Part shown: piece by piece, positions 1 through 64,000 of the stretch
Layout: every line of letters begins with the position of its first letter
How positions within the stretch are numbered: the stretch's first letter is position 1
Assembly (NCBI RefSeq): GCF_037042905.1
Contig: NC_087250.1
Coordinates: forward strand, 5,644,001-5,708,000
Direction: 5' to 3'
DNA length: 64,000 bases
DNA from: Lytechinus pictus
Taxonomy: Eukaryota
Made by a program: the position numbers and the translations under genes
Notes under the pieces: model-generated
The model's database searches: none
What the model was told of the DNA's origin: nothing
Seen by the model: only the letters and a program-made list of their open reading frames with translations

Positions 1-1840
1 AGAGTGATCACCAAAGTACATATTATTAAGATAAACGAGTGGAATACTGACTAAAAACATCATTGCCATTAATATACCATTTATGTGATAAATGCTGTAT
101 TTTGACATTCAAAATGGCCGCCATAGGCCATGTACAATGCGAATGGAGAAACTAATTTTCACAAGAGTGAGAATCATAAAATGCATATAACTGTGATATA
201 CGAGTAAAAATATTGTCTTAAACATGATTTCTAAATGAATACATCACATATTGGTCGTGGAGGTAATAAATGCTGTACTTTGAAATCCGAAATGGCTGCC
301 ATAGGTCCTAAAAGTATTGTGTACACTGTATTTTGTACATTGTAACATGGGACATATAATTTTGACAGAATTTGGCTTTGCTTGACTTTAAATATTGCAT
401 ATAATTGTGAATTGTGAATTGTGAAAGGGTGAAATATTGTCTAAAACCATGGTTTCTACCGAGATATATCATATCATGTGTAATTAAGTTGATAAATGCT
501 GCATTTTAAAATTGAAAATGGCCACCATAGGCCCTTATCGTATAATATACAATTTGAGTGGAGACAAATAATGTTCACAAAAAGGGCATATGGCAGTCAT
601 TTTGAATGTTGAAATACAGTATTTATCACCTAAATTACATAGGATATGATATCTTTTGTTATAAATCATGTTTTCAGACAATATTTCACTCATACATCAC
701 CATTTGGACAAGCAAAGCCAAATTCTGTTGAAATAATTTGTTTCCATTCACATTGTGCATAATACCATAAGGGCCTGTAGCGGCCATTTTGACTTTCCAA
801 TAACAGTATTTATCACCTAACTGACAGAATAAATGATATATCTTAATAGAAATTATGCTTTCAGACAATATTTTACTCATAGATCACTATTACATGCATT
901 TATGGTGCTCACTTCTGTGAATATTGGTTTCCCACTTTGCATTGTACATGATACTGTTAATGTCTATGGCGGCCATTTTGAAAGTCAAAATACAGTATTT
1001 AACACAAACTTGAAACCTGAATGTATATTTCGTTAGAAAATATGTTTTAGACAGTATCCCATTAATTTATCACATATATATGCATTTTAGTGCTCTCTCT
1101 TGTGATTTCTTTGCTCCTCTTTCTCATTGTGCATAATACGTTTAGGGCCTTTGGCAGCCATTTTGAAAAAATCAAAATAAAACATTCATCACATACATGG
1201 CATATTAATAATATATTTCTTTAACAATTATGTTTTTAGTCAGTATTCCACTCGTTTAATCTTAATAATATGCATTTTAGTGATCACTCTTGTGAATTTT
1301 TTGGCCCCCATTGCCATTGTACGCAATAATGTTTGGGCCAGTGGCGGCTATTTTAGATATCAAAATACAGAAATGTTCCCATATATGACATAATAAATGA
1401 TATATCTCGTTGGTAATGATAATTTGCATATATTACTTCGTTCATACATTGCGATTTTTTGCACTTTAGTGCTCATTTATGTGAAAATTAGTTTTCCCTA
1501 TTCATATTGTACATAATAGAGTATACAAGGGCCTTTGGCGGCCATTTTGAATATCAGGAAAATAAATATTTTGTCAAAAATTATTTTTTCAGAGAGTATT
1601 TCACTCCTGCCACACAATTTCATGCATTTCATAGCCAATGTGTGGACAATTTTATGATTTTCATGGGTAATTTGCATATTTTGGCGGCCATATTGGATTT
1701 TGCCAATTTGCGGAAAATGCTCAAGGTTACACGAGTGGCATCATCCAGATTCGTAATCAGCACCCTCGAATTGACAAAAAACCATCAAAAAATATTGTAT
1801 ATATAAAAAAACAAGGTTATGTCTCTTCTATCCTGGACTA
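1..1840. mobile_element. Foldback non-autonomous DNA transposon (Academ-like termini), cut by the window edge
   Basis: Homologous to 8295-11090; ends in ctatcctggacta. Confidence 0.85.
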
Positions 1841-2318
1841 TTAGTGGGAGAAGTAGGTTGAGGGAATAAGGGTAAACAGAGCATATACCCCCCCCCCCTC
1901 CCCTTCCTCTCTCCCGCCCTCCCCTCCTGTTGAAAGACTGATTGCTATTGTCATGTACGAGTCCAGAGCAGAATGCTGATTCAATGATAAATTCTGAATT
2001 TGGGCATCAACTTGTTCCTATGAATAATTTAATCAACAATCTATCAATAAATCAACTCATTCAATGTGCAATGTGATCAATCAAACATTCAGTTTTTTTC
2101 AGTAAATCAATTCATAGATCATCATAATCAGTCAATTTCTTGGTAATTAAGTTCTGAATAGGCTACAATCCACAAAGTGTGTGAGAGAGAGAGAGAGAGA
2201 GAAGGAGCCGGTTAAATTACATATGACTTTTAATTTGTAAAAGGACACAAAGAAGAGGAATGCCCTTTTAACCAAGTCTTAGCATATCTCTTGCTTGTAA
2301 CGGGTACCATCACATTAC

Positions 2319-2871
2319 CCCGGGGGGGGCCACTTACATTGACGAGTGGATACCATGCGCGACCAAAAAAACACGTAAAAGGGATGTCCTTTTCACGATA
2401 GGGCACGTTACGTACGTAACGTGATAAGGGTGTCAAAAACACAAAAATAATGAAAAAAGGGTGTCTATTTCGCCAGGAAAATTACGTGTTTAGGGTCGAA
2501 TTTGCGGGAATGATAAAACAAAATTAAAATGTTTTATAAAGGATGTCCATTTTGCCCCAACACTTCGTGTTTAGAGTCCGATTTGCGCGAGGTGTAGAAG
2601 GTGGGGTCGTACCTAAACCAAATAAGGTAAAGCCGACGACCGAAGGACCCGTAACAATAAAACATTCCTGTACTTGTTTAGGGGTTCATTTCAGGGAATA
2701 TTTGCCAAGAGTGTCGTTTTGTTTCCAATACTTGTTAAGGGTATGGTTTCACACGCCAATACTTGTTAAGGGGTGCATTTTCAGAATATGGAAATTACGT
2801 GTTTAGGGTGCTTTTCGAGACCCCATGGTCGCGCATGGTATCCATTCGTGAATGGAAGTGGCCCCCCCGGG
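2319..2871. mobile_element. MITE with 8-bp TSD (hAT/P-type)
   Basis: TIR cccggggggg(g)ccactt…, TSD cacattac; second copy at 56452-57015. Confidence 0.9.
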
Positions 2872-3922
2872 CACATTACTCTGACTCTCACGAACACATT
2901 GCTGACATCCACAAGATAAATATGCTACGCTTAGATTCTTGTTCACTCATGCATTAAATTTCAGTTTAGTAACTTATGAAGTTTGCCTAAGAAACCATAT
3001 CTTATCTCACTCATTAAGAAAATAAGATATACATGTACCTAATCGATTATATATTTGCTCCTCTGTGAACAGGCTTTTCTTATTCTCCATTCTTTCTATT
3101 CTTCCTAAGCGAATAGAGACATGATTATATCATCGTTATATGCGCTTTAAAGCAATGTTTTATTACCATTTTTTTTAATTTAGCATAACATCCTTAGCTT
3201 TGCAAGTTCCAAAGGAGTTACCTCTCAAAAAATTGTAAGGCTAATTCCTACACAGTCTAGCCAAGCTCAGTCTCTCAGGACGAGAAAAGTGGGGGGGGGG
3301 TAGAGATGGAGGGAGGTGTTGCTAAATGTTCTGTTGACCTTTATCCCATCAACGTACTTCACTTACTATCTTACCCCCTATTCTCCTGACTCTCATGAAC
3401 ACATTGTTGAGATCCACATGATGAAGTCAAAATGCTGCACTAAAAAAGACAATTCGTGACCACTCATGCATTAAATTTCAATTTAATAACTCATGGAATT
3501 TTCTCAAACAACAAACTGATCACAATTCATCATTAATTCATCACAAAACCCCCGACTTTGCAAGTTACAAACATAAAAGAACCTGAAAGATATTGGAAGG
3601 CTAATTCTGGCCCAGCCTAATTTATTATACCCTTTGTTTCAGCGGGCAGTGCTCCTCAAGCATGTAGTTTTTCAACGTTTTGGTTCATTTGAAAGTTGAC
3701 TTTATTGGCTTTTATAATTCTTTCCCCCCAAAGTTTTTTTTTTTTTTTTTGGCAGCCATTTCAAAAGTGTATAGTGTTTTGGGGACGCACTGTATATGAA
3801 TTCACTTACGCTTCTTTAGCGATGGCAGAATGATTATTTGCTCATCCAAAACACTTGTCGTAAATTACGTGCTTCCATGAGTATTATTCACATGGTTTAT
3901 GTTTTTTATGTTATGTCTTTGT

Positions 3923-4785
3923 GGAGCGTTGTGGCCAGTGGATTAGTCTCCGGACTTTGAAACAGAAGGCCGTGGGTTCAAATCCCAACCATGGCGTAAT
4001 TTCCTTCGGCAAGAAACTGATCCACAATGTGCTGCACTCAACCAAGGTGAGGTAAAGGAATTTATTCCTTAAAACGCAGCGCGCGTAACAGCTGCACTGC
4101 TAAAGCCAGGGTAATTTTGCTGCATATACTGTAGAGCGCTTAGAGACTTCTGACAAAGTAAGTATTAAAGTGATCATTTCACTTTGTTCTGATTTAAAAA
4201 ATTCTCATTTTGGTTCTTGAAAATGGGCTAAACATTAGGCTTATAGTGTAAAAATACCATCCCAAAAGTTTCAAAGTATTATTTCCACAGGATCAATTTT
4301 AAAACCTTAAAGATGTAAACCAAAGTTTGAAAATAATTGGGAGTTGGTTTCAATGACTATGTGTATACAGTGAACCTGTGCACCACAACACAAAAACTAG
4401 ATTAACACAGCATGGCCTACATACAGTGTGTACAAGGTATACACTGAATGTACAGTGCAGCTAATAGTGTGTGTGTGTGTGTGTGTAAATAGGAGATACA
4501 CACTACAGAATGCAGTCAAAATAGCAAACGGACTTTTTGAATTGGAGTAAACTGGTCATAAGCTTAACCTGTCTACTAGACGGTTCTCAAAATCAAGCTA
4601 ATAAATTGCTACTTGTATCTAAATTAGAGTTTTTCATTCTATATTGTGGTCTGTTTCAGGGTTTTTGAGGACAAATACATGCACTCATACACATGTTTCG
4701 TCTCAGTTTGAGAATTTTTAAAATCAGCTGCTCACAAAGTTAAACGATCCCTTTAAGCGCTATATAAGCAAGTATAATTATTATT
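3923..4785 (+). mobile_element. tRNA-derived SINE (CORE-like middle), interrupted by a TTAA MITE
   Basis: A box tggccagtgg, B box ggttcaaatccc; homologous to 14501-14780; tail gcgctatataa resumes after 4756. Confidence 0.8.
4169..4752. mobile_element. TTAA-TSD MITE (Kolobok-like)
   Basis: ttaa|agtgatcatttcactttg … caaagttaaacgatccct|ttaa. Confidence 0.75.
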
Positions 4786-4846
4786 TTTCCTTATATTTTT
4801 ATAGGTTTTCTCTTTTACCTAAATATTAAACTGTATTTATACTCAC

Positions 4847-5070
4847 CATCCATATTCTTTGTATATAGTCCAACGCTTTCCAGGTGTGTTCTGATCCGTT
4901 CAATAGATTTTAGATCTTGAGTATATGCATAGAGATGCTTTATGTCCGAATTCTCTAAGAACTCAAATGCCACATTTGTTGGTACCCCAAGCTTAACCAA
5001 ATCGTTAATCAGTTTCGAAGATTTTAGTATTTCATTCGTTGCGGTATTTTGTGAATCAATGTTCCCGAAA
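4847..5070 (-). CDS. Candidate coding exon of an unknown minus-strand gene
   Basis: Acceptor ttttttttcag, donor G|gtgagt, stop-free protein-like frame (FGNIDSQ…LVKLGVPTNVAFEFLENSDIKHLYAY…LESVGLYTKNMD) in non-repeat DNA. Confidence 0.55.
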
Positions 5071-5845
5071 CTGAAAAAAAATAGAAGTAAATAAAAATCA
5101 CCAAGCAATTTCCAAAATATTTGTGTTATATACTTATCTTCCTGCATTACAAATTGGACTTCGATTCATTGTTGATGTGATGGTGTTAAGTGTCCATTGA
5201 TATTTGAAAAAAAAGTGAAAGCGATTGTAATGTCTTATTTTTCAATTACTCCCCGACCCCATACACCCTTTTCAACACACACACACACATCCACTCGCAC
5301 ACCCACACGCACCCTCACACACACACACACACCCAGACGCGTAAGCTTACACAAAACAAAACAAAAAAATCTAAAAATGTGATTGAGTGTTTTTTTTGGA
5401 CCAAAATTGACTGATACGACGGTTCGGATGAACGCGGCCGAATTATCTGTTTTTCACATCAAACTGATTTGTAATATAAAACTCATATATTGTGTACTAC
5501 CTTGTATTAATGAATTAAATTAAGTATGAAAAAATAACAAATATATAAATAAATGTCTTAACAATATAAGATGATGTAGCGGTATCGAGAATCTTGTTTT
5601 GAACGTCTTGCCATAAAATTATCAGCATGCACTGGCTAAGTCGTGTGCCAGCCCCTTGAGTGAAAATCGAGGATAAGATGTTTTAAGTTGATGATATTGT
5701 ATGCATGTATGGTGCTTTCATACAAGAATTGTAAAAAAGGTATCCTCACTTCAGTTATTAATTATCTACTCATATATTTTTTTAGGAATATGTATTGCTT
5801 ATTTCTGATGAATAAAATGTCTCATATGTATATATATATATATAT

Positions 5846-6058
5846 ATTGTGAAAGAAATGGATGAAGAGAACAATGGTAGGCGTAGCTTACATCAAGGTT
5901 CCCCAGAGCTATCTACCCTTTGGAAAAATTGGTGATGCCAATGATCCCGGCAGAGACATTTTTTCGGCATCACCAATTTTTCCAAAGGGTAGATAGCTCT
6001 GGGGAACCTTGATTTAAGCTACGCCTACCATTGTTCTCTTCATCCATTTCTTTCACAA
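5846..6058. repeat. Near-perfect hairpin, about 93-bp arms with a roughly 25-bp loop
   Basis: tgtgaaagaaatggatgaagag…gatgcc / ggcatc…ctcttcatccatttctttcaca; one internal mismatch seen. Confidence 0.9.
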
Positions 6059-6139
6059 AATATTTAATTAAAAGAGTTGCCAAAGCTGTTGTACATGTAT
6101 AACTTCACACATTTATATATATATATATATATATATATA

Positions 6140-7123
6140 CAGTGCGTATCAAAAAAAAGTTTACACTTAGAAAAAATCCTGTCAAATTTTACATTTGTAA
6201 TATCCTGAAGATTTTTCCACATTTTAACATTGGTACAAATCCATTTAAGCAAATGACGATATAACTGTCGAAAAACATTTCCGCTTGAGTCAGCACCACT
6301 TACTTTTGAAAAGTTAGTGAAAAATGATTTGCGCAGAACTTTGAAATAGTTATGCGAATAAAAGTAGACCTTATCATGAAGAACACGTGGAATTTAGCTA
6401 GTAAAATTGATTTGAAGATATCTTTAACCTTTCTAAATTTGTTTCCTTGCCCAAAACACTTCGAAGAATGCATTGCGCCCCACCCCACTCCCTCTAACAC
6501 CGAGGACATCGTGACGATATTTGCTTTACACTGAGCTGTGATTTACATGAAATGGCTTAGGCTTGATTTTCATTTTGTTAATCATTGTCAAGCTTGGAAA
6601 AAGTGTGGAGAAACATTTATTAAATGAAAAACGAAATGTAAACCCACTTTACATGATAAAAACTTTGTGAAAAAATGCTGGAAATGTCTGATATAAACTT
6701 TTTTTCAGATTCAGTTATGTCCTCAGATCCAGCTGGCACTTAAAGGGTAAAGGTTGTGCTGACTAAGTGTTGAAATTTCAATTTGGGTGGCAAAATTGTA
6801 ACAAAATGCTTGAATGTATCCGTTTTATTTCAATTGACTAAAAGTGCAAGGGAAATGTATGAGAAATGTTTCGCAGGGTAAGTTTGATTTCGCCCTTTTC
6901 CCTTGACACAGCGTGAAAACAAGCATTTCTGCGCAAACAGATTTCTGCGAGCATTACAAAAATGGACAGTGCTCACTCAAGTGTAATATTCTGTCAAAAC
7001 TTTTACTCTCATTGGATAGATGAGACCCAAACCCAAGAATATATGTGAAAGATTACCCACATGTTGTATATTTTTTTAATTCACAGGGCTTTTTCAAAGT
7101 GTAAACTTTTTTGAAACGCACTG
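6140..7123. mobile_element. Tc1/mariner-type MITE
   Basis: TA|cagtgcgtatcaaaaaaaagtttacac … gtgtaaactttttgaaacgcactg|TA. Confidence 0.88.
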
Positions 7124-7286
7124 TATATGTATATCTCAACGTTTATTAATAATGACAAAGAAAGAAAAAAATTATATACATGTAATATATATGTATACTA
7201 TGTATAATGAAAAATTTAATAATATTATAAGTAACGCCCCTAACTTTTATGGACTTACATGTACATGTATAATATTGAATACTTAC

Positions 7287-7300
7287 TCCTGTCTAGACAT
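7287..7300 (-). CDS. Candidate start-codon exon (exon 7341-7287, encoding MSRQ-D) of the same unknown gene
   Basis: Acceptor tttacag, donor GA|gtaagt; phase 2 matches the phase of exon 5070-4847. Confidence 0.4.
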
Positions 7301-7440
7301 TTCGGCTGATGACGATCATGTAACAGACTTCCATAAATGATCTGTAAATGGATGAAAAGGTTGCAAAAATATATTCCGTTACAAGAACATTTTTGTTTTG
7401 TTGTTCTAATATTTTGAAGAGGTCTACCGGGTGTAGATTG

Positions 7441-7980
7441 CGCATACATTCGTAATTCCGAAGCTTCGTTATTCCGAAGGTTCGTATTTCCGAAGGTTCG
7501 TAATTCCGAAGGTTCGTTAGTCCAAAAACGAAATGAGGTTCGTAATTCCGAAGTTCGTTAGTCCGAAATCGAAGTGAGTTTCGTAATTCCGAAGGTGCGT
7601 TAATCCGAAAACGAAATGAGGTTCGTAATTCCGAAGGTTCGTTAGTCTGAAAACTAAATGATTAACGAGCCTTATTTCGTTTTCGGACTAACGAACCTTC
7701 GGAACAACGAACCTTATTTCGTTTTCGGATTAATGAACCTTCGGAACAACGAACCTTATTTCGTTTTCGGAATAACGAACCTTCGGAACATCGAAACTTA
7801 TTTCGCTTTCTGGTTATCGAACATTCGGAATAACGCCACAAATGTTCGGATTAACGAACCCTTTTACATTTTCGGATTAACGAACATCGAGGTATAGGCA
7901 ATTTACGTGTTTCGGGATTATGAACCTTCGGAATAAAGAACCTTCGGAATTAGGAACCTCCGGAATTACGAAGTGTAACC
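7441..7980. mobile_element. Foldback element made of about 16-bp tandem units (ttcgtaattccgaagg)
   Basis: Inverted arrays of units; flanking direct repeat gtagattg; second copy at 40448-40897. Confidence 0.9.
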
Positions 7981-8151
7981 GTAGATTGATGGTTTCAAAA
8001 GGGGGTGGGGGTCTCAAATAAAAAATGATGTAACTAGATTGTTCTGCCGTATACCTGACATAACGCGCTGTGAGCGGGGGGGGGGGGCATCCAAGTTTAT
8101 CTAACACAAACTGCAAATACAATAATGTGTGTATATTGTACACTTCAACTA

Positions 8152-11100
8152 ATCGCAGATGTGGTTTACGGTACACCATGTGGAGTGCTATAGAAACAGT
8201 GGATAGAAGAAGAAAAGAAATGGATAAGCGAGAAAGTGGAAATTAGAGAGTAATCTTTCTTGAATGTAGTCCTGAAAAGGACTGTAAACCAAAATAGTCC
8301 AGGATAGGCCCCATAGAAAAGTGACCAAACCTTGTTTTTCATATATACAATATTTTTTTGATGGTTTCTTGTCAATTCGAGGGTGCTGATTACGAATCTG
8401 AATGATGCCACTCGTGTAACCTTGAGCATTTCCCGCAAATTGGCAAAATCCAATATGGCCGCCAAAATATGCAAATTTATGAAAATCATAAAATTGCCCA
8501 CATAATGGTTATAAAATGTATGCATTTGTGTTGCAGGAGTGAGATACTCTCTGAAAAAAAAGATTTTTTACAAAAAAATAGTTTCTAGATATTCAAAATG
8601 GCCGCCATAGACCCCTGTATTCTATACTATGTACAATATGAATGGGAAAAACTAAATTTCACAAAAGTGAGCACCAAATGCAAGTAATTGTGATTTTTAG
8701 TGAAATAATGGATGAAAACATGATTGCTAACGAAATTTATCATTTGTTATGTCATGTATGGAATAAATGAAGCATTTTTATATTCAAAAAGCCACCAAAT
8801 GCCCAGACAGTATTATGTACAATGTTAATGGGGACAAAAGAAAATCACAAGAGTGAGTATATACTAAAATGCTTATTACTAGTATTAAGATAAGCAAGTG
8901 GAATACTGGCTGAAAACATAATTTTTAACGAAATATAAATGTAATTTAAGTGATAAATGCTGCATTTTGACATTCAAAATGGCCGCCATAGGCCATTATA
9001 CATTGTGTACAATGCGATTGGAGAAATTGATTTTCACAAGAGTAAGAACTATGAAATGCATGTAATTGTGATCACCGAGTAAAATAATGTCTGAAAACAT
9101 ATTTTCTAGTGAAACATATCATATTTTTGTCATGCATGAGATAAATGCTGTATTGTGAAATTCAAAATGGCCCCTATAGGTCCTAACAGTATTATCTAAA
9201 ATGTGAATGGGGACATGTAATTTTGTAAGAATTTGGATTTACTTGCCTATTAAATCCATATAATGCTGTTGTATGATAAAAATTTATTCGAAAACATGAT
9301 TTTTTGAAATATGGCGATTTGTAGCTTCTGCCATGTAAGTGATAAATACTGTATTTTGGCATTCAAATTAGCTGATACAAGCCCTAACTAGATTATGCTA
9401 CATGCGTGTAGGGAATCTACTTTTTACAAGAGTGAGAATCATATAATGCATGTTACTGTGATGTATGAGAAAAAATATTTTCTTAAACATGATTTCTGAA
9501 TAAATACATCACATGTTGGTCATGGAGGTAATAAATGCTGTACTTTAAAATACAAAATGACTGCCATAGGTCCTAAAAGTATTATGTACATTGTAATTTA
9601 CGACATATAATTTTGACAGAATTTGGCTTTGCTTGACTATAAGTATTGCCTATATTTGTGATGTAAGAGTGAAATATTGTCTAAACCCATGGTTCCTAGC
9701 GAAGTATATCATATCTGGTGCATTTAAGGTGATAAATGCTGCATTCTGAAATGGAAAATGGCCGCCATGGGCCCTTATTGTATTATGTAGAATTTGAATG
9801 AGGACAGATAATTTTCACAAAAGGGCATATGGCGGCCATTTTGAATTTTGAAATATAACATTTATCACCTAAATTTTAGATGATATGATATATTTCGTTA
9901 GTAATCATGTTTTCATACAATATTTCACTCATACAACACCATTTAGTCAAGCAAAGCCAAACTCTGTTAAAACCATTTGTCCCCATTCACATTGTACATA
10001 ATACTGTTGGGGACTGTAGCGGCCATTTTGACTTTCAAAATACAGTATTTATCACCTACCTGGCAGGAGATCTAATATATCTTGTTAGAAATTATGCTTT
10101 CAGACAATATTTTAATCATAGATCTCAATTACGTACATTTATGGTGCTCACTCGTGTGAAAATTTATTTCCTAATTCGCATTGTACATAATACAATCAAT
10201 GTCTATGGCGGCCATTTTGAAAGTCAAAATACAGTATTAAACACAAACTTTAAACCTGAATGATATATTTTGTTAAAATTGTGTTTTTTGGACAGTATCC
10301 CATTTATTCACCACTAACTGACTAATAAATGCATTTCAGTGCTCACTCTTGTGATTTCTTTGGTCCTCTTTCCCATTGTATATATAATACTGTAAGGGCC
10401 TTTGGCGGCCATTTTGAATATCCAAATGCAGCATTTATCACATACATGGCATATTAAATACTATATTTCGTTAGCAATTGTGTTTTTAGTCAGTATTCCA
10501 CTCGTTTCTCTTAATAATATGCATTTAAGTGCTCACTCTTGCGATTTTTGTTGGTCCCTTTGCCATAGAAAATAATAGTATTTGGGCCAGTGGCAGCTAT
10601 TTTGAATATTAAATACAACAATTTTCCCATACATGACATAATAAATGATATATCATGTAAGCATTGATGCTTTTCATATATTACTTCGTCCATAGATCAC
10701 AATTACTTGCAGTTTAGTAATCATTTTTGTGAAAAATTAATTTTCCCTATTCATATTGTACATAATAGGGTATACAGAGGTCTGTGGCGGCCATTATTTG
10801 AATATCAAGAAATAAATATTTTGTCAAAAATTGTTTTTTTCAAAGGGTATTTCGCTCTTGCAACACAACAACATACATTTTATAGCCAATTTGTTGGCAA
10901 ATTTATGATTTTCATGGGTAATATGCATATTTTGGCGGCCATATTGGATTTTGCCAATTTGCGGGAAATGCTCAAGGTTACACGAGTGGCATCATCCAGA
11001 TTCGTAATCAGCACCCTCGAATTGACAAGAAACCATAAAAAATATGGTATATATGAAAAAACAAGGTTATGCCTCTTCTATCCTGGACTAGAAGATATTG

Positions 11101-11402
11101 ATGAATTGAAAACAGCTTGAGTAGTAGGATGGATGAGGAGATGCTGGCTTGAGTCGGCGAGTAGAGATGATGAGTAGAAGCATCCTACTACTCAAGCTGT
11201 TTTCAACTCACCAATCTCTTCTGGTTTACAGTCCTTTTCAGGACTACTTTCAAGAAAGATTACTCTCTAATTTCCACTTTCCACTTTGCCTATCCATTTC
11301 TTTTCTTCTTCTATCCACTGTTTCTATAACACTCCACATGGTGTACCGTAAACCACATCTGCGGTTGCACATGCCACCATGCAAACCTTCAAACAACATC
11401 TG
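8152..11402 (+). mobile_element. Short fold-back insertion (PLE-remnant-like architecture), split by the 2.8-kb element
   Basis: Arm 8152-8294 plus 11091-11132 is inverted to about 11181-11366; unpaired tail 11367-11402; TSD acactt(c/a)aacta at 8140-8151 and 11403-11414. Confidence 0.55.
8295..11090. mobile_element. 2.8-kb foldback element built of about 190-bp subrepeats (Academ-like)
   Basis: Termini tagtccaggatag / ctatcctggacta; arms inverted about a centre near 9820; recurring aaaatggccgccat; probable 3-bp TSD (aaa/gaa). Confidence 0.85.
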
Positions 11403-11546
11403 ACACTTAAACTAGTTGGCAAAAAATCCCAACTTTTAACCAACCCTGGGCAACATACTGTCCACACAGCTATTGGTTAAAATCTGCCCAATTTCGGTAA
11501 TAAATTTGTACAATTGGATAATAACTGCCCAGAATATACATATATA

Positions 11547-12354
11547 TAAAAAACGAAACCGGGATTTATCGATGATTTATCATAACTTAATCACAAATAC
11601 AATAGACAAATGACCAACCACTCTAAAGCTTAGAACCTCCTCTTTCATCTGAAATTACTTAGATTATTTCTCATTCACGCATGAGTGAGCAAAAACAATT
11701 TGAAGAGGGGATACTAAAAAGTCATTTGGCGGGCTGTATCTGGGTTTCAAAACGAAAACCACATTTTGAAAAAGTTCAATATCAGCTCTTTAATTTGATA
11801 CCTCAATTACATAAAATTGTAAAGAAATAACAAAGTTCTGGTTATTTGAAATAAGGATTGAATTTAAATGATTTCATAAAATGATGAAGTTTTACAGGCT
11901 ACGTTCAAAATCACTCGACCCTCCGTTTTGTTGACGATCAGCCATACATTAAGTCTTTTGTTAACCGTGCGATAGCTTCTGTGGGAAACCGGTGAAAACA
12001 CGTTTATTTAATGAAATTAAGGAAATACAAGCATTTTTTCGAGGGAACATAACTTTTTTTTACTTCTGGACCATTTTTTGTGATTAAGGTATCAAATAAA
12101 AGAGCAGATATTGAACTTTTTAGGCATGTGATTTTCCTTTTGAAATTCAGATACCCCCGCCAAATGAGTTTTTGGTATCCTTTCTTCAAATTGTTTTTGC
12201 TTACTCATGCGTGAATGAGGAATAATCTAAGTAATATCAGATGAAAGAATAGATTCTAAGCTTAACATTAATAGGTCATTTGTCTATTGTATTTATGATT
12301 AAGTTATGATAAATCATCGCTAAATCTCGGTTTCATTTTTTGTGGGACGCACTG
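11547..12354. mobile_element. Tc1/mariner-type MITE with long TIRs; left tip lost
   Basis: Several hundred bp of inverted arms; right end gggacgcactg|TA. Confidence 0.8.
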
Positions 12355-12392
12355 TATATATATACATATATATAGATATATATATATATATA

Positions 12393-14481
12393 CACAACAA
12401 AAAAAGTAAGTCCCCCCTTAAACAAACATCAATAATTTCCGAACCAATGCGAGTTTTTAATATATTTTTACATGGGCGTGTAGGTAATTTTATAAGCTAC
12501 CCTCTGAGTAAACGTTATGGACGTATTTCACTTCATGCTTCAGTGAGCACCGTCAGAAGGCAAAAATGTCACTTTTCAAAAGTCACAAGCCAAATATCAT
12601 GACTTTGATTCCATTTTATTGGAACTAATTCCACATTCTCATCATAAAAAGTAGTCAGAAGGCTTGTAAAAGGTACTCTCTAAAAGACGATACAACTTTT
12701 TTGGCTAAATTTCACGGTTGAATAAACACAAGTCCAAATTTGCTATAATTTGATTTTTTACACATTTATATCAATAAAAATGATAGAATATGATGACAGT
12801 TAGTTTTGGAAGAGTTTCTTCAACAATATTCATCGTTTCACGGTTCAATGAACATTTATTGAAAAAAAAATACGATGATTTTCAAATATCATAGGCGAGT
12901 ATTGGTTCATTTTGGGAACTGAAAATGATCTTTTGTCAACTTTTTCGTTATGTTCATGACCAATTAACCTGCTTCAATGATTCAAAGGCGTTTAATTAAA
13001 TATCCACGCTTGAATGAACATGTGGAATGCGTTTAGCTCTTTTTTACGTTATTGGAAAAAATGCAATTTGTTACAATGGATATCTGTCACAAACCTCCTT
13101 GCATAGTTCATTTGATTTGATTTTTATGAAAATCCCGATGTTTAATGCATCAGTGAGAACACAATATTCGAAAATTATGCAAATGAGAAGAAAGTTCAAG
13201 GCCTTGGCCCCACTCTGTGTCGTATCGAATGGTTATTTTGGTGTGCGCGCCTTTTGGATAGTGTTACTCTGAAGCCATGTACGAAGTTTCATGAAATAAC
13301 TATTGGCAGAAGTAACAAAAACCGTCCATGAAACAAACACTCATTTCATATTTGTTAAAATTTTGACTTCGTCTCTCATAGACTTGTGTACATTATGGGT
13401 GCACATGTTTAAGAATAAGTAACCCCTTATTCAATATGGTGGAACTTTTTTTCACGGCTGTCTTTAGCAATGTCATTTGGCAGTAATGTTTATCAAACTA
13501 TGGGCAGAATTCTGTGCAAAAATGAAATCGATTTGTTTATTTATGGATGAGTGAGCACGCATCAAAGTGGGAAAATTTGTATTTTCAATGTCACAGACTC
13601 ATTTTAAAGGGTAATAAAGTGAATATTGGGGGCAAATTCGGTTTCAAATAAGACTTTAATTGCTATCGTTTTTATCATCCATCATTTCTATCACCACACA
13701 CTTTCCGAACTTTAAACATTTTCATGGTTGAGCGAGCACATTCGAAAACTTAGGAATGAATACTCTTTATACTGCATAAATGTATTATTTTCCTAACAAT
13801 TTTTCATGATCAGTTTAATTTATGGACAAATCAGTGGTGGGTCCAAAATTTTTAAATGGGGGAGGGGCCTATAATCGGGGGAGCCACCAACATTTTCAAA
13901 TTTTAACATGATCTAACAAGTTGTAGAGGATACTACCATAAACCCCTATGATGATACGTCACAATACAGGGGCCGGGGAAGGGTTTTAAAAGTGGGGGGG
14001 GGGGGGCTGACCATGCAAAAAATCACAATCGTATGGTCATTTTTACATTTTTGTACATGCTTTTGGAAAAAAAGTGGGGGGAGGGGGCTGAAGCTCCCCG
14101 CCCAGCCCCCCCCCCCCCGCTTCCGCGGCCCGTGCAATACATTATGCTCACTCAACCATGAACATATTATATCAAAATTGTGTGTGGAGTGGCTAAATGA
14201 TGGATAGTAAAACAGCATAACACCATAAAATTCACCTAAAGACAACATTTGCCCAACTTTGTATTTGCACAATCTGAAAAACGACTCTTGTGACTTTCAA
14301 AAATGGTCATTTTTAATTCAATCTTTAATTACTCATGCATAACTCAACCGATCAATCTTATTTTTCCCCAGGAGTTGCTTAATGGGTGTAGAAAACCACC
14401 TACGGAATATCATATCTCAAAATATTTCCGTTCAAAAGTTACAGCAATTTGATTCAGGGGGGACTTACTTTTTTTGTTGTG
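12393..14481. mobile_element. 2.1-kb non-autonomous TA-TSD DNA transposon with a nested short element (about 13967-14134)
   Basis: TIR cacaacaaaaaaagtaagtccccc at both ends, inside (TA)n. Confidence 0.85.
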
Positions 14482-14500
14482 TATATATATATATATATAT

Positions 14501-14777
14501 GGAGCGTTGTGGCCCAGTGGATTAGTCTCCGGACTTTGAAACAGAGGGTCGTGGGTTCGAATCCCAGTCATGGCGTAATTTCCTTCGGCAAGACATTTAT
14601 CCACATTGGTCTCCACTCGACCCAGGTGAGGTGAATGGGTACCCGGTAGGATTTGTTCCTTGAACGCTTTAGCGCCTATTAATACAGCCGGGGTAATATT
14701 GTGATACCAAGTTTCAAAGTGCAGTTGAGTATATGCACATATTAACTGCGCTATATAAATGGACATATTATTAATAT

Positions 14778-14780
<3 letters not shown>
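14501..14780 (+). mobile_element. tRNA(Gln-like)-derived SINE
   Basis: A and B boxes, ctttgaa anticodon-like loop, inserted in (TA)n. Confidence 0.85.
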
Positions 14781-14866
<86 letters not shown>

Positions 14867-17162
14867 CAGGCATACATTACCCAACACAGTGGACAGTATG
14901 TTGCCAAACATTAAAGTGTGTAAGTCTTTTTCGCCATTGATGAATCGTTGATAAAAAAAACTTGAACTTTCTATGTTGCCGTTTTTTGTTCTGAATCATA
15001 TACTGTGGCCATAATTTCGGTATGAAAAAACAAGATTTATCCCTAACATGTTAATGAAAGGTACCCGATGAAAGTCCATCAAATCATGTACAATAAAGTA
15101 AAGAAAACCCTTTCTCTTTGCATATGCCATAAAGCTGTAATGTGTATGCCAAAATCATTGCGAGAATCAGGATAATATACAGTTTGTAGAAATAATAATT
15201 AGATCCTACTAAAGCTTACGTTAAGCATGTTAAGTGAGGGTATGAAATAGGCAGTTTATCGTGTCTTTAAAGATGATGCTCTCCCCGACGAAGAGTTCGT
15301 TGCAAAAAGACCTGTGAATAAAAGAATAAATATTCGTTTGGCATGAATGGTGAAGGTTCGAGGAAAATCCATCGAGACAAAAAAATAGAATGTTCGTCAT
15401 GAGGACGAATTAGGTGATCTGTCTGTGATTCCCATGATCACGAATACAATCGCCATGTTAATTCAGATCAAAATGATCATCATGAGGAAAACTGAACTTT
15501 TATAATGAAAAGAGCACGTTGGATACTCTTGAAAAGGGGGAAATGAGAAAGTCGTGTGAAAAGTGCATAATACTAAATTAATAATATAGGATTTGTATAG
15601 CGCACGTATCCACCTTGCTAGGTGCTCAAGCCGCTCAGATATTTACCCCGGCTAAGCTATATAGTCTACCGATTCTGGTGCGCACAGCTTTTTGAGGAAT
15701 TACTTCCTGCCGGTATACCCATTCTAGATCTACATGTTACATGAAAGAAAAAGGGATTTTAATCTCTTATATCGTGCAATATTTTAACTTAGAGAATAGT
15801 AATGAAGGACCATGTGCGAAATTGTAAAAAGAAAATACAAATTCTCATGTTCACCCTTGGTCTCGAACCCGTGCACCCATTACCGCTTGAGACGCAAGTC
15901 TGATGCCTTACCAATTGAGCTACAGTATTTTCCATAGACTTTACACGTAAGCAAAATACGAGATTCTCAAACTCAATATTCTGCAAGTGAAATACGGGCA
16001 TGAGTCCGACATCTGATCGAAAAATTGAGGCGACAGCTTGATAGGATAGCTTAGAGTCCCAGTAAGGACATACCCAAAGCTCAGCGAAAGCCGACAAGAA
16101 ATAGTGGAGATATGGCTCACGAAAAGAGGAATGTAGAATCCAATTTTGAGAAAAAGTCATTTCCCTTTAAGATTGCATGCAAAATGAGTGAAAATTGCAT
16201 GCATCTATAAATTGGCAATTTTTAGGATGATCCGTTTATTTCAATGGTTGATTCTTAATAATTGATAATGGAGATATGATTGATAAGGTGATTTTACAAA
16301 ATGGCGTCTAAACGACGTCACGATGACTTTTTGACCTTGAACTTCTTTCATACACATAACATGATAAGTCCCCATAATTGATATTTTGAAGAAAATTGAT
16401 GATTGGAGATTTTGTGCTAACAAGAAAAGGGCGGAAAAATAAAAATAAATATAATGATAATAAAAAAGAAAATTTCGGACGAAATTAATAGTGTCAATAA
16501 TATTGACAGATCAACCTAAACAGTTAAATATAGAATTTTCAGTATTTCAATTGTGACTTCACATACGAGCTGCTACCCTAATACACACACGCACACATGC
16601 ACATACACAAGAAAAATAGATAATAATTTATATTCAGAAAGATTACCACACTGTCACTGCAGAAACCTGGGTTTGTTTATGTTCCATATTAAAATCCTTT
16701 AAAAAATACGAAATACACCACGATGAAGTTTGGCATTTCACAAATAGCACAGAAGCATAATTTCAATTCGTACCTATTATCACACGTACAGTATAACGTT
16801 ACTTTGTTATATTAGTTCTTGTTGGTTGTTTTGTTTTCAAATATTCCATTGCACTACAGCTGTAGGTATAAAGCTATCAGTGAGTGAATAGGAGGGCGAC
16901 AATAATACCGGCAGTAAATAAGAATGAAACTATTATGGGATACCTTGGGAATCCCAAAGTTAGTCTTTAATCAAAGCGTATGCAATATTTGGATTAAACG
17001 TAATGGCGAAAAAAGTGGCAGCTTCTGAAAGCGCATATTTACAGCTTTAGGCCTATTTAACAACTTGGTCATCATGATATTTTTCCTCGCTTGTTGTCCT
17101 CTCTTGCATTAATTGAAATACAGGATGATATATTGAATAAAAAAGATTTATTAAGACAGGTG

Positions 17163-17402
17163 CACTGTGAAAACTGTGGTGTTAAAACCGACACCAGTTG
17201 GTGTTAATAGAGGACCACACCCTGAGGTGTTGAAACCACACCCTAGAGATTGAACATAACACCAAAGAGCGTAAATGTTACAACCGAAGGTGTTGTAATA
17301 ACACATATAGGTGTTAAACTAACACTGTCCATTTAACAACGGTGTAAAACAACTGCTGTGGTCTTCTATGTACACCGGTTAACACCACAGTTTTTGCTGT
17401 GT
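17163..17402. mobile_element. CACTG-ended MITE (CMC/EnSpm-like); relative at 24448-24638
   Basis: cactgtgaaaactgtggtgttaa … ttaacaccacagtttttgctgtg. Confidence 0.65.
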
Positions 17403-17489
17403 GAAAAAAAATCATACCACCATCTCTTTAAATTCATTTGTTATCGTCTGTAGGTTTTTTCATTACGAAATTACTTTTGTATCACTTAA

Positions 17490-18080
17490 AAGGATGGTTT
17501 AGGCTTGTATTATTTATATCTCAATAAATAGATTAGAATTCACAAAGCAAAATGCAGAAAATTTGATCAAAATCGGATGACAAATAACAAAGTTATTGAA
17601 TTTTAAAGATTTGCATTAATCCAGTCAATCCGGTGAAACAGTTCAGTCTAGGCATGTCTTTATGAATATTCATGTGGGCTGATGATGTGATATTCCCACT
17701 TGTTCTTTTGTATTTTATTATATGAAATTAGGTTTATTCAAAATGTTCTACCAAGAACTAAAACAATGGGATTGACAACTGATTAAGTGCATTAGTTATT
17801 TACTGAGGCAACTTATTTCATCATAATGGAGACACATCAATTACACATGTATGAAAAAATGAAACATTTATGATTCCATATAATAACATAAGAAAAAGGA
17901 AAGTGGGGATGTGACATCATCAACCCACCTAATGAATATGTTCATATAACTGTTTTCACAAAATATTGATAAACTTAAAAATTCAATAACTTCATTATTT
18001 GTAATCCGATTTTTAAGAAATTTTCAGCATTTTGCTCTGTAAATTTTGCTATATTTATTTAGATATAAATATTTTCAGCT
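17490..18080. mobile_element. Kolobok-like TTAA MITE; relatives at 35478-36590, 37190-37552 and 52850-53187
   Basis: Shared aaatttcatcaaaatcggat / gatgatgtcac motifs and TTAA ends. Confidence 0.7.
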
Positions 18081-18449
18081 TTTCCTCGGGACCCGAGTTT
18101 CATGTGATTTTAAACTAGGCAATGATGAATTAGGTTTTAAACATTCGACTTCCCCCCCCCCTATCGTGCTTTGGTCTATGTTGATCTTTCCGGGGCAGAT
18201 TTCTTTTTTTCTCTCTAAATGTTGGTTTTCTATAGTTCATATAAAAATTGTGAATGCTCTCGAACTGAGTCATGTCTTGGCAGTGTGTGAAAGGAAATAA
18301 AATTTGAATATCAATGGCCTTATAATAATAATGATAATAATTAAAAAAATAATAATAAATATCATGATTATTACTATCAATAGTATTATTTTTATCATTA
18401 TCAATATCATTATGATCGAATTGCCTTTTTTGCATATCTTCTATACAAA

Positions 18450-18813
18450 TAGTTGGTGTTTACATTCAATCAAACAGATCAAAAAGATGGGATTAACAAC
18501 TTTCAGATATTGTAAGAAGGTGCAACAAAAATTATATGTGTTCAGACTTGTCAAACAATACAAATTTTCTATGTTAGTCCAAATTTATATTCTATATACT
18601 CGTGTAATTATGGAGTATCGTGTACCAGTATTTAACGGAGCACTAACTGATCAAGTAAAATGATTTGGAAAAAATACCCAAAAGAGTTTGTAAAATAATT
18701 CTTGGTTCAGATTATATAGACTATGCAAATGCACTAACAAAATGTGGATTAGGTGTCTAGAAAGAAGACCCCCCCCAAAAAAAAAAAAATAAATAAATAA
18801 ATAAATAAATAAA

Positions 18814-18847
<34 letters not shown>

Positions 18848-19340
18848 GCGTTTCATTGCTAAATCTCTTTTAAAAAACTTCACTGTAAGAACTGGATACC
18901 AAAAATTCATTAAGTGTTCCAAATTTTTCACAGATAAAGTGCAAACCAGAAAGATTCATCTTTCGGAGATTTAATAAATTCTGAATAAATATTACTTTCA
19001 TAGCCTTGAAATCAAATCAATTTTTGTCACTGTTTAAGTCTCCATTTCAATCCAATTACTATTTCAATTTTTAGTTGTATAATATTCATTACATTTTGAA
19101 ATTGTATTCATTCACATATTTGTTTTCATTCTGTTTTATTATATTTAATAAATTCTTATTTACACTTGCATTTTATAAACTATTTAGTTTTTATGTACAT
19201 CACAATTTTCACATGTACCTGTTTTTTGTTGCTTTTACCCATGTATGACTTGTGAACATTAAAACTGTGAACATAATTGTAAACATGCTCATTTCAGCTA
19301 TTTGGCTGTGTAATATGTATTGCTTTTATACGAAATAAGC
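18450..19340 (+). mobile_element. Decayed LINE (CR1/L2 group) 3' fragment
   Basis: Frameshifted translation IYILYTRVIMEYRVPVF…DLEKIPKRVCKIILGSDYIDYANALTKCGL resembles the post-RT region of these LINEs. Confidence 0.7.
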
Positions 19341-19389
19341 CATGGTTGAATTTAATTGACATAAATACTAGCATAGTGTTGCTGCTATA

Positions 19390-19595
19390 CTCCTACTACT
19401 ACCACCACCACCACCACCACCACCACTACTACTACCACTACTACTACTACTACTAATGCTGCTGTTGCTACTACTGTTGCTACTCACGACTAATACTACT
19501 ACTACTCCTACTATTAATACTACTACTAATACTAGTAATACTAATACTACTACTTCTTCTTCTACTACTACTTCTACTACTACTATCACTACTGA
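19390..19595. repeat. (CTA/CCA)n trinucleotide microsatellite
   Basis: Directly visible. Confidence 0.95.
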
Positions 19596-19716
19596 ATTGA
19601 ATTGATTATTTAAAATTAAACATTGTAGTTTCAGATTTAACGCACATAACTGTTTAAACCATTTAAACAACTGTTGTAGGATAATAGTATAACGTTGCAT
19701 CCATTTTTTACTGTAC

Positions 19717-19990
19717 GTGTAATGAGGTTTTCCAGGGGTTCAGAGGACGCCACTTGTAAAAACTATTATGGGATATTTGCGGAATCATAATCATTTTTTA
19801 AACATATTGTTGACTATGTAATGAGGTTCTCCAGGGGTTCAGAGGACGCTACTTGTAAAAACTATTACGGGATATTTGCGGAGTCATAATCATTTTTAAA
19901 CATATTTTTTACTGTGTAATGAGGGTCTCCAGGAGTTCAGAGGACGCCACTGGTAGAAACTATTATGGGATATTTGCGGAATCATAAAAT
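19717..19990. repeat. About 98-bp tandem repeat, roughly 3 copies
   Basis: gtaatgagg…ccagg(g/a)gttcagaggacgc…actatta(t/c)gggatatttgcgga repeated. Confidence 0.9.
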
Positions 19991-21106
19991 TAGTCTCCGA
20001 TCAGTGACATTCGTTGCATAATCTTTGATTTTTTTTTTCCAATTCAAACCAAGGCATGTATGCAACATTCAAATCTTGCGGTTGGATGCACTGCACTCAA
20101 AAAGATGTATGTACTTGACCATGGATTGAAAACAAAAACATGAAGACGATAACATCATTGGCGGCGGAAGCCAAAAAATTTAAGGGGGGGTCCACCTGAA
20201 ATTTTGTGATGGACACATGTAAAAAAAAATTGACAAGCAAAAAAAAAAAAAAAAAAAAAAGTCATCAACTAATTTTTTTTTTAGGGAGGGACCGTCCCCC
20301 TACCTCAAATTGGGGGGGGGGGCTGTCCCCCCGCCCCCCCCCCCCGCTTCCGCCGCCTATGGGTAGGATATACGGGCCTAGTTACATCTGGCAGGCACAA
20401 AAAGATATTCATTCGAGCCTACCCATTCTCAATTTGTTAATTTGATATTGCTGATTGACAAAAATGAATGGACATGATTGACAATCTAACACTTACGAAG
20501 TGTAACCATGTATGCATTATTCAAATTTTGCGGTTGGATGCTCATGCACTGCACTTTAAAAGCTGTACTATGTACTTGACGTTGGATTAACATTAATACG
20601 ATAACAATAAATCGGAATAATGGGAAGTATGAATCTATATTGGGATATTTGGGAATCCCAAAGTTAGCCTTCGATCAACGACAATTCAATTTGAAGTTAT
20701 TGGGCGATATCAATCGTACACAGGTTTAGAATCAACACAAATTCTAGTCAACACTTTTATGGAAATGCAACCGAATCTTTCAATATTCATTAGAAATCAA
20801 TTACAATATATAATATCCTCATACATTTTTGTCCTAATTAGAGTCTGAGATACAAATAAAATTAATGTGGGAACTAGATGTCTCATTCCTGTGTCTGTGC
20901 TTGACCTGTGTTGGGTCAAACCCGAAAATAGAGTTAACAATCTTCAATATGTAGCTCCCACATTAATAAAATAAAATGGTAAAATTATTTTGGAACTATT
21001 TTTGACAACGTACGTGCTTAGAGTCATTTTCTCCTGGTGGGTGCAAAATCCACACAATAAACATATAAAATTTGTATGTGATTATCAGGACACCACTCGA
21101 GTCATA

Positions 21107-21390
21107 GGCCTGTATTCTGAAGTCAGGTTTAATTAGACCCTAACCAATTGGGGACAAATCCATAACAGTGCACATTCAACTTATTAACTCACATGACACC
21201 CAAATTGTTCATAATTGTCTGGGAATTATAATTGACGTATTTTTCTTCCGTATATGAAAGCAAAAGGAAACAAAATAGTAAACCTAGGATATATACAATA
21301 TAAACAGATTTTTTTTAATGTTGGCTCCCATAATTTTAGCACAGAATTAGACGTCGGTCTATAAGTTAAACCTGACTTCAGAATACGGGC
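21107..21390. mobile_element. PIF/Harbinger-type MITE; copies at 23917-24228 and 39325-39634
   Basis: TIR ggcccgtattctgaagtcaggtttaa. Confidence 0.75.
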
Positions 21391-23641
21391 AATACGGTGG
21401 TGATCTCAAAGCGTTGGTTGAATCATGGGGTCAACTTAGGGTCTTATGGGCCCAATTTCAATTTAAAGGCAAAAAATTTTAATTCCCAAAATTTATAATT
21501 AATATAGCTGACCGAAAAATGTAAAGAAACAATGAAATTTCGATAGCAACGTCTCAATCTGCAGAGTGACAGTGTTGTAATGCTCATACATATGAAGCAA
21601 TTGATCAAACATTATTTTAAATATCATAATGTTCATACTTTACCCCCGAATTTAATTACGGTTTTCTCTCATTTATATTGAACTGAAAGTGTTGGCGAGG
21701 TGAACAAGTGCTTTTAAATACCATGAATACCGTAATTTCTATTTAAAAAATTGAAAATTGGGATATATAGATATTGAAAATAAAAAATTGAAAACTCGTA
21801 TACTAAAATTCACAAGATCCGCATTTCGCAACGATTCCATAAAAAATATGGGTTATATAATGTATTTTGTTAGTAATCTCTTTTCGACTCGACTTTTTAC
21901 TTTGAAAATAATGTGAGCCAATAGTTGCCACAGTAGGCTATGCATAATTTTTCACAACTAGTTTTTGATGAAAAAACATTTTTTTATCTATTTGAGTGCC
22001 TTCCTATTTTTTTTCAAAGTTTTGAATTAATTTTCAATCTATAAAGTATTCAATTTTTTGTTGCAATGTGCTAAGCAAAAATATTGAAATACTTTATAGA
22101 TTGAGGAATTATGTAACAAAGAAAATCTTAGTTATGTTATACAACTCATTTATTTTATCACATATAACATAAATTATGGTCTGGAAGTTTGAGGTGGGAC
22201 GTGCAAAAACAGCCCTGAACCCTATATTATTACTTCAAAAAATAATAGCTAGAAATAATGACGTTCAATCATCATACAATATCACTCTGCTCCTTTACTT
22301 TATGATCTAAATATTCTCGATATTTTCAAACAATATCAATATATGGTAGGATAATTTATGCACAATTTAATAAAAGGGTTGTCGCATAGTTTTAGTGATT
22401 ATTAATTTTTCATTCATAGACCATGTAGAAATGTGAATCTTAACAAATGAAACCAATTTGGGAAAACAATCAATTTCATTTTCTGGTCCTTATACCATGT
22501 ATACTTTATGGAATCATCTGCCAAGTAATATTAGAAACAATCCCAGTCGCAAGATAGCAGATAGTTAAAACTAATGCTACTGAAGATTATAATTAATTTG
22601 GCATGGTAAATACTGCCTGAAAACAAATAATTCTGTATAAAGATTTTGTGCATAATTGAGATGTTTTTTTCTTGTACATAGTGTAAATATGTTCACTAAA
22701 AACGATCGCAATTGTCTGCAACAGTAATAAGTAGAATTAATAATTAATTTGGTATGCACTACCTGAAAACAAATAATTTTGTGTAAAGATTTTTGTGAAG
22801 AATTCGGATATTTCTTCATGTAAATAGTGTAAATATGTTCACTCAAAATGATCACAATTGTACTGAATAGTACTGAAATTGATGTATTATATTGTGATTT
22901 AGTTAAATAATCAAGTGTTCAAACTATATGATAATGACATTATTTGGGGCTAACCTCGATTAGCATCTTGCTATTATGTTAGCCCAATTAGCAAATGTTT
23001 TATTCATATATCATGTGATGTACTTTTACATGTAATTGTACCTGACAGTGATATTTGCTAATAAATTCAATTCAATGTGCCTGTACGCACGCCGATAATA
23101 ATTATCCATCGTCATGTGAGCAATGTGGCGCCAAAATATCAGCGCCTTGTATACAGGTCATAGGCGTAGACTATAAACACAGCATTATGCGATTTCTCAC
23201 CCAAAAAAAAATTGCGTCACTATTCGAAATGGATACACAAAAGAAAAAAAAAAGGATTAAAATGATATTTTCTAACTTACTCTTTTGCAGTGCAACTTGA
23301 ACCAGAGTGTGCACTGTGCAGTTGAAAAAATAGATTTATAATAGTGTGTAATCCACAGGTTGAGAGTGATATAAGCTGGTTTTCGTTGGTAAACGATATC
23401 ATGCAGCGCGGCGGAAGTTGGGCTAATGGGCTTGGTGGTGTGGGGATTCCCCAACGAAATCCGAAATACGAACAAAAAATTGTAAGGGTCTCACAAGACG
23501 ATCTACCATTTGCAGGAGGGTATGGGTTTAAAACCCTCACCTTGGGCTCCCTAAATCAGTAATATTTAAAAAGGAAGTGTGAATTCAAACTCTAACATCC
23601 CTTCCCTGTTTACGAGAGTGGAGTTGCGCAGGCAAAACATT

Positions 23642-23877
23642 GGTGATTTCAAGTTCAGTGTTGACCTTTTGGCGTTGGTGTTAGGTAAATTTTTACACGA
23701 TTACAACACCAAACATAAAATGAAGATGGTCCCGAAAAGTCACTCACCAGTTGTTGAGGTGTCGATAATGTGATGTGGATCAGTTAATTGCAAATTGTGA
23801 ATAAGTTTTGGAGCTAGGGGAAGCAATCAAAATTTCAACACCGCCAACACCTAGGCAACACAGGACTTGAAATCACC
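23642..23877. mobile_element. MITE; inverted copy at 54797-55031
   Basis: ggtgatttcaag…cttgaaatcacc TIRs and full-length homology. Confidence 0.75.
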
Positions 23878-24997
23878 CAGTCGGATCTACGGGGGGGGGG
23901 GGTATAGGACGCATTTGCCCGTATTCTTAAGTCAGGTTTAACTCAAACCATGGTCTATAACTCTGTGCAAATATTATGGAAAGCCAAATACGTCACATTT
24001 TTCCTTACATTGTATGTTTCTTACATTTACTATACACTTTCCTGGCTCGTGAATGGTGAAGAAAGCTATCTTATCTACCCTTCCGCAACAGTTAAAATGA
24101 TTTGAGAGAAAAATTACCTGACACATTGAAATTATAATGTTAGAGATTTATGTCACTATTGGCTCTCTATAGTTAAACCACAACTTTAAACCAGGGTTTA
24201 ATTTAAACCCGACTTCAGAATATGGGCCACTACGTCTCGGCTAATCGTTATTGGGTCAAACCAAATTGTCAAACCCCCCACTTAGCAGAAAGCTAGATCT
24301 GCCACTGCATGTTAATGTATTGTGAAATCAAGTGACAGTTTGAAATGTCATGATACCTTCCTTCAAATTTATATAGGAAAAGCATTGTTTATAATTTGTA
24401 TACAACTGCACTGTTTATTATAATTTTATGAACCTTTAAGTACTGTTCACTGTAAAAACGCTGTTTAAAATTAAGCGCGTCGTTTAAGCCCGTCACTCTA
24501 ACAACTACTGTTTAAACTTTTTAAACAACTGTTTGAACTTTTTAAACAAGTTGTTTAAAAAGATTAAACAATTTTAAACAAGTTTAAACAACTTGCTGTT
24601 AGAGTGACAGGCTGAAACAACGTGATATTTTTACTGTGTTGTTAAAACAGTTTCAACATGTTTAAAATCTTCAACAATAAAGTTTGATTCTTACTATTTA
24701 ATTCTCACTACATTAATTATGCATGTTTGTTTTCACCTGTTAAACTACAGGTTCATGATTAAACAGCGTTATATAAGCCTTTTCTACTGTGTAGCTCTCG
24801 ATGTTAATGAAATTCGCAGGGATATTCTTTTTTCACCCTCTTACATTAATCCAAATAAAACTCATTTCTATTTTATACGACGTATCTATGTTAAACATAT
24901 ATTAATCGATACGCGGCTGGTGTGTTTATCATTAGACTATTCTAGACATGCTTGATGTGTTTTCCGTTTTGCCCTGCTTTTATTGTAATTTTTAACT

Positions 24998-25165
24998 GTG
25001 TGTATTTGAGTTTTGTCAGACGTGTTTCAATCAGATATGATTATTTACGTCTGGGACCGACCTTTAACGTCACCATCCGAAAGACGTGACCGGGGCTCGA
25101 ACCTCTGCATCAATTTGTAACTTCCCCACAGCTTGGATTACAGGCGCACGCCACAACGCCCAGTT
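24998..25165 (-). mobile_element. SINE with a 7SL (Alu-domain)-like head, B-box and Nin/Deu-like core
   Basis: Minus strand reads AACTGGGCGTTGTGGCGTGCGCCTGTAATCCAAGCTGTGGGGAAGTT…GGTTCGAGCC…GTCTTTCGGATGGTGACGTTAAAGGTCGGTCCC; flanking repeat tttttaact at 24989-24997 and 25170-25178. Confidence 0.7.
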
Positions 25166-27479
25166 TTTTTTTTTAACTATGGACTTATATTGATTTATAT
25201 TCAGAGCCGTAGTCTTTCTTGAGGGGCGTCCTTTTTGAAGCCTTTGTGCTTATAATTGTCCCCTCCCATGCAATGATTATTTATTGTTATTTTACCGTGA
25301 AAAAAATTGGCACTATATTTTATGTTATATGATCATTTTTTTGCATGGAAATAAAGAATCAATCAATCAATCAATTGTTCTATTGAACATTTTTAATTTC
25401 TATTTGTAATTGATAAATTTTAATAAGTTATTTATTTCAGGGGACTCACATAAACGAACGATGCTTTCTTACTTTCCAGTGAGTTCCCTTTTTTCATTTC
25501 TTTTTATTCATATTCTGATCTGTTCCTACTTACTTTGTCACTTTGTTTGAAATGAAGAAGAATAAATTCAATCAATCAATAAGTAAATCATAATGGTTTT
25601 TGTTAGTCTCGGTCATGTTCGCTCATTTGGTTTACTGCTTGCCTGCTAGTATAAAGTATACTTACGCAGACCCTATTGCAAATCAAAATCAATTCAGGAC
25701 TCGATATTTACTCCCTCAAACTGTAGCTATATTATAAATATCAGTAGGCAAAGCTTTATAGTACAAGAACATTGTTACTTTCAACATTAAATGCGTTAGT
25801 TAAGTTTGTTTGGACTGTATTAATTGTTTCAAATGAAAAGGGTCTATAGGAACGGAAACTATAAACGTATAGTCACGTGACGTTGTAAACAGAAATATGC
25901 CATGCATGTTCTGCCTGCTCGATCTCAAAGTTGGGAGAAAATGAGATGTAACCATTATACCAGTCATAAAGATGTATACATCAAAATGTAGGTAATCTAT
26001 TTAGCATTGAGATGACAATCAATCTTGACCTTTTTTACCCTTAGGGATATTCCAGTCAACAAAGGTGCCTGTGTCTCGAAAATACGGGTGGTTTCAAACA
26101 GTTTGCCATAGCAAGATTTGTAAACATGGACACTTTCAAATGAACAGCGAGACGTAAATAGTTAATTAATCGTAATAATATTTACCTCAAATTAATGGAA
26201 TATGATAAAGATTTTCACACTATTATCAATCTGGTGTGAGATAATTAATAGTTATAAAGATATTCCCGGATTTCTGCAATATTACGTTCATGAAAACCAC
26301 TGTTCCCTGTGTTGAAGCTGTGTGTGTGGACTTTCGGACACTCAAATGCACGCGACTAACCATTATGCAATCAATCATCATCATCTCACTGGCATGGCCT
26401 TCATTTTCATCATTATCACCATATCCTCATTCATATCATCTCCATCTTCATCATTATAAAATTATGAACAAAAGAGCATTTCTTTTCTGCTTCATAATTT
26501 ATTTGTTCATTTATTCCGGGGTTGTCATTTTTTCAAGCAATCTGCTTATAATGACAATTCCTCTCCTGCAAACTGTAAAAATGTTTTTTTTTTTTTTGTT
26601 GGTAGTTGATCATACTTGTTTATATAGAATGACTTTTTTATTTAGTATTTTTTTATGATTCATACCAAAATTAATTACCGATATATTATGTTTGTTACGT
26701 AATGATAATTGTATTGCAAACGAATGTCATGAAAGCGGAAGAATACAATAAATCAAATCAAATATAATATAATAGGCCTACATGGGGACATGGGCATGAT
26801 ATCAAGACAGAAAGAAGAAAAAGAATTCCATGCCGATATCAAGTGCGCCCTCTATTGAAAGGTAAACACGGTATGGAGTTCTGCTTCTGCTCGAGAAATT
26901 TCTTTGGTAAGATCTGCATTTGGCCTCTGAAATAAACCGTTATTTATTAGCATTTCGTTTGAATAATGTTATTTTCCTCATTGACTGTTTGCCTTAACAC
27001 ACGTGTAAGTGCCATTGAATCAAAAGTTCGATTTATTGTAACGCAACTTATTCAAGAAAAAGCTGATGTGATCTGAGCTGCGACTTCGTAGTAAAAACAA
27101 ATCACAGTCCCATGCTATTTAAAACCGTGTCGTAATTATTGTAATGCATGAATGTAATTAAGGAGCCACAGCCTGTCCACCCAAGGGCAAGGCCAAGCCG
27201 TTCATTACATGCCGCCTCGCACAGAAAAATCAAACCATAGAAGTCGGGTGTAGTTGACATCAGAAGTGAGATCCCAGCATAGTTTATACAAACCTCGCAA
27301 TACGTGTGAGTGCCCATAGTCACTCTAGGCGACACCCCAATACTTACCCGTGCTAATAAACTGGGACTCCACTCACGCGCATTTGGGCCGCCCTAGCTTA
27401 GAACTAACTGACTAAGCAATATTATCTAGAAATTGTTACATTGTAGTCATTAAATATGTTCTATTAAATAAATTGATAA

Positions 27480-28011
27480 TGTTTAATCGGTACTCACCGG
27501 TTCTTTTGTTGCATTTTCAGACCATTTCTCACAATTCTTTGTAAATATTTGCGGCAAATTTTGTCGCCATGCCCTAGGCCATAGACAGCTTAGCATCCAT
27601 CTTTATTGATAAATGGAGCGCCCTTTACGATAGTTGTTAATGCCGCGGAGAAATCGTTAGGCATTTTGGCCTGTGTTCAAGGCGTTCTTTCTGTTTTATT
27701 TTTTATATTGAAGATTGTGCATTTGTTGAATAGCGCCGTCTACGTCAGGTATGAGATCGAGTGTATAAATACACTCTTCCAAAATAATTATGATTCCGAC
27801 CTGGCGCTGTTTAACTTCAATCTCTTTCACCTAAATTAGCGATGAATGCTAGCATTATAAAATATATATTATTAACGTCTGACGAAAAGAATAACCAACC
27901 GATCAGCTGACGAGAACGCGAATCACGTGATCTTCATATCAGCTTCGATCGCGAGTCAGAAGAGAAGAGCAGCTGCCCAGAAAATCAGGAAAAAGCCGTG
28001 AAAATGTAAGT
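27480..28011. promoter_or_regulatory. Putative CpG-richer bidirectional promoter / first exons
   Basis: Plus-strand donor gtaagt at 28006, minus-strand donor gtgagta at about 27491-27497, palindromic E-box TCACGTGA at 27923-27930, raised CpG density. Confidence 0.4.
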
Positions 28012-28470
28012 TCCCCTTCATTTCTTTCATTTTTTGTTGTTGCTAACGATGCATTTACACTATAAAATTATAATTTAAATAAGAGAAAGGAATATAGCTT
28101 GTACTTGTGATATAATATATAAATATCCTGTTCTCAGAGATTTCTAACCAAAAATACTACTGATGTCGCCTATGAGGTCCATACATGTAATGTTGGACCT
28201 CATTGGTACTAGGAGTGGCCCATAGTATACGTACATTACCGCCGCCGTGCACAGCCACAGGATAACCACTGGCACGGCACTTGCAGTTGCAATACCGGCT
28301 TTAGGGCTATTTTTTTTTAAATTAGCAATACTAGATAGAGATTTTAAATCAGATAAGCTTTGGATATGAAACTTACAAAACGATATGAAGCCAATTTCAT
28401 TTCCTCTGTCTTTCTCAAGTTTCTGGTAATTTATATCGATGATTTTTCTTGATGTCGAAGAGGGCATGGA

Positions 28471-30431
28471 CCACTCACACTATTGCGAGGTTAGTATATG
28501 CTATACGAACCTCGCACAACCAACGTGTTTTTGTAGTGGATTTTAGAGTTGTCGTTAACATCGCTTCATAACGTGAATGATGTTAGCCGAAACCCATTCC
28601 GCTACTCACCAGCGCTTTTTCTGGTAGAAAGCGTTCCATTATCAATTTTTAACATATTTTTTTAATTTAAAGAGGACACGAAAAAGAGCAAAATCGCTTA
28701 CCTCCGCCTGGAAAGTGGCTTCGCACGTCTCTTCCACGGAAATAAAAGGAAGGTCTTTGGTGGCGCTAATACAGTTCGCAACCTTAATTCAGCTTGGTGG
28801 TATTTTTTAAACTAGATTCATGATTCATTGTATGCGCAATGCCAATAATTGTTTGATAAAATAGAGACCCCAATAAAAGCAATAACTTAAAAAACGTACT
28901 TTTTTATTATTTTTGCTGACGATAATACTTTTTGGAAAATATTCAAAACGATGACAAATTAAACAAAAAATATAGAAAATTCTATGTACCTTGAACAAAG
29001 CCCCGCAAGTGCTACCGTTCGTTTGTCAATTAACGTTCCACCAAAGTCTTTACAGTAAAAAGATTGAACACTTTGCCGACTTCGCGTAACGCTTTGCATC
29101 GATTTACGTGTAAGATATTTTTTGTGTCTAGTCTTTCAATTGTAGTGTCTTTGAGTTTGATATGAAGATAAATCGCGCGCCCTCTTTCGCTCATTAGACG
29201 AAAAATTTGAGAGCTAGAAAGGTAGCTCTCGTATTTTTTCAACGAGAAGAAAATCAACGCTTAAATGACGCATTTTGAGGGATATTCATCAACTTATGAG
29301 GAATTGACTTCACATCGTTTTGTAAGTTTCGTAGGAGGACTTCATTCTGTAAGTCCTCGTATTAATTTTTCGTAAATTAACGTTATTTGTTGAATGCGCC
29401 ATGCCTTCAATTATTCTGTAGTCGGCGGCTGAGATGTAGCCGTGGGTGGCATGGACCAGATTCGCCTGTTTTCTCTATACGCAAAGAGAGGGCGCTATAT
29501 TATTTAATAAACTTGCTTGTTTACGTCGGATCAGCTGTACTGCTGGTTGCGTTCTAGGCGCTCAGCATTTTTTGACAAGCAAAAAAAAAAAGTTATCAAC
29601 CCAACTTTTAGGGGGGGTCCACCTGAATTTTTTTTTTGGGGGGGGTGGGTGCAGGAAACAAAAATGATAAGCAAAAAAAAAAAAAGTAATCAACCCAACT
29701 TTTAGGGCAGGACCACACAAATTTTAGGTGGGGTCCACCTGAATATTTTTTTTGGGGGGCGGGCGCAGGAAACAAAATTGATAAGCAAGAAAAAAAGGGT
29801 TATCAACAAAAAATTGAGGGGGTGACGTTCCCCACCTCAAATTTAGGGGGACACAACCCCCCTTCCCCCCCCCATCCCCGCTTCCGCCGCCTATGTCTGC
29901 ACCCTCGATAAACTAGCCTCATCATCCCACTTTCCCGACTGCACTCGCAAGACATCTTGCTCGTTCAGTCCCCTTTCATCATATATTTATTTGTTTGATT
30001 GTTTAATTATTGTATACATGCAAAGAATCTTTATTTATATGAATTGTGATTGTAAGAAGAAAATAAAATATCATTAGAAAAAAAAAATGAGATGCAACCT
30101 GTTGATTTTTTTTGTTCAGTTTTCTATTATGCGCCGACGACTTGAATCGAGACTGGTCGATAGGAGAAATTCGCATTTCGATTGTTGTTTGCGTAATTTT
30201 CACCGCAGTATTAAGGATCGGACGGAGTATCTTGGCCGAGATTTGGAGGTAAGCGTTAAAAATCACTTTTATAAATAATTTCGACCACATTTTTAATTAA
30301 TAAATTTAGAAGATTTTGGCGTGTTTTATTCTATCACATTGTTGTGATGAATGAAAACGTCAAAATTCATTATGAAATGACATGCGTTGTGCGAGGTTAG
30401 TACAACTAACCTCGCATGCTTGTGTGAGTGG
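28471..30431. mobile_element. About 2-kb TIR element with hairpin-forming subterminal repeats (CACT-type ends); a diverged partial copy follows at 30448-31100
   Basis: ccactcacac…gcgaggttagta…aacctcgcacaac at the left end, and its reverse complement at 30387-30431. Confidence 0.6.
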
Positions 30432-32424
30432 TGTGAGTGCAGCCTGTCCACTCACATACGAGGTTAGTAATGTTATACTAACCTCGTACACCGGACCGCG
30501 TTTGACCCTGGATTTCTATTAGTCAGCAAACATCGCTTCATTGCAGTAGTAATATTTGCCGAAACTCCTCGCTACTCACTGGGGCTCTTTCCGGTAAGTA
30601 GCAATATAAAATTTAATTTGGAAATAAAAATCGTACAAAAAAGAGCAAATTTGCTCTCCTCGGCCTGGAATTTTGTGGAAAGTGACTTTGCCTGTCTCTT
30701 CTACAGAAATACAAGGAAGCCCGTTGGTGGCGCTAATAAATTTCACAACCTTATATTCAGCTCCTCGGTAGTTTTATAACTGTGTCTAAATTATTTGAAT
30801 GCGCAATTCTTACTTGACTAATTATGGGCACCAATAAATGAAATACCTTCAAAAACATAATTCAAGATTATTATTGGCAATGATAACACTTTTTTGCAAA
30901 AACGATGACTAATGAAAAAAAAAAGGAAAAATATACGTACCTGGGACGAAACCTGCAGTACAAGCTTTAACGAACATCAATAATACTACTGTCTACCAAA
31001 GTCTATACAATGAAAAGATTAGACACTTCACGTCGATTTGCGTGTAAAATAGTTTAGGTGCCTAGTCTTTCCCTTGTTGTGATTTTGATATGAATTACAT
31101 TTCATTACATTGAACAAGAATTCATTCACTAAAAAATGCAGAAAAAAATGAAAGAAAGAAAACTAAAAGAAGAACGAAAATGGAAAATAAAAATGCAGAA
31201 AAGAAAGAAGAATTGATGCATAAAAACAAAGAAAAATATTGTTAAAAATAGGAAGAGATGTGATAACCCTCTAGCTATCGTAAACATCATAGATATTAGA
31301 GATAAAAGACAAGAACTTTTTCAGAATACCACTTATCTACAATATGTTCTTATCTTTTTTAAATAGCGCACTTTGGCATTATATGCACTATTTATAAATT
31401 TACGCGCTCAGCATAGGAAGCAATATAAAGCATGAAAGATAAGATAAAAAGATAATGTTTTCAGAATAGTAATTTGAGATTGTGAGGCAGGTAAGAACAT
31501 GTGAGATAAGAACGTTTTCAGAATGAAAAGGGGCAAGGAGCACAAGTGATAAACGGAACAAAACAAAACAAAATTTCCCAAGTTATCGAGACTTCCAGAA
31601 TGCATCACGGGTAAGGTTTCGTCCAAACATGTGATAAACCTCTATGGTTTCTTGCGATTTTTGTTTCTTTTTCGATTTGTCACCATTGAACACCAGAGAA
31701 GCGGCCAATAAGAAGATTTATCGTCACGCTTAAAAAATTTGTGAGTTTTATTTCATTATTTATGTTAATTTGCCCTTTTTTATTTACATTCTCGATGAAT
31801 TATTGATATACCTCTGACGTTAGATCTAGTTAGTAATACTTGGGACGAGGGATGTGGAAGCTAGGAGCAATTAATATTTTGTCCATTGCCTGATATGCTG
31901 CCGAGAACAAAGTTATATTGGCTATACATGTAGATATAACCTTGTTCATTCATTCATTTTCATTCATTTATTGATTCCACTTTTAAAACAAATAACATAA
32001 TATACATAACAAATGTATTTGTAAACATAGTGTATCAAAGATCAAATTAAATATCTATCATAAAGTATTTAAACATAAGGTACACTACAAAATGTAAAAA
32101 AAGTGAGGAGCCTAAATAAAAAGCAGAGCTTGTAGAAAATTAGGCTCCCATTGGGAGAAAATATAAGTTCTTACTTTGGGCGAACAAATGTGGAAACGGA
32201 ATACATATTTATTACATTGAATGTTTTACACAAAATATATCGAAAGGTATCAAGTAACCAGAAAATGATGAAGTAGAAAATTGTTTCCTGGATGAGTGGA
32301 GGTTTGGGTACCAAAAACACCCAAAAGTAAACCAAAAAAAGGGCAAGACTTCCGTATGGCCCCTCCACTAAAATTGAAAAAAAAATATGGAGGATGTTTG
32401 TCAAGAATTATCTAACATATATAT

Positions 32425-35400
32425 GTGGGCCATCCTGGGAAAATGGGTATTATAGGTGAAATTGTGGATTTTGGTTTTTTTATGTTTTCTGGTACATGGA
32501 CACATGTACAATGTGTATACAAAATATTAGAGTCTAATTCATATTTGAATTAGAGATATGGCCAATTGAATCAGGGGTACCCCCCCCCCCCCTGCCTGGC
32601 TGTATGGGTCGTCATGGTAGTCGGGCTTATTATTCATCTTTTCATGATAGGGAAATGTTGGTTCTTTTGTAACGCCCAACATACCTGGCATAGGCGAGGT
32701 GATCTTTTGTAGTGCAGACATGATTTTTATATATACACAGCTAGGCGAATACAATAAAACAAATTATTCTACATATTCAACCACACCCACACTAGAACCC
32801 ACACCCACACACTCACATTACATGCAAAAAAAAACCCTTATGGAGACTATTTGTCATACTATATATAGTTCGTCATAGCGCGTAGTTTTAACATGAGAGG
32901 AGGTTCCCAGATCAAATGACCAGGGGAAGATGGGGTTGGGTTATTCATCTGATTTTTTTGTTGTTGGGGGGGGGGCGCCCACCCCCACAGGCGCCGCAGA
33001 ACATTTTTTGAAAATGGGAGGGGCTGTCCATGCAAAAAAAAATCACAATCAAATGGTAATTTTTTACATGTTTATACATGCGTTCTGGGGAAAAAAAGGT
33101 GGGGCCAAAGCCCCTGCCCACCTCCATCCTAGATTTGTCCCTGCCCTTAACCCCCCCCCCCAAAAAAAAAAAAAAGACACCACCATGCTGTTTGTCCATA
33201 CGTCACTTTCTCGCAAAGTAAAATCTAAAAGAAATCATGCTTAAGCTTTGGAAAATAACCACAAACAAAATTCAATTTTGCAAAACCAAGTTTTTTCGGT
33301 GGCAATACACAAAAGTGAAAAGCTGATGCGAGCTACATTTCATAAAGATTTAATATGACAGCAACTCTTGATGAAATATCAACGTTCATTGAACTAGCGA
33401 ATCAGGAAGCAGAAGGTTCACTGTTTTCATGGTAGTTTTCATTCGAGCAAGGGATCATATCCATATTTAATGAAATGGGCCACATTTGGTTTCTTTTTAG
33501 GGATGGGGTAGTCATGAAAATATATTTCACAAATTGCTGCCAAATTATCTGGATTACTGAAGGATTTTTTTTAGGTCACTTCGTTTGAAAAGAAGAATAA
33601 AACTGTGCATAAAAACTTGGCTCCACATATTAATACGACAGGTATTATAACTAACAAATACATAGTCATCTTTTCTCTGCTACACTCTGTACACGTGTGT
33701 AATGATATGCGTTGTAAACATCCTATGCTTGAATAAAAAAATAATATCAGAGTTTAATTCTTGATATGGAAGAGACTACATACATTTACTCTCTTCTATG
33801 CAGCAGTATTAGCAAAACTCAGGAATGTGCATCGCTCTCCACTGTCCAAATTTGCACTAAAAATGATATAAAACACGATAATCTCTCCTTAGTGTGTGTG
33901 TTTAACATTATCACAAACTTCTTAATACAGCAGCAAACTTACCGCATTTCAATTTTCTACAATGACATCCTTCTAATGGGTTAGCAAACGTTACAAATTA
34001 AGTTTGATTTTTTTATCGAAAAACTTCAGAGTTTGTTCATTCAAAGTAAAACATGTATTCATTGTTAAATTTCCTCTCCTTCCGGGGAGGCCGCGAGGTG
34101 CCTTGTCCTCATCTAAGATCTTTCCATATATCATATTCCCTCTATTTGGAAAATCCAGTTGATAGCTTATCTGGGAGTATCTGAGAGACTATGTCAGCAG
34201 GGTTCACCAAAGGGGATAATTTTCTTCTTCTGCATTGTTTGCTTTCTTCATGTTCCAGTCTTAAAAATGCCACGTTCCGATGACTCAAATCTACATGTTT
34301 GATGAATGTAATTGAAAAGTTCACCGATATTAATGTGTTATAAAAACAGTCACATTACACTCTCATTTCTTCATGATTCATGGACATTTATCAACAACAT
34401 GATATTTAAAATACATTAACGTTTCACTCTTTGGCTTTGTGTAAATGTTACTTGTATTTCTAATAAAGGTGGAAGTACTCCCTGATGTCATTATTTTCTA
34501 CCAAAAATAATTAGATTTAACTATTGTTGGGTAAAAAAATCCCTCCAAAATTCATGAGATGTTCATATTTAAATGTTTAATTTGATATATCACTTGCAAA
34601 AAGATTTCTCTGCATGAGCCTTTATCCAAATTCTATATATTTTTTTTCATTTCTTATTTTTTTTATCATTTTATATTTTTTTATGTTTTCCATAATTCTA
34701 GATTTCATGTACTAATAGTGGTAAAATAAATTTTAAAACAATATCTTATAAAACGGCAATTAATTCGTGGAAAAATCGGTTACAACTGACATGATAAAGT
34801 AAAAACTGGCACACTATTTCCATATAGAATATGGATAAAGCATGGAAAGCTACCTGAAGCTGTGGTAATGGTGAATCCCATATCAGAGTCTTAAAGTACT
34901 TCTTGAAGGGCTGCTGTCAGCTGTATGTTGGTTCTGAGATGTCTTGTCCTCACTGCACTAATACAGTTGCTCTGTAGATCCCGTGCCTTTAACATGTTTA
35001 ACACAACGAAAGAAAACAAGGCCAATTAGTTAACAAATTTTCAGAGTTAAAGTTTATTAAAAAAAAAAACACTACTTAAGAAAAAAAACAAAAAAAAAAC
35101 AATTAAAACTATAATTTTTGTTTATTTTCAAAAAAATGTCTTTTCATTTTTTTAAATAATATTTAATGATTTTGTGTAGAAAGTTGGCGAACCTCATGTA
35201 ATGTAGCTCGACCAGATTGTAGAAAAAATAAGAAATACCCCCCACACCCGCCCCCAAAAATCAAAATATATTGTTATTTTTTAATAAATTTCTTATAAAT
35301 TGTGACAATCTGTTTTCTAGTTATAATTTCGATATCATTTGCACAGCTTTGGTGAAGCTCATACCAAATAGATCCCACCCCCTCCGAAAAAAAAAACAAA

Positions 35401-37148
35401 TTTGAAATCAGAAGTCCGACAAATAAGAATTTGTTAGAAGAGGGGATTTGAAAAATTTCCATAATTAACCCATTTAAAAGGGTACTCCGAGCTGAAAATA
35501 ATTTCATCAAATGTAAGCAAATGCTGCAAATTTCATCAAAATCTGATAACAACTAGATCTGAAAGGGTTTTTCATGCATTATAAAAACAGTTATATGCAC
35601 GTCTTAATAAATATTCGTTAGATGGGCTGATGATGACACCCCACTTTAACTTTTCTTATAACAAAACATGAAATCATACTTATTTTATTTGGTCATACCG
35701 TAACGGCACTAGTATTCAACCCGTTTGGAGAGTTTCCTCAAATATATAGAAATAGGGGCCTATAGAATTTACCTGAATTTCAGACCCGTCTTATTTCCAA
35801 GAGCAAATGCTGGTTATTCTTTTTCCGTTATTTTTTTCTTCAACCAGTTGACTGTGTGCGCGGGCGATCAAATTATACGGCGACGGATTTTGGTACTAGT
35901 ATTCAACCCGTCGGCACTAGTATTCAACCTAGCGATGAAAGATGGCCCTGTCTCTCAATCTGCCCTTGTCCCATCCGACTATGGACTAGACCATTTGAGA
36001 TGAGACCAAACAGGGAATTAATCAAAGCCAGAGATTTACATAGATCTAGATCTAATTTAGCAATCTAAACCCTTTTGAGATTTGATATCAATCCTCACTA
36101 GGTTGAATACTAGTACCATTCAGTGCAAAAGGCCATCGCCGCATAATTCGATCCTCCGCGCATACAGTCGACAGATTGACAAAGAAAATATCGACAACAG
36201 ATTACCCTGGAAATAACAAAGGTATGAAATTAAAATAATTTCCCTATTTCTAAATTTTTTGGGGAATATGTCAAAATCTTTGAATTATGCCGGGTTGAAT
36301 ACTAGTACCCATACGGTACGTGTGTGAATGATATGTCACCTTTTTGCATTAATTAATATCTAGTCTTGGAGGGGGGGGGGGGATAGAACAAACATAATTT
36401 CATGTAACAAGGTGAGACATGATCTTTGCATCAGTTTGTCAAGTAAATTCATAAAAACATGCTGTTTCACCGAAATCCATATCTTTAAATTATCATAGCT
36501 CTTTTACTCCTTGTCCAATTTTGATTTTTTTTTATATAGGTCCTACATTTTTTACAAACTTGTTGCATGTGATAGATTTAACTTAAATGGTTACAAGTAT
36601 GTAACGAAGGCCTATCTAAGTACGTGCAGATCTTGATCTAGTTGATAGCCTAGGCATACATAAGTTAGATCTTAAAAAGGCCGTCAAAGTCCCGGACAAA
36701 TACCGCGAATCGCTGCAGCAGTCGCATGTAATTTGACGTTTAAAGTTGTTCCTAAAAAAGCTCTCTCTCGATCGATCCACATAAACATGCAACACAAAAT
36801 TCACATTCACGTGTTTAGTTGCCATGTTCCTCGCATCGCAATTATCAATGAATTTAACAAAACAACGCAATCTGCAACATAATTTAACTTACCTTCATGG
36901 ATTTCAGCCAAGGGAATTAAATTCAATCGACATGTATCCAAACCCGCCACCAAATATATCGAGCCGATATCCACAGTTCTGAAAAATAAAAATGCGCCTG
37001 ACATTTTTTTTAATTTCCCGCGGGTTGTTTGTTTTGTTTTTCCTCGCGACGCGCGCCAGACAAAAGTTTGATGACACGCGTATTTAAATGACGTCCTAGC
37101 GCATTTATTGTCTATCACCAATAGTCTGGTTTTTGCGCGACGCCACAC
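32425..37148 (-). mobile_element. Possible fossil autonomous DNA transposon (Sola-like ends) with decayed exons and nested MITEs
   Basis: ATAT flanks; imperfect TIRs gtgggccatcctgggaaaa / gtgtggcgtcgcgcaaaaa; stop-ridden exon-like blocks on the - strand. Confidence 0.35.
35698..36316. mobile_element. TA-TSD MITE (pogo-like CCGTA ends) nested in a Kolobok-like MITE
   Basis: TA|ccgtaacggcactagtattcaaccc … gggttgaatactagtacccatacgg|TA. Confidence 0.75.
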
Positions 37149-38022
37149 ATATATCTAAGTGATTTAGGAAGGAAAAGTTTATTAAAAATTTTTCCACCGA
37201 AAACTAAAACAATTGGATTGACAACTGATTAAGTGCATTAGTTATTTATTGCCGCAACTTATTTCATCATAATGGAACACATCATTTACACCTGTATGAA
37301 AAAATGAAATATTTATGATTTCATGTAATAACATAGTAAAAGGGAAAGTGGGGATGTGGCATCATCAGCCAACCTAATGAATATTCATGTTGACGTGTGT
37401 GCATATAGCTGTTTTCACAAAATATTGATAAATTCTAAAATTCAATAACTACTTTATTTGTTATCCGATTTTGATGAAATTTTCAGCATTTTGCTCTGTG
37501 AATTTTACTGTATTTATTGAGATATGAATATTTTCAGCCCAGACCATCCCTTTAAAACTAAAAAGGCGGCCTTATTTACCCTTTGCCCTTCTTTACCCCA
37601 CTCTCCCCTATTTCCTGTGTGGGTAAAATGGGAAAAAACGTCCCCATAATCAAGGACAACCTCAATTTTGATATCAAGACATAATTTGTTTTAGTTTATG
37701 AGGATATCCTTGTTTTCTGGGACAATCCCAATTTTTGGACCGGCACCTTTCCTGACAATAAATAATTTGATGACGAAAATGAAATGAAATGAAAATTGAT
37801 GTTGATAACAGTTGTCGTTGAATTTGTTCTATTCATAACAATGATCAAAGATGACTACATTTGTAGGCTGGTATAACAAGATGCTCTAATACTGAACTAC
37901 TGACTAACATGAAACAAAAACAATAACACATGAATGTTGGCATTAATCTTCAATTTAATCTCTTTATTGTTAAACACAGTTCCTTCTGAATATTGTCTGG
38001 TCCATGATAATCTTCTACAAGA

Positions 38023-61512
<23,490 letters not shown>

Positions 61513-62339
61513 TGGTCGGATCTCCTTAGAATAAGCAGAGTATCTAAAGTCTTCCTGAATGCCTTGCATTTTCAGGACCCATAAGCGGCTTGATTCTTTA
61601 ATTCCCATAGCCCAAAGACTAGATTCTGCTTTACCCAGTAAACAGAATTAATAGTTTTCAGTGGTCTTACACGTTAAACGTGTCTAAAATCATTACAATG
61701 TGACTATTTGAAATAAGAAATACTTATAAAATGTTGTAGTTAGTGACACTTGTTTGTTATATATTTTTACTTTAAAGACATAAATTGATATTTTTAGTAT
61801 GTACTATAAAACACATTCAAGTCGAGATGAAATATGAATATGCCATCGATATTGTGTTGTGAGATTGTAGATAGGTATTTTATGATTACAAATCATACAG
61901 TATGTTAATACCATTTTTTTTGTGTGTGTCACATTGAGCTTTTTATTCCTCCATCCATCCTACAGTGGTTCCCTGATGTCGCAAATCATTTCCATCATGT
62001 AAAATGTTCTGATGTGAAACGTTTCCCATGTAATTATTAATGTTTCCTATGTTATAGGTTATATACCAGCTTGGAGTTACACCAGCAAACGAGCTGTCCT
62101 GCCGAGTTCCTAGCGGGAGTTACCATATCAGAAACAGAATATGGGTGATGCAAAACTGTACTTGTAGTAGCTTCAGATCTCTTTGTTGTCTTCATTTACA
62201 TGTATATTTGTAGTTGCTTGCCTTAAATTCCTTAAAATGTGCAATAATATTTATGATTTAAGTGTATATGTTTGAAAATAATTCCCCAATACAGCCCTAC
62301 TCTCAGGCTACATTACATGAAAGTGTACAGTCAGGAATG

Positions 62340-63536
62340 CAGTGGCGTACCGTGGGTCACGGCATTGGGGGGGCACCAGCAAAATTTTTGAGTCACTAAG
62401 TGAGCGCGCGAAGCGCGCCCAGTTGCCAGGTATACCTAATAGAGACATTTTAAGGACAGTGCCATTAACGGATATGTCTCTCACCGGTCAAATAATGCGA
62501 GCGCGAAGCGCGAGCTTAAAATTTTTTATATTTAGACCTAAAAAGGGACATTATAATCAATCTTTTGTAATCATGATATGTACCTGTCTCGCTAAATAAT
62601 GCGAGCGCAAAGCGCGAGCTGAAATTTTGTAAATATTGACCCCCAAAAAGGAAGATTTTAAGGACTATATTTTAGGAATCCATTAAGAGTATACACATCT
62701 CACCATAGTCATCTAATGCGAGTGCCAATAAGCGCTTGCTGATTTTGTTAGAATTACATCTAAACATGCACATAAAGCACTTGTAATCATGATCAACATA
62801 CCCATCTCACTAGTCAAATCTTGCGAGCGCGAAGCGCGAGCTGAAAATTTAGGAAATTCAGACCTGAAGAGGTGCATTTTAAGGCTTGTTTGTAGAAATT
62901 CACGAAGACCATACGTAGTTCACTAACCAAATGATGCGAGCGCGAAGCGCGAGCTGAAATTTTTTGATATTCAGATTAGAAAGAGGGACATTTAAGGACT
63001 GATTCTAGGAATCCATGGAGAGCAGACATATTTCACCAATCCACTACTGCGAACGTAAGCACGGACAGGAAATGTTTTATATATCAAGACCTTAAAATGG
63101 GGCAATCACTTTAAGTAGTCATGAAAAAGAAGCATACTATTGTACATAAAACAATAACTCGAAGTGCGAGGAAATATATTTGGCAGTTTGGTGTATATTG
63201 ACTTGAAAACGGGAGGTTTTAGTACAACAGGATTATATATATATCTCGGTTAACAGACAATGCGAGCACCAGGAACAATGAAGACATATAGGCCCTGAGC
63301 AAATTATGTTTCATAAAGTTACGAAAAAAAATGTTTCTTATGTAATATAACATAACATAATTATGATATAATATAACATTATAATGAACAATAATGTCTT
63401 CTTTCCCACTTCGTTTCTCTTCCTTTCTCCCTCTTTTTCTTCTTTTTCCTGTTTTTTTTTTTTTTTTTTTTTTTGGTCAGCCGATTGGGGGGGCACGTGC
63501 CCCCCCCATGCCCCCCCCCCCGTAGTTACGCCACTG
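62340..63536. mobile_element. hAT-type non-autonomous element with internal gcgagcgcgaagcgcgagc repeats; another copy starts near 63878
   Basis: cagtggcgta…tacgccactg TIRs, 8-bp TSD caggaatg. Confidence 0.9.
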
Positions 63537-64000
63537 CAGGAATGTATATAGTTCAGATCTAAAAATGGTACCCTCCCCTCATATATCCTTTATATCTTTC
63601 ATTTATGATAAATATTTAATGATTTCAATCATGTCTTTGAAATAAATGCCTTTCAACTCAATAATCTGCCTTCTTTGGGCTGTGAAAGAAAAGTCACTTA
63701 GTCAACTCAAAAAGTTTGAAAACTCCAACTCGTAAAGTAACCTGTATGTTGCAGTGTTTAGTGTTATAAGCACTGGCGTAAATCCGTGTTGATGGGTGGG
63801 GGGGATGACTGAAATATTTTGGCATTTTTTTGCAATCATGTTTTTAGATATGCAAGGAATTGTCACGGATATGTCCACGGTGGCGTACCGTAGGTCAAGG
63901 CATTGGGGGAGGGGGGCACCAGCAAAATTTTTGAATCACTGAGTGAGTGCGCTAGTGAGCGCGCTCAGTTGCCAGTATTACTGACCTAATAGATACATTT

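Follow-up and report, generated by a model that had tools for sequence, protein, structure and literature searches.

A sea urchin SINE family joining a 7SL-like 5' domain to the body of tRNA-headed SINEs

Background

SINEs that stem from 7SL RNA have been described from Euarchontoglires and from hagfish (PMC7245038; PMC5786205). A shrew mole 7SL SINE was added in 2026, and the extract of that report drawn on here records none earlier outside supraprimates and hagfish (PMC13023118). Independent origins of such elements are described as extremely rare (supraprimates, hagfish, shrew mole; passages in PMC7245038 and PMC13023118), and the rarity asserted when the locus described below was singled out agrees with these passages, which report 7SL SINEs only from some mammals and hagfish. 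In the literature published up to 2026, we found no 7SL-derived SINE from an invertebrate or an echinoderm.

According to the portions of PMC13023118 used here (Kosushkin et al. 2026), the families Alu, B1 and Tu of Euarchontoglires and Urop of the shrew mole share the 5' Alu-domain fold, with helices 2-4 and the U-turn region, and consist solely of the 5' and 3' regions of 7SL RNA after a deletion of about 183 nt. They have a 7SL-derived B box, a poly(A) end and an L1 partner. In the same portions, all the 7SL SINEs described retain the 5' and 3' regions around this central deletion of about 183 nt. The A box of human 7SL RNA is placed at positions 6-15 and the B box at positions 76-86 (excerpt of PMC7245038). 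The 46-nt 5' domain of Alu RNA is reported, in an extract of PMC12199147, to be necessary for retrotransposition, to be capable of promoting it and to associate with SRP9/14 in human cells.

Outside Euarchontoglires, a 7SL-derived 5' end is found in SINE1-1_EBu of the hagfish Eptatretus burgeri, whose origin was chimeric, from 7SL and a tRNA SINE, and which uses a non-L1 LINE (excerpts of PMC7245038, Kojima 2020). It keeps the 7SL 5' and 3' regions with a central deletion and contains bipartite RTE-derived sequences (PMC7245038). A small-RNA promoter module placed on a tRNA-headed SINE with a conserved central body is also known from the 5S-rRNA-headed Deu-SINEs (AmnSINE1, SINE3 type), as PMC4758252 outlines with reference to Nishihara et al. 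2006. The sea urchin SINEs catalogued in Repbase all bear names of the form SINE2-n_SP in the parts of PMC4824008 and PMC4758252 that mention them. SINEBase, in the rule quoted from PMC3531059, accepts a SINE on at least 60% identity to a small RNA over at least 60 nt.

Here, we analyse a SINE copy that an original prediction, made from the sequence of a single genomic stretch, had described as a chimeric element with a head like the Alu domain of SRP RNA. The stretch as a whole, 64 kb in length, is referred to as the window.

Methods

All positions of the element are given along the - strand of the window and its coordinates therefore descend. The head was compared with Rfam using cmscan, within a 361-nt sequence and again within the whole window, where both strands were scanned against 4227 Rfam families. 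The gathering score of the Metazoa_SRP model (RF00017) is 70, and the match of the head, at 31 bits, was seen through reporting by E-value. tRNA genes were searched for with ARAGORN and Rfam. Sixty-four open reading frames of the window were scanned against Pfam, which gave hits in two only.

A sequence pattern representing the body of the element was scanned across metagenome contigs and recovered three loci, designated L004, L005 and L006. For more distant copies, a 36-residue antisense open reading frame (25010-25117, + strand), which runs through the tail, body, B box and linker, was searched against 1.84 billion representative proteins.

Structure of the element

By sequence reading, the SINE copy measures about 167 nt (25164-24998, - strand) and is flanked by 9-nt direct repeats. 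The 5' copy of the target site duplication (TSD; AGTTAAAAA) lies at 25178-25170 and the 3' copy (AGTTAAAAA) at 24997-24989, and six further A's (25169-25164) separate the 5' copy from the head. When a span of 168 nt was placed at random 5000 times in the 64-kb window, 3.1% of the placements were flanked by a direct repeat of at least 9 nt; hence the TSD is supportive but not decisive alone.

The first 45 nt of the element (25164-25120) form the 7SL-like head, which is matched by RF00017. It corresponds to the 5' domain within the Alu domain of SRP RNA, with helices 2, 3 and 4 and the UGUAAU stretch. A 16-nt linker (25119-25104), which is also encoded in four of the public proteins considered below (P0001, P0002, P0003 and P0008), joins the head to a tRNA-type B box, GGTTCGAGCC, followed by GTCAC (25103-25086). 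Homology with tRNA-headed relatives starts at this point. The B box proper (25103-25094) is a perfect tRNA-type motif by motif search. Judged by motifs, the putative Pol III promoter elements consist of this B box and of a head that spans the model positions of the human 7SL A box; the element covers the A-box region of 7SL RNA and lacks its B-box region.

Downstream of the B box lies a conserved body (GTCTTTCGGATGGTGACGTTAAAGGTCGGTCCCAGACGTAAATAA; 25085-25041) common to SINE2-type relatives and near-identical in L004, L005 and L006. It overlaps a 3' stem-loop (25053-25017) in which a 7-bp stem, CAGACGT/ACGTCTG, encloses an inner hairpin. This stem-loop, read from the sequence, also belongs to the minimum-energy fold of the whole element and is a candidate recognition site for the reverse transcriptase of a partner LINE. 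The tail, ACAAAACTCAAATACACAC, occupies 25016-24998 and ends in a CA repeat (ACACAC at 24998). The tRNA-type B box and the CA-ending tail of the original prediction are accordingly both present, and the TSD, put there at 9-12 bp, has a length of 9 nt. Another tail-like stretch in the window, at 12749-12794, was rejected as an AT-rich chance similarity. The element is short (less than 1 kb), interspersed and non-tandem, with four loci in different flanks, as expected of a SINE.

Likeness of the head to 7SL RNA

Within the 361-nt sequence, the head (25164-25120) aligned with positions 1-44 of the 299 positions of Metazoa_SRP at 31.2 bits (E 1.4e-6). In the whole-window scan the match scored 31.1 bits (E 2.8e-4) and was the sole match with E below 0.001 other than those to microRNA hairpin models. 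The default Rfam scan listed no match for the head since its score lies under the gathering score of 70; this default scan found no 7SL gene in the 64-kb window either. The aligned model positions, 44 in a row, are interrupted by one inserted base, and one pair is marked as non-standard. Helices 2, 3 and 4, a closing helix of 3 bp and the UGUAAU stretch all fall within the alignment. In the whole-window scan the alignment extended nominally over model positions 1-299 (25164-25109), yet the score was 31.1 against 31.2 bits. As nothing is gained past model position 44, the 3' part of 7SL RNA is absent from the element.

These results bear out the proposed Alu-domain-like head, for which a run of Infernal with the Metazoa_SRP model had been suggested, as well as the retention of helix 3 and of the U-turn, the latter as UGUAAU in the cmscan alignment. 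The closing stem AACT/AGTT stands in part: three of its pairs occur in the Rfam alignment, and the 4-bp stem is insecure, as the six A's before the head mean that the first A's of the stem may belong to the flank.

The specificity of the match was gauged with four other SINE heads, those of L004, L005 and L006 and of a SINE at about 14500 in the window, none of which matched SRP. The predicted minimum-energy fold of the head consists of the two expected hairpins, with an energy that 416 of 500 shuffled sequences equalled or undercut. Neither Rfam, for the head, nor ARAGORN, for the entire window, reported a tRNA. The four tRNA-like control heads were likewise without a tRNA match in Rfam, and the missing match of the head therefore says little. 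On the strength of its alignment statistics and of the control heads, the likeness of the head to the 5' domain of the 7SL Alu domain is real and specific, and the head is probably of 7SL origin.

The SINE at 14500-14720 (+ strand) is a second element unrelated to the present one, with a clear tRNA-type head comprising an A box and a GGGTTCGAATCC B box. It directly follows a (TA)n run and was called a tRNA by neither ARAGORN nor Rfam. Over its first 14 nt it is similar to the beginning of the 7SL-like head, at a score that only 34 of 1000 shuffles reached; we attribute this likeness to A-box-like sequence present in both classes of RNA.

When the element is set against the definitions in use, its 5' part derives from the 5' region of 7SL RNA (RF00017 positions 1-44), as in SINE1. 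The 7SL overlap of only 45 nt falls short of the SINEBase requirement of at least 60% identity to tRNA, 5S or 7SL RNA over at least 60 nt, and its brevity could be the reason for a catalogue to leave the element out of its 7SL-derived entries.

Body and relatives

L004, L005 and L006 all have the same body, stem-loop and tail as the window element. In blastn comparisons they are 82-89% identical to it over 102-108 nt, from the B box through the tail. The terminal repeat of the tail is (CA)n or (CAAC)n in these relatives, and the 3' stem is unchanged in L005 and L006 and disrupted in L004. Upstream of the B box their heads are unrelated to that of the window element and are tRNA-like, with A-box-like and B-box motifs; the 7SL-like head occurs in none of these three metagenome DNA copies. 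The contigs come from marine or other metagenomes and, since they share the body lineage, are probably echinoid DNA inside metagenome assemblies.

The B-box half, body, 3' stem-loop and tail are therefore those of a SINE2 lineage held in common with L004-L006. The second part of a SINE1, which should derive from the 7SL 3' region, is missing, and the sequence that follows the linker is instead homologous to the tRNA-headed relatives. A head made only of the 7SL 5' domain, without the 7SL 3' part or B box, marks a chimera and not a canonical SINE1, and the body shared with tRNA-headed SINEs identifies its components as a 7SL 5' piece and a SINE2-type parent. The chimeric build claimed for the element is thus upheld, everything from the B box onward being common to tRNA-headed SINEs. 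The lineage of L004-L006 is the probable parent lineage and presumably has the same LINE partner.

The best likeness found for the linker was 9 of 10 nt in the head of L006. Equal scores were reached by 70 of 1000 shuffles, and the likeness, being not significant, was set aside as evidence for the origin of the linker. For the likeness of the body to a Nin/Deu core suggested in the original prediction, a single link emerged: the 9-nt word GACGTTAAA, shared with a bivalve Deu-domain SINE from a supplement of PMC4824008. A literature search using words from the body sequence returned unrelated primer matches only.

Further loci and host

Sequence searches, including blastn, found no second copy of the element within the 64-kb window. 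The search with the 36-residue frame returned seven matching proteins, and a search with one of them, P0001, added an eighth, P0008. Half of the eight (P0001, P0002, P0003 and P0008) read on, with frame shifts, across the linker and into the antisense-translated head. Residues 42-63 of P0001 correspond to window positions 25101-25163 at 86%, and the C-terminal 10 residues of P0002, P0003 and P0008 to positions 25131-25160 at 90% (tblastn). The other proteins, P0004-P0007, stop in the body or have other sequence upstream.

In the part derived from the SINE, P0002 and P0003 are identical (61 of 63 aligned residues), and their N-terminal flanks are unrelated; hence they represent two loci. P0003 and P0008 have a common flank (72% over 103 columns) and therefore stand for one locus in two assemblies. 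Read from translated open reading frames, the source of all the other head-bearing copies, which are without exception on contigs sourced from ENA, the head-bearing element is present at four loci including the window, in at least two sequence variants. We hold with high confidence that it belongs to a multi-copy family; the SINE family that had been proposed gains the same head and body at three further loci and is not single-copy.

Several other searches contributed no copies. The linker pattern had no match in the metagenome contigs or in the genome contigs, the B-box pattern none in viral contigs, and a longer core pattern none in either genome or viral contigs. Three viral contigs that matched the core pattern contain unrelated phage coding sequence and were dismissed as chance matches. 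A search for shorter proteins with P0001 as the query gave no match. Twenty public sequencing runs held 4-18% of the sampled words of 24700-25500, none as much as half, and were not counted as evidence; some of the low-share RNA runs among them are labelled sea urchin or echinoderm metagenome.

The host can be read from a protein-coding exon in the window. Pfam detected an exon of an aldehyde dehydrogenase (ALDH3-type) at about 53468-53794 on the + strand, in which 73 residues (53576-53794, +) are 92% identical to a dimeric NADP-preferring-like aldehyde dehydrogenase of Lytechinus variegatus, with the next matches at 52% or lower. On the basis of this identity the window belongs to an echinoid that is a near relative of L. 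variegatus or that species itself, and so to an invertebrate deuterostome, in keeping with the invertebrate-type genome that the original prediction had suggested.

Alternative explanations

Taken together, the findings are best explained by a sea urchin SINE family in which a head from the 5' end of 7SL RNA (about 45 nt) is joined through a linker to what an older tRNA-headed SINE contributed, namely its B-box half, body and tail, a reading to which we assign a probability of roughly 0.7. The observation of a chimeric family of 7SL 5' domain and tRNA SINE in a sea urchin is confirmed, and its interpretation is supported in the main points. The head might alternatively be an ordinary, diverged tRNA-derived SINE2 head that owes its 7SL likeness to A-box-type motifs and chance. 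We consider this unlikely, as the alignment with SRP comprises 44 consecutive positions including UGUAAU and helix 4, features that are absent in tRNAs, with an E value of 2.8e-4 even for the whole window over all families. None of the four tRNA-type SINE heads (0/4) matches SRP, and the spacing of the hairpins, in our reading of the cmscan alignment, is unlike that of a D arm or an anticodon arm. A diverged tRNA head would nevertheless suit the SINE2 type of the B box and of all that lies downstream, and the lack of a tRNA match is uninformative here, the tRNA-like control heads being unmatched as well. The SRP score of 31 bits is also far under the gathering score of 70 and extends over 45 nt only, and the fold of the head is not stabler than that of shuffled sequences (416/500 as low or lower). 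With the 14-nt likeness to the start of the SINE at 14500-14720 (34/1000 shuffles), this explanation is kept as a minority rival.

A second type of alternative accepts the 7SL origin of the head and disputes the family. In a single accidental chimeric retrocopy, the reverse transcriptase would have switched from a SINE RNA to 7SL RNA and no propagating family would exist, in agreement with the one copy in the 64-kb window, with the absence of the linker pattern from the scanned metagenome and genome contigs, and with a head that begins at or beside position 1 of 7SL RNA, like a template-switch product. Against this, the same head, linker and body recur in four public open reading frames in three different flanks, and two of these frames combine identical SINE parts with unrelated flanks, which is the expectation for an active source element. 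Four loci with at least two variants exclude a single template-switch accident, and we regard the one-off event as very improbable. The probability of human Alu contamination or of an assembly chimera is negligible: the Alu-derived mir-1268 model does match weakly (21.1 bits, E 0.16), but head and marine-invertebrate SINE body form one unbroken stretch between a single pair of TSDs, the same head-body junction exists in independent public assemblies, and the surrounding window is echinoid. The earlier argument against human Alu contamination is in this way strengthened by the genomic context and the further head-body copies.

Comparison with described SINEs

The sea urchin head corresponds to the 46-nt 5' Alu domain examined in the cited extract of PMC12199147. 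The element is like Alu, B1, Tu and Urop in its 5' Alu-domain fold; unlike them, it ends in a LINE-type stem-loop with a CA repeat and has no 7SL B box. Its lack of the 7SL 3' part distinguishes it from all the SINE1 elements described in the consulted text of PMC13023118. With hagfish SINE1-1_EBu it has in common a 7SL-derived 5' end outside Euarchontoglires. The hagfish element is mobilised by its non-L1 LINE via a specific 3' tail that ends in a short repeat (PMC7245038), and the sea urchin element is presumably alike in this respect. In contrast to SINE1-1_EBu, it includes only the first 45 nt or so of 7SL RNA, has a tRNA-type B box, differs in body and tail, and resides in an invertebrate.

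The 5S-headed Deu-SINEs are, going by the account in PMC4758252, the nearest structural precedent for such a swap of promoter modules, the new module taking over part of the promoter there and presumably in the sea urchin element too. In the sea urchin element, however, the module is the 7SL 5' domain, and the tRNA A-box half is gone while the B box is kept. L004-L006 are alike in body and tail and unlike in their tRNA-like heads without an SRP match. The comparison with the SINE2-n_SP elements of Repbase is by names only, and one of these could be the same family filed under tRNA.

Tentatively, and with slightly less than even odds in our view, the element would mark the fourth time that a SINE with a 7SL head was born independently, and the first such event in an invertebrate, with only the 5' domain of about 45 nt grafted onto a non-L1-dependent tRNA-type SINE.

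Proposed mechanism and implications

For transcription, LINE partner, SRP9/14 binding and route of origin, we infer the following from established SINE biology. Pol III would start at the 7SL-like 5' end, directed by a 7SL-type A box and a tRNA-type B box about 50 nt downstream. A non-L1 LINE of the stringent type may then reverse-transcribe the RNA by way of the 3' stem-loop and CA-type tail, which would yield TSDs of about 9 nt. It is probable that two hairpins form in the 7SL 5' domain and that SRP9/14 binds to it. Such binding would bring the SINE RNA to ribosomes engaged in making the LINE protein, as proposed for Alu, and would give it better access to that protein as it emerges. The chimera itself probably originated through template switching or recombination of 7SL RNA with a SINE2 RNA, comparable to hagfish SINE1-1_EBu. 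At its 5' end the element would act in the manner of a SINE1, and in its remaining parts in that of its SINE2 relatives.

An echinoid family with the 5' domain only would extend 7SL SINEs to the invertebrates and would introduce a new head design, in which the A-box half of 7SL is joined to the B-box half of a tRNA. It would also provide a natural test case for the question of whether a SINE can profit from recruitment of SRP9/14 when its LINE partner is of a stringent type other than L1. Should the head bind SRP9/14 of echinoids and increase mobility, docking to ribosomes through SRP9/14 would be a strategy of SINEs in general, whatever the LINE clade, and its natural minimal module would be the 5' domain by itself. 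Catalogues that demand likeness to a small RNA over 60 nt, as in the SINEBase rule quoted from PMC3531059, can miss heads of this kind.

Other features of the window

A Penelope-like retroelement is found at about 47066-48901 (- strand), with a 611-residue open frame encoding a reverse transcriptase and a GIY-YIG nuclease; besides the aldehyde dehydrogenase exon, this was the other frame with Pfam hits (47069-48901). This frame lies between low-complexity tracts (about 45.1-46.2 and 49.6-50.3 kb) with strong GC/AT skew. At 5871-6034, a near-perfect long palindrome matches the plant microRNA models MIR158 (52.9 bits) and MIR172 on both strands, and probably represents an inverted repeat of MITE-like type, not a microRNA gene. 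A hairpin about 0.5 kb from the SINE, at 24506-24574 (- strand), matches the mir-9449 model at 37.2 bits (E 7.5e-4; gathering score 100).

Follow-up and report, generated by a model that had tools for sequence, protein, structure and literature searches.

A SINE copy of about 170 nt lies on the minus strand of the window, the whole 64,000-nucleotide stretch of sea urchin DNA analysed here, and runs from position 25164/25165 to about 24998. Alignment to Rfam and to the host's own genes shows that nt 1–45 are a copy of the start of the host 7SL (SRP) RNA. The remainder of the element, that is the linker, box B, Deu-like body, 3′ hairpin and (CA)n tail, is shown by alignment to be unrelated to 7SL. 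Judged by its sequence, the element represents a single copy of a sea urchin SINE that is non-autonomous and was active in the recent past. We put a probability of about 0.8 on the overall reading, which is that of a fused, 7SL-headed SINE mobilised by a LINE, with a head that probably binds SRP9/14.

The window copy and its 7SL-derived head

Read on the minus strand, the element starts with AACTGGGCG.. and ends with ..ATACACACA, and its parts follow in the order 7SL head, 16-nt linker, box B, body, 3′ hairpin and CA-ending tail. These parts and the flanking repeats are located as follows.

25170..25178, minus strand: upstream 9-bp direct repeat AGTTAAAAA, a putative target-site duplication; the longest flank match of this copy is 9 bp
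25120..25164, minus strand: 7SL-derived head with closing stem (helix 2), helix 3 and its loop, UGUAAU turn and helix 4, including the 7SL box-A region; assigned from RF00017 positions 1–44 and identity to host 7SL
25104..25119, minus strand: linker TACAAATTGATGCAGA between head and box B, with no significant likeness to 7SL nt 46–299
25093..25103, minus strand: candidate Pol III box B motif GGTTCGAGCCC, a consensus match; an 18-mer over box B and its junction occurs 876 times in the genome
25051..25091, minus strand: body segment GGTCACGTCTTTCGGATGGTGACGTTAAAGGTCGGTCCCAG, Deu-like by eye; a body 21-mer occurs 1,025 times
25018..25052, minus strand: predicted 3′ stem-loop with outer stem AGACGT/ACGTCT and inner stem AATCA/TGATT, supported by folding and compensatory changes
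24998..25017, minus strand: 3′ end GACAAAACTCAAATACACAC followed by the (CA)n tail, which is very short here; a tail 29-mer occurs 829 times
24989..24997, minus strand: downstream direct repeat AGTTAAAAA, the other half of the 9-bp flank match

Four to five additional A's (25169–25165) separate the upstream direct repeat from the start of the element. The copy is about 99% identical to its nearest relatives in the family. Downstream of box B it reads ..CCCCGG versus ..CCCTGG in the family consensus, and its terminal letters are ..AAACTCAAATACACAC(A). The body motif GTCTTTCGGATGGTGACGTTAAA occupies 25085–25063 on the minus strand. The promoter motifs within the element are the 7SL box-A region at nt 5–14 and the box B GGTTCGAGCCC at nt 62–72, and TTTT is absent inside this short form of the family.

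In a permissive Rfam scan of positions 24900–25300 (401 nt), the head aligns with the Metazoa_SRP model (RF00017) over model positions 1–44, at 31.2 bits and an E value of 1.6e-6. A scan of the whole window at gathering threshold returned no match, because this score lies below the RF00017 gathering score of 70. The head retains the consensus structure of the model, from the closing stem and the looped helix 3 to the unpaired UGUAA and helix 4, in agreement with the helix 3 and U-turn that an earlier note on this DNA had recognised from the letters. All the sequence features named in that note are present in the element.

A search of the genome assembly (812 Mb, 368 contigs) found seven full-length host 7SL genes at 272–283 bits: contig 10 carries three in tandem, contig 1 a further three, and contig 12 a single gene. 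Over nt 1–31, the SINE agrees at 30 of 31 positions with the start of every one of the seven (by BLAST, six as separate 31-nt matches), and over 46 nt the head agrees with the variant 7SL gene on contig 12 at 42 positions. Together with the RF00017 match, these identities bear out the proposal that the head is the 5′ part of a 7SL Alu domain. The ACU/AGU closing stem is common to the SINE head and the contig-12 gene, whereas the other six genes carry ACC/GGU. The compensated stem, which the earlier note (AACT/AGTT) took to speak against a human Alu, thus goes back to a variant that exists among the host's genes, and the comparison shows a gene like the contig-12 variant to be the nearest source of the head. 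Contamination by human Alu DNA is excluded: the head fits the host 7SL, beyond its match to the metazoan consensus, and host DNA flanks the copies.

The likeness to 7SL stops at nt 45–46, and helix 5 and the 3′ half of the Alu domain are missing. Comparison of SINE nt 46–100 with the remainder of the 7SL gene gave p values of 0.2–0.98 under strict and permissive scoring, and 7SL nt 121–299 showed no similarity to the element (p 0.37–0.98); local alignments were likewise empty. Homology of nt 46–100 to the 7SL interior had been suggested by a MAFFT alignment, but alignment scoring gave no support and the idea was rejected. Thermodynamic folding gave a z score of −0.10 for the full element and +0.84 for the head alone, with only helix 3 present in the head centroid. 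These predicted energies are uninformative, favouring neither presence nor absence of the Alu fold.

The host had been described as an invertebrate-type genome, and this is correct: it is a sea urchin, with a Bindin gene (PF02084; L100/L101) at about 14.345 Mb on contig 13, where two exons score 236.7 and 53.1 bits. Elsewhere in the window, a 611-codon open frame at 47066–48901 on the minus strand matches RVT_1 (E 1.3e-8) and, weakly and below the cut-off, GIY-YIG (E 3.8e-4); these domain matches mark it as part of a broken Penelope-like retroelement. A long simple repeat of period 12 at 45111–45950, which reads as FFLS/KERK in translation and leaves several frames open, is not a gene.

Copy number, subfamilies and the long form

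The head 25-mer occurs exactly 833 times (414 forward, 419 reverse) in the 812-Mb genome and 1,577 times with up to three mismatches, which gives at least 1,577 head-bearing copies; the reversed control returned 0 in both cases. The box-B, body and tail words counted above also had reversed controls of 0. A 181-nt query yielded 1,593 first-look candidates, 40 of which were scored; the best 40 of the 1,593 places are 97–100% identical and spread over many contigs. Hundreds of copies share the head–body junction, and they occur on every large contig in both orientations. These counts substantiate the reading of the window element as part of a multi-copy SINE.

To characterise incomplete matches, 50 places were sampled where one of the words was present and another missing (20 body, 20 box-B and 10 tail). 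The 20 body matches without an exact head comprise ten copies with mutated heads, three with partial heads, one long form with a head, and six that are 5′-truncated and have unrelated DNA upstream. Recognisable heads are present in 14 of the 20 box-B matches, the others being truncated or rearranged, and a tRNA-like 5′ part was found in none of the 20. Seven of the ten tail-only matches are full copies with mutations and three are truncated. The CA-ending tail that had been noted for the window copy is indeed present there, and the length of (CA)n varies between copies.

Head-to-tail arrays of four to seven SINE units, 83–98% identical, were found on contig 18 (L013, 3952125–3953138) and contig 19 (L016, 10865245–10865951). 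These arrays indicate that some copies spread at the DNA level, in a satellite-like manner.

The formal definition of SINEBase, in the accessible part of that source, asks for a length below 1 kb, at least 100 copies, and at least 60% identity to a tRNA, 5S rRNA or 7SL over at least 60 nt. The family is about 170 nt long and interspersed, its head word occurs 833 times exactly and 1,577 times when up to three mismatches are allowed, and its likeness to 7SL ends at nt 45–46, short of the 60 nt. Of the features of SINE1, the 5′ part comes from 7SL RNA, as found here, while the retention of both 7SL ends to give a complete Alu domain is not seen, the 3′ end being undetected by alignment. A tRNA-like head, which defines SINE2, is absent, and the box-B motif alone is tRNA-like. 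The missing 7SL 3′ end and the short overlap set the family apart from plain members of the 7SL SINEs.

Older copies, about 91% and about 87% identical to the young form, have GTTCGAG duplicated in the box-B region and carry different helix-4 loops, which are nearer to 7SL (AGCTACG.. versus AGCTACT.. in 7SL). The pairing of helix 4 and of the closing stem is preserved across subfamilies that differ in loop length. One C of the helix-4 loop, present in 7SL and in the older subfamilies, is missing from the young one; this base is a partner in a loop–loop pair.

A long form of about 340 nt shares head, box B and tail with the short form, and its copies show about 80% identity to L042, the long copy that was sampled. 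It carries an extra insert of 165 nt with two TTTT runs; taking this insert out of the long form gives the short form, and CCC(T)GG is found at each edge of the deletion. From the T-runs we infer that the deletion would have taken out Pol III stop signals and so aided the success of the short form. The insert (TGGGGAGCGTTTCATGAAAGGACTTGTCGGACG...) is a repeat family in itself, with 1,541 first-look candidates (L042, L062–L066), and its unit also occurs in tandem without SINE parts at L066.

Older SINE copies were also observed near the 7SL genes themselves. Each of the three tandem genes at about 7.91–7.92 Mb on contig 10 (L031, L035, L036) has one upstream in the same orientation, 80–88% identical to the young form and ending 37 bp before the start of the 7SL gene, just ahead of a conserved upstream promoter motif. 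At L031 a second older copy lies about 410 bp farther upstream.

Box B, body, 3′ hairpin and tail

The assignment of a tRNA-type box B holds for the motif, which matches the consensus, but not for a tRNA-headed parent family, which was not found: none of the 40 sampled copies revealed a tRNA-headed sibling or parent with the same box B or body. An nhmmer search with the body over 277 kb returned old copies and a related tail unit, and nothing else.

A conserved box-B-like GGTTCGAGTC(C) together with GGTGTC lies 20–45 nt past the terminator in six of the seven host 7SL genes. On its sequence and position, this box B may act as a Pol III promoter element outside the gene. A comparable arrangement with a downstream box B is present in yeast SNR6. 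In the genes on contigs 10 and 1 (L031–L036) the two motifs are accompanied by a second T-run, and the spacers have otherwise diverged; the gene on contig 12 is without the downstream element. SINE nt 52–85 align with the 7SL 3′ flank at 25 of 34 positions with one gap, at p 0.005–0.03 before correction for 24 tests, and the match is mostly box B itself; the linker has a weak similarity to this flank at the same uncorrected p 0.005–0.03. As a weak lead, and in speculation only, the box-B segment of the SINE may derive from the 7SL 3′ flank. If this were true, a deletion would have made an extragenic promoter element internal and thereby given birth to the SINE.

The body had been likened to the Nin/Deu SINE core. 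It does recall printed bivalve Deu-domain sequences, but this comparison was by eye only. The start of the Deu domain in the bivalve BivaMD-SINE1, as printed in the accessible parts of the reports (PMC4824008, PMC4758252), resembles about 40 nt of the sea urchin body by eye; the motif of the sea urchin body that recalls it reads GTCACG..TCTTTCGGATG..GAC.TTAAA..GGTCCC. In the genome, the bivalve SINE motif has three matches, and a pattern for the bivalve-type Deu variant has one match against one in the reversed control, which is chance level. A bivalve host was rejected on these low counts and on the Bindin gene.

The 3′ hairpin, AGACGT..AATCA-TATC-TGATT..ACGTCT, is predicted in MFE and centroid folds alike. 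Relative to a retroposed unit of about 65 nt, two of its pairs are altered on both sides, and in the hairpin alignment 92.8% of cells are paired, whereas controls with slid partner columns reach no more than 48%. The compensatory changes support a LINE that recognises structure, and on these predictions the hairpin is a putative recognition site for a LINE reverse transcriptase. The unit of about 65 nt consists of only a tail-like hairpin and (AAC)n, and has a constant start base and unrelated surroundings; there are about 358 first-look candidates (L103–L106, L021). It may be a minimal LINE-tail parasite. A LINE body was found upstream of this unit in none of four places. A LINE bearing the SINE tail was not found either, the ten sampled tail-only matches all being SINE copies; a Pfam RVT_1 profile search of the genome listed 150 places.

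Target-site duplications are the exception in this family. Among the 30 best copies, flank repeats of at least 7 bp occur in four (3.4% for mismatched flank pairings) and of at least 9 bp in three (0.7%); one further copy, L093, has a duplication of 14 bp. The duplication of 9–12 bp proposed in the earlier note thus stands for the window copy, where 9 bp are clear, but is not typical of the family. Short or rare target-site duplications, 5′ truncation and a tail of hairpin and simple repeat fit LINEs of the CR1/L2 type rather than L1.

Many copies lie a few to about 25 bp past the motif AAGACTAC (for example L003, L009, L021, L023, L027, L044 and L084, and also L010, L105 and L106), which belongs to a different arrayed repeat (..GAAATAACTGGGTCTGGAGGAAAGACTACGCTATAT..). 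This adjacency could reflect either a preferred target or 5′ chimeras formed by template switching.

Proposed mechanism, alternatives and relation to known 7SL SINEs

In the mechanism that we propose, the family most likely arose when the 5′ end of 7SL was fused to an older retroposon body, by template switching or deletion, and the short form would have been born later from the long form of about 340 nt by loss of the 165-nt insert. Pol III would start at nt 1, directed by the 7SL-derived box-A region and the box B about 50 nt downstream, and the Pol III unit of the short form would be free of an internal T4 terminator. A LINE of the stringent type, probably from the CR1/L2 group, would supply the reverse transcriptase that recognises the 3′ hairpin and simple-repeat tail, and would insert copies of the SINE RNA at new sites by target-primed reverse transcription. 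Frequent 5′ truncation, tails of varying length and target-site duplications that are short or missing would be explained by such a process. The head probably binds SRP9/14, since it retains the fold of the 5′ Alu domain, and would thus bring the RNA to ribosomes that are making LINE protein, as has been proposed for Alu. Because the helix 5 half is absent, this binding may be weak or irrelevant.

The role of the head is where the most serious alternative arises. It is quite conceivable, at odds somewhat short of even, that the head is 7SL-derived but merely donated a Pol III start and box A, plays no part in SRP9/14 binding or ribosome targeting, and kept its fold only because the piece is young and short. 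The missing 3′ half of the Alu domain would agree with such a donor, as would the folding results, which reveal no special stability, and the changed helix-4 loop of the young subfamily; moreover, stringent-type LINEs recognise a 3′ hairpin and may do without ribosome targeting. However, the retained piece stops exactly at the closure of the 5′ Alu domain (ACU/AGU stem) and not at the end of box A, and helix 4 and the closing stem are preserved across subfamilies of different loop length. In addition, the accessible text of Moldovan, Yin and Moran (bioRxiv 2024; PMC11760393) reports that SRP9/14 is bound by a 5′ Alu domain of 46 nt, which Alu retrotransposition requires.

A second alternative concerns novelty only. 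The family could be real but already catalogued in Repbase or Dfam, for example as a Strongylocentrotus SINE2-n_SP or SURF1 and perhaps as tRNA-derived, in which case the novelty would lie solely in how the head is interpreted. We regard this as unlikely, though worth some weight. Sea urchin SINEs have long been in Repbase, the box B could prompt a tRNA label, and the body is Deu-like. An accessible table (PMC3747384) gives SURF1/SINE2-4c_SP, the DeuSINE SINE2-3_SP and SINE2-8_SP tRNA heads and CR1/L2 partners; these families have the host group in common with ours, for which CR1/L2-type partners are likewise expected, and are set apart by their listed tRNA heads, as far as a comparison by description alone can tell. 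Against prior cataloguing of a 7SL SINE stand the specialist papers up to 2026, which in their accessible parts limit such SINEs to supraprimates, hagfish and shrew mole. Kojima 2020 (PMC7245038) presented SINE1-1_EBu of hagfish, which formed as a chimera with an older SINE, has an RTE partner and keeps both 7SL ends, as the first 7SL SINE beyond Euarchontoglires; Kojima 2024 knew SINE1 solely from primates, rodents and hagfishes; and Kosushkin et al. 2026 (PMC13023118) added the shrew mole and traced all such SINEs to a central deletion of about 183 nt. No report of a 7SL-headed SINE from sea urchins or other echinoderms occurs in the accessible literature, and motifs of the element were met in papers and supplements only as an unrelated primer and the bivalve Deu sequences; this comparison covered the literature.

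It is very improbable that there is no SINE lineage at all and that the copies are independent chimeric 7SL retro-pseudogenes, a satellite spreading at the DNA level or human Alu contamination: the tandem arrays on contigs 18 and 19 and the rarity of clear target-site duplications could be read in this way, but a single head–body junction is shared by hundreds of dispersed copies, which form subfamilies and have variable tails and 5′ truncations, and the match to host 7SL beyond the metazoan consensus and the host flanks leave little room for it. Hardly credible is the idea that the head descends from a tRNA, has degenerated and looks like 7SL through chance or convergence, since, for all that a tRNA-type box B follows the head and invertebrate SINEs are mostly tRNA-derived, ARAGORN found no tRNA in the window and Rfam none at E values up to 10 in 24900–25300, so that a tRNA does not fit better than host 7SL, with its identities of 30/31 and 42/46 and its gene-specific compensated pair.

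The fused, 7SL-headed and LINE-mobilised SINE that we favour has its nearest counterpart in SINE1-1_EBu of Eptatretus burgeri. As far as the accessible description goes, that family is also young, joins a 7SL piece to the body and tail of an older retroposon, numbers a few thousand copies, ends in a simple repeat and was born independently outside Euarchontoglires; its mobilisation by a non-L1 LINE can be likened to that proposed here. The hagfish SINE differs in retaining about 140 nt of 7SL from both ends, with the full Alu domain and the box B of the gene, whereas the sea urchin family keeps 45 nt and has a separate consensus box B. In the hagfish, the tail is of the bipartite RTE type with (AAC)n and the target-site duplications are about 17 bp, in contrast to the (CA)n and the mostly short or absent duplications found here.

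Alu, B1, FLAM and Tu of supraprimates and Urop of the shrew mole, in the accessible text of PMC13023118, share with the sea urchin family a 7SL 5′ head with the box-A region and the 5′ domain that in Alu binds SRP9/14, and also a GTTCGAG-type box B about 50–60 nt downstream. They differ in the central deletion of about 183 nt with the 7SL 3′ end kept, in the poly(A) tail and in the use of L1, and all are mammalian. The engineered minimal 5′ Alu domain of 46 nt described in the available part of PMC11760393 covers a stretch nearly identical to the sea urchin head, the first 45–46 nt, but it is no natural family: it was made in the laboratory by deletion from human AluY, is expressed from a Pol II promoter and depends on L1 for its mobilisation.

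With 7SL SINEs reported in the accessible literature only from supraprimates, hagfish and shrew mole, an independent birth is the natural reading, which supports the earlier suggestion of an independently born family. The fuller claim, that an echinoderm independently evolved a 7SL-headed SINE which keeps only the 45-nt 5′ Alu domain and combines it with a separate consensus box B and a hairpin tail suited to a non-L1 LINE, is possible and is put forward tentatively. The piece that it keeps would be the minimal one for which SRP9/14 binding and a requirement in Alu retrotransposition were recently shown in human cells.

7SL SINEs include the best-studied human mobile elements, and their independent origins are extremely rare. 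Subject to a check against repeat databases, the sea urchin lineage would be the first invertebrate 7SL SINE and the first that retains the 5′ domain of the Alu fold alone. The family bears on which part of 7SL a SINE needs, and on whether ribosome targeting through SRP9/14 aids retroposition by non-L1 LINEs, in an animal that is tractable by embryo injection, extracts and recombinant proteins. Young and abundant as it is, the family could also provide a marker for echinoid phylogeny and population studies. If the head works via SRP9/14, nature itself would have defined a minimal Alu domain, and the hijacking of ribosomes through the SRP Alu domain would be a general strategy, open to different phyla and workable with different LINE clades.
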